From a virus, in the IMG/VR virus record IMGVR_UViG_3300025697_000013, positions 1-64,000 of that record: a stretch of 64,000 bases of DNA. One strand, written 5' to 3'. Each line of letters starts with the position of its first letter. The first letter of the stretch is position 1. Shown piece after piece: positions 1-64,000 of the stretch. Under the pieces are notes generated by a model that saw only the letters and a list, made by a program, of their open reading frames with translations, ran no database searches and was not told the DNA's origin. Both the position numbers and the translations under genes were made by a program.

Positions 1-202
1 CCTCTGCCCAGTCGATCCCGACGTGGGTCGGGTCGAGAGGCCCGTCGTGAGTGAGGTATTCCACGAGCCCAGGTCCGCTGCTCCTCGTGACGGCTCCACA
101 ACTTACCTCGATGCCTTCCTTCTGGCTGAACAGCCGCAAGAACTTCTCCCACAACCCGGCGATCCATCTGGGCGGTGGACCGATGTCGTCGACGATAGCC
201 AT
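1..202 (-). CDS. hypothetical protein, runs off window edge
   Basis: Open minus frame from ATG 202 (MAIVDDIGPPPRW...), last visible gene of the leftward operon. Confidence 0.45.
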   Translation of the reverse strand, partial: MAIVDDIGPPPRWIAGLWEKFLRLFSQKEGIEVSCGAVTRSSGPGLVEYLTHDGPLDPTHVGIDWAE

Positions 203-247
203 CTTGAATTGGATCGCTGCCTCTCGGAAGCGGGCACGCTGCGCTGG

Positions 248-463
248 TCAGGAATCGAACGGCAGCTCCGGGTGTGGACACGGGATCGGGACCTCCCGCG
301 TCTCGCACTCGCTCTCGACCAGGGCAGGGTATCCGCACTCGGGGCAGCCGGCAGAGTCCTTCCACCACCAGCCGCCTGGGGGGATCGCGTCGTCCCAGGC
401 GATCGGGGACCATTGCTTGCAGCGCGGGCACTGGGCCTCGCGGATGGTGGGAGGGGTCTTCAT
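248..463 (-). CDS. small Zn-ribbon-like hypothetical protein
   Basis: CPRC...CPEC; ATGA overlap with upstream gene. Confidence 0.55.
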   Translation of the reverse strand: MKTPPTIREAQCPRCKQWSPIAWDDAIPPGGWWWKDSAGCPECGYPALVESECETREVPIPCPHPELPFDS

Positions 464-690
464 GGGGTCCCCGTGCCACGGCGATCGAGGAACGAGGCCA
501 GCAGCCACCCGGCCCAGTACAACGCCAGAGCGATGATGAGGAGCGGCCAGAGGCCCGCAACCTCCAGCGTAGTGAGCATAATAACGTGGTCCCCGTCGCC
601 ATGCCGATGGCCTTTGGCGGATACTCCGATCCCAACCAAGAGGAACCCGACCATGTAGATCCAGAGAGCGATGATCATCCACTCAGCCAT
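460..690 (-). CDS. small membrane protein (2 TM)
   Basis: Two hydrophobic segments, GGAGG RBS. Confidence 0.6.
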   Translation of the reverse strand: MAEWMIIALWIYMVGFLLVGIGVSAKGHRHGDGDHVIMLTTLEVAGLWPLLIIALALYWAGWLLASFLDRRGTGTP

Positions 691-1093
691 TGGGCACCTC
701 CTCACAGTTGGGGATCGGTCCTGCGCCTGGTATGGTCCCTGCCTGGACGCTGAACGGGATATACCGCTGCCGAAGGACCTCCGCAACCCAGCGTTCTCTG
801 CCCTCCTCCTCGCTCATGCCGTGGACCCACACAAGGACGTGGTAGTCGGATCGCTCAAGGCCAAGGGCACCAAGGAAGCCATCGACAAAGGCGCGGGTCT
901 CCTCGGTGGTCCGGACCCTGGGGAGTCGGTCTTCGACGATCGTGACCACGAGCTTGTTATCGTTCTCTGCGCGCTTGAGATCGGCGGGGGTTGGGTACCG
1001 GCGGAAGATGAAGTCTTCGCGTCCGATCCGCTGGCAATGGACCCTGTTGAGGTCTCCGGCCCCGATGCTGACGATGGGAGGGCGTTCATTCAT
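683..1093 (-). CDS. hypothetical protein
   Basis: GGAGG RBS before ATG 1093, coupled to neighbours. Confidence 0.6.
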   Translation of the reverse strand: MNERPPIVSIGAGDLNRVHCQRIGREDFIFRRYPTPADLKRAENDNKLVVTIVEDRLPRVRTTEETRAFVDGFLGALGLERSDYHVLVWVHGMSEEEGRERWVAEVLRQRYIPFSVQAGTIPGAGPIPNCEEVPNG

Positions 1094-1840
1094 GGGGCAC
1101 CTCCGCGGCTGAGAGTGCGCAGGTCCAGCAATTCCTGTAGCGCGCGGTAGATCCGCATGTGATCCTCGGCGCATGCCTGTTCACAGACGCCCATCCGTTC
1201 CTCTGCGACGTGCTCGCAGTGGTCCATCATGGTCCGGACCTCGGTGTCGGTCGGCGGGATGGTGTTGCGCTTGCGGATGGCCAGGATCTCCTCGACGACG
1301 GTGGCACGGCCCTTGAGCATCGACTGCGGTAGCCCAGGGATCGGGTACGGTGGATGCGGGGCTTCCTCTTTTCCCTGTTCGTCTGAGGCGCTTCGGATCC
1401 CGTCATCCCAGTCCTCGCACCAGTCCCCGTCCTGTCTGCGCTCGTCCTTCTTCGGGCAGTGCCCCCAGGTGCCGGTACCGCTCACGTAGTGCATGCAGGT
1501 CTCGCAGGCGCCGAGTTTGGGGTGACGCGCCTGCCTCACGAACTCCAGAACCGCTTCCCCGAGCTGCTCCATCTCCCCGATCATGTGCACGCTGAGGGAT
1601 ACGAGATCGGGATCGTCGCTCTCGTCGCTGGGGGTCCACCTGGGCGCGCTCGTCGCAGTCGTCGTTCCAGGAAGGTCCCCAGGAGTCGAATGTCACAGAT
1701 CCCGGTCCCCACCCGCTGGGAGAGACAGAGAACGACCCGATCGGGTCGCCGCCCTTATCGGCAACCGCGTTGATGATCTCGTTGAAATCCTCGGCAAGTG
1801 CCAAGAGATCGTTGACAGTTGGGTTCTCGTTATCTGCCAT
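1090..1840 (-). pseudogene. hypothetical protein apparently split by a +1 frameshift at the homopolymer 1630-1634
   Basis: Removing one C from GAC CCC C AGC joins ORF 1403-1840 (strong RBS) to ORF 1090-1590. Confidence 0.5.
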
Positions 1841-1887
1841 GGTTCCTCCTCGTTGTGCCCATGGGGGCGGTCATTCATCCTGGGGTC

Positions 1888-1915
1888 AGCATGCCGCAGG
1901 CAGATGGGCAGGTCA
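1888..1915 (-). promoter_or_regulatory. leftward sigma70-like promoter (TTGACC-17-CATGCT)
   Basis: Divergent intergenic region; followed by the leader GACCCC-AGGATGA. Confidence 0.45.
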
Positions 1916-1922
1916 AGACAAT

Positions 1923-1937
1923 TCGACGACCCGTCGA
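1923..1937. promoter_or_regulatory. palindromic operator TCGACG-ACC-CGTCGA
   Basis: Perfect 6-bp inverted repeat between divergent promoters; recurs at other promoters. Confidence 0.75.
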
Positions 1938-1963
1938 TCTTTTTTCCCGTTTGCTTTTTCCGC

Positions 1964-1991
1964 TTGACAAAGATACGCCGTACCCTATGGT
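1964..1991 (+). promoter_or_regulatory. rightward sigma70-like promoter (TTGACA-16-TATGGT)
   Basis: Consensus -35, near-consensus -10, upstream of the 2010-8089 operon. Confidence 0.65.
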
Positions 1992-2009
1992 TATGACGTG
2001 GAGGACGAA

Positions 2010-2159
2010 ATGACGAAAGTAAAAATCCCACAGAAGTTGACGTGCCTGCGATGCGGACACGTCTGGATCCCCCGCAAGTCTACCGTGCTTGCTTGTCCGA
2101 AATGCCGATCTCCATATTGGAACCGGCCACGCAGGCAGAAAAAGAAGGCGGCCAAGTGA
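2010..2159 (+). CDS. 49-aa basic Zn-ribbon protein (not in ORF track)
   Basis: GGAGG RBS; MTKVKIPQKLTCLRCGHVWIPRKSTVLACPKCRSPYWNRPRRQKKKAAK. Confidence 0.75.
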   Translation: MTKVKIPQKLTCLRCGHVWIPRKSTVLACPKCRSPYWNRPRRQKKKAAK

Positions 2160-2290
2160 TCCACCGCGCCTACAAGACCGAACTGGACCCCAACGACCGG
2201 CAGCGGACCGCGCTGTTGCGTCATGCCGGCGCGGCCAGGTGGGCGTACAACTTCGGCCTTCGCCGTAAGGTAGACGCCTTCGAGGCAGCC
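2156..2290 (+). mobile_element. TnpB (IS200/IS605/IS607 OrfB) N-terminal remnant
   Basis: IHRAYKTELDPNDRQRTALLRHAGAARWAYNFGLRRK matches the HTH_OrfB_IS605 pattern; no RuvC or Zn finger follows. Confidence 0.7.
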
Positions 2291-2326
2291 TGGGGCGTTC
2301 CCTGTGACTTGGATGGAGGTGCCCTG

Positions 2327-2689
2327 ATGGAGACCGAGACCAGCAAGGTGAAGGTCCGGACCGGGCCGGTGAACCCGTACTACCTGCGGCTGCGCCCGCG
2401 GCGCCTGACGTTCCGGCAGCGGTTGCGGATCCTCTTTGGTGGGACGCTGACCACGTTCGTGGAGATGGACTCGGACGGGGCAGGCCCGTACCGCGCCCAG
2501 GGATACCTCCACGGCGCCACCGTCGGCGTCGAGCTGGCTGGCAGCGACGACTGGGAGTCCCTGGCCCCAGGCGGCCTGCTCTCGCCGTCGCAGGCGGAGC
2601 GGTTCCTTGAGGCGCTTGCAGGCGAGTCGGACATGACCGCGGAGCGGATGATCCTGGATGCAATACAGACGTCGGCCGGCGATAGCTGA
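2327..2689 (+). CDS. hypothetical protein (in frame with TnpB remnant)
   Basis: Own GGAGGT RBS before ATG 2327. Confidence 0.6.
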   Translation: METETSKVKVRTGPVNPYYLRLRPRRLTFRQRLRILFGGTLTTFVEMDSDGAGPYRAQGYLHGATVGVELAGSDDWESLAPGGLLSPSQAERFLEALAGESDMTAERMILDAIQTSAGDS

Positions 2690-2703
2690 CTGGGAGGTGT
2701 GAA

Positions 2704-3019
2704 ATGAACACAAGAGTCCTGTATCTGAAGAGTCGTGGCAAAGGGGACGCTCGGGAATGCTACTGTTGTGTAGATGAGTACGATAGCGTCTACAAGTGGT
2801 GCAGTTGGCCAGAGTGGCGTATCTATCCCCCAAGTGGTGCCATTTTCTTAGACGCTATCGAGATCCGCATACTGATCAAGGACGATCACCGAGACCAGAT
2901 CATGAAATTCGTGCAGAGCTCCGCCCCTTTCGATGTAGATTTGTCCGAGTGCGGACCCTGCGACGTATGCGATGGCCCCTGCCCCCTTCTTCATTGCGGA
3001 GCAGGAGACGGCCCCATGA
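2704..3019 (+). CDS. Cys-rich hypothetical protein (reads in frame into next gene as sequenced)
   Basis: GGAGGT RBS; a probable indel at C5 2982-2986 would end it at TGA 3017-3019. Confidence 0.45.
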
Positions 3020-3441
3020 GGACTATCATCGCCGGCAGCCGCGGGATCAAGGACATCGCCCTCGTCCGAGCTGCGGTGGACCTCGCGGGATTCGAGATCT
3101 CGGAGGTCTTCTCCGGAGGGGCCCAGGGCGTCGATCAGCTCGGGGAGTCGGTGGCGTACAGCCGTCACATCCAGGTGAGGACGTTCCCCGCTGATTGGGA
3201 CAAGCACGGCCTGTCGGCGGGGCCGATCCGCAATCTGGAGATGGCAGCCGCAGCGGACGCGCTGATCGCCGTGTGGGACGGTGAGAGCCGGGGGACCAAG
3301 CACATGATCGAGACGGCCGTGAAGGTCGGCTTGCGGGTATTCGTGCTCGGGCCTGGCGAGGGGGTACTGCCGGCGAACGATCGCAGGTTCCAGTGGTTGG
3401 AGCCGTTACATAAACAAACCAACAGCGGAGGACAGAGATGA
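3016..3441 (+). CDS. SLOG superfamily / YspA-like (DUF2493) protein
   Basis: IIAGSR...SGGAQGVD...ADWDKHG.SAGPIRN.EM...WDGESRGTKHMI. Confidence 0.85.
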   Translation: MRTIIAGSRGIKDIALVRAAVDLAGFEISEVFSGGAQGVDQLGESVAYSRHIQVRTFPADWDKHGLSAGPIRNLEMAAAADALIAVWDGESRGTKHMIETAVKVGLRVFVLGPGEGVLPANDRRFQWLEPLHKQTNSGGQR

Positions 3442-3713
3442 AGCAGTCGATTATCGACACAGTACAAAGGGAGTTTACAGAACGAGTACGGTCAGCGATC
3501 GCACTCCGTGCCAATCTCGTTGAGCGCGAGAAGAAGTACGCCGATGACAGACTCGCCCTCCATGATGAGGAACGCGCGATCATAGAGTTGGCCGTCTTCC
3601 TCGAGGACAACAAGCCGGAGGACTCGGAGGCCGCGCACCCGTTGCTCAAGGACGAAGAGACCCACTACCTCTTCGAGCGGCTCCGCAAGGTCGGCGCGAC
3701 GAACCTGCGATGA
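3438..3713 (+). CDS. hypothetical coiled-coil protein
   Basis: RBS, ATGA overlap. Confidence 0.6.
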   Translation: MKQSIIDTVQREFTERVRSAIALRANLVEREKKYADDRLALHDEERAIIELAVFLEDNKPEDSEAAHPLLKDEETHYLFERLRKVGATNLR

Positions 3714-3844
3714 CCTGGCCCGAGGGCTGCGTTCACGCCTTCGTGTGGGCCTCTTGCGCAGCGATGGGGGTGGTTGGCGCTCTGCCTGGTTGGGGGGCTC
3801 TCGTTGGCGCCCTGGTTGGATCGGCGATGATGAAGAGGAGGTAA
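3710..3844 (+). CDS. 44-aa Gly-rich membrane peptide
   Basis: ATGA overlap; MTWPEGCVHAFVWASCAAMGVVGALPGWGALVGALVGSAMMKRR. Confidence 0.45.
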   Translation: MTWPEGCVHAFVWASCAAMGVVGALPGWGALVGALVGSAMMKRR

Positions 3845-3847
3845 GCG

Positions 3848-3890
3848 ATGTCAGTAGCACAGCAACTCGGACACGTCCAGGCAGAGGCCT
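3848..3890 (+). repeat. 43-bp direct repeat of the 5' end of gene 7526-8089
   Basis: atgtcagtagcacagcaactcggacacgtccaggcagaggcct vs 7526-7568, 2 mismatches. Confidence 0.85.
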
Positions 3891-3906
3891 GGGAGGAAAA
3901 CAAGAC

Positions 3907-4307
3907 ATGAATAAGACACTCGAAGTAACGATCAGAATGACGGCAGCGATCCAGAAAGGTGCGCAAATGAAGGTGCGCAGAAACTTCTTGGATTTCTTCG
4001 CTGACAGGATTCGGCAGGCATGTACCGAGGGCAGTCTGGTGTCCATGATGGAGCGCCTGATTGAGTCTGTGGACTTTGCGGCAGACCAGATACCTGGCAT
4101 GGATGCGCTCCCGAGAACCATGACAGGCTGATTCGGTGGCTCCTGAAAAGGCGCGTCGGCGATGTCGAGAAGGCAGGCTGGGTCCGCGTCTACGGTCCAC
4201 CGGAGAGCATGCCAGGTGGGTACGACTGGGCGCATGAATCCAAGGCGTTCCTGACGGTGGCCCAGGAAAACAGGCTCTCACGCCTGGGGCACACTGTGTG
4301 GCCATGA
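3907..4307 (+). pseudogene. hypothetical protein with probable frameshift near 4110
   Basis: Frame 1 stops at 4131; adding one C gives ...ALPENHDRLIRWLLKRR... ending in an ATGA overlap at 4304-4307. Confidence 0.4.
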
Positions 4308-4525
4308 AGCCCCCTGCCCCGAAAGACTGCAAGCGCCTGGCCCGCCACTACGGCTGCGACGGCGTCCTCGTGATCGCCGTGGACTTCCAGGCAGAGGCGA
4401 TGGCCGGCGCGTCGTGGGGAGCAGACAAGACACGCTGCGGCTTCATGGCCGGGGTGCTCGACGACATGATAGACGAGTTAAATGATAGGGAGCCCCAGAG
4501 CCTCAAACAACGAACCGGAGGATGA
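4304..4525 (+). CDS. hypothetical protein
   Basis: Coupled ORF in operon. Confidence 0.55.
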   Translation: MKPPAPKDCKRLARHYGCDGVLVIAVDFQAEAMAGASWGADKTRCGFMAGVLDDMIDELNDREPQSLKQRTGG

Positions 4526-4746
4526 CCATGCAGATGATCCGAGCAGCTCGCAGCCTCGTCCAGGACTTTCGCAGAGGTGCCCGTCAGGTGGGCTACGCAG
4601 CGGGGCGCGTGAAGGGGCCGCTCCCCGTGCGGGTGGTCTTCCAGCTCACCGCGGCCGCGTGGCACTTGGTGGACATGGACCTCGCCCCCCTGGAGTACGC
4701 ACTGGCGACTCTGGAGCTGCGAGACGCCATGCGGGAGGTGGACTGA
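4522..4746 (+). CDS. hypothetical protein
   Basis: GGAGG RBS, ATGA overlap. Confidence 0.55.
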   Translation: MTMQMIRAARSLVQDFRRGARQVGYAAGRVKGPLPVRVVFQLTAAAWHLVDMDLAPLEYALATLELRDAMREVD

Positions 4747-4940
4747 TGCCTGACATGGAACGGGTGACCCGTAGGCTGCACATGGACATGGCCAGAGAGG
4801 GCAGGACGCACGATACCGAGGGCGAGGCCCGTAACTACTATCGAGGACTGGACAGGGGACGCATCGAGGCGGCGTGCATCGCGGTCGTCGTCGCAGTCGT
4901 TGCGGTCCTGGTCAGTCTGATCAAATCGGGGGTGCTGTAA
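4746..4940 (+). CDS. small protein with C-terminal TM helix
   Basis: RBS, TGATG overlap, hydrophobic C-terminus. Confidence 0.55.
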   Translation: MPDMERVTRRLHMDMAREGRTHDTEGEARNYYRGLDRGRIEAACIAVVVAVVAVLVSLIKSGVL

Positions 4941-5566
4941 TGGACACGCAAGGAATCCTGGAGCAATTCGACAAGGACACAGCAGACCACGTCCTGACCG
5001 TCACCCACGACGAAGGCGTCCACCGCTGTATGTCGTACAGAAAACCCGGGACCGGATGCATGGGCGTCCAGGTGACGACTTGGCCTGGACACATCGCTAT
5101 CTCGGGGGACATGGGCTGCTACGTCTTCTCGCGGACTGAGGACATGTTCACGTTCCATCGGCGTCGTGAGGATGACGAACCGGGCAGGATCAGTTGGAAC
5201 TACTGGGCTGAGAAGGTCGTTGCCCAGTGTAAGACGGCCGGCGTCGACGAGTTCGACCCGGACTACTTCAAGGAGTGCGTCGAGGAGTGGACCAAGGAGT
5301 ACCTGGACGAGCACGACGATCTCACAGAAGAGGAGCAGGCTGACTTGGTTGCCGCCGTCAACGACGACGTGCTCAGTGCTCGGTTCGACGGCGAGCACGC
5401 AGCGTGCGCCGCGCTGTACGGGGGTGAGTGCGGGGGCCATGGCAACATCTTCCCCGAGGCCTGCGATTGGCCGAGCTTCCGACAGTACACACACCACTTC
5501 ATCTGGGCCTGCTACTGCATCGAGCGGGTGATTGATGTGTACGACGAGGCCAAGGCCAGCCAGTGA
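4940..5566 (+). CDS. conserved phage hypothetical protein
   Basis: TWPGH.AISGDMG.YVFSR..DMF motif recognised from phage accessory proteins. Confidence 0.7.
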   Translation: MDTQGILEQFDKDTADHVLTVTHDEGVHRCMSYRKPGTGCMGVQVTTWPGHIAISGDMGCYVFSRTEDMFTFHRRREDDEPGRISWNYWAEKVVAQCKTAGVDEFDPDYFKECVEEWTKEYLDEHDDLTEEEQADLVAAVNDDVLSARFDGEHAACAALYGGECGGHGNIFPEACDWPSFRQYTHHFIWACYCIERVIDVYDEAKASQ

Positions 5567-6408
5567 GCGCCATCGAAACCACGTCGCAACTCCTCAACCT
5601 CCTGCGGCAGAAGCATTCGCAGAAGGACGGGGCATGGATCTACGTCGAGGAAGTGCCGTCTGCCACCGGATCGTCGTACTGGTCTGGCCGGTCCTTCGAC
5701 GCCGTCGCACTGGGCTGTTGGGATTCCAACCAGCGCCAGGTCATCATCTACGAGGTCAAGGCGTCCAGGGGCGACTTCGCACGGGAGCTCCAGAATCCGG
5801 CGAAGCGCCAGACGGCCATGAAGCTCGCCAACGAGTTCTACTTCGTCACACCCCACGGGCTCGTCAGAGACGATGAGATCCCCGAGGCCTGTGGCCTGAT
5901 CGTGATGACCAAGAACGGGGCGAAGCTCAGGACGGTGAAGCGGGCACAGCAGCGCCACGAGGATCGGACGGAGATCCCTCTCGCTTGGGCGACGGCGCTC
6001 CTGCGGCACCAGGCGAAGGCGATTGAGGAGCTCGCCCGTAGCTACCGATACGCAGGCAAGGACCTCACGGAAGACGACCTACAGGTGTTGATCCGGGAGA
6101 AGGCCCCTGCGTATGTCATGAAAGAAATCCGCGATGCTCAACTTCAGGCATCCAAGCAAGTGCAAGATGATGTACGGAACCGGATCGGAGAGTTGGAGTT
6201 GCCTATCCGCGATGCCCTGGGACTGGATCTCACGGCCGCGCCTGGACGACTGAATTACTGGCAGATCACCCAAGCGTTGCAGCGCCGGATCCAGCATCCA
6301 CCCATGAATGGAGTCGGACACATGCCGGGGCAACTGCGGCGGTGGGCTGCCGAGATGGATAAGTATCTGGACTGGGCGCGTGAAGCAAAATCAGGAGACC
6401 CCGAATGA
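5563..6408 (+). CDS. MmcB-like PD-(D/E)XK nuclease-fold protein
   Basis: FDAVA...YEVKASRGDF...EFYFVTP...DEIP..CGL. Confidence 0.75.
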   Translation: MSAIETTSQLLNLLRQKHSQKDGAWIYVEEVPSATGSSYWSGRSFDAVALGCWDSNQRQVIIYEVKASRGDFARELQNPAKRQTAMKLANEFYFVTPHGLVRDDEIPEACGLIVMTKNGAKLRTVKRAQQRHEDRTEIPLAWATALLRHQAKAIEELARSYRYAGKDLTEDDLQVLIREKAPAYVMKEIRDAQLQASKQVQDDVRNRIGELELPIRDALGLDLTAAPGRLNYWQITQALQRRIQHPPMNGVGHMPGQLRRWAAEMDKYLDWAREAKSGDPE

Positions 6409-7178
6409 ACCGCACCGGCATAGAATACTGCGACTTCACATGGAATCCAAACTCGGGATGCTCTCACGTCTCCGCAGGGTGTGACCACTGCTGGGCCCGC
6501 CGCATGGCGACGCGACTGGCAGGCCGTGTTGGCTACGACAAGGACGAGCCGTTCCGACCGACGTTCCACCCGGACCGGCTCGACCAACCACTGCGGAGGA
6601 AGAAGCCCGCGGTGATCGCGGTGGGATTCATGGGGGACCTGTTTCACCCGTCGCTTCCGAACGTGGCACGGTACGCCATCCTCGATACGATGGGACAGGC
6701 GCCGCAGCATCAGTTTCTTCTCTTGACCAAGCGCGCCCGCCACATGGCCTTCTTCTCCGCGCTGCATGGCGTCGTCTGGCCCGACAACGTCTGGCTCGGG
6801 GTGTCCGTCGAAGACCAGGCCACGGCCGATGAACGGATCCCCGCGTTGGTGTCCGTGACGGGGGGCGCCGGGAAGTGGGCCAGCATCGAACCCATGCTCG
6901 GGCCGGTGGACCTCGACATCGACATCGGGCAGGGTGTCGGCGATGTGGGCATGGACCGCCTTGATTGGGTTGTCGCCGGCGCGGAGAGCGGCCCCGGTCA
7001 CAGGCCCATGGAATGGGAGTGGGCCAACGATATCCAACGAGCATGCCGCGACGACCGTGTGCCGTTCATGCTCAAACAAGCCTACTGCGGGAATCAACTC
7101 GTCTCGCTGCCTGGGCTCGGCGACGAGGCATGCGACGACAACCCGGCGCGGGACGCGCTCAAGGAAGGTGGACGATGA
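6405..7178 (+). CDS. DUF5131 / Gp37Gp68 family protein (three-Cys, radical-SAM-like)
   Basis: TWNP.SGCSHVSAGCDHCWA, MGDLFH, LLTKR, NVWLGVSVEDQ, SIEPMLGP, DWVVAGAESG. Confidence 0.9.
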   Translation: MNRTGIEYCDFTWNPNSGCSHVSAGCDHCWARRMATRLAGRVGYDKDEPFRPTFHPDRLDQPLRRKKPAVIAVGFMGDLFHPSLPNVARYAILDTMGQAPQHQFLLLTKRARHMAFFSALHGVVWPDNVWLGVSVEDQATADERIPALVSVTGGAGKWASIEPMLGPVDLDIDIGQGVGDVGMDRLDWVVAGAESGPGHRPMEWEWANDIQRACRDDRVPFMLKQAYCGNQLVSLPGLGDEACDDNPARDALKEGGR

Positions 7179-7516
7179 GTGAGATCAGGCAACTCGACGA
7201 GGCGATCCTGCACTGCGGCGAGGTCGCGACGAAGGGCAGGGACTGCGCTGCGGACCACGAGCAGCTCCGCTCCTGGCTCATGGATCTCCGACGCCTACGC
7301 GCCATCTTCCCCCGAATCCTGAATGCCCTCTGCAATGGCTCGGGCTGTCTACCCGAGGCGTCTGTGGAATTCATGGAAGGGATCCCCGACGAGGTGCGGG
7401 CCGAGGTCCAGAAGTGGAGGTACCTTGCCTCCGACCCCGCGCAGTACACAGAGAAGGACCCACCCGGACCGGGTGGACCGTACGCGTACAACGGCGGGCA
7501 CTGCGAGTGCCATTGA
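7175..7516 (+). CDS. hypothetical protein
   Basis: ATGA overlap; LDEAILHC...CAADHEQL..WL motif. Confidence 0.6.
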   Translation: MSEIRQLDEAILHCGEVATKGRDCAADHEQLRSWLMDLRRLRAIFPRILNALCNGSGCLPEASVEFMEGIPDEVRAEVQKWRYLASDPAQYTEKDPPGPGGPYAYNGGHCECH

Positions 7517-7525
7517 GGAGGAACC

Positions 7526-8089
7526 ATGTCAGCAGCACAGCAATTCGGACACGTCCAGGCAGAGGCCTTCTGCCTCATGTGGTACGCGCCCAACCCGAAC
7601 CGTGGATCCAACTACGAGCGGATCTGGAACTCCAGGGACGGCGTGACCCCGTTCATCATCTCTGCGAAGGACAATCCCAAGCAGGAGATGCAGCACGTCC
7701 AATGGAGCGCCGACCAGTACGACCCGTTCCACGTCCCGCAGGTGGGGGACCGGATCTTCGTGACCGCGACTAGGGAGAACATGCATCTGCTGGCAGTGGA
7801 CTTCGTCGACCGCTTCTGGGACTCCGAGCAGGGGCCGCCGATGAATGACTCCTACGCCACCAAGGAGGAGGCAGTGGAGGGGATGCTCCAAAGCTGGCTC
7901 GGGGATGGGAACCAGCCCACCATCGTCGAGGTGACTCCGATGATGCAGGAGCAGTTCAAGAAGCGGGTTGAATCGGGGGAGGTCCACCTGGAGGTCCTGG
8001 CCGGCCTGATCGGGAAGACCCCCAAGGACAAGCTCGCTCAGGTCGCAGACCTGGTTGACGTGCTGAGGGTTGTCCCGCCTGCCTGCTGA
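7526..8089 (+). CDS. hypothetical protein
   Basis: GAGGAGG RBS, 187 aa. Confidence 0.7.
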   Translation: MSAAQQFGHVQAEAFCLMWYAPNPNRGSNYERIWNSRDGVTPFIISAKDNPKQEMQHVQWSADQYDPFHVPQVGDRIFVTATRENMHLLAVDFVDRFWDSEQGPPMNDSYATKEEAVEGMLQSWLGDGNQPTIVEVTPMMQEQFKKRVESGEVHLEVLAGLIGKTPKDKLAQVADLVDVLRVVPPAC

Positions 8090-8107
8090 GTTATCGTTTC
8101 AGGAATA

Positions 8108-8350
8108 TTACGCGGTCAGTTTTTCAACACCGTCGTCTGCCTGCCGCTGCGCCCGCTCCCAAGCCCTGGACTCGTAGAGCCAGTCGAAGAAATCGTCTAG
8201 GTCGAAGGCGTGGGCTCTGCCGCGGGTCAGGGTCACCTTCCAGCCGCGGACAGTCGCGATGTACTGGACCGCCTGCTGGGTCACCCCATAGAGGCGCTGG
8301 GCCTCCGGTGCTGTGATGTAGCCAGGCGGGGAGTCGTAGGGGCGATCCAT
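8108..8350 (-). CDS. excisionase-like HTH DNA-binding protein
   Basis: YITAPEAQRLYGVTQQAVQY helix-turn-helix pattern. Confidence 0.55.
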   Translation of the reverse strand: MDRPYDSPPGYITAPEAQRLYGVTQQAVQYIATVRGWKVTLTRGRAHAFDLDDFFDWLYESRAWERAQRQADDGVEKLTA

Positions 8351-8471
8351 TAGAGGTGCCTGCGACGCTGCTCGATGTCGTCCTCCGCACTGGGCTCCAG
8401 GCGCCCGTCACCCATCGTCACCGTCACTCGCATACCTCGATGGAGCGAGTGCTTGGGTTGGCTCTGCATGA

Positions 8472-8702
8472 TCATTCTCCTTTGGCCTTGGCGATGGCCG
8501 CGGTCGCCATCACCTGGTTCTCATGCCGTACCAGCAGCGCACGCAGGAAACGGGCAAGGTCTGTGGCCTCCCCGTATTCCTCGCTGGTAGCCATATGTAT
8601 GCTGGTGCCCCCGTCGCGTCGTGGCCAGCAGGGTGAAATCTCGATGGCGAACCTATCGACTTTAAACATGGGCCTGTTGCGGACTTCCCCGATTTTCCTC
8701 AT
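8472..8702 (-). CDS. hypothetical protein
   Basis: AAGGAGG RBS. Confidence 0.55.
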   Translation of the reverse strand: MRKIGEVRNRPMFKVDRFAIEISPCWPRRDGGTSIHMATSEEYGEATDLARFLRALLVRHENQVMATAAIAKAKGE

Positions 8703-8712
8703 CCCGTCCTCC

Positions 8713-8967
8713 TTACATCCAGCAAACGATGTCGATATCAGCGTCCGAGGCCAGCGCCTCTGCGCCGGGGCCGCTGATGGTGATCTCGGGGTAGGCCCCG
8801 TCCATGTCGTCGTCGTATGCCTCCGCCGTGGGGTACGCACAGATCCGTCCAGCCGCGTCGCCGTAGGCCGTGGGGTCGTCCCAATCGCCGATCAGCGCCC
8901 GGAGGTCGGCCTCGGTGGCCTCGGTAATCGTGGGCTGTCCGTTCATTTGCTTGATCGTCGCCTTCAT
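8713..8967 (-). CDS. acidic hypothetical protein
   Basis: ORF in leftward operon. Confidence 0.55.
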   Translation of the reverse strand: MKATIKQMNGQPTITEATEADLRALIGDWDDPTAYGDAAGRICAYPTAEAYDDDMDGAYPEITISGPGAEALASDADIDIVCWM

Positions 8968-9045
8968 CTCGTCCCCCTATTTGCTCGCCAAAACAGCCAG
9001 CGCCCTTGCTGCGCTGCCCCGGCGGGCGATCAATTCACGGGCCTT

Positions 9046-9231
9046 TTAGCCCGCCATCTCAACGCGCTGGCTCCACTCCTGAACGATCGCTAAGCCGCCA
9101 TCTCTGCCGACGCTCACGCGGGACTCTGACAGCATCTCTTTGCCGACCAGCTTGCCGCCGCGGTTATGGGCGATCCAGAGGCGGTTGCTCAGCTCGGTCT
9201 GCGAATGCGCTCTCACTGTGATTGTTCTCAT
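9046..9231 (-). CDS. hypothetical protein
   Basis: GGAGG RBS, first gene after promoter 9283-9310. Confidence 0.55.
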   Translation of the reverse strand: MRTITVRAHSQTELSNRLWIAHNRGGKLVGKEMLSESRVSVGRDGGLAIVQEWSQRVEMAG

Positions 9232-9282
9232 GGCGTCCTCCGGGTTGGTCTTGCTGGTTGTTGTTCCCTTCTTCATGTCCAC

Positions 9283-9310
9283 ATCATAGCAAACCCTGCG
9301 TCCTTGTCAA
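9283..9310 (-). promoter_or_regulatory. near-consensus sigma70-like promoter (TTGACA-16-TATGAT with TGn extension)
   Basis: Near-consensus -35 and extended -10. Confidence 0.7.
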
Positions 9311-9319
9311 CACTTTTTT

Positions 9320-9334
9320 TCGACGATACGTCGA
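9320..9334. promoter_or_regulatory. operator TCGACG-ATA-CGTCGA
   Basis: Perfect copy, T-tract flanks, next to -35. Confidence 0.75.
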
Positions 9335-9443
9335 TTTATTTTTTCACCACCAGCGCTTGCATTTCCTCGCCGGATCGTCTACAGGTAGACCACGGACGGA
9401 CGGCCAAGGTGGTCGTCGCAACGTCGAACGAAGGAGGTAGAGG

Positions 9444-9824
9444 ATGAGACACGGAAGGATTCTGATGCTCGCGGTCATAGCCCTGGCTCTCTGCGGGTGC
9501 AAGGCAACGATCGACTACAGCCGTCTGGCCAGCTCGGTCACTGCGGCCCTGCCCATAGCGGAGGACTACGCGGTGGACGGCTGCCAGCAGATCACGATCG
9601 CCCCTGCGATCACGGTCAACTGGGAGAGCGACGGGGAGGGTGACGGGATGCCGAAGCCGCGGCCCACCTTCGGGGGTGGGGTTTTCATCGGATGTCTGGC
9701 ACAAGGTGAGCTGATCGAGTTCCAGTGCCACGAGGCCAAAACCGATGACGAGAAGGCGTGGTGCGAGAAGCTCCGGCTGTGGGTCCTCAAGATGAGCGGA
9801 GAGCCAACCACACCCACCGAGTAG
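9444..9824 (+). CDS. lipoprotein
   Basis: Basic N-terminus, hydrophobic core, lipobox-like LCGC. Confidence 0.7.
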   Translation: MRHGRILMLAVIALALCGCKATIDYSRLASSVTAALPIAEDYAVDGCQQITIAPAITVNWESDGEGDGMPKPRPTFGGGVFIGCLAQGELIEFQCHEAKTDDEKAWCEKLRLWVLKMSGEPTTPTE

Positions 9825-10089
9825 CCCGCCTCAGATCTCCCGCACTAGAAAGATCCCCACGTCCCACCCCAATCGCTGAAAGCTCCGCACCAGGTAGATC
9901 GGCTCGCAGACCATGGTGTAACTCCTGGGCCCGGGACCGCGCAGACGCTTCGACTGCGGCTGCCATGCTCTCGAAGGCTTTCACCTGGGCCTCCACCAGA
10001 AGCGGCGCAGCGTCCCGCAGACCATCAGCCACGGCGCGCAGGCGCTCTGCCAGCCTCAAACCCTGCGGTTGTTTCCAGGTCGCCATTAT

Positions 10090-11337
10090 CTAGTCTGCCT
10101 TGAGGACAACGAAATCCTCGTAGTCGGCCGAATTCGGCGCTGCCGGATGGACACTCATAGTTGGATCCGGGCCGTTCGTACTTACCCATGAAGTACAGAC
10201 ACCAGTAACGATAGCGCGTGCTCGATTGTAGACATAAGGACGCACAACGGTAAGCCACGGTAGTAATTCATGGGCACCGATGTCCCAGCCGGCACCCTGG
10301 GGTCTTGGTGTCTTTACAATATCGTCGTCCACTATTCCAGCTAGATTTCTCCCGTTGTCTATTAGGGGAGATCCTAGTAAGAAAGTGAAGTCGTTGTTCG
10401 GGGCATCGATGAACTGCGGATCCCCAAACTGGCTGTTGACCGCCGCTGTATAGAGAGCAGAGTCAACGCCGTTGTCGAAGAACAGGTTGTTTGAGGGCGC
10501 ATTGGGAGGAGGTATGTGTCCTACCCCGCCTCCGAAAATTCCAGTACCGCAATTGACAAAAGCGTTGTTATCAAGAACATTGAAGCCGTCGTCTGGTCCA
10601 AGCTGCACGCCTCTGACACAGTTGTAGAACGTATTGTTGAGCACCCCGCCAGTCTTACAGAAACGATCCTCGTCGATGCCATAGCTCAATCCGGCGAAAA
10701 TACAATTGCGGACAGTTCCACTACGCAGGGTGGTTATGCCTTTACCGGGATTGACGCCATCGCCAATGAACCTACAACGCTCTGCTAAGTGCGTGGTTTC
10801 ATAAAAGCTGTATAGCCCGTGCCCCGACTCCAGCAAGAACGTGCTATCTTTGGCGGTGAAATTAATCAAAACATTGCCCGGATAAATCCCATGGCCCGTC
10901 CCGGTACAAGTAAATGTACACCCCTGTGCAACCCATCCATCAGCGACTCCTACACCTCGACGGATTCCATAATCGCCAGTAGCAACGGCGAAGTCGCAGT
11001 CGTCGATAACGCCATCGTTACACGCCTGGATCGTGAGATACCACTCGACCGTTTCGCCTCCAAGATCAAACTTCAATCCCTGAAAAAGCGACGTATCGGA
11101 TTCGATCGTCCATATCTGCGTAAGCGCACCGTTGGGTCTGACCGTGATCAGTCCCTCGTCACCGGGAGCTGGCTTGATTGTCAGCCAATCCAGTAGCATA
11201 TGCGTGTGTGGCTCGTCGAAGTTGGTCGGGGCACCCGCTGTAGCGTGGTAAATCAACGTGTCCCCTGCGCCAGAGGCCGCGTATGCCGCCGCTGCCGTGG
11301 CGAAGGGGTGTCCAAAACCAATGTGCCGATCTGCCAT
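10090..11337 (-). CDS. parallel beta-helix (pectin-lyase-like) protein, possible tailspike/adhesin
   Basis: PbH1-like repeats (NCIF, NNTF, NNAF) and C-terminal DPQF...DF...GSPLIDNG...RPQG.GWDIGAHE; more AT-rich than flanks. Confidence 0.7.
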   Translation of the reverse strand: MADRHIGFGHPFATAAAAYAASGAGDTLIYHATAGAPTNFDEPHTHMLLDWLTIKPAPGDEGLITVRPNGALTQIWTIESDTSLFQGLKFDLGGETVEWYLTIQACNDGVIDDCDFAVATGDYGIRRGVGVADGWVAQGCTFTCTGTGHGIYPGNVLINFTAKDSTFLLESGHGLYSFYETTHLAERCRFIGDGVNPGKGITTLRSGTVRNCIFAGLSYGIDEDRFCKTGGVLNNTFYNCVRGVQLGPDDGFNVLDNNAFVNCGTGIFGGGVGHIPPPNAPSNNLFFDNGVDSALYTAAVNSQFGDPQFIDAPNNDFTFLLGSPLIDNGRNLAGIVDDDIVKTPRPQGAGWDIGAHELLPWLTVVRPYVYNRARAIVTGVCTSWVSTNGPDPTMSVHPAAPNSADYEDFVVLKAD

Positions 11338-11340
11338 TGA

Positions 11341-12639
11341 TCAACTCCTCACCAGTTCGACGGAACCGAAGTGGGCGGTATCAATGTCCTGGGCTCCGCT
11401 CTCGATCTCCAGACGCCCCTCATAGATTTTCGCCGTGTCCTGGAGATTTCCGGCCGCGGCCCCTACTGTCAACGCGCCAGAGGTAGCCAGCGTTGCGCTC
11501 GTCGCCGTAGTGGTCACGTCAGCGCCGGTCACGTACTCCCCGTCTGTGAGGTTGTAAAACCGTGCATGGGCCGTGAGGGGTGCCGTAGGACCTGACACCC
11601 ACCCCACCATGCGGAACGTCCATGCCCCGGACGCGTAGCCCCCCGCGTCGAGGACGAACTGCCCATGTGCCAGCGGAACCCCGACGTCGTGTGAAATCGT
11701 CTGCCCCGCCGCCAGGCGGAACACCAAAACCCCACCTAGGACGGAGGGCTTGTCGGTGATCCCGGCCCATGGGGCGGCGGCTGCCGTCGCTGCGTTCGTG
11801 GCATTCGCAACGGCCGTGTCGATGTCTCCGCCGTCGTGGTGGTGTCCCACCGCGGACGCCCCGATATCGCCCGGTGCCATAGCATCAGGCTGCCCCGTCG
11901 CGTGTGTACCAGCGTGCGCCGTCGGTGTCCGGGCGTCGGAGTTACGGGCGTCGGCGTCGGTGACGTATTTGTTCGCTGCATCCGGGCTTCCGCTGGTGCC
12001 GGCGAGTGCTGCCTTCTCGTCCGCGGTGGGGAGGGTCGCATGGGTATGCGCCGCTGTCGCTGCGCCGATGTCGCCGGCTGCTATCGCGTCCGGTTGCCCC
12101 GTGGCGTGCGTTCCCGCATGGACCGCAGGTGTCCGGGCGTCGGAGTTCCTCGCATCTGCGTCAGTGACGTACTTGTTCCCCGCCCCGGGGGTGCCTGATG
12201 TGCCTGGAAGGGCTGCCTTCTCTCCCGCTGTGGGGATGTTGCCATGCGCGTATGTGCCCTCATGCGCTCCCACGGCCGCCGCCGCCTCTCCCGATTGATC
12301 ATACGCGGCGGGCAACGCGCCGCCCAACTTGGCCGCGTCGTCGGCGTTGGCTGCTGTGGTTGCATGGTCCGCTGCGTCCACCCGCCCGTCGTCGTTCGCG
12401 TCGTAGACCGACTTCGTCATGTCCCCGAATGCGCCACCCGTGACATCCTCGAAGGTCAGGTTGTTGCCGCGGACCACCGGGACCTTGCCTTCGCCGAAGC
12501 TCGCGTCGTCGAAGAACAGCCCGGTGATGGCCTCCCAGAAGAGCCGGAGCCCCTCGACGTAGCGATCCTCCTTCGGCAGGTCTGCAAGCTCTGTCAGGTA
12601 TCCCTGGATGGCGGTTGGAATGCGTCCAATAAAGCTCAT
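11341..12639 (-). CDS. tail fibre-like virion protein with internal repeats
   Basis: GDMTKSVYD..DDGRVD motif, His-containing fibre-type repeats, beta-rich C-terminus. Confidence 0.65.
   Translation of the reverse strand: MSFIGRIPTAIQGYLTELADLPKEDRYVEGLRLFWEAITGLFFDDASFGEGKVPVVRGNNLTFEDVTGGAFGDMTKSVYDANDDGRVDAADHATTAANADDAAKLGGALPAAYDQSGEAAAAVGAHEGTYAHGNIPTAGEKAALPGTSGTPGAGNKYVTDADARNSDARTPAVHAGTHATGQPDAIAAGDIGAATAAHTHATLPTADEKAALAGTSGSPDAANKYVTDADARNSDARTPTAHAGTHATGQPDAMAPGDIGASAVGHHHDGGDIDTAVANATNAATAAAAPWAGITDKPSVLGGVLVFRLAAGQTISHDVGVPLAHGQFVLDAGGYASGAWTFRMVGWVSGPTAPLTAHARFYNLTDGEYVTGADVTTTATSATLATSGALTVGAAAGNLQDTAKIYEGRLEIESGAQDIDTAHFGSVELVRS
11836..12234 (-). repeat. two tandem ~204-bp (68-aa) intragenic repeats
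   Basis: PTA.EKAAL.GTSG.P...NKYVTDADARNSDARTP..HAGTHATGQPDA...GDIGA x2. Confidence 0.85.
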
Positions 12640-13193
12640 GGGCAGTTCTCCCCCTCTCAGGAGTCTAGGGGTATCACGCTCGCAGAGTTTGCGTCAACCA
12701 CGGAGGTCCTCCCGGTATCGTCTCCCGCTGAGTGGATCCACCCACACACCGGGAACTAAATCTGGATTCGATGGCCTATGGATCGCTCCGGTCACGTAGG
12801 GAGAATTCATAATGCTGGGGCGCGGACACTTCTGCTTGGGGAGCTGATCCTCCTTGGGAGGACACCCCTGACCACGATGCTTCCCCCGTGTGGGCTTCTT
12901 TGGCTTGGGGTGGGGCGGTGCCCCCTTCCCCGCGACAAGGCAACCAGGGGCTGCCTGTGCGAGTAGATCGAACATCTTTGTCCTCCCTGGTCGCGCTCAT
13001 TGTATCGATGGAGATCGGAGGACACAAGGGGTAGGGAGGAGCGGGGCACGCCGAAGGCAGTGCCAACAACCAGGAAAGGAGGATCCCTCTGAGAAGCACC
13101 CCGCCCTCTCTACGAGGTCAGTGTATCAGCCGGGAGCCTGGATTCAAGGAGTTTGAAAGGGTGGCAGGCGCCGGGACCGGGGGGACGTCAAGG

Positions 13194-13526
13194 TCAGGAG
13201 GTGGGGATCGCGTCCCGGCAGTCGTCGCAGAGCCCGTCGACCAGGTCATCCCTGTGAAACCCTACCCCGCAGCCGGCACAGGCGACGATCCTGGACCGGA
13301 CCTCCCGGGCCGCAGCGAGGACCGCGTTCCTGCCGGCAGAGCAGGATATCGTTCGGACCCGGGCGTCCTCGAGGACCAACTCCGGAGCTGCCGCGTGGAC
13401 CTTCGCCAGTGCGTCCACCAACCCGCAAGCGCGGACGCGGACCACGATCTCCACGGAGAGCGCGTCTGGGTGCTCTGGCTTCCTGAGTGCGGCAGACACC
13501 GTGTAGATTTCTGGGTTCTTGACCAT
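13194..13526 (-). CDS. hypothetical protein with C-terminal CxxC..CxxC
   Basis: CAGC...CDDC. Confidence 0.5.
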   Translation of the reverse strand: MVKNPEIYTVSAALRKPEHPDALSVEIVVRVRACGLVDALAKVHAAAPELVLEDARVRTISCSAGRNAVLAAAREVRSRIVACAGCGVGFHRDDLVDGLCDDCRDAIPTS

Positions 13527-13621
13527 CACAGTCCCACCATGATCCAGCAACCAACGATCACCGCGGGGATCCCGAAGGCGAGGATGAAGCGGATCATCGT
13601 GGCGTCGTGTGTTCGGTTCAT

Positions 13622-14344
13622 CTAGCCCTCCTCTCTAGGTGGCTGCTTCGCCAGCCACTCCTTGAACTCACGGTCATGGCGATCGAAGTCGACACGGAGC
13701 CGGCGCTCGGCCTCCATCGCATCCGCGGTCAGATAGTCCTGGACGATCCCCCCGTACTTCCTCGAATACAACAGATCCCAGAGGACCCGAACCACCATGA
13801 CGCAGTCGGCGCTCCCCTTCTGAGGCTTCCCGTCGTCGGCAACGTTCTGGAGGTCGCTGCAATCGATCCCGAGCTTCGTGCAGATGTTCGGAAGCTTGTG
13901 CCTCCCTTTCCCAGGCCAGTAGCCGCAGATCTTCTCGTGCTTGATCAAGGGCCAGGTGTCCAGGATCGGACGGATCGCCACAACCCGCTGCCAGTCCTCC
14001 GCCAACTCCTTGTCCAGCATCGGCACGTCGTAGCCGTAGACGTTCTGGCCGCAGAGCACATCGGCGCTCTCGAGGAAGGCCAGGAAGCGGGGAGCGACTT
14101 CCGTGAGGGGTGGCTTGCCTGCCACCATAGCGTCCGTGATCCCGTTGTGCGCGCTGGCCTCCTCCTCAATCGGGATCCCTGGGTTCACCAACGCAGAGGC
14201 CCGGTAGAGGACCTTCCCGCCCTTGAACTTCACCGCGGCGATCTGGCAGATCCGATCCTTCTCCAGGTCGAGGCCAGTGGTCTCAAGGTCGAATGCGCAG
14301 ATCGTCTTCTTCCACCAGGGCTCTGGTTTGAAGAGGTCAGACAT
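13622..14344 (-). CDS. DnaQ-like (Pol III epsilon) 3'-5' exonuclease
   Basis: FDLETTGLD...DRI.QIA...LVNPG.PI...NGIT; N..GYD. Confidence 0.9.
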   Translation of the reverse strand: MSDLFKPEPWWKKTICAFDLETTGLDLEKDRICQIAAVKFKGGKVLYRASALVNPGIPIEEEASAHNGITDAMVAGKPPLTEVAPRFLAFLESADVLCGQNVYGYDVPMLDKELAEDWQRVVAIRPILDTWPLIKHEKICGYWPGKGRHKLPNICTKLGIDCSDLQNVADDGKPQKGSADCVMVVRVLWDLLYSRKYGGIVQDYLTADAMEAERRLRVDFDRHDREFKEWLAKQPPREEG

Positions 14345-14549
14345 CGGTGGCCTCCGGTGGACCGATACCAATCCGCTTCTTGGCCTCGGCGCGAATCTGT
14401 GCACCAGTCCAGTTGTAAGGGGCCCCGCCATTGGCTTCAGCCTTGGTCAGCAACTCGGAGATAACGTCCATCAGCCGCTCTGCTGTGGGGCGGTCCACTC
14501 CCTCGACATCCATAATCAACTCGACCGGATGCAGTTGCTTCCCGTTCAT
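14337..14549 (-). CDS. hypothetical protein
   Basis: Coupled ORF. Confidence 0.5.
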   Translation of the reverse strand: MNGKQLHPVELIMDVEGVDRPTAERLMDVISELLTKAEANGGAPYNWTGAQIRAEAKKRIGIGPPEATDV

Positions 14550-14878
14550 GACTCAGCCTTCGGGGGCTTCCGGTACTGCACCGCTCCACCGACCTTCTCG
14601 TAGTAGCAGATCAGCTCCACCCCGAGGAAGACCGAGGCCGCCCCGCCGTTGTGGAGCTGGCGCGTCGTGTCCCGGGCGATCGCCTTCGCCTCCGGGATCG
14701 GCACCGCCCTTGTGGTGACCTGGCTCTCGGGGTGCCGGACCGTCCCGTAGAAGACGTGGCCCTTGGGTTTCACCACCCGCAGGCGCTCCACCTTCTTCAG
14801 CCAGCGACGCTTCCGCGGGCTCGGCTGGAATGCAGGGTTGGGGCTCCCGCCCTCCGGGGCCTTTGCTTTCTTGTCCAT
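14546..14878 (-). CDS. basic hypothetical protein
   Basis: AGGAGGT RBS. Confidence 0.55.
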   Translation of the reverse strand: MDKKAKAPEGGSPNPAFQPSPRKRRWLKKVERLRVVKPKGHVFYGTVRHPESQVTTRAVPIPEAKAIARDTTRQLHNGGAASVFLGVELICYYEKVGGAVQYRKPPKAES

Positions 14879-15027
14879 CGTCTACCTCCTCGGCCAGCGG
14901 CCGTTGTCGTTCGTCCAAAGGTGGGGCACCAGGGGAGCGCCGCGATCCAGCAATCCCCCCAGCGCGGGGGTGGGGTAGTTGCGGTGCCCCGGCCGGGTGC
15001 CTCCGCGGTTGTTGTCGACCATCGGCA

Positions 15028-15195
15028 TCAGTCCATCTCGTCCAGCGTGCAGTCGTCGGGGAACTCATCGAACTCAGGAGTCGATTCCCACCGGCGCCGC
15101 GTCACCGGACAGTAGCCACCACCGCTCCCATCGCCATTGGGCTGGAAGTTTGGGCAGCTCGTGCACTCGGTGATGTACAGGACGTAGAGCTTCAT
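15028..15195 (-). CDS. 55-aa Cys-containing protein (not in ORF track)
   Basis: GGAGGT RBS right after the AGGTTGA leader; MKLYVLYITECTSCPNF...YCP...DDCTLDEMD. Confidence 0.6.
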   Translation of the reverse strand: MKLYVLYITECTSCPNFQPNGDGSGGGYCPVTRRRWESTPEFDEFPDDCTLDEMD

Positions 15196-15220
15196 CAATA
15201 CCTCCGGTCAACCTGGGACC

Positions 15221-15273
15221 GTTTTACGATAGGAGGAGGAGGCTGTCAAGAAAAAAGATCGACGGGTCGTCGA
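15221..15273 (-). promoter_or_regulatory. promoter TTGACA-17-TAAAAC plus operator TCGACG-GGT-CGTCGA (15259-15273)
   Basis: 15250-15277 is a perfect 28-bp inverted copy of 1919-1946. Confidence 0.75.
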
Positions 15274-15278
15274 ATTGC

Positions 15279-15764
15279 CTAGAAGGGACTGTCGGGGGGG
15301 TCGACCTTGGTCTTGCTGTCGCCGCTGGGACCAGGCTCCGTGCCGAGGTCCAACCCGGGCTTCTTCGCAGCCGCGGTGGGGGGTACCTGCGCCTCGGGCT
15401 CAGGGGCCGGGTCCTTGGCAGTGTCAGCCTTCCGGGGCTTCATGGGGGCGCTGACGGTCTCAGGCGGCGCCTCGGGTTCCTCTGGCTCCTCGGGGCCGCC
15501 GTTGTTCCCCTCGTCCCCATCGCCACCACCCAGGGAGGTCACCGTCGCGGTGTTTGACATCGTCGAGACGACCTCCACCAGGGCCATGTCCCGTTGGACG
15601 ATGTAGCCGAAGCCTGGGATCTCCGGCTGCTCCCGCGCCCACCGCACAGCGTCCTGGGTGTTCCCTCCCAGATCCGGATGCTCCACCGGGATCCGCGCGC
15701 CGCTCTTGTGTACCAACATCACAACCAGCTTTCCGAAATTCTTGGCCACTTTGCACCTCCTCAT
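15279..15764 (-). CDS. hypothetical protein with low-complexity C-terminal tail
   Basis: Globular N-half, Pro/Glu-rich tail ending DPPDSPF; start uncertain. Confidence 0.6.
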   Translation of the reverse strand: MRRCKVAKNFGKLVVMLVHKSGARIPVEHPDLGGNTQDAVRWAREQPEIPGFGYIVQRDMALVEVVSTMSNTATVTSLGGGDGDEGNNGGPEEPEEPEAPPETVSAPMKPRKADTAKDPAPEPEAQVPPTAAAKKPGLDLGTEPGPSGDSKTKVDPPDSPF

Positions 15765-15766
15765 GT

Positions 15767-16729
15767 TTACTTAGCCATCAACGAGGCGGGGCCCACCGGG
15801 ACCTCGCGGATACGCTTGCCGTCGAGGGTGTCCTTCCCCTCACCATCGGGGGCCTTCCCATTCCCCCACTGCTTGAACCACATGGGGACCCCGGCCGCCC
15901 CGCAGACCTCCCGGATGCTTCGCACCCAGCCGGGCTCTATCGGCCGCAGGCTCCCCGTCTCTCCGCCCACCAGGATCCAGTCGATCGACGGGGCTTGCCG
16001 GAACTCGCTGTCCCTCGGGTGCCCCACCGTCCGGACGCCGCGCACGTTGATCTTCGGGAAGAGTGCGTGCGCCAAGATCACGGGCTCGATCTCTCTGAGC
16101 AAGGGCTCCAGCGACAAGACGCGGTGAGCCACCTCCGTGTCATTCAGGAACCGTCCCCGCTCATTCAGGGTCGCTGCATTTTCCGCCGATGTTCCGAGCC
16201 AGAGATTAGGGAGCGGGAACCGGATGCGTCTCATCCTCTCGCCGCAGGAATGCGAGCAGGGCTGCTCTTCGCGAAGCCCCGCAGACCACGAATCCAGTCC
16301 ACCGCAGTGCATGCAGATCCCGAGGACATCGCCGTATTGCTCCCGCATCTCCCGTTCTTGGTCCACCAGCGAATTCAGGAAGTCACGAGCTCGCTGGATC
16401 CGTTTCGTGAGGATGATGAACGTGTGCTGCGGGCACGCGGCGATCACCGCGAGGACCCGACGAAGCACCGCGTCGGGGACGTCCCGGTGGAAGGGATCCC
16501 CCATGCTCGGTGCGAAGTACACCGTGGGCTTCTTGCGATCGAGCGGTGCAAGGATCTTCCCCTCCTCGATCACCACCGAGAACTGGTCGGGCTTGGGCGG
16601 ATACCCCACGCGCCCCTGTAGGCGATGGGCCATCTTCTTCGCGTAACAGAATTTGCAACCGTCCGAGACCTGAGTGCAACCGTGCATCCAGTTCCAAGAA
16701 TGCTTCCACCACTCGCTTCCTTCAGGCAT
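15767..16729 (-). CDS. second DUF5131 / Gp37Gp68 family protein
   Basis: WN..HGCTQVSDGCKFCYA, MGDPFH, ILTKR, NLWLGTSAEN, SLEPLL, DWILVGGETG, WFKQWG. Confidence 0.9.
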   Translation of the reverse strand: MPEGSEWWKHSWNWMHGCTQVSDGCKFCYAKKMAHRLQGRVGYPPKPDQFSVVIEEGKILAPLDRKKPTVYFAPSMGDPFHRDVPDAVLRRVLAVIAACPQHTFIILTKRIQRARDFLNSLVDQEREMREQYGDVLGICMHCGGLDSWSAGLREEQPCSHSCGERMRRIRFPLPNLWLGTSAENAATLNERGRFLNDTEVAHRVLSLEPLLREIEPVILAHALFPKINVRGVRTVGHPRDSEFRQAPSIDWILVGGETGSLRPIEPGWVRSIREVCGAAGVPMWFKQWGNGKAPDGEGKDTLDGKRIREVPVGPASLMAK

Positions 16730-16741
16730 CGTCTCCTCCTC

Positions 16742-17068
16742 TCAATCGTCCTCGTGGTTCACCAACGTCTTGCGACCAGCTTCCCGCTCGAGGACCGTGT
16801 CAACCTCACCCTGGACCGTAGCCAAGGCGATCTGCCCCAACCACTGCGGGATCACGATCTCGCTCCCCTCCAACTGATCCAGGACCATCTCCACAACTGA
16901 CCGGCGCCGCTTCGCTAGGACATCCCCATCCACGAATGCGCCGGGCTCACCGTTCTGGTACGCGCCTGCCTCGTAGAACGCTCGATCAAGCTGCGCCCCG
17001 AACTCGGTGACCCACGCTTGGGCCCGGTCCCTGGCAACGTCTTTGACCGTGCGGGTCGGGGTGGTCAT
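16742..17068 (-). CDS. hypothetical protein
   Basis: ATGA overlap with MTase. Confidence 0.55.
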   Translation of the reverse strand: MTTPTRTVKDVARDRAQAWVTEFGAQLDRAFYEAGAYQNGEPGAFVDGDVLAKRRRSVVEMVLDQLEGSEIVIPQWLGQIALATVQGEVDTVLEREAGRKTLVNHEDD

Positions 17069-17751
17069 GGCGCGCACACCTCCCGCAATCGTCCCTCAGC
17101 CATCTGCACCGCACCCTCCTTCGCATCCACCCCGTGGAAGCGCCGGCCCTGCCGCACCACGGCCTCCCCGAACGCACCCGACCCCATGAACGGGTCCAGG
17201 ACCAGCTCGCCCTCCTGCGTGCTCTGGCGCACCAGGAGCTCGCCGAACCCGACGGGCTTCTCCGTGGGGTAGCCACCGCGCACCCGCTTCCATGCCTGGA
17301 CGTTGGGCTCCCCCAGGTCCGCGATCCGCCGCTTTCCCTTCTCGAGGAACATCACCATCTCGTACCTGGATCGGTAGTGGTAGCCCATCCCCATCACCAT
17401 CTTGTCCCAGATGATCGGGGTCCAGACGGTGAAGCCCGCCGCCTCGGCCGCCGTGGCCACGCACCGCCAGCCAGTCTCCCAGTCGCAGAAGACGTAGCAG
17501 TGTCGGTCCCGCTTCAAAATGCGGTAGAGGTGCAGGATAACCTCGGCGAGCTGCTCGTTCGAAATCACGTCGAACCACTCGCCGTTCTTGAGCCGGGTCG
17601 TGGTACCCTTCGCTCGGTGCTTCTCCATGCTCTCGTAGGGGGGATCGGTCAAGATCAAATCGTAGTGATCATCGGGAGCCCACTGCAACCACTCGAAGAC
17701 GTCCTGACAGAAGAGCCGGAAGCCTGGGCCGATGCAAGTGGGCGTAATCAT
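17065..17751 (-). CDS. N6-adenine/N4-cytosine DNA methyltransferase (beta class)
   Basis: TDPPY; PTEKP; VLDPFMGSG. Confidence 0.9.
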   Translation of the reverse strand: MITPTCIGPGFRLFCQDVFEWLQWAPDDHYDLILTDPPYESMEKHRAKGTTTRLKNGEWFDVISNEQLAEVILHLYRILKRDRHCYVFCDWETGWRCVATAAEAAGFTVWTPIIWDKMVMGMGYHYRSRYEMVMFLEKGKRRIADLGEPNVQAWKRVRGGYPTEKPVGFGELLVRQSTQEGELVLDPFMGSGAFGEAVVRQGRRFHGVDAKEGAVQMAEGRLREVCAP

Positions 17752-17754
17752 TGG

Positions 17755-18198
17755 CTAGAAGGGAAAGCTCTCGTCATCTTTGCTTCCACCGCCATCGCCG
17801 GAGTTGCCAGCCGGGGCCTCGCCATCGCCACCGCCGTCCTGGGATCCACCGCCCTGTCCGCGGCCGCCCTGCTTGTCGAGGAAGACGACGATGAAGGCGT
17901 TGACCTCGCTTGTGTAACGGTCATTGTCATCGCGGTCCTTCCACTTCCGGGTCTGCATCTTCCCCTCGACATAGACCAGGCTGCCCTTCTGGAGATACTG
18001 GTTGCAGCGCTCAGCGAGCTTGCCCCATACCACGATGTTGTGCCACTCGGTCTTGCTTTGCCACTCGTCGCCCTGCTTGTATCGCTCGTTAGTGGCGACC
18101 GAGAAGTTGCACACCGCCGCTCCGGAGGGGATGTTGCGGAGGTCTGGGTCCTTGCCAAGGTTCCCAACAATGGTAGCCTTATTGACGCTTCCTGCCAT
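17755..18198 (-). CDS. ssb: single-stranded DNA-binding protein
   Basis: SVNKA.IVGNLGKDP, TEWHNIVVWGKLAE, KGSLVYVEG, acidic tail DDESFPF. Confidence 0.95.
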   Translation of the reverse strand: MAGSVNKATIVGNLGKDPDLRNIPSGAAVCNFSVATNERYKQGDEWQSKTEWHNIVVWGKLAERCNQYLQKGSLVYVEGKMQTRKWKDRDDNDRYTSEVNAFIVVFLDKQGGRGQGGGSQDGGGDGEAPAGNSGDGGGSKDDESFPF

Positions 18199-18272
18199 GG
18201 TTCGCTCCTGCTGTAGTGGGATGAATTGGTGAAGGTACCGCCCCCGTCAACCATCCGTTCAACCTGTGGACC

Positions 18273-18301
18273 GTTCTACGATACGTCGATACGCGTGTCA
18301 A
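18273..18301 (-). promoter_or_regulatory. ssb promoter TTGACA-17-TAGAAC with operator variant TCTACG-ATA-CGTCGA (18275-18289) overlapping spacer and -10
   Basis: Consensus -35; followed by GGTCCAC-AGGTTGA. Confidence 0.7.
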
Positions 18302-18407
18302 GGAAAAGATCCACTGGCTATAGAATCCAGACACACCGCTGCGCTGGTTTTGAAGCCTGCACAGCAGCGAGGTTGAACGAAGATGACCGAGGAGGTCACT
18401 CCGAGAC
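18302..18407 (-). ncRNA. candidate antisense small RNA (~105 nt)
   Basis: Own promoter TTGACA(18437-18442)-17-TACCTT; hairpins TGACC-TCCTC-GGTCA and CGCTGC...GCAGCG; complementary to several phage leaders. Confidence 0.5.
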
Positions 18408-18438
18408 AGACTGAAGGTAGCCGAGGTCTGCTGGGTTG

Positions 18439-19167
18439 TCAAGAGCGATCGTTGTGCTTGGCTAGGATCCCCCGCACAGTCTCGGGGTGCCAGCGGGCGC
18501 CGGTCTTGGTGGGGACTGCATCTCGGTTGAATCGGTTGGCGATCGAGGCCAGAGGGAACCCTTCCTTCCGCAGCCGGTGCATCCGGTTGATCACCGCCTG
18601 CTCCTGCGCGTTCTCGACCAGGCCGATCGCCCCGTCGCGAGCGGGTACCGCGTCGAACCCGTAGGGCACCGTCCCCCCGGTCTTCTCCCCCTTGGCCCGC
18701 TTCTCCCCCAGGGCAGCGGTCGTGCGCTCCCGTCCGAGGTTCCGCTCCATCTCAGCGACCCCGGCCAGGACCGTGAACATGAACTGCCCCATCGCCGAGC
18801 TGGTGTCCATCGCCGACCCGCCCTGATCCACCAGGTGGAGGGCGACCCCGTCGCTTTCCCACATATCGACCACGTGGAGGGCGTCGCCAGCGTTGCGGAA
18901 AAGCCGGTCGAGCTTCAGGGCCACGACATTCAGGACCCCCCCCCTGACACCGACGACTTGCTGCACCTTGGCACCCCCGTGCCGGTCCCCCAGGGGCTTG
19001 CCAGCGCTCACGCCCTCGTCCCGGATCAGGTACGTCAATTCGAACCCCCGCATCTCGCAGTAGGATCGGATCGCCCGCTCCTGCGCCTCGATGCCCAGCC
19101 CCGACTCCGCCTGCTCCTGTGTGCTGACTCGAATGTAACCGACCGCCTGCTTGCTTGCCTCAGCCAT
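18439..19167 (-). CDS. serine recombinase (resolvase domain + short Recombinase DNA-binding domain)
   Basis: YIRVSTQEQ, DEGVSA, KLDRLFR, AEMER...ERT, PYGF, IA..FN...PTKTG.RW. Confidence 0.9.
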   Translation of the reverse strand: MAEASKQAVGYIRVSTQEQAESGLGIEAQERAIRSYCEMRGFELTYLIRDEGVSAGKPLGDRHGGAKVQQVVGVRGGVLNVVALKLDRLFRNAGDALHVVDMWESDGVALHLVDQGGSAMDTSSAMGQFMFTVLAGVAEMERNLGRERTTAALGEKRAKGEKTGGTVPYGFDAVPARDGAIGLVENAQEQAVINRMHRLRKEGFPLASIANRFNRDAVPTKTGARWHPETVRGILAKHNDRS

Positions 19168-19405
19168 TGGTGTCCTCCAAAAATACCACTTCGGCTCCAA
19201 CGGCCTGGCCATAGACCATGCAGTCGTCGTGAGACCAGAGATACGTATCATGTTCGTCGTGGGAGTGGATACGCACAACCCCTTCCGGGAGATATGCGGG
19301 AGAGTGCCCGCCACCGGGCAGGCAAAAAGAAACTCCGGCGTTCGCAAACCGCACCGTACGCTTCCCTGCGCCGTCCTCGTGAATCTGTGGTAGCTGTCGC
19401 TTCAT
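19160..19405 (-). CDS. hypothetical protein
   Basis: Coupled ORF upstream of recombinase. Confidence 0.45.
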   Translation of the reverse strand: MKRQLPQIHEDGAGKRTVRFANAGVSFCLPGGGHSPAYLPEGVVRIHSHDEHDTYLWSHDDCMVYGQAVGAEVVFLEDTNG

Positions 19406-19408
19406 CGT

Positions 19409-19645
19409 TCAGCCCCTCTTCCTGTCCGCAGCCTTCTGGCACCTCTGGCAGCGCGACCCAGCGGAGTCGCACTCGGCGAGCCAGTCCACGCCCCCGCGCG
19501 GCTCTGCTCCGCACACCGGCATGTCGGTATCGTCGCTGATCAGGTGGACCGAGCTGTAGCGAATCCGCCCGGTGTCATCCTCTTTGAGCCAACCAGCCCA
19601 CTCCTCGGTGGGGGTGTAGTCGAGATCATCGTCGTAGCCTGCCAT
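19409..19645 (-). CDS. hypothetical protein, possible Zn-binding
   Basis: VH...CG...CQRC. Confidence 0.55.
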   Translation of the reverse strand: MAGYDDDLDYTPTEEWAGWLKEDDTGRIRYSSVHLISDDTDMPVCGAEPRGGVDWLAECDSAGSRCQRCQKAADRKRG

Positions 19646-19648
19646 CGA

Positions 19649-19882
19649 TCAGCCCTTCTCCCCGTACTCGCCCTCGCCCATGAGCATGTCCCGGGGGTCC
19701 TTGAGCTGCTCCCGCAGGTGGTGCAGGTCTCCGACGTCGCCCCAGTCGCAGTCCTGCTTGTTGGCGGGGTGCTGGGTGGTGGTCGCGTCCAGGATCTCAG
19801 CGAGCATCTTCAGGATCGCTGCCCGGTGCTCGTTGTAAGCCTGCTTCGCCGTCCGCTTCGTGGTCTTCGTGGTTCCCGTCAT
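19649..19882 (-). CDS. hypothetical protein
   Basis: GGAGG RBS; WGDVGDL motif. Confidence 0.6.
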   Translation of the reverse strand: MTGTTKTTKRTAKQAYNEHRAAILKMLAEILDATTTQHPANKQDCDWGDVGDLHHLREQLKDPRDMLMGEGEYGEKG

Positions 19883-19923
19883 GGTGTCCTCCCCGTGGTT
19901 TTCATCCTCGTCAACCTGGGACC

Positions 19924-19974
19924 ACTTTACCGCGTGGACGCAGGGAGTCAACCTTTTGTTCGACGATGCGTCGA
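19924..19974 (-). promoter_or_regulatory. promoter TTGACT-16-TAAAGT plus operator TCGACG-ATG-CGTCGA (19960-19974)
   Basis: Followed by GGTCCC-AGGTTGA. Confidence 0.7.
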
Positions 19975-19975
19975 T

Positions 19976-20548
19976 TTATTTTAGGGCGGCGAATGCGCCC
20001 GCTGCGGGGTGGGCCAGGTCTGCGAGTTGACCAGCGACATTCTGGACACCAGGTCCCCTGGGAACCCATAGGCCCTGCGACCCCACCCACGGGATCGGAT
20101 CGGGAAGTGCGATCACGTCCTCCAGGTGCCAACTCCAGAGCCCCCGGATCGGTACTCGGGTGTCCCCCGTCAATCCACGGAAGTTGAAGTCCGTGGGGAG
20201 GGGAGCCTCCAGGCAAGGCGAATCCATGCCGTGGTGATTTCGGATCCGCACCGAGGTGGCCCTCCGGATCTCCGCGTGGGTGTCCATGAACGGAGCGCAC
20301 CGGGCCAGGCGTGCAACAGCCAGGACGAACCCCAGGGGTGGGTGCTCGTCGAGGTCCGCGCCTGCGATGATGAGGTTCCCAGTGACCGCCACCTCCTCCG
20401 GCCCCCACTTCTTCCCGGCGTGGATCAGCAGCCACCCCCGGAAGTGGGACCGCTTGGTTCGGGTCTCGATGGGCTTTTGTTCGGTGGCGATCAGCGTCGC
20501 CCATGGCTGGATCTGTGTCAGTCCGCGAATCGGTAGCATCTCGTTCAC
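19976..20548 (-). CDS. ASCH domain protein
   Basis: QPWATLI...KPIETR....FRGWLLIHAGK...G.QGLW. Confidence 0.85.
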   Translation of the reverse strand: MNEMLPIRGLTQIQPWATLIATEQKPIETRTKRSHFRGWLLIHAGKKWGPEEVAVTGNLIIAGADLDEHPPLGFVLAVARLARCAPFMDTHAEIRRATSVRIRNHHGMDSPCLEAPLPTDFNFRGLTGDTRVPIRGLWSWHLEDVIALPDPIPWVGSQGLWVPRGPGVQNVAGQLADLAHPAAGAFAALK

Positions 20549-20595
20549 TGAGTCCTCCTCTTGCATCGAACAACCTCTGCGGATAGGATTACCCC

Positions 20596-20937
20596 ATGAT
20601 CAGGAGCCAACGCAAGAAGCTTCTAGAACGCATCGCCGAGACCCCCGGAGCCGAGGACCTGGTGCGGGACCTCTTCGCCGCCTTCGACCGCTTCCAGCGC
20701 GGCCCCTCATACACCAGCCTATCCCAATGCACACCCACCGACCTCCGGCAGATGGCACACCGAGTCCAACTCGGCCTCGACATCCTACGGCACGTCATCC
20801 TCTGCGCTACCCGCCGGCGACTGATCTCACTCGAATACCTGATCCCGATCCGCGCCCACGCGAAGCGAGACCCCATCGGCGACCTCGCCAACCAGGTAGA
20901 GAAGGACCTCTTCCGCAAGACGCTCCCGGAGGTATAG
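20596..20937 (+). CDS. hypothetical protein
   Basis: First of a three-gene plus-strand island. Confidence 0.5.
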   Translation: MIRSQRKKLLERIAETPGAEDLVRDLFAAFDRFQRGPSYTSLSQCTPTDLRQMAHRVQLGLDILRHVILCATRRRLISLEYLIPIRAHAKRDPIGDLANQVEKDLFRKTLPEV

Positions 20938-20940
20938 ACC

Positions 20941-21219
20941 ATGGGTACAATCGCCAAAATCGCACTCGGAGACGGGGTAGATCCCAAGGAGTTCACGAAG
21001 ATCGCAAATCAGATCGCTGAGTACCTGCATGAACGGCACCACGTGATCGTCGCCCACGCGCCCGAGGACATCCCTGCCGAGTCCATCAGGGCAGCGATGC
21101 AGCAGCTCGCCAGGGCCGTCCGCAGGGGCCGTCCAATCGTGGTCACAGAGATCCCCCCGGGGATGGACCCCCAGGTGGCCAGGACGCGGATCGCCGCTGC
21201 TCTGCCAGGCGGGGGGTAG
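20941..21219 (+). CDS. hypothetical protein
   Basis: GGAGGT RBS. Confidence 0.6.
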   Translation: MGTIAKIALGDGVDPKEFTKIANQIAEYLHERHHVIVAHAPEDIPAESIRAAMQQLARAVRRGRPIVVTEIPPGMDPQVARTRIAAALPGGG

Positions 21220-21222
21220 GTC

Positions 21223-22002
21223 ATGGCGTTCATCTGCGTAGAAATCAAGGCGCTCGACCTCTCCGATTTTACCATCCCGCTCCCTGGTGGGATCGAGGTA
21301 GGCCCAATCATTAGCGCCAGGCTCGCAAGTGCCACCGACTTGATTATGTCCACGATCTCGCAGGCGTCCCCTGCGCTCGCCGCGTTCATCCCATTCATGA
21401 AGATGCTTTCAGCAATGGAGGCTGCCGCCGCCGTCCTCAAGGGCATCCCGGAAGCCATCATCACGTTGAACCCGCTCAAGATATTCGACGACCTCGTCGC
21501 CTTTGCTCTGGCGATGGCCGAGCTTCTGAAGCTCTTGCCACCACTGGTCCTCCCGCTCTCGGTGATGAGGTTCATCTCAATCATGATCCTGCTGATGGAG
21601 GAAATGATCGACACCCTCTACGCTCTCAATAGCGCAGTCGAGGACGCGGAACACGCTATCCAAAAGGGGCAGGAGCGCGAGGACGAGGACCTGATCGCCA
21701 TTGGCCAGTGCGCGCTATCGAACGTGGAGGCGGAGGTCGAGCGGCACATGACCATCATCCACATGATTGGGGCCCCGATCAGGATCATCAACGTCTTCCT
21801 TGCTCTCTTCGGGCAGCCATGCTTCCGGTTCGATCCGGACCCCGACATGGATCTCGATGGCCTGATCCACTTCCTGCAGGCGCTCATCGACTTCCTCACC
21901 AAGATCGACATCGACATCCCCGACCTGCCCACCCCGGATCTCTGCGACAGCTATTGGGAGTACGATCCGCTCACTGGCAAAATGATAAAGGTCAACGCCT
22001 AG
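21223..22002 (+). CDS. helical hydrophobic/acidic hypothetical protein
   Basis: 259-aa ORF with amphipathic helices. Confidence 0.65.
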   Translation: MAFICVEIKALDLSDFTIPLPGGIEVGPIISARLASATDLIMSTISQASPALAAFIPFMKMLSAMEAAAAVLKGIPEAIITLNPLKIFDDLVAFALAMAELLKLLPPLVLPLSVMRFISIMILLMEEMIDTLYALNSAVEDAEHAIQKGQEREDEDLIAIGQCALSNVEAEVERHMTIIHMIGAPIRIINVFLALFGQPCFRFDPDPDMDLDGLIHFLQALIDFLTKIDIDIPDLPTPDLCDSYWEYDPLTGKMIKVNA

Positions 22003-22670
22003 AGGTCCTGCTGGAGCAGTGAACGGCGTTCGTAGAAGCGAGGCTCGTCCTTGGAGTACTCGCGGTCCCGAGCGGTCTTGCTCGCACCTGGCCACGAGGT
22101 GAACAGGCGGACCCGGATCTTCATGAGGGTGGAGCCGTAGACCACGCCGGGCAGCACTCTCCAGACCTTGCGGCGCCCCTGCTTCCCCCCGCGTACCCAC
22201 ACCCGACTCCCCTCCGGAAGCCCGTAGGCAACGACGTCGGCCGGGATCCACAAGCTCTGCCGGCAGCCCTGGCAGAGATCCCTGGTGATCGGCGCCAGGT
22301 CGTCCTCTGCACGCTGCTCGAGGTCGGCGTCGCACTCAACGCAGAAGCCTGTCTTGAAGATCCGCTTCACTTGCGACGTGACCCGCTGCGCTGTCTCCGC
22401 GTCCCCCTGGGATACCGGGGGAGCGAACCTCGATCCACGCTCTCGCATCCTTCGTTCCATCTCGTAGGTCTGGACGGACAGGAAGTTGCGGCAGTTGACG
22501 TCATAGATCAGCCCGTCCGGACCCTCGTAGCCGGAGCCCTGGTAGTATTCCCTGTAGCAGCTCCGCTGGGTCATCGGGCGCCACCTGGTGTCTCCCTTGG
22601 TTGCGTCCCAGCGGGCCTGCGAGCGGCAGTGTCGGCAGATGTCACCCATCGGTGAGCGCCGTCCCATCAC
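21999..22670 (-). CDS. Cys-rich hypothetical protein
   Basis: CRHC, CVEC...CQGC; start uncertain. Confidence 0.5.
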   Translation of the reverse strand: MMGRRSPMGDICRHCRSQARWDATKGDTRWRPMTQRSCYREYYQGSGYEGPDGLIYDVNCRNFLSVQTYEMERRMRERGSRFAPPVSQGDAETAQRVTSQVKRIFKTGFCVECDADLEQRAEDDLAPITRDLCQGCRQSLWIPADVVAYGLPEGSRVWVRGGKQGRRKVWRVLPGVVYGSTLMKIRVRLFTSWPGASKTARDREYSKDEPRFYERRSLLQQDL

Positions 22671-22739
22671 AGCCAGGGGTTGCCAGGGGTGCGGCCATAT
22701 GCCGGATGCCCTCGGTTGCGTGGATGGTTATGCTTTCGC

Positions 22740-22964
22740 TCATCGGTCCACCTCCCCTATGCGGATTTGGACGATCTCAGAATCTGGATACTGCTTCAGC
22801 GCGGCGGCCTCGGTCTCGAAAACCAGCATCACCCCAGCCGTGCCGGGGACAGGCACCATCGGCCCCTCCATGTGCGGCGCACAGGAGACCGTACACCGGA
22901 TATCCTCCCACCTCACGAGACGCATCGGGATATAGCCGATCACTCCTCCCCCCGCGTCCGCCAC
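22740..22964 (-). CDS. hypothetical protein
   Basis: ORF in minus operon; start uncertain. Confidence 0.4.
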   Translation of the reverse strand: MADAGGGVIGYIPMRLVRWEDIRCTVSCAPHMEGPMVPVPGTAGVMLVFETEAAALKQYPDSEIVQIRIGEVDR

Positions 22965-23137
22965 AGCGTTACAAGGTTGCGCTCGAACAGCCGCTCCTCT
23001 TTCAACGCGGCCTCCAGTTCATCGCGACGACTGAACACGTCCTCAAGCACCGACTCAAGGCTCCTCTCGGGAGGGGACCATGAGACCTTGCCGTGATCGA
23101 TCTTGACGGTCAGCTCTCCGTTTACGTCCAGGTGCAT
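22940..23137 (-). CDS. hypothetical protein
   Basis: GGAGG RBS. Confidence 0.5.
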   Translation of the reverse strand: MHLDVNGELTVKIDHGKVSWSPPERSLESVLEDVFSRRDELEAALKEERLFERNLVTLWRTRGEE

Positions 23138-23712
23138 TAGTCCCCCTCCCCGGCCTCAAGCCGCTCCTCGCAGGCAACCCACTTAGCCATCCACCACGCC
23201 AGTGCCCGCGCACTCATCACCACGCACGCCCCTTCGCCCGTCACCCGGTGGCACTCGGCAAGCGGGTCAGGCTCTCCGGGCGCGTCCGTCCAGACCTCCA
23301 TGGATACGGGGTCTGGGATGTACTGGGGGGTGGGCGCAGGAGGTTAGGGTCACCAGCATCAAGCCAGCGCCAACGACCCAGGCAGCGACGGTGAGGCCCC
23401 TGACTACGCCTGCCTTCCAGCCCTTTCGGTAGGCATCGATCATCAATTCGCTCTGGTCCATATTCACCCCTCACCTCCCCTTCCCGTCAATCTCGGCAGC
23501 CACGGCCACCACAGGCTCCTTCACCTCACGACTGGACTGGGTCGCCGCGCCCATGCTCCGATTGCCAGCATATGAATGCGGCATTCTAGGGTGTGCCCAG
23601 TGGACCGCTCGGGGTCCCACTTGTCGAAATCGCACCCGCACGGCACCCTACCCTCCAGTCTCTTCGCTATGGCGCGCAATTCGTTGTCTATCTGTGATCT
23701 GTCTTTCACTTT

Positions 23713-24309
23713 TCACCTCCCCTTCTCCGCGTAGTTCACCTCGTAGACACCGTGCCTGACCACCACAAGCCGCCCATCCTTCACGTACCGCAACAGGACC
23801 TCCTCGACCCGGGCAACGATGTCCAGGCCGATGTCGCCCCCCTTCGGAATATCGAACGCGTGCCGGTGCCACTCCTCCACCCGGAGGTGCGGCAGGAGCG
23901 TCGCCGCGGTGAACGGTTCCCCGCGCCCAGGACGGACCCTCCGTAGAACCCCAGCGATGGCTGCTGACCGTAGCTTCGCCTTCCGAAACTCCCGCCTCCC
24001 TGAATCGTCCGACAGGCCCCACTGCGTCATGAAGTGGCCGAGGTTGGAGACGTTCCATACCCGCCCCCGGACAGTGGACAAGCCAGCCCGGTTGAGTCGG
24101 TCCACGATCTGATGCGAGGTGTAGCCAGTGTCCTGACTGTTTCGGATGATAGACCGGACCCGACGATCCTCCGGATGGGGCTGCCGCCGCAGGCGCTTCC
24201 AACGACGATCCATCCGCAGGATCCGCACGGGTTTTTTTCGATACTCACCCATGGGGGGTCTACTCTGCGCCTGCATCGTCGCCCTTGCCGTCGTCGCCTT
24301 TGCCGTCAT
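23713..24309 (-). CDS. DNA-binding protein with Recombinase-type HTH
   Basis: GYTSHQIVDRLNRAGLSTVRGRVWNVSNL resembles the C-terminus of the serine recombinase. Confidence 0.55.
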   Translation of the reverse strand: MTAKATTARATMQAQSRPPMGEYRKKPVRILRMDRRWKRLRRQPHPEDRRVRSIIRNSQDTGYTSHQIVDRLNRAGLSTVRGRVWNVSNLGHFMTQWGLSDDSGRREFRKAKLRSAAIAGVLRRVRPGRGEPFTAATLLPHLRVEEWHRHAFDIPKGGDIGLDIVARVEEVLLRYVKDGRLVVVRHGVYEVNYAEKGR

Positions 24310-24751
24310 TGAAGAGGTCGCCAGTGCGCATCTCCTGGAAGTCGATGCTCACGGTCATCCCGTGGTGGCAGAGCAGATCCCAGAGGGGGGCCCTGTGCTT
24401 CTCCTCATCGAGGGCCGTCGTGACCTCGAAGGAGAAGAAGTAGTTCACGTTGACATCGCTGTCGTCCTCGGTCGCTCCGGTCACCTCGATCTTCGGCTTC
24501 GCCAGAGGGCTGGAGAACTTGAACGTCCACTCCTTCATCGCCTCCCCGATGGAGAGCCAGTGGGTGGCCAAGGCCTTCGGGCCTGTGACCTTCTGGCCGA
24601 ACGCCCCCAGGGACTCACCATTCATCCCGAGGTCCTCCAGCTCGTCCTCGGTGATGTGGGTTCGCAGCTTGATCGTCAGGACTGGCTTCTCGTGCAGCCT
24701 CCCCAGCGCAAACCCCTTGATCCCGCACGTCTTCGTGTCTCTGTGGAACAT
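24260..24751 (-). CDS. hypothetical protein
   Basis: GGAGGAGG RBS. Confidence 0.6.
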   Translation of the reverse strand: MFHRDTKTCGIKGFALGRLHEKPVLTIKLRTHITEDELEDLGMNGESLGAFGQKVTGPKALATHWLSIGEAMKEWTFKFSSPLAKPKIEVTGATEDDSDVNVNYFFSFEVTTALDEEKHRAPLWDLLCHHGMTVSIDFQEMRTGDLFNDGKGDDGKGDDAGAE

Positions 24752-24769
24752 TTCACCCTCCTCCGTTGG

Positions 24770-25078
24770 TTAATCCAGGAGACGTAATACCTCAACCATT
24801 ACCTCATAGCCGCGGAAAAACCCGCGCTCGTTCTCATACTCCATGGGCCGCAGCCGACCAGTGACGAATATACGCATCCCCTTCTTGCCCCGCTCGAATA
24901 GGATCTGACCGATGGGCCCCCATGCCGAAATGCGGAACCAGGTCGCCTCGTCGGTACCAGTTTTTTTCACCTTGTAGTTCGACACCACGCTCCCTACGCA
25001 GTAGGGGGTGCCCTTGGGGGTCTCTCTGGTCTCGGGGTCCTTGCCCAGGCGCCCCAGGATCTCGACTCGGTTGTGCAC
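24770..25078 (-). CDS. second SSB-family OB-fold protein lacking acidic tail
   Basis: NRVEILGRLGKDPE...TWFRISAWG...KKG.RIFVTGRL. Confidence 0.85.
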   Translation of the reverse strand: MHNRVEILGRLGKDPETRETPKGTPYCVGSVVSNYKVKKTGTDEATWFRISAWGPIGQILFERGKKGMRIFVTGRLRPMEYENERGFFRGYEVMVEVLRLLD

Positions 25079-25088
25079 TGAATGCTCC

Positions 25089-25649
25089 TTATCGTTTGCG
25101 GTACGTCAACTCGCCGAACCGCTCCACCAACTCGTGCCTGTCGGCGAGGCCCTGCAGGATGCTATCGATGGCCAGCGGCTCCCCCCCAACGATCCGGACC
25201 ACGTGCTCCACGGAGATCACCTCGCATGGCTCGAACTCCCGCAGTCGTGTCCGGATGCGCTCGAGGAGCTTGTCGTCCACCGCGTCGGCCCCAGTGCCTG
25301 ACTCGGCATCCCTCGGGGCCAACCGATCATGGATCCCCTTGGCGACCCTCTCGATCAACTCCCCCTGCCCGTTCCGGATCGCCTCTATTGCTGCCAGGAA
25401 GATCCGCAGCGCCAGGCGGGCCCCCCGGACGTAGGGGTCGTTCTTGCGACCCTGCTCCCCGAGGACAATCCCGCTCTTGTGTGTCTCCTGGAGAATCTTG
25501 CGCAGCTCTCGGGCCAGGGAGGGTTCGCAGATCGATGCGTAGACCCGCGCAGCCACCCACGCGGCCTGGTCCCTCGACGGGATCAGAACCCAGGCATCGT
25601 CTGCCTTGCGCCCGGACACGCGGTGAATGACATCAAATTTCCGTTCCAT
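25089..25649 (-). CDS. hypothetical protein, possible C-terminal winged helix
   Basis: 186-aa ORF, coupled. Confidence 0.55.
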   Translation of the reverse strand: MERKFDVIHRVSGRKADDAWVLIPSRDQAAWVAARVYASICEPSLARELRKILQETHKSGIVLGEQGRKNDPYVRGARLALRIFLAAIEAIRNGQGELIERVAKGIHDRLAPRDAESGTGADAVDDKLLERIRTRLREFEPCEVISVEHVVRIVGGEPLAIDSILQGLADRHELVERFGELTYRKR

Positions 25650-26007
25650 GGTCCTTCTGCGACTTCGCGTTCGCTACGGTATCGGTCGGGAACGCAGGCC
25701 CAAGCTTCTCCCGCCATGGGATCATGCGCTCAAGGGGGAAATGCTCCAGTGCTTCCTCGTTCCCGGTGATCAAGATGTGCATGAGCCACCACGCGTCTTC
25801 GACGTACTCCCGCACCGCTTCTCCATGCACCTCGACGAGGACATCCTTGTAGACCTCCAAGGCGATGTTCTCTGCACGCATGGTGTCTTCGGGGTTCTCC
25901 TGCAGCGCCGCGCCGAGCACGACATTCCAGGTGACCCACATCGGCAGCTCCCCGGCTGTCTCCAGGTGGGTACGCCCGATCGCTAGGAGCCTCTCGCGTA
26001 CCATCAT
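25633..26007 (-). CDS. hypothetical protein
   Basis: ATGA overlap with HTH gene. Confidence 0.55.
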   Translation of the reverse strand: MMVRERLLAIGRTHLETAGELPMWVTWNVVLGAALQENPEDTMRAENIALEVYKDVLVEVHGEAVREYVEDAWWLMHILITGNEEALEHFPLERMIPWREKLGPAFPTDTVANAKSQKDHGTEI

Positions 26008-26285
26008 CGCCGTCTCCCCATCGCCTTCGCCACGGCAGCGGGCCTCTCTCCCTTCGCCGTCTCCAGGAGGATGTCCAACCCAACGCGCTGAAGGTTCCGC
26101 ACCGACAGCTTCTCCTTAGACTGGATCAGCAGGCGCACGAGCGTCTCCACCTCCCCTGGGACTTCGTGGATCCCCCTGCACCATCTGCTCACCGTATTGA
26201 TGTTCCGTCCGATGAACCTTGCGAACTCCGTCATGGATACACCGAGGTCCTGCCGCAGCGCAGCTTTGAATTCCTGACCCGTCAT
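26004..26285 (-). CDS. XRE/Cro-like HTH transcriptional regulator
   Basis: FKAALRQDLGVSMTEFARFIGRNINTVSRW..G...VP. Confidence 0.85.
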   Translation of the reverse strand: MTGQEFKAALRQDLGVSMTEFARFIGRNINTVSRWCRGIHEVPGEVETLVRLLIQSKEKLSVRNLQRVGLDILLETAKGERPAAVAKAMGRRR

Positions 26286-26350
26286 CGTCTACCTCTCGTG
26301 TGCGGGGTAATTGGTCATGCCGCCTCGGTGATCTCAGTCAACCTGTGGGC

Positions 26351-26402
26351 ACTCTACGCTACGGCGAAAGATGAAGTCAAGGATTAATCGACGGTTCGTT
26401 GA
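26351..26402 (-). promoter_or_regulatory. promoter TTGACT-18-TAGAGT plus operator variant TCGACG-GTT-CGTTGA (26388-26402)
   Basis: Followed by GCCCAC-AGGTTGA; upstream of HTH gene. Confidence 0.65.
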
Positions 26403-26411
26403 GTCGCGGTG

Positions 26412-26834
26412 CTACTTCTTCCGCTTCTTGGGGGGAGACCGACGCCGCGCTGGCGTCCGCTTCGGAGCTGCTGCCGGCGCTGGGGCGGGAGCACTCGCTG
26501 CGGGGAACGTCCCGAATCGCTCTGCCGCCGCTCGGATCCGAACCCCTGTCTTTTCGGTCCCGGGATCGCGGACGAATGCAGCGCTGATCTTCTGCAGGGA
26601 TCGGTCGCCCATCTGCTTGTCTGCCCACTCCAACGCCCGCGTCATGGCGTCGATGTTTCGACCCGCCTTGACTGTGGTCCTTGCTACCACGGCGGACTTC
26701 CCTGCCCCGGTCACCCTGTCGTGCGCTGGGCGCCGCGTCACCAGCGGCACCTTCCCTTCGTCGTCTCGGAACTCCACGGTCTGAACATGGACCAGCCGCA
26801 CCTCGTACTCTCGCTCACGAATCGTCGTCGTCAT
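26412..26834 (-). CDS. basic hypothetical protein
   Basis: GGAGGT RBS; Lys/Arg-rich tail. Confidence 0.55.
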   Translation of the reverse strand: MTTTIREREYEVRLVHVQTVEFRDDEGKVPLVTRRPAHDRVTGAGKSAVVARTTVKAGRNIDAMTRALEWADKQMGDRSLQKISAAFVRDPGTEKTGVRIRAAAERFGTFPAASAPAPAPAAAPKRTPARRRSPPKKRKK

Positions 26835-27159
26835 CCCCGGTACCTCCCTTCTTCTCCCTGAAGAATTCGCACTGCCTGGGGGTCGCCACCAGATTGCAGT
26901 TCGTATCCCCGCGGTCCTTGAAAAACCTGTTTCGACCCTTGAACAAACATCCGCCGTCGTCCTCGAGGTAGTGGCACAGGATCGGCTTACGCACCCGCTT
27001 CAACGTCGCATTCAGCCAGTCCATCTGGCCCAGACCCAGGGTTATATTCTGCCTCATCTGCTCATGGAGCACAAGAGCACGCCTGCGGGCCCGGTCGTCC
27101 AGGCGCTCCGAAGCCAGGATCTCGTCCAGGATCTCCCGATAACTCATCTCTTCCGACAT
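26815..27159 (-). CDS. hypothetical protein
   Basis: GGAGG RBS; Cys-rich C-half. Confidence 0.55.
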   Translation of the reverse strand: MSEEMSYREILDEILASERLDDRARRRALVLHEQMRQNITLGLGQMDWLNATLKRVRKPILCHYLEDDGGCLFKGRNRFFKDRGDTNCNLVATPRQCEFFREKKGGTGDDDDDS

Positions 27160-27605
27160 CGCGTCCCCTCCCATGGTCTCTGTCTTGCCAGCCGCTTCAT
27201 CCGGCGCATGTAGTAACACCCGTCCACGCGGCATCCTGAATTGCCCTCATGATAGCCACAGGCCCAAGCACGAGCGCAGCGGCCCCTCCAGTACGAGATT
27301 GACGATACGCCCGCCCACGCACCCACCCAGAGCCAAGAGACCATCAGAGCGCAAGCAGGGCGCCCGTACCGCCCCCCCGTGACTTGGTACGCCCCGCAAA
27401 TCCGCCATGGATGATCGGGGCTCCATGGATCGGGACGGTGGGAGCTCGTGGGATTGCGCCTGTGCTTGCCTTCGATCCAAGCAACAGCAAGGGCCTCGTC
27501 GCAATCGACGTCGTAGGCCGCTGCGAATGCGCAGGTGTAGATTTCCAGGGCCGTAGCGTCAGGAACCCACGTCCAAAGAATCAGCGCTGTCAGGATTGGA
27601 AACAC
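27144..27605 (-). CDS. divergent lytic transglycosylase (SLT-like) with N-terminal hydrophobic segment
   Basis: AAAYDVD...LAVAWIEG, GAYQV, W.G, GYHEG parallel the SLT motifs ES / GLMQ / AYNAG. Confidence 0.5.
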   Translation of the reverse strand: MFPILTALILWTWVPDATALEIYTCAFAAAYDVDCDEALAVAWIEGKHRRNPTSSHRPDPWSPDHPWRICGAYQVTGGRYGRPACALMVSWLWVGAWAGVSSISYWRGRCARAWACGYHEGNSGCRVDGCYYMRRMKRLARQRPWEGTRCRKR

Positions 27606-27612
27606 TGGCAGG

Positions 27613-28428
27613 CTATTTCTGCTGGCTGGAGTTGCCGAGGTAGTACTCGAAGTGCATGTCGTCCTTGCCCGCGCCGAACCCGCTCCGGCGGTTCAGGAGT
27701 TGGTTGGCCGTGAGCCCGAAAGCCCTCCGGTCCTTCGAGGAGATGCCCCAGCGCCCGCCCCAGTGGAACCCGAGGGCCTCCGCGATGATACGGATCCGTG
27801 GGTTGATCAGCCCGCGCTTGCCCATGCGGTTCTCGCTGGAGTCGACGTCGAAGGCGATCCCCCAGGAGTGGATCGAGAGCCGCCGCTTCGGGTTCCGGCC
27901 GATGTGGCGACAGGCGTAGGTCCCGATGTCCCGCAGGTCGTCGGCCAGGGACTCCTCCTCGATCACCTCGAGGAAGCGGACCAGGACTGGAACGATCTTC
28001 TCGTGGACCCACTTCTGCCCGACGATGGGGAGCGCGGCCTTCACGATCCGGTAGTCCTTGCTCTTGTTCGTGGGCTTGACCCAGCCCTTCTCCCCCGGCT
28101 TCGGGGTCGGATCGAAGGTCCCGAAGACCTCCCCGATCTCGGAATAGGTCCTGGGGATCCGAGGGAACGAGCCGCGTGCGCGTCTGCTTGCCGCCTCCTG
28201 CTCCAGCATCCGCTTCAGCCGCACCAGATTCTCCATGATCACTAGCTCGGGATCGTAGAGCCGGGTCTCGCGGACCAGGTCCTCCCGGGTGAGCAGAAGC
28301 GCCCGCCGGGTCGCCGGACCGAAGTCGTCGTCCACATTGATCTCCGGCGCCAGGCCCAGGTTGTTCATGCAGCGCTGCAGGCGCCCTACCACCTCGTCCT
28401 TCTCGCCGTACTTCGTAAAACCCTTCAT
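27613..28428 (-). CDS. endolysin: peptidoglycan-binding domain + M15 peptidase
   Basis: VGRLQ...VDDDFGPATRRAL; YACR...LSIHSWGIAFDV...WGGRW...DMHFE. Confidence 0.85.
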   Translation of the reverse strand: MKGFTKYGEKDEVVGRLQRCMNNLGLAPEINVDDDFGPATRRALLLTREDLVRETRLYDPELVIMENLVRLKRMLEQEAASRRARGSFPRIPRTYSEIGEVFGTFDPTPKPGEKGWVKPTNKSKDYRIVKAALPIVGQKWVHEKIVPVLVRFLEVIEEESLADDLRDIGTYACRHIGRNPKRRLSIHSWGIAFDVDSSENRMGKRGLINPRIRIIAEALGFHWGGRWGISSKDRRAFGLTANQLLNRRSGFGAGKDDMHFEYYLGNSSQQK

Positions 28429-29018
28429 CGTAGTCTTCCTCCTCGTCGAAGCCTTTCCAACAGCTCGTCAGGGACACCGGCACGCGCCAGAAGTCCCTCC
28501 AGGTTCTGGAGCGTCACCCCGTCGCACCCGAGGTAGATCGCCTCCGCTTCATCGTCCGTTACCTTGAGCCCGAACTCTGCCTGCGCCATCTGCTTTGCCA
28601 GGCGCTTGAGATCCTTCCGCTTCATCCCGACCGTCTGCCGCCCGAGCTGCAAGACCCGCCACTGCGCCGGTTGCCGCCTGACGACGCTCCACCCACGACG
28701 CGCGGCCAGGACCTCCCACGTGGTCGCCGCGGCCACCACCGGGATCACAGCGCTCATGTGCTCGCCGACGTACTGATCCTCGCGGACCAGCAGCCGCTGG
28801 TGGACCTCCGGATCCCATTCGGGCCAGTCCACCACCTTGACCCACTTCCCACGCCAGAGGATCACTCCCTCCGCAAGGAACCGCTCAACGGCATACCAGT
28901 CGGTCTTGAGGATCCTCCCGCTCCAGATCGGCTTGCGGGCTCTGCGATGTACAGAGATCCCGCTCTTCGTCGCAGGATCAACTCCGAGTACCCATCGCTC
29001 CATTAGGGGTGCCTCCAT
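28425..29018 (-). CDS. RuvC-like Holliday junction resolvase
   Basis: VLGVDP, VRED, P.QWR, K..AK, DDEAEAI. Confidence 0.75.
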   Translation of the reverse strand: MEAPLMERWVLGVDPATKSGISVHRRARKPIWSGRILKTDWYAVERFLAEGVILWRGKWVKVVDWPEWDPEVHQRLLVREDQYVGEHMSAVIPVVAAATTWEVLAARRGWSVVRRQPAQWRVLQLGRQTVGMKRKDLKRLAKQMAQAEFGLKVTDDEAEAIYLGCDGVTLQNLEGLLARAGVPDELLERLRRGGRLR

Positions 29019-29025
29019 GGGTCAG

Positions 29026-29054
29026 AGTGTAACAGGGGGAAGATTGGGTGACAA
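29026..29054 (-). promoter_or_regulatory. promoter TTGTCA-17-TACACT
   Basis: Upstream of resolvase/lysin genes; no operator nearby. Confidence 0.55.
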
Positions 29055-29061
29055 GACGGGG

Positions 29062-30627
29062 TCACAGGTCTACCGCCATGGCCACCGCTACCGGGCGCAC
29101 CCAGATCGGGGTGTCAGAGATCAGTTGGCGCTGCCCGGTCCATGCAAGCAGCAGGGTCTGCCCGATCACCGAGGCGATGGCCTGGGCAGCCGGGGCCGGG
29201 ACGGCGTTGCCGATCCGCGCCCGCCACGCGCTGTGCGCTTTGCCGTCCAGGTCGAAGTGCTCGTTGGGCTCCACGAGGCCCTGGAGCGCGGCCAGCTCCA
29301 GGGTGGTGAACGGTCGGTGCCAGGTCCCGTCAAGGGCCCTGATGATCCAGGCGCCGTTCTGTGTCGGGCTCGGGAGCTCCGTTGCATCGGGCACGCGGGG
29401 ATCAGATGTCCGGTCGGACTTGATCCTGACGCGTGGGTCGGCGAGGGCGAACGCTCCCTGGCCCGTGGTGCTCGCCGAGATCACCGTGCCTGTGGACTCG
29501 TCCCAGTCCGTCACTCTGTACTTGGCATGATCCCAGTTTTTCGATCGGGGATCGGCGATGGAGAACTTTCCGCTGGTGGGCTGGCCGCGGGAGCAGATCG
29601 CTCCAGATGTCTCCTCCCAATCCATGACCCCGAGGCAACTCTCGAAGCCGCTCTGGTGGCGCGGGTCTGCGATGGCCTGGCCTCCGGCAGAGGGACCTCC
29701 TCCGCTTGTGACGGCGCCGGATGGCCCGTCCCACTCGACGACCCGATAGATGTTACGGACGGGGACGATCCCGTAGTCCTTGAGATTCCCCGCCTCCACC
29801 TCGAGCCGTTCCAAGGAGCGCCAGTCCGCGCCGGCCTGGACGAACGCGAGACGCACCCAGGTCCTCCATTGGAGGCGGGGGCTGTGGTGCATCGGGCCAG
29901 CGCGGGGATCGTCCGGGAGCGGGAACCGGCCGAGCACGTCCCCGACCGTGAGCAGTTTCTTCTTCGGCGGCTCGTAGAGGAAGGGCGGCACCTTCTCGCG
30001 GTGGCGAGCCACCAGGAGGAAGCGCTTGCGTTTCTGCCCCAGTCCCCCGAGCTCGCCGCAGTCGTGGGTCGTCTCGGCGACCGCGTACCCGTACTGCTGT
30101 AGGACCCCAATGATCTGATCCAGGAAGTGCCTGCCGCGGGTGAGGATCCTGGGGACGTTCTCCATGATGAAGAACGCGGGCGGGTCGTCCTTCCACGCCT
30201 CGAGCGCAAGCCAGAAGCCCCGGATGGTGAGCCGATTCAGCGCCTGATACTTGTCGCTCCCGCTCTTGGCCGCGCTCAGGAGGCCCGAGTAGCCCTTGCA
30301 CGGCGGGCTCGTGAAGACGACGTCCGGACGTCTGCCGCCGGCAGCGCGCTGGAGATCCTCGGGCGAGGCCTCCCGCCAGTCGTCGGGTGGCTCGTGGCCG
30401 TGCCAGTCGATGTACTGATCCCGGTCGAAGAGATCCAGATACGTGCCCGGGACCCCGGCCAGGACCCGGAAGTCGGCAAGAGCAGCTCGGTCGGTGTCCA
30501 CCCCGCCGATGCAGCGGAACTTGGCCGTCACCCGTCCCACCCGGGCCTGGCCTGCGTTGAACCCCTTGGCCCCTCCACCCAGTCCACAGAACAGGTGGAA
30601 GTGCTTGATCTCCCTCCTGTCGATCAC
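29062..30627 (-). CDS. C5-cytosine DNA methyltransferase
   Basis: LFCGLGG, SPPCKGYS, ENV, Q.RKR, IGNAVP. Confidence 0.9.
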   Translation of the reverse strand: MIDRREIKHFHLFCGLGGGAKGFNAGQARVGRVTAKFRCIGGVDTDRAALADFRVLAGVPGTYLDLFDRDQYIDWHGHEPPDDWREASPEDLQRAAGGRRPDVVFTSPPCKGYSGLLSAAKSGSDKYQALNRLTIRGFWLALEAWKDDPPAFFIMENVPRILTRGRHFLDQIIGVLQQYGYAVAETTHDCGELGGLGQKRKRFLLVARHREKVPPFLYEPPKKKLLTVGDVLGRFPLPDDPRAGPMHHSPRLQWRTWVRLAFVQAGADWRSLERLEVEAGNLKDYGIVPVRNIYRVVEWDGPSGAVTSGGGPSAGGQAIADPRHQSGFESCLGVMDWEETSGAICSRGQPTSGKFSIADPRSKNWDHAKYRVTDWDESTGTVISASTTGQGAFALADPRVRIKSDRTSDPRVPDATELPSPTQNGAWIIRALDGTWHRPFTTLELAALQGLVEPNEHFDLDGKAHSAWRARIGNAVPAPAAQAIASVIGQTLLLAWTGQRQLISDTPIWVRPVAVAMAVDL

Positions 30628-32831
30628 AGCGCCACTCCATCGGCCGCGTCGAACAACCCCTGGGGCTTCGGGCTCTGGAGCCGGGTCACGAGATTGGTGT
30701 TTCGCTCGACCGGCCGGTTGTTGCTGCATGCGCGACCCAGCGCCTTCCGCATCCCGACCACCACCACCCGCCGGCGCCCGCGCGTGATCGCTGTGTAGAA
30801 GAGGTTCCGGGCCAGCATAATGTAGTGGCTCCAGTGGACCACCACGATCACCGCGGGATACTCCGACCCCTGGCTCTTGTGAATCGTAGCGGCGTAGGCC
30901 AACTGCAAGCTCCATGCCTGGTCCCGCCTGTACTCAACCACCCGCCCGTCGATCTCGACGTCCATCCGGAACGGCTTCTCCTGGAACCCCACCACGGTCC
31001 CGACGTCCCCGTTGTAGATGTCCAGGTCGTAGTTGTTCCGGATCTGCATCACCTTGTCGCCGACCCGGAAGATGGTCCCGTCCTTGAACTTCATCGCCGC
31101 CCGGCCGCCCTTGTTTAGCCGTCCCTGCAGGAGGGCATTGAGGCCCTGTGTTCCGATGTCCCCCCTCCGCATCGGGGTCAGGATCTGCACGTCACGGATC
31201 GGGTCGAAGCCCTCATCCTTGAGTTGGCGTAACGCGGTGAGGATCTGTACCTGCGCAGCAGACTGGTTTTCGTCCGTCTCGAGGAAGCTCATGTCCCACC
31301 GCTGTCCGTCCTCGGGCTCCCAGGCGAGCTTCTCCTCCGCCTGCACCCGGTGGGCGTTCGCGATGATCATGCTCCCCGCCGCCTGCCGGTAGATCACGTC
31401 GAGCCGAATCACCGGGACGACCCCCGAGTCGATCGTGTCTCGCAGCACAGCGCCGGGCCCGACGCTGGGGAGCTGGTCCACGTCACCCACCAGGACCAGC
31501 CGGTTCTCCGTGGTGAGAGCGTCCACCAGCCGATAGGCGAGGTTGATATCCATCATCGAAACCTCGTCGACGATGACCATGCCGCTCGGGAGGGGGGAAT
31601 CCCTGTTGACCCGCCAGCCCTCGTCGGGGTGGTACTCGAGCAGCCGGTGGATCGTCCTGGTATCCCACCCGGTCGACTCCTGCATCCGCTTCGCTGCGCG
31701 GCCCGTCGGCGCGGCCATGAGGACCCCAACACGCTGCGCCTGGAGCACGTAGAGGATCGCCTTGACTAGAGTGGTCTTCCCTGTCCCGGGCCCGCCGGTC
31801 ACCACGACGACCCGCTTCATCGACGCCTGCACCACCGCCGACCATTGGGTATCCGAGAGTTCAAACCCGAGGTGCCCCTCGACCTCCTGCCTGTTCGGAC
31901 CGCGGACACCTTCGATCGGGAGCCTCGCCATCGCAGCCAGGGTCGAACCCACCTTGCTCTCCGCGTGGTAGAGCGTGGTCAGGTAGACGCCGGTGGTTCC
32001 CGTGTCGAGGTCGCCCTCCACCTTGATCTTCGCGGTCCGGGCCATCGACCGCAGCGCCTCATCCACGTTCTCGACCGGCACCCCCAGGAGCCTGCATGCG
32101 TCCTGGTGGAGCTTGCTGACCGTCAGGAAGCAATGCCCGTTCTTCGTGGCCTCGCCAAGGACGAACTCGACCCCTGCCTGCACCCGGAACGGGGATGTCG
32201 TCGGGATCCCCATCCGCCTGGCCACCGCGTCCGCTCGCTTGAATCCGATCCCGTCGATCATCGTCAGCAGGTATGGATTCGTCTTCACCAGGTCGACGGT
32301 GGTGTCGCCGTAGCGCATGAAGACCCGCGCTGCGTATGCAGCCGAGATCCCGACCTTGAAGAGAAACACCATCACGTCCTTGATCCGGCGCTGCTTCTTC
32401 CAAGCCTCGGAGATCGCTGCCGCCCTCTTCGGGCCGATCCCTTCGACCGTCCGGAGGCGCTCTGGATGCTCCTCGATCACGTCGAGAGTCTGCAGCCCGA
32501 AGGCATTGACGATCCGCCCGGCCATCACGGGGCCGATCTCTGCGACCATCCCCGAGGACAGGTACTTGGTGATCGCCTGGATACCCTGGGGCTCTGTGAC
32601 CTCGAAGTCGGTGACCTGGAGGTCTCGACCGCCGAAGCGTTCGTTGTCTTTCCACGTCCCCTGCGCGCTGATCCGCTCACCGGGTAGGACCCCCGGCAGC
32701 TTGCCCACGATCTTCTCCTCGCGCCCACCGCCCACGTCCACGCGGGCCACGGTGAAGTGGCTCTCCTCGTCCCTGTAAATAAAATCGAGGATCGTTCCTT
32801 CGACCTCGCCCTTCTCGCCCCGCTCAACCAT
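30624..32831 (-). CDS. recD2: RecD2/TraA-like SF1B DNA helicase
   Basis: HhH repeats, GGPGTGKTT, APTGRAAKR, DEVSM, GDVDQLPSVGPG, YAATIHKSQGSEY. Confidence 0.92.
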   Translation of the reverse strand: MVERGEKGEVEGTILDFIYRDEESHFTVARVDVGGGREEKIVGKLPGVLPGERISAQGTWKDNERFGGRDLQVTDFEVTEPQGIQAITKYLSSGMVAEIGPVMAGRIVNAFGLQTLDVIEEHPERLRTVEGIGPKRAAAISEAWKKQRRIKDVMVFLFKVGISAAYAARVFMRYGDTTVDLVKTNPYLLTMIDGIGFKRADAVARRMGIPTTSPFRVQAGVEFVLGEATKNGHCFLTVSKLHQDACRLLGVPVENVDEALRSMARTAKIKVEGDLDTGTTGVYLTTLYHAESKVGSTLAAMARLPIEGVRGPNRQEVEGHLGFELSDTQWSAVVQASMKRVVVVTGGPGTGKTTLVKAILYVLQAQRVGVLMAAPTGRAAKRMQESTGWDTRTIHRLLEYHPDEGWRVNRDSPLPSGMVIVDEVSMMDINLAYRLVDALTTENRLVLVGDVDQLPSVGPGAVLRDTIDSGVVPVIRLDVIYRQAAGSMIIANAHRVQAEEKLAWEPEDGQRWDMSFLETDENQSAAQVQILTALRQLKDEGFDPIRDVQILTPMRRGDIGTQGLNALLQGRLNKGGRAAMKFKDGTIFRVGDKVMQIRNNYDLDIYNGDVGTVVGFQEKPFRMDVEIDGRVVEYRRDQAWSLQLAYAATIHKSQGSEYPAVIVVVHWSHYIMLARNLFYTAITRGRRRVVVVGMRKALGRACSNNRPVERNTNLVTRLQSPKPQGLFDAADGVAL

Positions 32832-32845
32832 TGTAGCCTCCTGCT

Positions 32846-34696
32846 TTATTCCAGCCCCGCGAAGTGGTCCTTTTCGGTGGGGAGCTCGCTTCCCTTCCCG
32901 CCACTACTGAGAGGGAGTTGATCCGTACCATCTCCCTTCTTCTTCTTCCGCTTTGCCCGCGCTGCCTCGATTGAAGCCGCCTTCATCTCGTCCTCGGTCA
33001 GCACCCGATAGGTCGTGGTCCTGGTATCGAAGTCCCAGAAGATCCGACCCTCCTGCCCGGCGTCGCTCCGAACCTTCCAGACCACACCGAGCACCACTGT
33101 CTTCGGGACACCTGCCGGCATGCCCATGGAACGAGTGCTGGCCTTCGTGTCGGTCACGCGCGGCCGCCAGATTGTGATCCCGTTGTCGATCAGCTTCTCA
33201 ATATCGGAGCTTCCCTTCAGGTCGTTCATTGAGACAATCGGATTCGATTCCTTGAGCGCGTGGGGGTGATGGATCAGGACGATATGTACCCCCGTCATCT
33301 GCGTAATCTCTTTCAGATCCTGGCACACCCGCTCGATCTCATATCGCTCGTGCTCCGGCCTCGCCGTCTTCACGAACCACCCAAGATTGTCGAGCACGAT
33401 CATGTATGGACCGAAGCGATTGATCGCCAGGTAGATCAGGTCCTTCAAAACGTCCCACTCGATGCGGCCATGGACATCGAAGAATTTCAGCGGCAGACGT
33501 TCGATCTGCGCCACCCCGTTCCGGATGTCCTCCTCAGTCCACTCGTCGAGATTCCGCTCGGTGACCTCCATCACCATCTTGTCCATGATGCTCTCGGGAC
33601 CATTCTCGAAGGATCCAATCACCACAGGGAATCCAGCCCGGGCAAGGTTCAGCGGGACACTTTTCATCCACGTCGTCTTCCCACCGCCGGTGCCGCCAGT
33701 AACGATGGTAAACTCGTGCCGGCGCCATCCACCGAAAACGAGATCCAGGTTCGCCCAGCCGGTCGACACCCCGCGGCGACCCTCTGGGCGCTTGAGCCGC
33801 TCGAGCATCCGTGGCAGGTATTCCTCTGGGCTGGCGATCCGGTGGTCCAGGAGGCCGCGGGCGGCGCGGACAGCGTCGATTATTCCACTGCCAGGCACCC
33901 CGGCAGCCATGGTCATCAGGGGGCTGGTTTCGCTGTCGACAATGCGACACCGGTGTGCCCCAAGACGCTCCGCCAACTCCCGGGCCCGGTCGTATTGGAA
34001 CCCCAGGATCGCGATGTCTTTGCACACGGCGAGCAGCTCCATCGCCTTCGCCTTCGGGGTTGAATTCGAAAGCGCCACCCCGACACCCACCCGCTGGATG
34101 TGGAGCGCTATGGCGTCTAGCTCGGTCGGCACCAGGATCACCTTCTCGAGGCTGCCACCGCCGGGGACGTAGAGGTAGTCCCCCTTCACCGCAGCACCAC
34201 GCTTCGCCAGATCCTCGATGAGCAAGAAGCAGATATTGATCAGCTCCTGGCCTCGGTTCACCGGGATAGCCACAGACAGCTTTCCGCCCTTCTCCATTGC
34301 CCCGAGCCCGAACCTACTCCAGTCATCCTGCTCGATCCCATGCCCAGCAAGGAACACCCGCACGTCCTCGAACCGCTCGCCGATCAGCAGGGCCTGCTGG
34401 TAGGTCGCCAGCATTTGTCCACTGGGACGACTGGTCTTCGTCTGCTGACCGCCATCGGAAAGCAGGGCAGAGAGATCACCCATGATGTGGAAGAGTCTCG
34501 CAATCGACGAACGATCCCCCTCCTCGCCATCGCCGCAGCCATTGCAGCGATAAGTCGAGCTGTGGAAATCGACCACAAGGGGACCGGGACCATCGCAGAG
34601 AGGGCAGGGAGAAATCACGACCTTCGACGGCTCATCGGAATCCTGGACCTTCCACGACTTCCGCTTCGCGTACTGCAAGAATTTGGTCTTGTCCAC
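32846..34696 (-). CDS. T7 gp4/Twinkle-like primase-helicase
   Basis: CPLC..CNGC Zn finger, TOPRIM-like middle, GGTGGGKTT, LDNL, LKGSSDIE. Confidence 0.85.
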   Translation of the reverse strand: MDKTKFLQYAKRKSWKVQDSDEPSKVVISPCPLCDGPGPLVVDFHSSTYRCNGCGDGEEGDRSSIARLFHIMGDLSALLSDGGQQTKTSRPSGQMLATYQQALLIGERFEDVRVFLAGHGIEQDDWSRFGLGAMEKGGKLSVAIPVNRGQELINICFLLIEDLAKRGAAVKGDYLYVPGGGSLEKVILVPTELDAIALHIQRVGVGVALSNSTPKAKAMELLAVCKDIAILGFQYDRARELAERLGAHRCRIVDSETSPLMTMAAGVPGSGIIDAVRAARGLLDHRIASPEEYLPRMLERLKRPEGRRGVSTGWANLDLVFGGWRRHEFTIVTGGTGGGKTTWMKSVPLNLARAGFPVVIGSFENGPESIMDKMVMEVTERNLDEWTEEDIRNGVAQIERLPLKFFDVHGRIEWDVLKDLIYLAINRFGPYMIVLDNLGWFVKTARPEHERYEIERVCQDLKEITQMTGVHIVLIHHPHALKESNPIVSMNDLKGSSDIEKLIDNGITIWRPRVTDTKASTRSMGMPAGVPKTVVLGVVWKVRSDAGQEGRIFWDFDTRTTTYRVLTEDEMKAASIEAARAKRKKKKGDGTDQLPLSSGGKGSELPTEKDHFAGLE

Positions 34697-34699
34697 GTG

Positions 34700-35569
34700 C
34701 TACTCGTCCCCGTCTTGGAAAATTCCAGCCAGGATACCCTCGCCGCTCTGGTGGTCGGACTCATCGGTGTCAGCACCGGGCATGGGCGCCCCAGCGTCGT
34801 GGGCCTTCTTCGCCCTGACGAATTTATCCAGGAAGTCGTCCACCCTCGAGGCGTCCTTGAAGATGAAAACCAAATCATTGTACGCGGTCTTCCGGTCGTT
34901 GGCTCCCTGGTGCCATGCCGAATGCAGATTCCCAATGATGGCCCGCTTGCACGCCTTCACATCGTAGCCATCTCGGAGTTGCTGCCGGATCGCATTGCGC
35001 CTTGCGGCAGAGAATACATACTGCCCCGTCTTCTGGAATGCCTGGCAGTAGAAGCCGTAGACCTCCTGGAGGGCCGCCTCCTCTGCCTCCTGCGCCTGGG
35101 TCTTCCGCTCTGCCGCCTTCCGGTCTCCACTCGGCACAGACGGCTCTGCGCCCAGGAGGTCTTTCTTTGCAGCAGCCTGTGGCGGAGGACCCTCCGCCCT
35201 CAAGCGCGAGCGTCGCTGCGAGCGGGCCTCCTGGATCGCCTCGGGGGGATCGGGGCACTTCGGCGGACCAGGGCGGTCAACGCTCTGCTCGGTGCTCCAG
35301 TGGATGAAGACCGCGTAGATCGCTACGCCGTGCTCGTAGGTGAGCACCTGACCCGCAGCCACGAGGCTGGCCATCATCCCATCGACCTCGCTCACCGCCA
35401 CCCCGGGGAAACTCAGGCAGGTACTGATATACATCGGATTCCAGAGGATCCTGCCATCGTCGTCCGCATAACACTGCAGAGTCCAGTAGGCATGCCTGGT
35501 CTCAATGGGGAGCCCGCCGAACAGCGGATCCCGCTGGGCCTTGCCGGCCCATATCGTTCGCTTCCTCAC
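34700..35569 (-). CDS. putative replication initiator protein
   Basis: L.CYADDDGR N-terminal motif, low-complexity linker, helical C-domain; next to helicase. Confidence 0.6.
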   Translation of the reverse strand: MRKRTIWAGKAQRDPLFGGLPIETRHAYWTLQCYADDDGRILWNPMYISTCLSFPGVAVSEVDGMMASLVAAGQVLTYEHGVAIYAVFIHWSTEQSVDRPGPPKCPDPPEAIQEARSQRRSRLRAEGPPPQAAAKKDLLGAEPSVPSGDRKAAERKTQAQEAEEAALQEVYGFYCQAFQKTGQYVFSAARRNAIRQQLRDGYDVKACKRAIIGNLHSAWHQGANDRKTAYNDLVFIFKDASRVDDFLDKFVRAKKAHDAGAPMPGADTDESDHQSGEGILAGIFQDGDE

Positions 35570-38193
35570 GCCACCCTCCTCTTGATTGCTTCGGCTGTCG
35601 GCATGGAATCGATCGCTCCGTCATCGTCGAAGGCAATGATCCAGTCGGCATGCTCCCAGATCTCCCGCTGGTGTGAGACCATCACCATGTGACGGATCCC
35701 GCCGATGCGCATAGCCGCCCGCTTTCGCTCAACATATCTGGCCGCGTTGTCCCTGTGGAGAGCACCGGTCGGCTCATCCCCCCACAGGGTGAGGATCGGA
35801 TCAGTGCGGCGTTCGTTGGCTACGATGGTCAGGGCCTCCCGCAGCGCGTCGGCGATGAACACCTCCTCGCCGCCGCTGGTGTTTCGGATGTCCTGCCGGA
35901 TCCCGAGCTTCCCGTCGAGGACATCGATGGAGAAAACGTCCTTGTATGGGTCCTCGCCCGCCTTCGTCGACCGGCGTAGTTTGGCGGTAATGATCTCGAT
36001 CCGGAATCTGGTGCCGAGTGTTTCTGCCAGGAGCTGGTTCGCCACCTCGGCCACCCGCGGACCCGCAGCGTCGATCTCCAGAATCTGAATGCCGTTACGG
36101 CCGAGGGCCTGTGCCAGCGTTGCCCACACCCCGATCTCGGTCGACAGCCGTTGGCTTCTATCTTGAAGGCCCGCACGCTTCGCATCGAGGTCCCCGAAGG
36201 TGGCAAGCACAGCCTCCTTCCGGTCGATGGTGGTCTGGTAGTCCCGCGCCTCCCCGTCTGCCGTGTCAACGGCTCCCTGGGCCTCCACGCTGGCATGCTC
36301 TGCCATGGATAGGTCGTCCGCGATATCCGTGCCGGGGTCGGGGGCCTCGGCCAACTCCGTGCGAAGCCCATCGATCTCGGCACGCAGCTCCGCGGTGCGG
36401 GACTCCTTCTCCTCCTTGCGCACCTCGAGGCCACCGAGTTTATCGGCCCCGGTGGCGCGTTTCTTCGCTTCCTCCAGGTCGGCGGCGATGCCCTGTCCGC
36501 TGGTCAGGATCCCGGCCAGCTTGTCATCCTGCCCGGGAACCGCTGCCTCTACCTCGACCCGGGCCTCCTCTACCTCTGCGAGCTTGGCCTGAGCCTCGGT
36601 CAGCGCATCGCTCTTCTCTGCCGCCTGGTCGACCTTCCGTTGCAGATCGTCGATCTGCCGTTGCTTCCCGTTGCGGTCTTCGAGGCTGGCACGCTTCTCT
36701 GTGAGGATCCGCTTTGCCTCTGTCCGACTCGACACCGAATCCCGGTGGACATCGTCGGCAGCACCGAACGCCTCCAGTTCTGCCTTGAGCCGATCCACCT
36801 CCACTTCAATGGCCGGCAATGATTCGGCTGCCTCGCCGGCGCGCACCAGGAACTGGCAGGAAGCGAAGTCGTCCTTCCCTTCGCATGGCACCTCGCCGAG
36901 GGTCTTGGAATCCAACTCCGCAGCCTCGAGCCGGCCAACCGCGGCCTCGAGGTCCCGCTGGGTCTCGGCAGCCGCGTGCTTCGCTGTGAGCGCCGCTTCC
37001 TCTGCCTCTTGCTTCGAAACGAGGAAGACCTCTGCCTCCTGCACTGCCGCCTTCAGGACCTCCAACTCGGGGAGGTCTCCGAACTCGTCTGCGAGCCGCT
37101 TTGCAGCGGCCACCCCCGCTGCAGCGGTGGTCTTCGACTCCCGGACCCGTTCGGTCTGGATGTTGACCTGCGACCGCGCCGCCGTGCGCTGATCCTTCAA
37201 GCGCTCGAGGACGCCATTCTCCCGCTGGTACTCCACCCGCAGGTCTGCCCGTCGTGCATCGAGAGCCTTGACCTCCTTTGCCGCTGCCCGCAAATCATCA
37301 GCGCTCTCAAGAGCCGTCCCGATTTGGACGAGGTCGTTCTCGACAGCTTCGAGATCCACCTCGCGCCCGGCCAAGCGATCACGCTTCTCCCTGACCGCAG
37401 CGGCCCGCGCCGACTCCGCCGCGTTCTGCTCGCGCAGAGCATCCCGCTGCTGGATCGCATCGGAGAGCGTGGCCTTCGCATCCCGCAGCCTGGCAGTGGC
37501 ATCCTCAAGCCCCATACGTGCCCCGCTCAACTCGTCGGTGAGCCGGCCAGCCTCCTCCATCCTTGCCTGGCTGGAATCGAGCGCTTCGGAAAAGCGGTTC
37601 ACCAGAGGGGCCAGCAATGCCACTCCATCCCCGGCGGTCTTCGCCATCGCTTGCAGGTGACCGATCCCCAGCATCTCCGTGAAGAGTGCCGAGCGGTCAG
37701 CCTTGCCGAGGGTCTGGAACTGGCCCACCCCGTTCAGCATCCCGGGCTTCTGGACAGCGAACCAATTGGAGTAGAACATCGCTCGGGACACTATGTTTTC
37801 GCGGATCCATGCGTCGTAGGGGCCGGTCTTTCCACCCTCGGTGTCACCGACCAGGACCCCGTTCTTGTGGACGTAGCACTCCTGCTTCCCCTTCCCTTTG
37901 GCCGTTCCCTTGTCGCCGCGGAGGGTCAACCGCACCTGGTCCCCGGCGCCAGTCTCGAACTCCACCTCGAGGACCGCATCCCGGCTGTTGACGAGGTCGA
38001 GGAATCCCCCCGGGAGCCTGGTGGGGAACTCCCGGAAGAGGGCAGCAGGCGCAGTCGCCTCCAGGAGGGTGGTCTTGCCTGCGCCGTTCGGTCCCACGAA
38101 GCAGACCAGACCGTCCGGGATCGCCGAGAAGTCGATGGTGCGCTCTCCCCGGAACCGTCCGAGGTCCTTCAAGTGGACTCGTAGCAATCTCAT
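35566..38193 (-). CDS. sbcC: SbcC/Rad50-like SMC ATPase
   Basis: GPNGAGKTT, long coiled coil, SGGE signature, DEPTGAL, SH. Confidence 0.9.
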   Translation of the reverse strand: MRLLRVHLKDLGRFRGERTIDFSAIPDGLVCFVGPNGAGKTTLLEATAPAALFREFPTRLPGGFLDLVNSRDAVLEVEFETGAGDQVRLTLRGDKGTAKGKGKQECYVHKNGVLVGDTEGGKTGPYDAWIRENIVSRAMFYSNWFAVQKPGMLNGVGQFQTLGKADRSALFTEMLGIGHLQAMAKTAGDGVALLAPLVNRFSEALDSSQARMEEAGRLTDELSGARMGLEDATARLRDAKATLSDAIQQRDALREQNAAESARAAAVREKRDRLAGREVDLEAVENDLVQIGTALESADDLRAAAKEVKALDARRADLRVEYQRENGVLERLKDQRTAARSQVNIQTERVRESKTTAAAGVAAAKRLADEFGDLPELEVLKAAVQEAEVFLVSKQEAEEAALTAKHAAAETQRDLEAAVGRLEAAELDSKTLGEVPCEGKDDFASCQFLVRAGEAAESLPAIEVEVDRLKAELEAFGAADDVHRDSVSSRTEAKRILTEKRASLEDRNGKQRQIDDLQRKVDQAAEKSDALTEAQAKLAEVEEARVEVEAAVPGQDDKLAGILTSGQGIAADLEEAKKRATGADKLGGLEVRKEEKESRTAELRAEIDGLRTELAEAPDPGTDIADDLSMAEHASVEAQGAVDTADGEARDYQTTIDRKEAVLATFGDLDAKRAGLQDRSQRLSTEIGVWATLAQALGRNGIQILEIDAAGPRVAEVANQLLAETLGTRFRIEIITAKLRRSTKAGEDPYKDVFSIDVLDGKLGIRQDIRNTSGGEEVFIADALREALTIVANERRTDPILTLWGDEPTGALHRDNAARYVERKRAAMRIGGIRHMVMVSHQREIWEHADWIIAFDDDGAIDSMPTAEAIKRRVA

Positions 38194-39458
38194 ATCAGCC
38201 CCTCCTCCAACTCGGCGATCCTCCCCGAGATGTATTCGAGAACCTCAGAGGGCTCCCTGGTCTCCAGCATGTCCAGAGCCGCGGCCAGCAGCTCGGCGGC
38301 CTCGCCCTCCATCACCTTGCCCTTCTCTTCAAGGTAGACCCGGACCTTGTCAACCAGGCTCGTCACCTCCACGATCTGCGGGGCGCGGACCTTCACCTCC
38401 GAGAGCGGGGTTGGTTCGAGCTTCACCGCGAGAGCACCAAGCGCCAGGACCCGGTCCCGAATCGCACGCCGGTCGAAGGCCTCGGCCAGCGCCTCCTGGT
38501 AGTAGACTCGGATCCGGACCTCAGCGCCCGACACCACCTCGGCCACGTCGTCCTCCCCGATGTTCCCGGTGACCCAGAGAGCGTCGTCTGTGGCGGTCTC
38601 GTCGAGGTAGTAGCCAGGGCCGCTCTCGCTGTCCAGGAACCAGAGATCCACCGTCCGGAGTGGCCGGTACGGGGTGTCCACCGTCACTGTCTTGATGGGG
38701 TCGCCAGTCTCCCGGTCCACCTCGTGGATGCAGATCACCCTGGGCGCGACCGCCCCGTGCTTGTGCTGCATCGGGGCCCCGGCGAACACCATCTTGGATC
38801 CAGTCGCATCCAGGATCTGGTGCTTGTGGATGTGCCCCAGGCACCAGAGTGGTGCGATGGGTGCGAGGTCCTCCACGCCCAGCTCGAAGTCGTCGCCGAT
38901 GAGGGGCTGCCCGTTGTCGATGGTCGTACCGACGAGGTTGCAGTGAGCGAGCCCCACCCGGAGCTTCCCGCGGCTCTCCATCTCCAGGCCCTGCAGGATC
39001 CCGCGGACGGCGCGCCGCATCACCTCGCTGATGTCGTCCCGCCCCCCCTCGACCTGGTCTGCCAGGGCCCCGCGGTCTGGCCACGGTACGGCGAGGACAT
39101 GGATCTCGACACCGGAACGCGTCATCACGCGGACGGCTTGGGCGCGCTCAATGTAGTGAATGCCCTGATCGCACTCGATGTCGTTCAAAAACTCCCAGTC
39201 CAGATGGTAATCGTGGTTCCCGCGGACCACCACCACCGGGCACAATTCTGCCAGCCGCTGGAAGTGCATCCGCACGACCTCGCGCTCCCGCGGGGTCGCC
39301 CGGCGCGGGATCTGGTTGGAGAGGTCACCGGCCACCAGGACGAGGTCCACGTCCTCGTGCTTCGCTGTCGCCTCGATGAATTTGAGGACGTGCTCCTGGT
39401 CCTCGAGGCGTGGCCCCTCTGTGATGTGGAGGTCCGCGTAGTGCAGGTACTTCAACAT
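38190..39458 (-). CDS. sbcD: SbcD/Mre11-like metallophosphoesterase nuclease
   Basis: ADLH, AGDL, GNHD, AH, LGHIH. Confidence 0.9.
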   Translation of the reverse strand: MLKYLHYADLHITEGPRLEDQEHVLKFIEATAKHEDVDLVLVAGDLSNQIPRRATPREREVVRMHFQRLAELCPVVVVRGNHDYHLDWEFLNDIECDQGIHYIERAQAVRVMTRSGVEIHVLAVPWPDRGALADQVEGGRDDISEVMRRAVRGILQGLEMESRGKLRVGLAHCNLVGTTIDNGQPLIGDDFELGVEDLAPIAPLWCLGHIHKHQILDATGSKMVFAGAPMQHKHGAVAPRVICIHEVDRETGDPIKTVTVDTPYRPLRTVDLWFLDSESGPGYYLDETATDDALWVTGNIGEDDVAEVVSGAEVRIRVYYQEALAEAFDRRAIRDRVLALGALAVKLEPTPLSEVKVRAPQIVEVTSLVDKVRVYLEEKGKVMEGEAAELLAAALDMLETREPSEVLEYISGRIAELEEGLI

Positions 39459-39461
39459 GCC

Positions 39462-40676
39462 CTATCCCTCCGTCCCTTGGTGCCGCTCATAGTCGTAGTT
39501 GGGCGAGTCGGGATAGCACTTGCCGCAAAGCCGCACGCCGACCTTGCCCGCCGTCCATCTGGCCTGCTTCTCCGTGACCTCCTCGGTGCATCCGCACGCA
39601 CACTCGCACCGGAGGACGCTGGCCTTCGGGGCGGCCGTGGCAGTGTCACCCGCTGCGTGGGGGGGCGCGGGGCGGCCGTCACCAGCGTCCGGGAAGTCCT
39701 GCTCCCTGGGTGGCGTGGCATCGATGACCCGCCCGGGGGGACCGTCGTCGTCCGGCGCGCTAACGAGGTCCGCATCCTCGTTGGGAGGCGCTTCCGCCTC
39801 GTCGGGAAAAGCCACCGAGTCGACCCCCTGGCGTACCGCTGGGTCCGACGCCCCATGCAGTGCGGGGCGAGCGGGCTGCTCTCCTGTTGCGCGTCCGCCG
39901 TCGTAGAGGAGGTCCGTCATCCCTAGCGCCTTCGCCGCGATCATCCGGTTGATCTCCGGGTCGTCCGGCGGGGAGAAGACCATCTTCATCACCAGGAACG
40001 GCTTCTTCAACTCGGCGGCTCCGTACGAAGTCTTCACCCCGAGGAGGGCACGGATCAGCCGCAGCATCGCCTTCGTCTCAGCCATGGATTCGATGTGCTC
40101 CCGCGTCGCCCACACCCGCTCCCAGGCGTCGACCTTCTTGGATTGGCGTTTGTCCTGCTTCGCGTAGTAGTCCTCCGTCTTCTGCGCGGCCCTATGCATG
40201 TTCCGCACCAGCGGCGACTCGTCTCGCAGGTCTATCTCCTTCGTCCCCATCATCTCTATGGGGGTACCGTCGAACGTCGTCATCTGTCCGACCACTCGGT
40301 ACCGGCAGTAGTGTGGATTCAGCCAATCATCCAGGCGCCCGCTCTTCTCCGGGATGAATGTCACACCGGAGGCCGCCGACAGCTTCAGGAGCATGGGCTT
40401 CGACAGGCCCAGCTCGCCGCCCCCTGGGATCTTGTAAACCCAATTGTCCCGGGGGTCGGTGGACGGCACCGAGACAGCGGTCACCGCGGGGGTGAACATC
40501 GCTGGACACCGTTGCAGCATCGCCGGGGTCACGAGGACGTTGTGTCCCCCCTCCATCCCCTGCTTCACGAGGCTCATGGCCTCGACCACCTCCGCAGGCA
40601 CCACTGCCGTCCGGGTCTGACCAGCGGGCACCATCTCGCGCCCGGGATCCTGGGTTGTCTTCTTGTCGTCGGCCAT
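39462..40676 (-). CDS. putative recombination / ssDNA-annealing protein with C-terminal Zn finger
   Basis: Between nuclease and SbcCD; AETKA..R.IR helix, acidic linker, C.C.C...CGKC. Confidence 0.45.
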   Translation of the reverse strand: MADDKKTTQDPGREMVPAGQTRTAVVPAEVVEAMSLVKQGMEGGHNVLVTPAMLQRCPAMFTPAVTAVSVPSTDPRDNWVYKIPGGGELGLSKPMLLKLSAASGVTFIPEKSGRLDDWLNPHYCRYRVVGQMTTFDGTPIEMMGTKEIDLRDESPLVRNMHRAAQKTEDYYAKQDKRQSKKVDAWERVWATREHIESMAETKAMLRLIRALLGVKTSYGAAELKKPFLVMKMVFSPPDDPEINRMIAAKALGMTDLLYDGGRATGEQPARPALHGASDPAVRQGVDSVAFPDEAEAPPNEDADLVSAPDDDGPPGRVIDATPPREQDFPDAGDGRPAPPHAAGDTATAAPKASVLRCECACGCTEEVTEKQARWTAGKVGVRLCGKCYPDSPNYDYERHQGTEG

Positions 40677-40679
40677 GGC

Positions 40680-41525
40680 TCAGTCCTCCTTGATGGTGAT
40701 AATTTTGGGGGCACCGTCCACGCAGCTCTCGACCCCGCGACAGATCCCCTGGTACTCACACTTCCCGAACGCTGTCTGGCACCGGAAGCTCCGGACTTGT
40801 CGCATGATGGCGCCCTGGAACCAACCAGCCGATCCTCTCGCACTCACCTGCTCTTCTAGCGACACCGTCCGATCGACCTCCGCTGCACCGTCCTCGAGCG
40901 TACGCAGGATCCCGATCCCGTGAATGCTCTGGCAGTCGAAGAAGCCCGCCTCGAGGACGGCACCGAAGCCCTCGACTATCATCGCCTCGTTACCGCGCCG
41001 ACCGATGGGCTCGAAGAGGTAGAGGTCCCTCGTGTCCTCTGCCACCGCGTGTACGATCCCTTCGTACCAGCACCCAGTCCCCATGGTCGTGGCCTGGAAC
41101 TCGAAAGGCCCACCGAACTTCACTTTCCCAGGGTGGCGCTTGGCGATCCCCATCACCTGCAAGACAAGGTTCTCGAGCATTTGACGAAGGACCCCGTGGA
41201 CAGTCCCGACGTCCCGCTCGACACCGCGGCCAGAGAGGTTCCGGATCGATCCCCCGGGCCGCGGGCGCATCCCGTCTCCGTCGAAGAACGTCCGCAGTTC
41301 CACATTCAGGCGGTGGTCCATCTCGTCACCGAATGCCACCCAGACCGGAGGACCCTCATTCAGGATCTCCTGGGCCGCGTCCAGGAGCACGTCACGCACC
41401 TCCCGGAAGACATGGTTCATCCACTCCGCTGCCGTCTCCTCGGTGCGGACCTTTCCTTCTGCCAGGAACGCGGCAGCCCGGGGGCACTCAGCCGCGCGGG
41501 CCAGGATCTCCTTCGTCAGTCTCAT
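40680..41525 (-). CDS. degenerate PD-(D/E)XK/Cas4-like exonuclease-fold protein
   Basis: N-terminal CPR and C-terminal C...CEYQGIC Cys pattern; catalytic motif not evident. Confidence 0.4.
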   Translation of the reverse strand: MRLTKEILARAAECPRAAAFLAEGKVRTEETAAEWMNHVFREVRDVLLDAAQEILNEGPPVWVAFGDEMDHRLNVELRTFFDGDGMRPRPGGSIRNLSGRGVERDVGTVHGVLRQMLENLVLQVMGIAKRHPGKVKFGGPFEFQATTMGTGCWYEGIVHAVAEDTRDLYLFEPIGRRGNEAMIVEGFGAVLEAGFFDCQSIHGIGILRTLEDGAAEVDRTVSLEEQVSARGSAGWFQGAIMRQVRSFRCQTAFGKCEYQGICRGVESCVDGAPKIITIKED

Positions 41526-42355
41526 TTGTCCTCCTCTACGATCATCGCCGGGGAGAAAAGCGGCGCCTCGCCGTTGATCCGATCCCGGCCCATCTCTGCG
41601 TACTTTGGATTCAGTTCGATCCCGATACAATCGCGACCCAGCTTGTCTGCAACAAGGCCCGTGGTCCCGGCTCCGAAGAATGGGTCAAGGACGGTGCCGC
41701 CAGGAGGACAACCCAACTCAATGCACCGTCGCGCCAGCTCGGCTGGCATCATCGCCGGATGCAGAGCAGTCCCATCGGGGCATATCTGCCAGCATGATTT
41801 GTATCGCCACGATTCCTTGACCTCTTCGGGCCAATAGTATTTCTTCGATTTGACCAGGTGGGCGACGTACTCATGGGACTGGCTCACCCTGTCGGGCCTG
41901 GCTGGTTCAGCGCTCCGCTTCTTGTCCCATGCAATCACGATCCGCAGATACCATCCAGCCTGACGCAGAGCATCGAAGACCTTGGACGGGAGCAGCGTCA
42001 CGTCCTTGTCCTTGTAGCCGTCAGGGGCTTTGCGCCACCCGAGATTGTCTACAATGCCGCCCCATGCCTTCCGGCCTTTGAGCTTGCCTCCACCACCGCA
42101 GCCGCCAGAAGACCACTTTTCGCCTATGTTGAGCCACAGGGATCCGTCGTCGGCAAGTACCCGATGCACATAATCGAACACCTCAACCATCTTGGCGATG
42201 TAGGCATCAGGGTCATTCTCTGCGCCACACTGGCCCTCTACCCCGTAGTCTCTGCATCTCCAATAAGGCGGGCTCGTCACGCAGCAATGGACGGACTTGG
42301 AAGGTAGCTCGCGCAGCCGTTCGATGCAATCCCCCACCAGAATCCGAACCGTCAC
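41522..42355 (-). CDS. N4-cytosine/N6-adenine DNA methyltransferase (beta class)
   Basis: VTSPPY; HPA..P; VLDPFFGAGTTG; GIELN. Confidence 0.92.
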   Translation of the reverse strand: MTVRILVGDCIERLRELPSKSVHCCVTSPPYWRCRDYGVEGQCGAENDPDAYIAKMVEVFDYVHRVLADDGSLWLNIGEKWSSGGCGGGGKLKGRKAWGGIVDNLGWRKAPDGYKDKDVTLLPSKVFDALRQAGWYLRIVIAWDKKRSAEPARPDRVSQSHEYVAHLVKSKKYYWPEEVKESWRYKSCWQICPDGTALHPAMMPAELARRCIELGCPPGGTVLDPFFGAGTTGLVADKLGRDCIGIELNPKYAEMGRDRINGEAPLFSPAMIVEEDK

Positions 42356-42495
42356 GACCGGCCTCTATTGACAGCGATGTGCGAATTGAGATACAAGATG
42401 GTCATCGAAGACGATCCCCTTCGTCTACGAGGCCCGGCGCCCTGGAAGGTCCCTCACCATCCGGGGCGTCATCGCGCTGGCCTCCAACCACGGGC

Positions 42496-42560
42496 ACTGT
42501 AGATTCGCCACCGAGGAAGAGTCAAGACAATTCGTCGAGCGCTCGTCGATTGATCGTCGA
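42496..42560 (-). promoter_or_regulatory. promoter TTGACT-18-TACAGT with two overlapping operator variants (42535-42549, 42546-42560)
   Basis: Heads the replication operon; GTCAAGACAATTCG identical to 1912-1925. Confidence 0.6.
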
Positions 42561-42597
42561 ATTCAGGATTCAATCGAGGAAGAAAGAGAGGGGAAAG

Positions 42598-43299
42598 CTA
42601 CTTGGTACCCGCCTGAACAGCGAAGATGACGCCAACGGTCAGGGCCGCACCGGCAGCGACACCCACCGCAGTCTCCAGCCACCCCCACCGGAACCCCACG
42701 ATCGGGTTCGGCGGGGGCTCAATGTCCAGGCATTCGTCCAGGTTCTTCCGGCAGGACTTCAGGCGTTCCTGCCCTGCGTAGATTTTCTCCACGTCGTAAC
42801 GGTGGAACCCGAAGACCTCCGCTGGATCTACCGTCTCCCCGCCCCGCAACAGGTACGGGGGGAAGTAATCAACAGGGGTCTCCACTTCGTCAGGGACCAC
42901 CGGGGCCGTGGCTGCCTCCGTAACGGCTTCCGGGTCCACCGGGGACGGGAGGGCAGCCCAGGCTGGAACGGCGCTCAGTGCCACCAGCGCTGCAACCGTG
43001 GCACCCAAAACGAATGCGATCGCACCGGCGGGTCCGTTCAGGTTGTCACTCACCGCGTCCAACAGATCCTCGGCTGGCATCTTCGCCGCGTCGGCTTCCG
43101 CCCTCGCGCCGGCCGCCTTGTCCTCCGCGGCAACCCGCCCCTTCCTGGCCAGGTACTCCTGGTAGGCTGCCCGGCGTGCCCGCACAGCCATCACGATCAC
43201 CAGGACCACAAGCCCCAGCACGAACAGGGACAGGATCACGATCGCAACCGTGGTCCCCACTTGCCCGGCAGACGCGGCCAGGTGAAACTGCTCACGCAT
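42598..43299 (-). CDS. multi-TM membrane protein, possible lysis accessory (spanin-like)
   Basis: Three hydrophobic segments, position after holin-like gene. Confidence 0.45.
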   Translation of the reverse strand: MREQFHLAASAGQVGTTVAIVILSLFVLGLVVLVIVMAVRARRAAYQEYLARKGRVAAEDKAAGARAEADAAKMPAEDLLDAVSDNLNGPAGAIAFVLGATVAALVALSAVPAWAALPSPVDPEAVTEAATAPVVPDEVETPVDYFPPYLLRGGETVDPAEVFGFHRYDVEKIYAGQERLKSCRKNLDECLDIEPPPNPIVGFRWGWLETAVGVAAGAALTVGVIFAVQAGTK

Positions 43300-44293
43300 C
43301 GCTGGCAGCCTTCTTCTTTGACGCGGCCACGATCGCCGCGTAGATCACCGCGATCCCACCACCACCAGCCAGGCCCTTCACCACGGACCCCAGGGGATCG
43401 CCTCCGGCCGCAATCGCCACCAGGATCCCCAGGACCACAGCCAGCCCGATCGGAATCACCCGGTACCACTTCTCCGGGATCCACTGGCCCAGACTGTCAC
43501 GCACAGGACGCAGACGGAACACAGCAAACAGAATCAGGAAGATCCCCAGCGTAATCGCCAGTGCGTCCTTGTCCTTGATGGCTTGGATCAGCACGCCAGT
43601 AGCGTCCATGACCTCCTTCATGTCAGCATCCGAATCGGGGTCTACCTCGGCAGCGGGGAGCTCCTCCTCCATTGTCGCTGTAGGCTGTTCGGATATCGGT
43701 GGGATTGAGTCGTCGGGGATGTCCTCATTCAAGGCGGTCTCACCGATCGGCATGGCCTCGTCCGGCACATCGTCAGGCGGGTCATCTTCCAGAGTTACAA
43801 CCCCAGCCGTCTCTTCCAGGCTTGCGTCAATCAGAGTACCAGCAGGAACTCCCGGCGGGCAGGCTTCCGGAACTTCGGCCCCTGCACTGATCGCCCAGCA
43901 ATCGCCAGGCACCTCCAACTCCCGCTCCGCAGCCGCCGCATCGCCGGACAGCAGATTCGCCAGGCCACGGATCTCCGCCGCCTCTTCCGGGGACTCCGTC
44001 ACCGCCGCAGTGGTCACGTCCTCGCCGCGCACAGGCGGCACCACGAACGCGTGCCACAGCACCAGGCCCACCAGGATCACCATCGTCATTCCTAATCGTC
44101 GCATGATCTCCCTCCGTTGTTCTCTACCGCTACCAATGGGCACCGACGTCGGCACCCACGCCTCTATCTCCATTGACTCAGCTCGCCCCAGCATGTCAGC
44201 CAGATCATCCCAGGTGGACCGCATCCTGGTATGCCTGAATTCCACCACGAACACCAGTGCCCCGAAGAGGACGAAATACAAGATCGTTCCCAT
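43292..44293 (-). CDS. membrane protein with acidic loop and holin-like C-terminal TMs
   Basis: About five TM segments. Confidence 0.5.
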   Translation of the reverse strand: MGTILYFVLFGALVFVVEFRHTRMRSTWDDLADMLGRAESMEIEAWVPTSVPIGSGREQRREIMRRLGMTMVILVGLVLWHAFVVPPVRGEDVTTAAVTESPEEAAEIRGLANLLSGDAAAAERELEVPGDCWAISAGAEVPEACPPGVPAGTLIDASLEETAGVVTLEDDPPDDVPDEAMPIGETALNEDIPDDSIPPISEQPTATMEEELPAAEVDPDSDADMKEVMDATGVLIQAIKDKDALAITLGIFLILFAVFRLRPVRDSLGQWIPEKWYRVIPIGLAVVLGILVAIAAGGDPLGSVVKGLAGGGGIAVIYAAIVAASKKKAASDA

Positions 44294-44520
44294 CAGGGCC
44301 CCTCCTTCTCACCAGCGGCAATCCGCCGGATCCGTTCCAGTGCCACCGGATCGTCCTTCGCGCACTTCAGCGTGGCCATGATCTCCACCACTGCCAAGGT
44401 GCGCTGGCTCACGTCGATCAATTTCTGGAGCAGGGGCTGCACTCGCCACAGCAGGTAGATCGCCACCGCTGCCGGGAACCCCACCGTCTGAAAGAATTGC
44501 CTGATCTCCTGAAGGTCCAC
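44293..44520 (-). CDS. YvrJ-like small membrane protein / putative holin
   Basis: FFQTVGFPAAVAIYLLWR. Confidence 0.6.
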   Translation of the reverse strand: MDLQEIRQFFQTVGFPAAVAIYLLWRVQPLLQKLIDVSQRTLAVVEIMATLKCAKDDPVALERIRRIAAGEKEGP

Positions 44521-44590
44521 GTCCGCTTCTCCCGCTGCTGCTGCGTTGCTGTCCCATCCGTGATCGCATGGGCGCACCTTCCTGGTCAGA

Positions 44591-47005
44591 CTATCGGTCC
44601 TGGAACACGGTAAAAGTGAAATCCTCGTTGATCAGCGCCACCGCGCAGCTTCCACCACCAGAATCAAGCACGCTCTGAATTTTGACCACGATCGGACTCG
44701 CAAGCGGGTTCACCACCGAAGCGGAGAACATTTCAGTCGCGGTACCGCGGGTGCTAGTAGTCACCTGGACGGATCGCCCCGTGGGTGTCCCGTCGATGTC
44801 CAGGAGAATCTCGTACACGCCCACCGCCGTCCTGGTCACACTTAGCACATTGAAGTGCCCGCCAACCAGCGCCCCGGTATCTGCGACCTGAGCCCAGGCA
44901 GTGGCTATCCGACGCTTCGTCACGTGGTTGCGCTGCAAGACAGACGCCGGAATCTCCAGATCCTTTGCCAATTTCACGTAGTCGCATGCAATCCCAGTAG
45001 GAGCTCCGGTCAGCAAGGCATTCCAATACTGGTCATCCCACGTCGCTGCGTCATGGGCGCCCCAAGTAAACACGTCGGTGTCGATAGGGGACTGCATCGC
45101 ATACGCGCCTTTCTCCGCGTAGAACGCGTACCCCGCATGCGTGCGACAGACCCCCCAGAACGGCACCGGATCGTTGGTCGTAGCCAGCGTATAATCGACC
45201 TTGATCCCGGCCTTCGCTGAATCTCCAACAACGGCACTGCTCGTCAACTCGATCGAATCCTGCGCCGGATCCATCAGGCCGGACAGGAGCAACCCGGTCG
45301 CAGTCTGCGCCATCCGCAGCAGGGCAGTGAAGGTGTCCAGGGGATCGTCTGGATAAAGATTGAGGCCATACGTGGTACCGTCCACAGTAATGATCGACAG
45401 TCCACCGACCGGGCCGGTGCCAGCCACCAACCCACCGAGGGCCCCTGCGCCGTCAATCGCCACGTCGAAGAAATAGCCACCGTCCTGCCGGGAATAGATC
45501 CCCAGGCCGTCCTTTGGCAGCAAATGCAGGGTCTGGTACCCGTTCGCTCCCGCGTCGTTGTTCTCCAACCACGCGCCGTAGGACGCAGTACCGTACTGGG
45601 CACTCCTCGTGAAGGCGTGAAAACCGTGGCCCTTGGCCGGATTCTCAGCGAACCCGGACTCATCCGAAACGGACACCCCCCAACTGGAGCTGGCCGAATC
45701 CGCCCCCCGGTTTTGCACCTTGACACCGAATGGATCGCTGGCGTTCAGCCCGCCAAAGAACGCGTTGATCGCCAGCCCTTTTGCCGTCTCCGCATATAGG
45801 GCCACGGAAAGATCCACGGGGGTACCCACGTAGCAAGACAGGCCAGACGGGGTACCACCGTCGTCGAATAGATTGTGGACCAATCCAGCATACGCGTCCG
45901 AATTCGCCTGGACATCGAAGAAGATTCCGTTGTTCGCCGCGTTGTCCGCCTGCGTCAAAAGCAGCCCACCGTCCGCCAAAGGCGAGAATAGCAGGGTGGA
46001 GTAGTCCGTGGCCGCAGCGCCGTCGTCCCCTCGCAAGTACAACTGCCCAGCCGTATCCCACAACTGGATCTCCCCATTCACCGGGGCCTGGTTTGTGCTG
46101 GGGTCCACCATCAGGCCGGAGAACCGCACGTCGGTATCCCACATTGCGGCACCGGACACCAGCCCATCCACCGTATTGTCGATCTCGTCCAGGGCGCCCT
46201 TCACATCCGTCGCCGCCAGCCCGGAGACCACGTTGTCGAAGTCGATGTCGTCCGAATCGTGGTGGGGGCCGGTCCCGTCCAGGTGCCCAGTCATCCAGCC
46301 ATCGATCTCGTCCAAAGCATTGCCGACCGTTGGGCCAGATGCAGCGCTGAATCCCGTCGTTGGGAAATTGGTGTACACCCCGTTATTCGCCAGCGTCGTA
46401 CTTTGGTCGTAGTTCTTCCGCACGATCTGCAAGCGATCCGTATCGATATCCGCGTTGGCAATCGTGAGATCGTTCCAGTTCAGCATGACGTCGCAGAGGA
46501 TAACGCGATCAGCAGGAATGGCAGGCGCAACCGCCGCACCGATAAGTGCTTCCGCCCCCTGGTACACCTCATAGACCACAGACGGGTCCTTCTGGAAATA
46601 GACCGTGTCGCCGTTGCCGTCTACCCTGGGATCCGAAAGAACCCAGTCGAACGCAACGCAAATCGTCACCAGCTTCTCGTTCACGTCCAGGAGGACCGCT
46701 GTGGGTAGCCCCTGGTAATCCGCGCTGCAATCGACATTGATCGCAATCGTCGGATCGAACAGAAGATTCCCGAGGGAGTCCCACGCGCGCAGGGGGCCCG
46801 GGATGTCCACGGTCATATTTTGCGGAGCATGCTCCTGCGGAACCTGCGGAGCACCCTGGGGAGGGTCACCCCACAATGCACCCATCCAGACACCCTCGAT
46901 CTGCGTGGTCCGCATGGCCAAGAGCGCAGTGTTGACCGCGCCGAATCCTGCGTCCATCTCGCCCTCGGTGACCCGCTGCCGATAGAACCAATCATAAAGT
47001 CGCAT
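44591..47005 (-). CDS. tail fibre / receptor-binding protein
   Basis: Follows baseplate genes; LAATDVKGALDEI fibre motif; C-terminal AWAQV...FNVLSVTRTAVGVYEI. Confidence 0.75.
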   Translation of the reverse strand: MRLYDWFYRQRVTEGEMDAGFGAVNTALLAMRTTQIEGVWMGALWGDPPQGAPQVPQEHAPQNMTVDIPGPLRAWDSLGNLLFDPTIAINVDCSADYQGLPTAVLLDVNEKLVTICVAFDWVLSDPRVDGNGDTVYFQKDPSVVYEVYQGAEALIGAAVAPAIPADRVILCDVMLNWNDLTIANADIDTDRLQIVRKNYDQSTTLANNGVYTNFPTTGFSAASGPTVGNALDEIDGWMTGHLDGTGPHHDSDDIDFDNVVSGLAATDVKGALDEIDNTVDGLVSGAAMWDTDVRFSGLMVDPSTNQAPVNGEIQLWDTAGQLYLRGDDGAAATDYSTLLFSPLADGGLLLTQADNAANNGIFFDVQANSDAYAGLVHNLFDDGGTPSGLSCYVGTPVDLSVALYAETAKGLAINAFFGGLNASDPFGVKVQNRGADSASSSWGVSVSDESGFAENPAKGHGFHAFTRSAQYGTASYGAWLENNDAGANGYQTLHLLPKDGLGIYSRQDGGYFFDVAIDGAGALGGLVAGTGPVGGLSIITVDGTTYGLNLYPDDPLDTFTALLRMAQTATGLLLSGLMDPAQDSIELTSSAVVGDSAKAGIKVDYTLATTNDPVPFWGVCRTHAGYAFYAEKGAYAMQSPIDTDVFTWGAHDAATWDDQYWNALLTGAPTGIACDYVKLAKDLEIPASVLQRNHVTKRRIATAWAQVADTGALVGGHFNVLSVTRTAVGVYEILLDIDGTPTGRSVQVTTSTRGTATEMFSASVVNPLASPIVVKIQSVLDSGGGSCAVALINEDFTFTVFQDR

Positions 47006-47026
47006 GCTTCCCTCCCGCCTCAAATT

Positions 47027-48850
47027 CTAGTGGAGATCAGTTTCCACGTCTAGCTCTGACATTCCAATTTCCCAGTGGTCCACATCCTCGGGAACCGCTG
47101 GCTCAATGAAGTTCTCGAAATGTTCCTCGGCGCGCTTCATCCATTCCACCACCATGCGCACCTTCGATTTCGTCTCAGCGTCCAGGACGACAGGGACCTC
47201 GAGGTCGAAGGAGAACTTCCCATAGAGAGCGCTCGGCCCCAGGATCCACTCCTCCGTTCCCAACTCCGACCCGTCGCCGACACCTGCGTCCCCACCGAAC
47301 TCCCCGAGGGTCAACGTCGTCAGCAGCGCCGGGACCACCGTCACGGGGGTCAGGTCGAAGAGGAACCGGACCGCTGCCTCGATCCCTTCCGCCGTCCCCT
47401 TGAGGGAGAAGAAGAACCAAAGGTTCACTGCCAGCACGCGCTTCTTGCCCACGTCCAGGTCGAGCCAATGGAACGGATTCCCCATATCGGCGAGGATCAG
47501 ATCCAGCCACTCCTCGGGAGCCGTGTCCGGATTCTCGAGGACCTCCGGAAACGAATCGGCGAGCATCAGCCCAAGATCCAGGGTGTCCTGCTGCACCCCG
47601 AGGATCCGTCGCAGGTCCCCGGATAGGTCCTGCCGGCGGTCATCCGCTGTGGCAGCCCGCATGAACAGGTTGTAGCGCGGACGCCTCCCGGCCGCGGTGA
47701 ACTGCACCTGCCCATCCTGGAGGCCAATCAGAACCGGGTCCTCGCTCACCAACTCATCGGGCACTGCAGCGGGATCGCCCGGGATAACCACGTTGGGAAT
47801 CGGATACGCAAGGTCCACTACGTTCTCAAGGTGCAACACGTAGAGCCCGTCCGGCGAGAGGTAGTCGTCCAGGGCGAGCACGAAGACCGTACTGCTGATC
47901 TTGGTCACCCCGACGATGTCTAAAACCCGAGCTGGCACATATCGGTCCGACCGGAGTTGCGGCACCCCGGTAATGATCCAGTTCGTAGGGTTGAGAGCGT
48001 CGGTTGCGCCGATCGGGTCCTCGGAGAGCACCGCCTCAGACATCGTCACGCGTACCGATCGGAGATCATCGGCAGAAGCCGACAGCGGGATCGGCGCGGT
48101 CTCCTCAGCGATCTGGAACTTCCAGGAGGTGTTGGTAGCGCCACCAACGCCGGTCGGAAGGATCTCGACGACCACCTCCACGACCTCGGCGGGATCGAAC
48201 TCCACCAGCCGATGAAAGTTGAACCGAACACCTGGCCCGGGGAGGGTGTCGAGATAGCCTTCCCATCCCGCCTGCCATGCGGAGCCTGTGAAAGCAATGG
48301 AGCCGTTCGCCGTGATCACTGCACCCGGGAGAGAGATCCCGGTCAGGTGGAAGGCCTCGAAGGAGATCCATCCGTCCTTGTCCGCAAACGGTGAGTTCTC
48401 CTCCGGGACCTCGTTGAGGATCACCGGTGAAGCCGCACCTGGGTTCGAGTTGGTCAGCCGCCCAAGATACAGGGACGGCAGGTAGTGGTCCTCCGCAGCG
48501 TCGAGAACCACCCCGAGGAAGTTCTCCGTATCAGTTACCCCCCCGTTGACGGGGTCGCCGGCGTCGCTCCAGATCGATCCGCTCGCCTCAGCGGTGTACC
48601 CCACCGTCGCAGCGAGAGAGCCAACGAACGAGATCCGGAAGTGCATCCCATCGCCGAAAGCTGGGTCTTCCCCTACGCCGATAATCGTCAGCCCAGACAC
48701 CGGCAGCCCAGTCGCCTGTACAAGGAGACGCCACATCGACGGGATGAGGACCGAGTGGTCCCCCTGCATCTCCATCACCTGGTCGAAGACAACCGCTACT
48801 GTGTCGGTAGCTGCCTCGTGAGACGCTGAGGTGAGAAGAGGGTTCGCCAT
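47027..48850 (-). CDS. baseplate/tail protein (Ig-like domains + P2 gpI-like C-terminus)
   Basis: PDTAPEEWLDLILADMG...KGTAEGIEAAVRF. Confidence 0.75.
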   Translation of the reverse strand: MANPLLTSASHEAATDTVAVVFDQVMEMQGDHSVLIPSMWRLLVQATGLPVSGLTIIGVGEDPAFGDGMHFRISFVGSLAATVGYTAEASGSIWSDAGDPVNGGVTDTENFLGVVLDAAEDHYLPSLYLGRLTNSNPGAASPVILNEVPEENSPFADKDGWISFEAFHLTGISLPGAVITANGSIAFTGSAWQAGWEGYLDTLPGPGVRFNFHRLVEFDPAEVVEVVVEILPTGVGGATNTSWKFQIAEETAPIPLSASADDLRSVRVTMSEAVLSEDPIGATDALNPTNWIITGVPQLRSDRYVPARVLDIVGVTKISSTVFVLALDDYLSPDGLYVLHLENVVDLAYPIPNVVIPGDPAAVPDELVSEDPVLIGLQDGQVQFTAAGRRPRYNLFMRAATADDRRQDLSGDLRRILGVQQDTLDLGLMLADSFPEVLENPDTAPEEWLDLILADMGNPFHWLDLDVGKKRVLAVNLWFFFSLKGTAEGIEAAVRFLFDLTPVTVVPALLTTLTLGEFGGDAGVGDGSELGTEEWILGPSALYGKFSFDLEVPVVLDAETKSKVRMVVEWMKRAEEHFENFIEPAVPEDVDHWEIGMSELDVETDLH

Positions 48851-48856
48851 TGGATC

Positions 48857-49297
48857 TTATCCTTCGAGTTGCAGGCGCATGGTGATATCGTGGTCGCCGG
48901 CCAGGTCCTCGACGTAGATCTGCCGGCGGGTGAAGAACGCCTCCGTCCCGGGCGCTGGCTGGTGCCGATACCGCTCCACCGAATCCAGAAGGACAACCAG
49001 GGTCCAGTAGAGCCCGTCCGCGTTCACAGGCGCCTGCTGAAAATGGTACCCGAAGGTGATGACCTCGGTATCGGACAGGTCCGCTGTCTGCTCAACCTGA
49101 ACGACCTCCCCAGCGAATGCGGCCACAACGTCCACCGCTACCCGACGGCTCCCAAGCACCATCACGAACTCGCTCCCCGCCTGGCTCACGAACGCACCGT
49201 CTGGCCCCGTACCAGAGCGCACAGGCCATCCTGCCGAAGCAGCGGCAATACGCCCCTGGAGGATGCCCTTGGCTGCGAGGGGGCCTGGCTGCGCCAC
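48857..49297 (-). CDS. virion structural protein
   Basis: Beta-rich, within baseplate cluster. Confidence 0.55.
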   Translation of the reverse strand: MAQPGPLAAKGILQGRIAAASAGWPVRSGTGPDGAFVSQAGSEFVMVLGSRRVAVDVVAAFAGEVVQVEQTADLSDTEVITFGYHFQQAPVNADGLYWTLVVLLDSVERYRHQPAPGTEAFFTRRQIYVEDLAGDHDITMRLQLEG

Positions 49298-49306
49298 TGG
49301 GTCCTC

Positions 49307-49999
49307 CTAGAGCTGGCGGTAGAGTTGCACGTGGTCCACGGCGCCACGACGGGTCACGTCGGTCGCGGCGAATCCGTAGCCAGATCGACCAGAGGTGAAC
49401 GGCGCGCTGCCGGTGGCAATGCCGAGATTGTCGTCGATGAAATCTGCCATGCCCGGGATGACCTCCCACACCGGAACACCGACGTCGTTGACCGTCAGAT
49501 CGTTCTTCCACATCTTCAGGAGCACGTCGTCGTTTGGCTGCCGGATAATGTCGATACGCAGGTGAGCCCAGGTGGCTATCGCCACAGACTCGTCGCTGAC
49601 CCGCATGACCTTCGGATCGGCGGGCTCCGGAACCCCTGTGATGATGGCCCCTTTGGCCAAGATGATCTTCGCCGGATTGCTGTCGCTGAGGCCAAAGAGA
49701 TACGCGTTGTCCGCTATGTCCGGGCCCTGCGCACAGGCAATCAAGAACGTCGAAAATCCGATCGTCCCGCCAGAGGTGTGCCGCAGGAGCGCCCCGTTGA
49801 GGCGACACCCGTTTATGTGCGGCGCGAAGTTCACCAGGTTGGTGAAGAGCGCGGACGCTCCCGAGACAATCTGGAGGCTGTTGAACCCGTAGACGTAGCT
49901 CCCGCCACCAGCCGGAGGAGTGAAGCCCGCTGTGGCCCCGCGATCCAAGACCGCCGGATCCAAACTGTTCGTGAAGACTGTCCAATCTGCTGCACCCAT
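49307..49999 (-). CDS. virion structural protein (beta-sandwich-like)
   Basis: Within baseplate cluster. Confidence 0.55.
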   Translation of the reverse strand: MGAADWTVFTNSLDPAVLDRGATAGFTPPAGGGSYVYGFNSLQIVSGASALFTNLVNFAPHINGCRLNGALLRHTSGGTIGFSTFLIACAQGPDIADNAYLFGLSDSNPAKIILAKGAIITGVPEPADPKVMRVSDESVAIATWAHLRIDIIRQPNDDVLLKMWKNDLTVNDVGVPVWEVIPGMADFIDDNLGIATGSAPFTSGRSGYGFAATDVTRRGAVDHVQLYRQL

Positions 50000-50008
50000 G
50001 GCGTCCCC

Positions 50009-50581
50009 CTACATCGTTGTCATCTGATCTTCCGGATCGGTCCAGAAGGTCAGGATATTGAAGCTCTCCCACAGGGAGGGTCCTTCGTAGATCGCACTGG
50101 TCGCGGGGAATATGCTGCCGTCAGCAATTCGCTCGAAGTCCTCGTAGATCTGCGTGCCACCGAAGACGTCGTCCGCGTAGAGAGCACCGGCAATAGCGAA
50201 CCCACTCGGTACCAGTTCGAAGTCCTCCACGGGCTGCGTCCCGCCGAGAACCTCATCCACGTACTCCGCTCCCTCGATCCCCACCAGGTTATCATAGAAC
50301 CACGCGCCGGCCGGCCACTCGGCCTCGAAGTCCTCGACTCGGTCGTCCGGATCATCGTGATCGTTTTGAGTGTACTCAGCCAATTCAGACAGCATCGGAT
50401 CAGCCACTGCCTCAACTGAGAATGTGTCCCGGCAAGTCACGACAAGATCCCCGGCGACCGGCGGGTCCGTCTCGGTGTACTCAGCGCAGTACTCGCCTTT
50501 GGGAATCCCCGAGAGCACCCACGCGTCGGCGTCCCCGGGACCGGGCCCGCCCACGCTCCAGTCGCCGTTGAGGACAGCCAT
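50009..50581 (-). CDS. acidic structural protein
   Basis: TGATG overlap; repeated VEDFE-like motifs. Confidence 0.55.
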   Translation of the reverse strand: MAVLNGDWSVGGPGPGDADAWVLSGIPKGEYCAEYTETDPPVAGDLVVTCRDTFSVEAVADPMLSELAEYTQNDHDDPDDRVEDFEAEWPAGAWFYDNLVGIEGAEYVDEVLGGTQPVEDFELVPSGFAIAGALYADDVFGGTQIYEDFERIADGSIFPATSAIYEGPSLWESFNILTFWTDPEDQMTTM

Positions 50582-52098
50582 CAAATCGCCAGCCCTGTGT
50601 CGCCATCGATGAGCGTCAGCGTTCCGAGCTTCGGGAACTCGCGCAGTGTCAGGACCACGTCGTCGATGGGAATGAAGTCGTCCTCCTCGACCTTGCGGAC
50701 CCCAGAGGCGAGCTTCACCGTGGTGTAGATGTCTCCCCATGTGAGAGCAGGATCGGGATCTCCATCCACGTCGAGGTAGTAGTACCCGAAGTTGATCGCG
50801 TCGTTCACCGTCCCGTCCGAGTCGTTCGGCCGGAAGAGCGCCTGCAGCGCAGCCAGAATATTGGCCCGCGCCACAGAGGGAGTGGTGCCCTGGTGCAACC
50901 ACACCCGGGCAGTGATGTCCACCGTCTTGAAAATCGCAGCCTGCACCTGGAAATCGAAGGTGGCGGGCCATGGATAGTTGTCTTCGAGGTAGGTGTAGGC
51001 CTGCAAAATCAGCACAGCAGAAGCTGTCTCTGCCTCTGTCGAGTTGGGCATGATGTAGAGGATCCCGGAGTTCTCGTCAACCGTCGAATCGATGTCCGAG
51101 ACAGCCATGAAGACCCGGCCCACCGTCGGCATCCGAAGCGCGTTCACCTCGTAGTCCTCGCGCCCCACGCAGCGGGTCAGCGCCGTGGCGTAGAGCGGAA
51201 TCAGTGCCTTGCCCATCTCTTTGGACATCATGTTCCCGCCGCCGTCGGCGTCCGTGGTGTTGGTGACAGCGAGCCGCACCGGCGTCGAATCCACGTCAGC
51301 GATGGAGTCCACCAGCCTCGTGAGCATCCCGGCGACCACCTGGTTCCCGTCGCTCCCGCCACCGGTGCGGTAGGAGACGGCGATGTTCCCGGTGGGAATC
51401 GCTCCGGTGATGTCGTTCCCGAAGAGCATCCTCGCCTTGCCGTTCGCGTCCACCTTCCGGGTGAAGTAGAGGTCCGAGCTGATCGCCAGTGCCAGGGCCG
51501 AGGTCCTCGTGAATGCCCCGTTCCCGGCGATGACCGTTTCGGAGTCATCGAGGTAGGGAGTGTTGGGAAGCTCGATCTGCTGCCAGGCCCGGCCCGTGGA
51601 CGTGTAGTTCGCCGTGTGCAAGACGCTGTGGGACGCTGCCACATCAACGGTCGAATTCCCGGCGATCAAGGTGGCGTCTGCGGTCGTCGAGAATGTCAAC
51701 GGATCGGTCAGGCCCGCGGTCCGGACTTTCGTCCCTGCGGGAATCAGGATGTCCTTCGCGTGCGTCCCCCCGCCCTTGATGGAAAATTGCAGCGTGGTAA
51801 TGGCCGCCGACGCCCCGGGGAGAGCGAAGCCGATCGCCCCTGCCTTCGCCACGATGGACCTCCGCAGACGCGCCGTCGCGTACTTCGACTCCAGGCTTTC
51901 GTTGTCCGTCCGGCAGACGACGATCTCGCCCGCGTGGAACATCGCCTCAAGGATCAGGGTCTCGATCCCGGGGATCAGAGCCAGATTCGGAAACGCCTGC
52001 TGGACGAGCGCCATAATCCTGGCCCGCATGGAGTCGTAGTCCAGGCTCGTGAAGTCCGGAAACGGATCAGGGACATAGAGCGGGGTTGGCTGTGGCAT
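50581..52098 (-). CDS. baseplate wedge J / T4 gp6-like protein
   Basis: DFTSLDYDS, TARLRRS, FGND..G.IP, YRTGGG..GN, RCV..EDYE. Confidence 0.88.
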   Translation of the reverse strand: MPQPTPLYVPDPFPDFTSLDYDSMRARIMALVQQAFPNLALIPGIETLILEAMFHAGEIVVCRTDNESLESKYATARLRRSIVAKAGAIGFALPGASAAITTLQFSIKGGGTHAKDILIPAGTKVRTAGLTDPLTFSTTADATLIAGNSTVDVAASHSVLHTANYTSTGRAWQQIELPNTPYLDDSETVIAGNGAFTRTSALALAISSDLYFTRKVDANGKARMLFGNDITGAIPTGNIAVSYRTGGGSDGNQVVAGMLTRLVDSIADVDSTPVRLAVTNTTDADGGGNMMSKEMGKALIPLYATALTRCVGREDYEVNALRMPTVGRVFMAVSDIDSTVDENSGILYIMPNSTEAETASAVLILQAYTYLEDNYPWPATFDFQVQAAIFKTVDITARVWLHQGTTPSVARANILAALQALFRPNDSDGTVNDAINFGYYYLDVDGDPDPALTWGDIYTTVKLASGVRKVEEDDFIPIDDVVLTLREFPKLGTLTLIDGDTGLAI

Positions 52099-52101
52099 CG
52101 G

Positions 52102-52518
52102 TCAAACCTCCAACTCGAACTCGCCGTTTAGGGTGCGCTCCACGGGGGCCCCGGTCATCACTCGCGCCAGCGCCGCGCCGACCGCCCACCGGATGGTGAT
52201 GAAAAAGGACGGCCCGGTGGTGCGATACGACGATCGGATCCGAACCCCTGGAAGGTCGCGATCGAGGGCGTCCAGGATGTAGTGCTGTGCGAGTTCCGCG
52301 GTGGCGATGGAACGACCCCGCCGGTGCTTCAGAAGATGCGTCTTCGTCCCGCGTGTCGGATCCCAGGGGGTCTCTCCGACGCTGCGAGGTGTACTGCAAC
52401 GCGTGTTCGTCACCCGACGGATTGCCTGCTGAATGATGGTTGTGGCAGTCCTGGTCTGAGCCCATCCCTTCCCGTGAGCCCGAAACGGCATCCTCAGTAC
52501 TACGAGTTGACCAGCCAT
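52102..52518 (-). CDS. baseplate gp25/GpW-like protein
   Basis: GETPWDP..GT; position between spike and gpJ. Confidence 0.65.
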   Translation of the reverse strand: MAGQLVVLRMPFRAHGKGWAQTRTATTIIQQAIRRVTNTRCSTPRSVGETPWDPTRGTKTHLLKHRRGRSIATAELAQHYILDALDRDLPGVRIRSSYRTTGPSFFITIRWAVGAALARVMTGAPVERTLNGEFELEV

Positions 52519-52570
52519 TCTTATCACCTCAGACGCAATCCTACAGGAACACACGGCCCTCGCACAACCC

Positions 52571-53113
52571 CTAGATGGGGTCGGTCCCGGCGGCGACCGG
52601 GCGTCCCCGGATTGTCACGAGCGGAGCGTCGATGTCAATCTGCCCCACAGAATCCAGGAGCAACTTCGTGATCCCAGAGAGCCTCACGGTGCCTGCCTTC
52701 CCGTCCATGTCCAGGATCTCAGTTCCGTCGGTGGACCGAAGCGTTGCCCGCGGGGAGTCGGTCCTCTCGTCCACGATCAGGACGAACGAGTCCCATTTGA
52801 AAACCTGCACCTCCGGGTACCCATCCATGGCCTCGTCCGGGAGATCGTCGTCGCCGAATCCAGCAGGCATGTACCAAGGGTAGTCAGGGTTGTTTCCGGC
52901 GAACCAGACTGCAACTACGTCCCCCTCTTTCAGGTTCCACGCCTGCCCACGCTTCCGCCCACCGAACCCGAGTGGCCGCGCCCAGCCAGTTGGCTCGGCG
53001 ATCCCGGGGAGGAACACCTGCACCCGCTTCTGCTTATCGGGATCGTCGACGCTCCAGACCTCGCCGACCTTCATCCCCGCCAAGTGCTCGTTGTGCATTC
53101 CGCCTGCCATCAC
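52571..53113 (-). CDS. baseplate spike (gp5/gpV/VgrG OB-fold)
   Basis: G.V..VDDP.K.KRVQV..P...WARP...GD.V.V.F..NNPDYP. Confidence 0.85.
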   Translation of the reverse strand: MMAGGMHNEHLAGMKVGEVWSVDDPDKQKRVQVFLPGIAEPTGWARPLGFGGRKRGQAWNLKEGDVVAVWFAGNNPDYPWYMPAGFGDDDLPDEAMDGYPEVQVFKWDSFVLIVDERTDSPRATLRSTDGTEILDMDGKAGTVRLSGITKLLLDSVGQIDIDAPLVTIRGRPVAAGTDPI

Positions 53114-54579
53114 TTTTGCCTATACTCCGTCACGGTCTGGCCGCTCTCGAAATCAACAGCCTCGAACTCCTCGACACCTGGGTTCGCTGACTGCCCGGTC
53201 TGCTCGCCAATATTGTACGCAGTCCCCTCCGGAGTCGGCGGCCCCATAAATTCGTCGCCGGTGCTAGACTCCTTCCCGGCGGTCTTCACCTTCGCTGGTC
53301 CGGCCGCCCGCTTGAGGCCGTCGGAATTGAGCTTCAGGATTGTCTTGTATCCGCCTCCGCCCTTCCGGTGATGGACGCAATTCTCCACATAATACTTCCC
53401 GGAAAACATCGGCACGCCAGGGACATGGAGTCCGATCACCTGCCGGGCCTCCCGCTCCGGTTCGCCGATGATCGTGAGCGTGGCCTTCACCACCTGCCGG
53501 CGGGCCTCCTGGTACGCTGCCCTGGCGATCCTGCGGGCCTCGGTCCTGGACCCCATGGGCAAGGCAATCACGCGTTCCTGGGTAGCTCGGTCGACCTCCT
53601 CTGTGAGTTTTGCACCGCCCTTGAGGGTAGTGGTCGTCTCACCGGTCTCGAGATCGACCTCCTCAAGCAGCGTTGGTGTCGGTGCCGCCGAGGTGGACGG
53701 AGCAAGGGTCACTCCGTACGCGTCGTGCAGGACATCGATGATCGCCTCCGGGAGCTCCCGCAGCGCGAGTTGATTCTCGGTGACGAACTCGCTGTCGTCG
53801 ACGTCCCCGTCGTAGCCCACGGGAGAGTAGCCCCCGGTGGTAGGGAGGTCCGTCACTGTTTCGTTGTCAGCGACCTCCTCGATCACCTCCCTGGTCCGCG
53901 GGTCGTAGGTCCGCACCCGGACCCGGGCCGGGATGGTGGACACGTCGGACTCGGGAGCAAAACTCAGCACCCGCGCATTGCTCCCACCGATGTGGTAGAC
54001 GTACACATCGACGGGATCCTTGTCTGCCGGGCGCGGCTTCCAGTGGATACCATCGGGGTCCATCCAGAACTCGAACCCCTCCCGCCTGGCCAACCAAGTC
54101 AAAAACTGGGCGTCGGTCATCCGGGCCTGCACGACGTGATCGAAGACCTCGTCTGTCTTCTGGATATCCTGCATCGAGAATGAGTACCCAAGCTCGTCGG
54201 CGATCTGGGCCACCACGTCGGAGCGCCGGATGCCCTCCCAGGTGCGCGTCTTCGTATCAGCGTGGGCCAGGATCTTCCTGCCGAGCAGCTCCAGACTCAA
54301 GCGCTTGAACCCAGTGACCTTCTTCAACTCGAAGTGCCACTCCCGACTGAGCCGCCCGGGGTAGCCCCACCGGCAACCGAGGATCATCCCCTGCACCAAC
54401 CACTTAGAGAGAGGCGGAGCGAAGCAACGGAGGTCCCCGTTGTCGATGACGAACTTGGCAGTGTCCACCTTGCGCTCGTCGTCCTCGACTCGGAAGTCTA
54501 GTAGCGGCAACGGGAACGCCTCCGTCTCGCCGGAACGGCGGACGGCCCGGATCACGAGGATGGGGGCGTCAGGGTTCAC
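53110..54579 (-). CDS. baseplate hub / late control gpD-like protein
   Basis: WGYPG, SDVVAQIA, Q...TDAQFL..LARREGF, SGKYYV..C.H. Confidence 0.85.
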   Translation of the reverse strand: MNPDAPILVIRAVRRSGETEAFPLPLLDFRVEDDERKVDTAKFVIDNGDLRCFAPPLSKWLVQGMILGCRWGYPGRLSREWHFELKKVTGFKRLSLELLGRKILAHADTKTRTWEGIRRSDVVAQIADELGYSFSMQDIQKTDEVFDHVVQARMTDAQFLTWLARREGFEFWMDPDGIHWKPRPADKDPVDVYVYHIGGSNARVLSFAPESDVSTIPARVRVRTYDPRTREVIEEVADNETVTDLPTTGGYSPVGYDGDVDDSEFVTENQLALRELPEAIIDVLHDAYGVTLAPSTSAAPTPTLLEEVDLETGETTTTLKGGAKLTEEVDRATQERVIALPMGSRTEARRIARAAYQEARRQVVKATLTIIGEPEREARQVIGLHVPGVPMFSGKYYVENCVHHRKGGGGYKTILKLNSDGLKRAAGPAKVKTAGKESSTGDEFMGPPTPEGTAYNIGEQTGQSANPGVEEFEAVDFESGQTVTEYRQK

Positions 54580-54938
54580 TAGATCCCAGCGATGCTCACG
54601 GTCTGCCGGCTCCGCATCAGGTCGGGGACAGCATCCTCAGCGGGGGCGTAGACCACTCGGCTTGCCTCGATCAGTTCGACCGGATCCACCGCGGGCGTCG
54701 GCTGAAAATCCATCAGCAACCAGACGAGGACCGTTCCCCCCCGAGGATAGTCGGGGAACGATCGAGCGGCGAGCTGGTACCATGTCTCCCCACCTCTGAC
54801 CGGGATCACACGGGTGCCTGGCAGGTCCCGGTACCCAACAGGATCAGGGAGATCAAGGTATCTGATGTCCCCGCGCTTCGGATCTGTGATGATGCGAGCG
54901 CGGTACCCGATGTAGCGGCTCCATGCTCGAGGTCCCAT
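54579..54938 (-). CDS. tail X / LysM-like baseplate protein
   Basis: V.GGETWYQLAAR; synteny. Confidence 0.65.
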   Translation of the reverse strand: MGPRAWSRYIGYRARIITDPKRGDIRYLDLPDPVGYRDLPGTRVIPVRGGETWYQLAARSFPDYPRGGTVLVWLLMDFQPTPAVDPVELIEASRVVYAPAEDAVPDLMRSRQTVSIAGI

Positions 54939-55543
54939 CAGAACGCAACCTCCCCCGGCCACAGCAGACCCGTCTCGCGGACCTCCTCAGAAGAGACCCG
55001 GCTGCCACGGATCCCGGTGACCTGCATCTGAGCCCTTGAGACCATCGATCGAAGGTCTGTGTTTCGGAACTGGATCCGCCTGATCACCACCCGCTCGACC
55101 CGCACGACCATGCTGACCTCGTTCGGCCAGATCACCAGCACCCGCGGGGGGGCGCTCGAGTGGACCGTCGACGCCATCTCGGCTGGGTACACCAGGCTCA
55201 ACAGGAATCGCTGGATCTCCTGGATATCTCGCAAGAATCCGCTACCAGGTTCGTTCTCGACAGCCTTCAGCCAGAGCAGCAAATCGATGGGGAAGGACGG
55301 ACTCTCGGTCCCCTCGTAGTGCATCCGGCTTGTGGTGTGTCCGATGGGCAGGAGCTTCGCCCACTTCGCTACCACCGTCGTCACCAACTCGGTCGGGTTG
55401 AACGGCACCTCGAACTCGTCCCCACTGGCCATGTCCACCAGCAGGAGCTTCGGCTTCACGTTGGCCGTCGTTTTGAACGTCATCCCCATCGCCTCGAGGA
55501 CTGCCTGCTGGATGACGGATTCCTGCTCCTCAATCGTAGGCAT
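54938..55543 (-). CDS. contractile injection system tube-initiator-like protein
   Basis: PFNPTEL...APPRVLVIWP. Confidence 0.75.
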   Translation of the reverse strand: MPTIEEQESVIQQAVLEAMGMTFKTTANVKPKLLLVDMASGDEFEVPFNPTELVTTVVAKWAKLLPIGHTTSRMHYEGTESPSFPIDLLLWLKAVENEPGSGFLRDIQEIQRFLLSLVYPAEMASTVHSSAPPRVLVIWPNEVSMVVRVERVVIRRIQFRNTDLRSMVSRAQMQVTGIRGSRVSSEEVRETGLLWPGEVAF

Positions 55544-55548
55544 CGCTG

Positions 55549-58299
55549 CTACTCCGCACCGAGGGGTTCTTGCTCAAGGTTCCGCATGCGACCACTCCTG
55601 TCGATGGATGCACTGACCCTGGCCAGCTCTTCCTCGCCCACCTTGATGACGATCTCTGATTTGCCAATCTCCAGCCCCTTGGCTTCAGCCTGCGCATCGA
55701 GAAGTTCGACCAGGCGCGCCATCGCAGGATCGGCTCTCATCGCAGTTACGGTGCTCGCGAATTCGGCCCCCTGTTCCTTGGTGGTTTTTATCGAACCCTC
55801 GGGGCCATACTTCCCCATATATACGTCCTTCCACCAGTTGTACTCGGGCGTGCTCTCGATCGCCCGGTTGGCCTTCGCCCACTCCACCAGTTCGTCGGGG
55901 AGGTAACTGGCGGGCATCTTCATGATGATCCCGGCCACGACCTTGGAAATCTTGTCGATGGCAGCCTTGAAGACCCTGGCCACCTCCTGGCCGAAGCTGA
56001 CGATCGGCTCGATCACCCACTCCTGCAACCACTCGTACATCTTCTTGAACGCCGCGGGCAGGGTCTCGTCGAAGAATTTTGCGACCCCTGGGAAGTCCTT
56101 CCAGATGGCGTCCTTCAACTTCTTGAAGTAGTTGATCACGCCCTTGACGAACCCGATGACGCCCTCGATCCCAGCGGCCACCGTGTCGAAGGCAATGGCG
56201 ATGCCCTTCACAGCGACCCCCACGACCTTCCCAAGGAAGCTTGCCAGGCCGCTGAGGGTTTCCTTGAGGCTTCCTGTCCCACCAAGCAGGCTGTCAAAGA
56301 TCCCGACCACGCCCTCCACCGCACCCCAGATATGTCCGAACCCACTCACCAGATCATCGATCGGGCTCCCCATGCCCTCAAAGACAGAGGCCATCCCATT
56401 GAAAATCTGCTCGACCAGGCCCCACATGAACGCAGCGGAATCGGCGATGAAGTTGAACGCCTTCCCCACCGTCTCCATGATCGTCTTGCCGAAGCTCTTC
56501 CAGGACGCGCTACTGCTGGTGACGGCGCCGCGCCCACCCACCAGGGCAGTGAACACCCGCTCGACGGCATCCAGCACTCCACCGAAAGCATTCCCGAAAG
56601 CGACCAGCGAAGGCCTTGCCGCTTCCCACGCCGAGGCCATCCCCTCCATCGCCCCATCCCACATAGCACGGAAGCGAGTGGCCAGCATCCCCACGCCGAT
56701 CACAAACTGCTTGATCCCGGCATTCTCTGCCTTGCCCAGCTCCTCCCGAATGGCCCCAGAGAACCCTCCCTGTGTGAAGAGCTGCACCAGCCCGTCCCAG
56801 GCCAGGCGCACCCGGCCCACAACGCCGTCGATCCAATCGGCGAAGCCACCGAGGTTTTCCTCGTACGCTTTCTTGATCAGGAGTGCAGCCCCGACCACGA
56901 CGGCGATCGGAGCAGCGATCCGCAGGAGGGAACCCGCAGTCACGAGAGCCACTGCACGGAGCGCACCAAGCCCACGCAGGAGCAGCGGGATCGCGCCGGA
57001 GAGGAAGATCATGGCGCCCCCAGCAACCATGGTCACACCGGCGATCCGGATGAAGTTGGCGATGCCTGCCTTGGTCGAATCAGGCAACGCCTGCCAGCTC
57101 TCGATCATCCGGTTGATCACTTTGATGAAGCCCTCGACAGCGGGCCGGAGCGCCAGAGCCATGTCCTGGCCCACCACCGTGGTGAAGGTCTGCACCGACC
57201 CCCTGGCCAGGGTCATCTGCCCCTCGAAGGTGTCCAGGAGACGGTCCTTGAATTCGGCCGCTGTGTCCCCGGCATTCGTCAACTCCTCGCGCAAGAACTT
57301 GATGGCCTCAACTCCCTTGAGGATCTGCTTCGTTCCATCGGGAAGGACCTTCGTCGCTGTCGCACGGGCAATCGCGCTGAAAGCCATGAGGCCACGAGCA
57401 CCGAAGGCGCGGGCCACGACAGCGTTCCGTTCCTCATCCGTCGAGGCAGCCAGCTTCACATTCAGATCCTGCATCACGTCCACGAGGCTCCGGATCTTCT
57501 TCGTCTGCTTGTCGTAGATGTCAACGCCCTTTCCCGTCACCGCGTTCTGCGCATTCTGGTCCGAGGCCAGCCGTCGAGTCGCCTCCCGGTACGCGGTCGA
57601 GGCAGAGGATGCGTCGATGTTCATGTTCCGGAGTTGGCCCACGACCAGGAGGGTGTCCTCGATGCTCTGCCCGAACAGACCACCCGCAGCCGCTGCCTTC
57701 GCCAACCCGACGGAGAAGTCCCTGGCCTGGAAGTTGGTGAGTTGAGTCACGCGCAACAACTTGTCGGTGACGATCGCCGCGTCCCCGGCTGCCAGGCCAT
57801 ACGCATTCAGGGTACCGACCACGGCCTCCGCTGCCTGCGCCACCCCGAGCTGGCCGAGAGAACCGGCAGCCAGATCCAGGACGGGGATCAAGGTCTCCGT
57901 CGCCTGGGCTGCCGACTGCCCGGCGGTCGCCAGGGAGGTGAGTCCCTCCACCGCCTCCTTCGGCGAGAACTGCGTGGCGATACCCGCTTTGATCGCAGTG
58001 TCCTCGAGCGACTTCAACTCCAAGGTAGTAGCGCGGGTCACGGCCCCGACCGCGGCGAGCCCCTGCTCGAACTCACCTGCAGCCTTGGCCAGCTTGAACT
58101 GCGCCCCGAGGAGCAGGCCCCCCGCTGCCATACCAGCGAGGCCAGTTCCCATCGCAGTCATATTTCGAGTGAAGGATGCTCGGGTCTTGTCGACGTCTGT
58201 CCGGAGGCCAGTGAAGTCGTTCCGGAGGCCCTTGACATGGCCGCTGGCGAGGTTCTTGGCGGTAAACAGGAAGCCGAGTCCCATGTTGTTTAGCGCCAC
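55549..58299 (-). CDS. tape measure protein (TP901 family core)
   Basis: [25 protein letters not shown], Ala/Gly-rich helical repeats, 916 aa. Confidence 0.93.
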
Positions 58300-58315
58300 G
58301 TTGACCTCCTACTTC

Positions 58316-58528
58316 CTACTCCAACTCCTTCTTCTCCGCCTGGCGCTGCGTCTCGATCAGACCGATGTAGACATCAGCCTCGTCCGCGGCCAGATCCATG
58401 GCCCACTCCGGCGTGGCTGATAGGCCCTGCCCGCCGTAGCAAATCCACAGGAGTCTAAAGAGCTTCCACCGGACACCCTGCCCGGTGATCGGGAAGAGGC
58501 GCTCTACGGGGTACTGAGCGGCCCCCCC
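58316..58528 (-). CDS. -1 frame extension of tail assembly chaperone (gpGT-like)
   Basis: G GGG GGG slippery site at 58522-58528, then about 68 open codons ending just before the tape measure RBS. Confidence 0.6.
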
Positions 58529-59406
58529 TCCGTCTCCGTCTTCGGTTCTGGCACCTGGGCCTCCTCGGCCGGAGGGGCCTCCTGGATCTGTGACTCCCCC
58601 TCGTCGAGGTCGTCTACGACCTTCCTCCTCCCTGAGCGCGGAGAGAAGAAAGTCCGATCGAAAGGGAGTTCACGCTCAATGATGTTCCGGCATTTCGCGC
58701 AGACCACTTCGATGGTCGTCTCCACGCCGCAGTCGTGCTCCTCCATCTCGGCCCGGAGCCAGTCCGCCTCGTCGCTGTCCAAGTCCTGGATCCAGCTCAC
58801 GATCTGCGACGGCTTCTTCCCCTCCACCTCGACGATCCGCATCATCAGGTTCAGGGTCGCCTGCCGGGTCGAGAACCTCGTTTGCTTCTCCAGCATGTCC
58901 CGCTCGATCTGACCGATCGGGAGGCTGTAGACCACCTTGGTTTCCGTCGATGGCAGGACGCACTCAAAGCGGTTACCTGCCTCGAACTTCGCACGGTCCT
59001 CCGCAGCCAAGGCCCGGACAGGCCGCGCCAGGAGGTCGATAGTCCACGGGATCTGCGTTCGGCATGTGGCGCTGGTGCACCGCACATCGAAGTCGTAGCT
59101 CTCGCCATCGGTGAAGCTCGTGACCCGCAGCATCAGCAGAGCGTAGTACCGATCGCCCTGGAGGATCTTCGTCCAGTCGACCACGACACCACTGCCACGC
59201 TCGAGGTGCCGGTACGGGCCCGGGTCGACCACCTGGACCGTGCAAGCCCCAAGGACCTCGTCCAGGGCCACACCGAGACGATGCGCCTCAACGTCGGCTA
59301 GGATGTCCTCCTCGCGGACCTTCATCTTGCGCAGCACGACCACCATCCCGGAGGGGCAATCGATCTGCCTGGTCTTTGGTTTGATGACGGGTTTGGCTGC
59401 TGACAT
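58504..59406 (-). CDS. tail assembly chaperone / T4 gp26-like protein
   Basis: PSG..V.LRKMK..EEDIL, GDRYYALL.LR..SF, C...C, CAKC; between tube and tape measure. Confidence 0.8.
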   Translation of the reverse strand: MSAAKPVIKPKTRQIDCPSGMVVVLRKMKVREEDILADVEAHRLGVALDEVLGACTVQVVDPGPYRHLERGSGVVVDWTKILQGDRYYALLMLRVTSFTDGESYDFDVRCTSATCRTQIPWTIDLLARPVRALAAEDRAKFEAGNRFECVLPSTETKVVYSLPIGQIERDMLEKQTRFSTRQATLNLMMRIVEVEGKKPSQIVSWIQDLDSDEADWLRAEMEEHDCGVETTIEVVCAKCRNIIERELPFDRTFFSPRSGRRKVVDDLDEGESQIQEAPPAEEAQVPEPKTETEGGPLSTP

Positions 59407-59499
59407 CTCTACCTCCACACGCTTTGGTGTTCTCTACCTGGACTCCACCGCGCCAATGCACGGGGTATCTCTACCTGGGGGGCCCGAAGGCCAAGGGCT

Positions 59500-59949
59500 C
59501 TAATCGAGCCATTCGGGATAGCGGAACTTCAGGGTCAGAGCTTCCATGCGGACTTCGCTGGACTTGTTGTCCCACTTGCCGCTGGACCAGTCCGCCACCT
59601 GGCACTCCTTGAGCACGAACTCTTCCTCGCGCTCATCGTCGTAGCCGAGCTGGACGATGGTGGCGGTGAAGGTGTCGGTGGAGCCCTTCCGGGACGCGGA
59701 GTTTGCGGACCGCTTGAACAGGTTCCACATATCCCTGTTCTCGGACGCACCTTTCGTCAGGGTGACGTCAGCGAACTTCACGCCCGCCGGGACATCCTCG
59801 GGGGTAAGCTCCCCACCCTCGAGGTACTCGGCGAACTCCTTGGTCCCCTTGATCTCGCCGCAGTCGGTGAAGCGAGATGACTCGACTCCGTCGATCTCGA
59901 CGAGGAACTTCATCTCGAGGTAGCGATTGCGCGGCTTGCCAGTTGCCAT
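59500..59949 (-). CDS. tail tube protein (T4 gp19-like)
   Basis: KFLVEIDG, EY.EGG, DVTLTKG, WD.KSSEV..E.LTL. Confidence 0.9.
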   Translation of the reverse strand: MATGKPRNRYLEMKFLVEIDGVESSRFTDCGEIKGTKEFAEYLEGGELTPEDVPAGVKFADVTLTKGASENRDMWNLFKRSANSASRKGSTDTFTATIVQLGYDDEREEEFVLKECQVADWSSGKWDNKSSEVRMEALTLKFRYPEWLD

Positions 59950-59973
59950 GTCGTTCCTCCTCGCTCGCAGGCG

Positions 59974-62244
59974 TTAGCCGACGAGCATCTGCTCGTACTC
60001 CTGGATGACCCAGTCGATGGCGCTCGCCGAGTTGAAGCCCGTGCGTCCCCGGAGCTTCCCGGCCTTCTTGACAGCCGTGGTATTGAGCGCCGTCCCGAAG
60101 TCGACGTAGAACGCCTGCTCCGGATCGTCCGAATCGAACGCTCCGAGGCCCGTCTGCGTCTCGAGGTACTTCTCGACCAGGTTCCGTGCATCCGAACGAG
60201 TCCGGTCCGATGGCCGCTTGTGCCGGAAGACGTCGAGGCCAGCGTCGATGATCTTCTCCATCCGAGCGGTCCCACGCCGCTGCGCGATGGTGACCCAGTT
60301 CCCGTCCCCCTTCAGGTTCCGGTGGCCGTCCAGGAAGATCTGCCCACCCTCCTTCTGCCAGATCGGATTGACCCGGCGCGGGTAGACGATGTCCCGAGCG
60401 GTTTCCTTGAGGCTCTCGGCGGTCTCACGGTTCGCCAGGATCTCCAGCCCGGTGGCTCCCTTGAAGTAGGCCAGCTCTTCGCCAGCGGGCTCATCGTAGA
60501 TCCCGCCCTCGCGGTGCGCGTCCACCCGGGCCATGATCCCGGCGACGGAGGAGGCCGGGTCCACCAGGATGTTGTCGGTGTCCCCGTAGATCGCCTTGTC
60601 TGGGTTGGCGATCTGGATCCGGGGCCAGGTGATGGCTCCCTCCTCCCGGTAGTTCTCAAGGGCTGCGGATACCATGAACGCCGACATCGCCGCTGCGTTG
60701 AGACCCAGCGGGGTTCCCAGGACCGGGAAGACCTTCCAGCTACGGGCGTCGTGGCAGTAGTCCACCAGGCCCTTCTCCAGGGCAGCGGAGGTCTCGTCCG
60801 GGATCACCAGGAGGTCGAAGTCGGTGACGGTGTTGAGGGCATGCAGCCCCACCTCGGAGACCACCGAGCCGAGGAAGTCGTTGTCGTCGATCGCGGCGAT
60901 GGCGTCGGCGCCACCGGTAAAGTTCGCCGAGGTGATGTTCACCGGGCGGTCCAGGAGGGGGGTGCCCAGGCCCGCGGCCAGGTCGGACGCCACCACCAGA
61001 TCGGACCCGCTGGTCTCGTGGGCGAGCTTCGTCACGACGTTGTCGTCGTCGCCCGTCAGCACGATGCAGTTGGGGAAGGTCTCCAGGATCACTCCGCTCA
61101 CGTAGACCGTGAGGTCGAAGTACGACGTCGAGCCGTTGCTGGCGTCGGAGACGATCATGTTCATGTTTTCGGAGTCTTCTCCGAAATACTTGGCGGTCAG
61201 GAGGGTGGTATCCGACTGCGCCGTGTCGGAGCCCGAGTGGATGATGCTGTCGAATCCGAACCGGGCCAGGGCCGTGCTGGTCGGGTTGAACTTGAAGGAC
61301 GCCGCGACACCTGTGTCGATGGTGGAGATCCTGGCGGTGAGGTTCGTGTTCTGCGTCACAGTGACACCGACGGGGACAGCCTCCTCAAAGGTCGCCTCGG
61401 CCAACGCCTTGAACTCAACGAAGGTCACCGCGCTCAGGTCGAGCACATTTCCGCTGCCGCTGGCGTCTGCGCCAGTGAGGCCCAGGGTCGTAGCCGCGGT
61501 CCCACCGGTCACGCGGACGCGGGCCCCGGAACCCTGCTGCCCTGTCTCGAGGGTAAGGTCGTCGATGCCACCGGCCCCCTCGAACGCGTAGGCGTCCTGG
61601 ATTTGCGTCTGGATCGCGTCGGCCACGTCCACAGCGGTGGTGTAGGTGGTGGCCCCGTTCCCGGGGATGGTCAGGGTCTGGATCTTTGTGAGATCCGCCC
61701 CCACGACCACCAGGAGGGTCGTGTCCACAGCGGGGGTCCATGGGTACGGGCTCACTCCAGGAGCGGCGACCACCGCTGCCGAGGTGCCAGCAAAGGTCAG
61801 GGTGTTGTCCAGGTCGGCGTCGACCGATGCAACCAGCGTCTCCCCGTTTTGGACGAACCACGGAGCCTGCCACAGACCGTCGATGACCGCCGCCGACGCC
61901 GCCACCGCTGCGGTCTTCAGGGTCAGGGTACCCTTCGCTGCGCTGTGGGTTCCGGCCAGGAGGTCGTCGTAGTGGACGGTCCGCATGCAGTAGATCTTCG
62001 TGCCCTCCTGGGCCTCCAGATAGAACTGCCGCGCTGCCAGGATCAGACTGTAGTCAGCGCCGAAGCCGCCATACTTGGCGAGCACCTCCGAGAAGCTGTA
62101 GCACGCGAAGCCCACACCGATCGGGCCGCGCCCTGCGGTTCCAACCAGGGAAGTCACTCCGGTCTGTCCGCGGTTGCCCATCTTCTTTGCCGCCGCCTTC
62201 TCAAACGCGATTACCTTGCTCGAGAGAAGCATGTTATTGCCCAT
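59974..62244 (-). CDS. contractile tail sheath protein
   Basis: GTAGRGPIG, AKYFG, WPRI, VAGIMARVD..GG....PAG, VNPI, G.RNL. Confidence 0.92.
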   Translation of the reverse strand: MGNNMLLSSKVIAFEKAAAKKMGNRGQTGVTSLVGTAGRGPIGVGFACYSFSEVLAKYGGFGADYSLILAARQFYLEAQEGTKIYCMRTVHYDDLLAGTHSAAKGTLTLKTAAVAASAAVIDGLWQAPWFVQNGETLVASVDADLDNTLTFAGTSAAVVAAPGVSPYPWTPAVDTTLLVVVGADLTKIQTLTIPGNGATTYTTAVDVADAIQTQIQDAYAFEGAGGIDDLTLETGQQGSGARVRVTGGTAATTLGLTGADASGSGNVLDLSAVTFVEFKALAEATFEEAVPVGVTVTQNTNLTARISTIDTGVAASFKFNPTSTALARFGFDSIIHSGSDTAQSDTTLLTAKYFGEDSENMNMIVSDASNGSTSYFDLTVYVSGVILETFPNCIVLTGDDDNVVTKLAHETSGSDLVVASDLAAGLGTPLLDRPVNITSANFTGGADAIAAIDDNDFLGSVVSEVGLHALNTVTDFDLLVIPDETSAALEKGLVDYCHDARSWKVFPVLGTPLGLNAAAMSAFMVSAALENYREEGAITWPRIQIANPDKAIYGDTDNILVDPASSVAGIMARVDAHREGGIYDEPAGEELAYFKGATGLEILANRETAESLKETARDIVYPRRVNPIWQKEGGQIFLDGHRNLKGDGNWVTIAQRRGTARMEKIIDAGLDVFRHKRPSDRTRSDARNLVEKYLETQTGLGAFDSDDPEQAFYVDFGTALNTTAVKKAGKLRGRTGFNSASAIDWVIQEYEQMLVG

Positions 62245-62313
62245 AGCGCCCTCCATCGTTCTGGCGATAACGTATCATTCGATCTCACCGTCCACAAGAC
62301 CAATTTGCAAAAT

Positions 62314-63324
62314 CTAGTCCACCACCAACTTCTGCGCATCGAGATCTGCCACCACTCCGTCGTCACCACCGTCAAGGACGCCGCTGATTACCTGTGGCAG
62401 GAAGCTCTCGATGTCGATCTCACTCACCACCCATGTCTGCCTGAAAAACTGGATATTGCTGTTGCCCCTGGCGCGCCCGAACGTCATCTCAGTGTCAGGG
62501 AGGATCGGATACACCTTGTCCCCGCGGGTCGCATCATCCGGATCCGCCAGAACAGTAATCGTCCGATTCACCCTGAAGAATCTGGTCACGGCAGCCGGAA
62601 GGTTGAGGAGATGCTTGTCGTTGCTCACGACCCCAACTACCTGGAACCGGAGGTCCACCGTCTCCGGGGTTTCGACCTCGACGCTGCCGTACTCATCGTC
62701 CCGGTCCTCAACATCTCGCTCCTGGGTCATCCCCATCCGATCGAACGGGATCCCCTGGATGCTCAAGCTGATGGCGGGAAGCTCCGAGAGTTGGGTCAGC
62801 GCAGACCCATCGACTTCGTTGTCGTAGTCGGTGTGGACCGAGGTGACAACGTTCCGCATCACCTGCTGTCGCATCTTCTGGACGAGGGCACGCACCACCC
62901 GGAGGACCATACAGTCCTGCTTCAGGTCTGGGTACTCGAAGGAGAAGGCCTCCTCGAGCGTCACTGTCTCGCCGGAGATCGGATCACCGTCCTCATCAAT
63001 ATTCAGGATCGTGACGTCCACCGCGCCCTTCGTCGCCTTGGTCCGCCGGTCGATCACGTAGCTGGCCGGGATCCCGCCTGGGATTCGACACCAGAGGATC
63101 CGGTCTCCGGGGTCGCCATCCTCGTCATCGATGACCCCGGTGAATTTCCAGTTACATTCGACTCCATCGAAGAGCACACGTACATGCTCCTTCAGGTCCC
63201 CTGCGGGGCCAGTGGCGGGGGGCTCGTGCGGGAGCGCGATGTTCGCACCCTTGATCGTGACGAGGTAGTTCCCGTGGCTCAGTCCGACAGCCGGCGTGAT
63301 CGAGGTAATCGTCGGCACTCCCAT
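62314..63324 (-). CDS. IPT/TIG-domain neck/tail-terminator-like protein
   Basis: PTITSITP..G...G..LVTIKG.N; position upstream of sheath. Confidence 0.6.
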   Translation of the reverse strand: MGVPTITSITPAVGLSHGNYLVTIKGANIALPHEPPATGPAGDLKEHVRVLFDGVECNWKFTGVIDDEDGDPGDRILWCRIPGGIPASYVIDRRTKATKGAVDVTILNIDEDGDPISGETVTLEEAFSFEYPDLKQDCMVLRVVRALVQKMRQQVMRNVVTSVHTDYDNEVDGSALTQLSELPAISLSIQGIPFDRMGMTQERDVEDRDDEYGSVEVETPETVDLRFQVVGVVSNDKHLLNLPAAVTRFFRVNRTITVLADPDDATRGDKVYPILPDTEMTFGRARGNSNIQFFRQTWVVSEIDIESFLPQVISGVLDGGDDGVVADLDAQKLVVD

Positions 63325-63942
63325 CTACGGCCTCCCCGCCACGCCGTTCATCAACCCGGCCACCCTCAGAGCATACCGACGCGAAAGCCCTTTCTTCCAC
63401 TTTTCGAATGCAGGACGCAAGAACGGCCGCGCCGGGATATGGTAGACGATGGTAGTCGTGCTTGCCTTGAGGGGGGCAGCAATCAAGCCCTGAATGTACA
63501 GTGCCAAGAAGAGGTTCCGGACCATCGGAGTCACTGGAACGACGATAGTCTCGACACCATACTCCTGCAGCTCGCCGATGTTGGTCAGATCCTTGCCTTC
63601 CTCGTTAACCGCTGACCGCTTGATGCCCACGAAGAAGGCAGGCATCCCGCCGATAATTGAGTGCACCACGCTGATATTGTTGCGGAGGTCCCCGCGCCGC
63701 ACCAGGGCTTTCGTCCCACGAAACCGTGCGAGCTTCCGCAGCGCCAACGTGAGAGGACTCAGTGCCAGGATCGAGGACCCACCAGGCGCCTGATTTGTGA
63801 GGCCCTGGACGATCTCCTTTCGGAGTGCATGAGCCTCAATGAGGGTCGCCTGGGTCTGAGCCTTGGCGAGTCGCTCAGGAAATGTAGCCATGGTTCGGAC
63901 AGCCCGATCCCAGTCCCCGGTGAGCTTGATCTCACTCGCCAT
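63325..63942 (-). CDS. neck / virion morphogenesis protein
   Basis: LSPLTL..R, GDLRNNI, EYG, IPARPFLRPAF. Confidence 0.75.
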   Translation of the reverse strand: MASEIKLTGDWDRAVRTMATFPERLAKAQTQATLIEAHALRKEIVQGLTNQAPGGSSILALSPLTLALRKLARFRGTKALVRRGDLRNNISVVHSIIGGMPAFFVGIKRSAVNEEGKDLTNIGELQEYGVETIVVPVTPMVRNLFLALYIQGLIAAPLKASTTTIVYHIPARPFLRPAFEKWKKGLSRRYALRVAGLMNGVAGRP

Positions 63943-64000
63943 CAGAGTTGCTCTCCCTGCTTTCTGGAATCGAGGTCCACCTGCCAGAAGTTTAGCCCGT

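Follow-up and report, generated by a model that had tools for sequence, protein, structure and literature searches.

Introduction

To our knowledge, phage antisense RNAs that govern whole transcription programmes are confined to very few systems (P1/P7 C4 and P4 CI), all of them temperate enterobacterial elements. In the satellite phage P4, CI RNA is the immunity factor, and its seqB pairs with seqA and seqC in nascent leader transcripts. The C4 antisense RNA of P1 and P7 (Rfam C4 family) blocks icd/ant translation at the ribosome-binding site (RBS). Pairing with the extreme 5' end of an mRNA, leading to a change in its stability, is exemplified by RoxS-yflS of Bacillus subtilis, in which a host sRNA acts on single targets of that type. 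At the DNA level, the gal operators OE and OI form a looped pair, 113 bp apart, which flanks a promoter. Short asymmetric repeats lying in one orientation at many non-structural gene starts have been described in mycobacteriophages, as SAS/ESAS in Cluster K and as stoperators in Cluster A (PMC3203893). SAS, which contain the Shine-Dalgarno (SD) sequence, are positioned 3-7 bp ahead of start codons; several genomes carry a single copy on the complementary strand, and the ligand, RNA or protein, was left open (PMC3203893).

Here we analysed a stretch of 64,000 nucleotides (the window; positions 1 to 64,000 of IMG/VR record IMGVR_UViG_3300025697_000013) from an uncultured, high-GC phage of 87 kb and of salt-lake or saline-water origin. 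The candidate module lies in the spacer between a recombinase gene and ssb, for which a sequence-only reading had proposed a small antisense RNA silencing about five dispersed operons. All motifs quoted in that reading were found in place, and its five 'target' sequences read as given. Judged from its sequence, the spacer 18302-18442 is a conserved, structured and non-coding RNA element of the minus strand and not a decaying cassette. That this element may be an antisense-RNA regulator is a credible hypothesis.

Like P4 CI RNA, the candidate would be a small structured phage RNA encoded in an operon leader region, whose exposed stretch complements short repeats near the 5' ends of the controlled transcripts, one of them downstream on the same read-through RNA, at sites away from the RBS. 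Unlike P4 CI RNA, with which it shares no sequence or structure homology (no Rfam match), its target would be the +1 box of dispersed promoters, and it has its own promoter-like signal. With P1/P7 C4 it would share the design of a phage antisense RNA with single-stranded regions that pair with downstream sites on the carrying transcript, but its sites are not at the RBS, and the Rfam search suggested earlier was negative (cmscan of 17000-20000 against 4227 models, no match at E<=1). We propose for the candidate that it pairs at the very 5' end, off the RBS, with RNases setting the outcome, and in this it recalls RoxS-yflS; the latter, however, involves a host sRNA with a single such target, whereas the candidate is phage-encoded. 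As with SAS/ESAS and stoperators, a repeated asymmetric motif (here the box) is accompanied by a lone reverse-strand copy. In contrast to SAS, the box is found at the predicted transcription start in about 5-6 copies and is unrelated in sequence. The locus also resembles gal OE/OI, in that two site copies bracket the ssb promoter at a similar distance, with an integral-turn difference between two phages. Here, however, the sites are non-palindromic and inverted, and the flanking RNA-like structure has no counterpart in gal.

Genes at the locus

The spacer is flanked by two genes.

18439 to 19167, minus strand: small serine recombinase of 242 aa (counted from M61 of the ORF), with a Resolvase domain and the first half of a 'Recombinase' domain
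17755 to 18198, minus strand: ssb, 147 aa, first gene of its operon

The ssb operon also encodes an N6/N4 DNA methylase and a DUF5131 protein, and the HTH regulator at 26004-26285 is an HTH_31/XRE protein. When the operons tagged by the box were searched with PHROGs and Pfam, most of their genes remained without an assigned function. P0002 is an SSB homologue (71% identical).

Apart from the 242-aa resolvase-type protein, no integrase was found in the phage, and a syntenic relative, G001 (86.6 kb, complete, 73% nucleotide identity genome-wide), has terminal repeats. The phage is probably virulent, and because of these two features a role in 'immunity' is not implied for the element. A scan of metagenomes with SSB as query yielded one contig of a micro-variant, L173, which has lost the recombinase catalytic domain and retains a 90-codon C-terminal DNA-binding ORF beside the element. 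One contig of this micro-variant was also found in a scan of GTDB genomes; its binning with a Myxococcales MAG hints only weakly at the host.

Anatomy of the element

The following features were located in the spacer; coordinates are those of the window, and the original phage is referred to as G000.

18437 to 18442, minus strand: -35 hexamer TTGACA of the candidate promoter P_F, overlapping the recombinase stop codon TGA (18439-18441); same in G001
18414 to 18419, minus strand: -10 hexamer TACCTT of P_F, after a 17-nt spacer; TACGGT in G001
18378 to 18403, minus strand: hairpin 1, 10 bp with one bulge, stem TGACC/GGUCA, loop UCCUC (anti-SD-like)
18370 to 18379, minus strand: anti-box CGUUCAACCU, reverse complement of the +1 box; same in G001 and the micro-variant
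18334 to 18369, minus strand: stem-loop 2, 11+2 bp, GC-rich, several G-U pairs
18304 to 18325, minus strand: weak hairpin 3 with a T4 run (18304-18307), directly before the -35 of the ssb promoter; possible 3' end

P_F, which had been read as TTGACA-17-TACCTT (18442->18414), is present and is a candidate sigma70-like promoter by prediction, its -10 hexamer being weak (TACCTT/TACGGT). Four of the six -35 bases are also fixed by the Ser and stop codons of the recombinase. The 8-nt linker UUCAACCU (18370-18377), placed between hairpins 1 and 2, is predicted to be single-stranded in both G000 and G001 and is invariant in three sequences; the plus-strand complement of the seed region reads AGGTTGAACGAAGATGACCGAGGAGGT (18370-18396). 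The minus-strand fold of 18302-18407 has an energy of -37.8 kcal/mol (z = -3.1). Hairpin 1 and a GC-rich second stem are thus where they had been proposed, except that the second stem is conserved in the 11+2 bp register and not as the 6-mer CGCTGC/GCAGCG. The proposed TTTT end is likewise present as a T4 run, but it is not part of a canonical terminator: no terminator-like site was found on the minus strand of G000 between 18200 and 18450, and hairpin 3 with its T4 run was not flagged. The 4-bp stem of hairpin 3 is not kept in G001 (10-nt deletion), which carries a different, non-homologous terminator-like hairpin with a T5 run between the element and the ssb promoter P_A.

The spacer had been described as free of credible ORFs. 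Literally this is wrong, as an 87-aa ORF on the minus strand and a 93-aa ORF on the plus strand cross it. We nevertheless rejected a coding role for either ORF and for the stop-codon read-through frame: indels of +1 and -10 nt in G001 shift all frames, so it is the nucleotides and not a protein that are conserved, and the spacer is non-coding. As we read the pair list, the several G-U pairs would turn into C-A mismatches if the RNA came from the plus strand, which assigns the structure to RNA of the minus strand. Upstream of the inverted box copy, a promoter on the plus strand was sought and not found.

Conservation of the element

At the block formed by hairpin 1 and the anti-box (41 nt), G001 differs by one substitution and one loop insertion. 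About 40 of 45 positions are identical here, a level reached by only about 5% of aligned 45-nt windows genome-wide, and the adjoining ssb promoter is clearly less conserved (about 77%, hand count on the alignment). In P_F, the -35 hexamer is identical in G001 and the -10 hexamer keeps T1, A2 and T6, whereas variation is seen in the spacer, at -10 positions 4-5 and in the discriminator.

Both hairpins are kept in G001, with one compensatory pair, four one-sided compatible changes and one broken pair in the comparison. In hairpin 1, a G-U pair has become A-U in the micro-variant, and in G001 an A-U pair has become G-U along with the 1-nt loop insertion. Stem 2 of G001 shows the compensatory change (G-C to C-G), two changes from U-G to C-G and the broken pair, and four substitutions in stem-loop 2 fall in the loop or a bulge. 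Since only two lineages are effectively independent, one compensatory pair is thin evidence for covariation. Taken together, the conservation, the frame-shifting indels and the G-U pairs that fit only a minus-strand RNA argue for a constrained RNA element and against a decaying cassette; the inverted, decaying promoter copy that the sequence-only reading had named as the outcome against it was not what the relative revealed. Of the sequencing runs found to contain the sequence, none was an RNA run. Among contigs from four DNA runs, only two SNPs were found in the spacer, a rate not below that of the neighbouring ssb operon, so micro-diversity gives no conservation signal.

The element is single-copy and lineage-specific. 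In INPHARED phages, similarity was restricted to the ssb-coding or methylase gene, and no relative of the element was found. In IMG/VR, no close relative was returned by single queries with the recombinase or the SSB protein, the promoter-plus-box pattern gave no match, and a 14-mer of the box gave chance single matches only. Searches with the 17-mer seed and with a hairpin-1 pattern returned only G001 plus chance matches, and a recombinase alignment returned G001 and three loci without the element. A covariance model (R1) run over about 90 loci matched only G000 and G001.

The box and its promoter class

The box AGGTTGA(A/C) lies 6-7 nt after the -10 hexamer in four sigma70-like promoter cassettes, which share TTGAC-N16-18-TAnAnt-GGTCC(C/AC)-AGGTTGA(C/AC). 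It is predicted to form the extreme 5' end of transcripts from one early-type promoter class.

18273 to 18301, minus strand: ssb-operon promoter P_A, TTGACA-17-TAGAAC; its spacer contains a TCGACG-N3-CGTCGA-like dyad with one mismatch
18256 to 18265, minus strand: +1 box AGGTTGAACG of the ssb leader (A), a perfect inverted repeat with the anti-box; AGGTTGAGCG in G001
26320 to 26344, minus strand: +1 box and extended match of the HTH-operon leader (B), promoter B 26380->26351
19902 to 19917, minus strand: +1 box and extended match of leader C, promoter C 19951->19924, of the operon ending with the recombinase
15200 to 15214, minus strand: +1 box of promoter D (15249->15221), 19-nt leader with GGAGG
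1845 to 1881, minus strand: variant box AGGATGAA of leader E, downstream of promoter E

The pattern TTGAC-N16-19-TAnAn-N4-8-CAGGWTGA was matched four times and in none of the shuffles; the bare 8-mer AGGTTGAM occurs in 7 copies against 2.7 expected, a count reached in 2 of 100 shuffles. Box orientation and distance to the -10 are fixed in the four exact-pattern cassettes and their variants, all of which are co-oriented. The anti-box at 18370-18379 is the sole opposite-strand copy, and together with 18256-18265 it makes up a perfect 10-bp inverted repeat with 104 nt between the arms. A sigma54-type or ECF-type box was considered by eye and rejected, as the cassettes differ by 1 nt in their spacing and have no -12 GC.

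Predicted pairing with the leaders

Duplex energies of the leaders were ranked against random windows; since the leaders are paralogous, these tests are not independent. Pairing with five leaders had been claimed. In G000, leaders A (ssb, p = 0.010), B (HTH, p = 0.032) and C (recombinase operon, p = 0.0013) paired better than about 97-99% of random windows, as did a plus-strand promoter at 84748 (p = 0.018), and no other leader did so; D and E (p = 0.29 each) were no better than random. In G001, the ssb leader (p = 0.018) and two plus-strand leaders (p = 0.003 and 0.046) stood out, and the HTH leader was no better than random (p = 0.12). The seed matches held as far as the linker is concerned, which exactly complements the +1 box. 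Only leader B was significantly similar beyond the box (p = 0.002); C and the promoter at 84748 were marginal (p = 0.04), and A, D and E showed no such similarity. Once a repeated box has a single inverted copy, complementarity is automatic, and a ranking against shuffles therefore cannot separate an RNA from a DNA function.

The anti-box and the ssb box are complementary at 10 of 10 positions on one strand and are paired in the minimum free energy (MFE) folds of the read-through leader of both phages, in which the initial 30-36 nt of the ssb leader are paired to the 5' half of the element. In G001, an A to G change in the ssb leader retains its pair as G-U. The z score of the whole G001 leader fold is -1.25. 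For leaders A, B and C, 20-45 nt separate the pairing site from the SD downstream of it, and 'silencing' by masking of the RBS is thus not suggested by the anatomy.

Possible mode of action

It is quite possible, though we would not yet call it probable, that the spacer encodes a minus-strand non-coding RNA module which base-pairs with the 5' box tag of early-type transcripts. In such a module P_F would be followed by the 5' hairpin, the exposed 8-nt linker and the GC-rich 3' hairpin, and the linker would pair with the box AGGUUGA(A/C) at the 5' end of transcripts of the promoter class. Among the actions that may be assigned to it, pairing with the leader of the adjacent ssb/methylase operon has the best support, whether in cis or in trans, and leaders B (HTH regulator) and C (recombinase operon) are plausible as further partners. 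By the trans route, an RNA of about 75-105 nt would either start at P_F or be released by cleavage from the 3' end of the recombinase-operon transcript; by the cis route, a long helix in read-through transcripts would loop out the ssb promoter region. We infer transcription from P_F, the 3' end and pairing in vivo from these sequence features. Because the pairing sites are far upstream of the RBS, the likely effect would be on transcript fate, by duplex cleavage, 5'-end protection or premature termination (as for P4 CI RNA), rather than by RBS occlusion.

In a wider version, one RNA would read the 5' tag AGGUUGA, and through its linker several dispersed early operons, those of ssb/methylase, the HTH regulator and the recombinase, would be co-regulated in stability or elongation, the RNA itself escaping the DNA-level operators of the regulon; P_F is free of both repeated control motifs of the phage, the box and the TCGACG-N3-CGTCGA dyad. 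We hold this version to be unlikely, and the trans silencing of about five operons proposed earlier seems doubtful to us.

Alternative explanations

The box may instead act in DNA, as an operator or promoter-class element over +1 that is read by a phage DNA-binding protein, candidates being the HTH regulator (26004-26285) and the C-terminal domain of the recombinase. The inverted copy would then serve as an auxiliary operator, clamping the ssb promoter by looping to the +1 box in the manner of gal OE/OI, and the hairpins would merely end the recombinase operon. The fixed position and orientation of the box in all cassettes fit this explanation, its degeneracy resembles that of a protein-binding site, and the variation among promoters breaks pairing rules (AGGATGAA in E and its orthologue; A, C or G at position 8). 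The box at the promoter of the HTH gene would fit autoregulation, the repeated TCGACG-N3-CGTCGA dyad indicates that the phage uses dispersed DNA operators, and L173 keeps the C-terminal DNA-binding ORF beside the element in spite of its lost catalytic domain. Furthermore, the centre-to-centre spacing of box and anti-box is 114 bp in G000 and 104 bp in G001; this difference, the sole inter-box indel, is exactly 10 bp or one helical turn and keeps the looping model alive. On the other hand, an operator accounts for about 10-14 conserved bases and not for the 41-nt block, and the CCC/CAC bases found ahead of the box at promoters are absent from the inverted copy. The hairpin-1 dyad of G001 has changed its spacer (5 to 6) and one arm base, which would harm a protein site and is neutral for an RNA, and covariation together with the strand-specific G-U pairs also favours RNA. 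We regard control at the DNA level as rather unlikely.

Another explanation is a purely cis-acting leader or 3'-UTR element in read-through transcripts, such as an RNase III-type processing site or an attenuator, without trans targets; matches to other leaders would then reflect shared cassette ancestry. No terminator separates the recombinase stop codon from the element, which implies co-transcription, and G000 has no canonical terminator before P_A. The MFE folds of whole leaders in both phages join the element to the ssb leader start, and extended matches to other leaders are weak, B excepted. Against this, the promoter-like conservation pattern of P_F would be superfluous, the G001 leader fold is weak by its z score, and the helix does not reach the ssb RBS. 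In G001, moreover, the terminator-like hairpin with its T5 run separates the element from P_A. An element acting in cis alone is in our view unlikely.

That the spacer is a neutral relic, an inverted and decaying duplicate of a leader or cassette, is very improbable: its plus-strand copy does share sequence with leader B outside the box and is not preceded by a promoter on that strand, but the segment is about 95% conserved against a genome average of 73%, and its structure and promoter-like pattern are kept in G001. Hardly credible at all is an invertible promoter switch, in which the serine recombinase would flip the 124-bp segment between the 10-bp boxes so that the ssb promoter faces the recombinase gene; a perfect 10-bp inverted repeat does flank a promoter beside a resolvase-family gene, and a box-type leader would still follow the promoter after inversion, but the repeat is 9/10 in G001, its arms, which enclose just 104 bp, offer a recombinase dimer no internal dyad, the region is intact in L173 without the catalytic domain, there is no credible plus-strand gene (frame broken in G001), and contigs of the four runs, which can miss minor forms, showed no strand-changing joints.

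Implications

New here is the proposed target, a 5'-end tag common to a promoter class, in an uncultured lineage of high-GC, 87-kb saline-water phages. If the DNA-operator reading is right, the locus would be an ordinary looped-operator arrangement beside an unusually conserved 3'-UTR structure. If the antisense RNA that pairs with the box is real, it would mean that phages can wire an RNA-level regulon through promoter-proximal tags, and that an RNA-based regulon switch exists in a probably virulent phage. In other phages, it would suggest a testable role for the single copy that lies reversed among dispersed start-associated repeats.

Genomic context and relatives

The window covers the first 64 kb of G000, a viral contig of 86.9 kb from IMG/VR (GC content 63%). 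The sequence was matched in runs whose labels read salt-lake metagenome and marine metagenome. Every gene at 14-28 kb lies on the minus strand, and no tyrosine integrase was found in the phage genome. The element studied here lies in the 240-nt spacer between a recombinase gene, which encodes a Resolvase domain and the first half of a 'Recombinase' domain, and ssb:

18439-18441, minus: stop codon (TGA) of the small serine recombinase (242 aa, with M61 of the ORF taken as residue 1)
18198, minus: ATG of ssb, with an N6/N4 methylase and a DUF5131 gene downstream

None of the cultured phages resembled G000, and IMG/VR held almost nothing similar. Two comparators were used: a micro-variant (metagenome contig L173, MAG contig L285 and runs X9/X10) and G001, a complete, syntenic genome of 86.6 kb with terminal repeats and 73% nucleotide identity. 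L285 (CAYOTU010000105.1; 10 kb) was binned in an 'uncultured Myxococcales' MAG, which hints only weakly at the host. A gene at ~29.1-30.5 kb showed ~72% nucleotide identity to a gene found in Pseudomonas phages, for which one record gives the product as DNA cytosine methyltransferase.

Anatomy of the candidate RNA

The promoter, hairpins, linker and T4 run described in the sequence-only reading were all found on the minus strand as quoted:

18442->18414, minus: promoter-like signal P_F, TTGACA-17-TACCTT
minus, first downstream of P_F: hairpin 1, 10 bp, loop UCCUC
minus, after hairpin 1: linker containing CGUUCAACCU
minus, after the linker: GC-rich stem-loop 2
minus, abutting the -35 of the ssb promoter: weak hairpin 3 and T4 run

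The predicted 106-nt RNA folds at -37.8 kcal/mol (z = -3.1), and the linker, which carries an inverted copy (anti-box) of a box found at other promoters, is predicted to be unpaired in both G000 and G001. An exact 14-nt copy of the hairpin-1 sequence (GTGACCTCCTCGGT) was also observed at 39574-39587 (+); of all partners except the RNA itself, a minus-strand transcript of this site paired best with the candidate RNA in a genome scan, and the copy is probably due to chance (blastn-short E=0.036).

Conservation of the element

In G001 the -35 of P_F is identical and the -10 changes from TACCTT to TACGGT, keeping the three critical positions, while its spacer and discriminator differ. Hairpin 1 and the anti-box (41 nt) carry one substitution and one inserted base; ~40/45 positions are identical here, a level reached by ~5% of aligned 45-nt windows, and the adjoining ssb promoter is only ~77% identical (our own count on the alignment). 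The substitution converts an A-U pair to G-U and the insertion falls within the loop; a micro-variant SNP in the same hairpin converts G-U to A-U. Stem 2 diverges at nine positions, four of them in the loop or bulge, and its pairs show one compensatory change (G-C to C-G), two U-G to C-G changes and one broken pair. Read from the plus strand, the several G-U pairs would become C-A, so that the structure belongs, on our reading of the pair list, to the minus-strand RNA. The structure is kept in G001, and the element does not behave as a decaying inverted promoter-cassette copy without covariation, which the sequence-only reading had named as a refuting outcome; with two lineages, however, the support from covariation is thin.

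Hairpin 3 is absent from G001 through a 10-nt deletion, and a terminator-like hairpin with a T5 run is present instead. At G001 83862-83900 (L276:1557-1576), the stem-2 3' arm GGGCAG has two possible CUGCCC partners, one upstream (stem 2) and one downstream, followed by the T5 run. This alternative pairing, absent from G000, looks like an attenuator. Protein coding across the spacer was ruled out, since the +1 and -10 indels shift the 87-aa minus-strand, 93-aa plus-strand and recombinase-stop read-through frames alike, so that constraint acts on nucleotides.

Box-tagged promoter cassettes

All five strings proposed as targets were present at their positions. They are one repeated object and not five independent coincidences: a sigma70-like promoter with a box 6-7 nt past the -10, so that the transcript is predicted to open with AGGTTGA(A/C). 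Four minus-strand sites fit the combined pattern, against none in shuffles; variants and dyad copies are listed after them:

15249->15208, minus: cassette D
18301->18259, minus: cassette A (ssb operon)
19951->19911, minus: cassette C (operon ending with the recombinase)
26380->26338, minus: cassette B (HTH-regulator operon)
~1881 (E), ~42495 and 84748 (plus strand, beyond the window): variant cassettes
1923-1937, 9320-9334, 15259-15273, 19960-19974: dyad TCGACG-N3-CGTCGA
18275-18289, 26388-26402, 42535-42560: weaker dyad copies

The dyad, with an A/T run, accompanies most cassettes: in most early-type ones it lies just 5' of the -35, and in the ssb promoter it falls within the spacer. It may serve as operator, as terminator or in both roles; the copy at 15259-15273 also scores as an intrinsic terminator. 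P_F has neither dyad nor box. The only opposite-strand copy of the box is the seed of the candidate RNA; over 10 bp it is a perfect inverted repeat of the ssb box, at a distance of 104 nt. A second conserved leader family, GTGG(A/G)CATGAAGA.GG.AAC..., was observed behind another promoter set (window 9230-9283; G001 ~85437, 72640 and 68360), which implies at least two promoter classes in the lineage, each with its own +1 signature.

Pairing with leaders

For the 5' 45 nt of the RNA, plain duplex energies with the leaders were set against those with 4000 random 50-nt genome windows.

Fraction of random windows pairing as well as or better than each leader
G000, C: 0.0013
G000, A (ssb): 0.010
G000, +84748: 0.018
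G000, B (HTH): 0.032
G000, D and E: 0.29 each
G001, ssb: 0.018
G001, two plus-strand leaders: 0.003 and 0.046
G001, HTH: 0.12

In the whole-genome scan the leaders did not rank first; only C fell within the top 40 of 34,742 windows. Past the box itself, similarity reached significance for B alone (p=0.002), was marginal (0.04) for both C and +84748, and was not detected for A, D or E. The G001 ssb box, AGGTTGAGCG, pairs with the unchanged linker via G-U, and in both phages minimum free energy folds of the whole P_F-to-ssb leader join the 5' half of the element to the beginning of the ssb leader. A single inverted copy of a repeated box would produce all these pairing results, which by themselves do not tell RNA from DNA function. 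In A, B and C, 20-45 nt separate the pairing sites from the SD sequences downstream, which makes masking of the RBS unlikely; an effect on transcript stability, processing or elongation would be more plausible.

RNA-level or DNA-level function

A DNA-level function, with the box as an operator, is a serious alternative, and the two levels are not exclusive. The position and orientation of the box are fixed at +1, and the sequence varies without regard to pairing rules (AGGATGAA; A/C/G at position 8). The distance between the ssb +1 box and the inverted copy, centre to centre, is 114 bp in G000 (18256-18379) and 104 bp in G001 (83817-83930); this change is a single 10-nt deletion in G001, one helical turn, and the sole inter-box indel is thus exactly what helical phasing of a repression loop would need. 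However, an operator accounts for only ~10-14 bases, and an operator dyad would not tolerate a changed spacer length. The long conserved block, the tolerated insertion in the hairpin-1 loop, the strand-specific G-U pairs and the promoter-like conservation favour RNA function, and we consider it reasonably probable that the element works as RNA. That its linker pairs, in cis or in trans, with leaders carrying the box, primarily that of ssb, is a tentative proposal, somewhat less likely than not. The full claim of a trans-acting regulator of several operons appears unlikely. The observation behind the sequence-only reading is confirmed and its interpretation is partly supported. The element is a well-delimited, conserved candidate regulatory RNA.

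A mosaic module

The micro-variant differs from G000 at two positions in the 244-nt spacer and by ~1.2% in the ssb operon, whereas the 3' end of the recombinase gene differs at 35/258 positions. Divergence rises abruptly, from 0.8% to 13.6%, precisely at the P_F -35 (18442/18443), which overlaps the stop codon of the recombinase, indicating that P_F, the element and the ssb operon travel as one module. In L173 the catalytic domain of the recombinase has been lost and a 90-codon C-terminal ORF retained. Between window 18439-18710 and L173:1073-1345, this DNA-binding part differs by 35 nt and only ~13 aa, which suggests continued selection on the ORF, whose product may act as a DNA-binding protein in its own right. 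A 73-nt promoter cassette at L173:200-272, identical to window 9270-9342, marks the joint at which an unrelated 256-aa gene replaces two small genes and the catalytic domain. Together with the jump at P_F, this makes the cassettes appear to be mosaic recombination joints of this phage group.

Relation to known systems

P4 CI RNA and P1/P7 C4 RNA are antisense RNAs encoded in the leaders of the transcripts they control. They are the closest mechanisms to the candidate RNA and share no homology with it; the element had no match in Rfam at E<=1 and, among about 90 loci scanned with a covariance model, occurs only in this lineage. The dispersed box is reminiscent of the start-associated sequences in Cluster K mycobacteriophages, which have a single reverse-oriented copy in several genomes and either RNA or protein as possible ligand (PMC3203893). 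Given the lack of a tyrosine integrase and the terminal repeats in G001, a role in lysogenic immunity should not be assumed, and temporal control in the lytic cycle is as likely. The candidate RNA would be a variation on the phage antisense-RNA theme, new as a variant.
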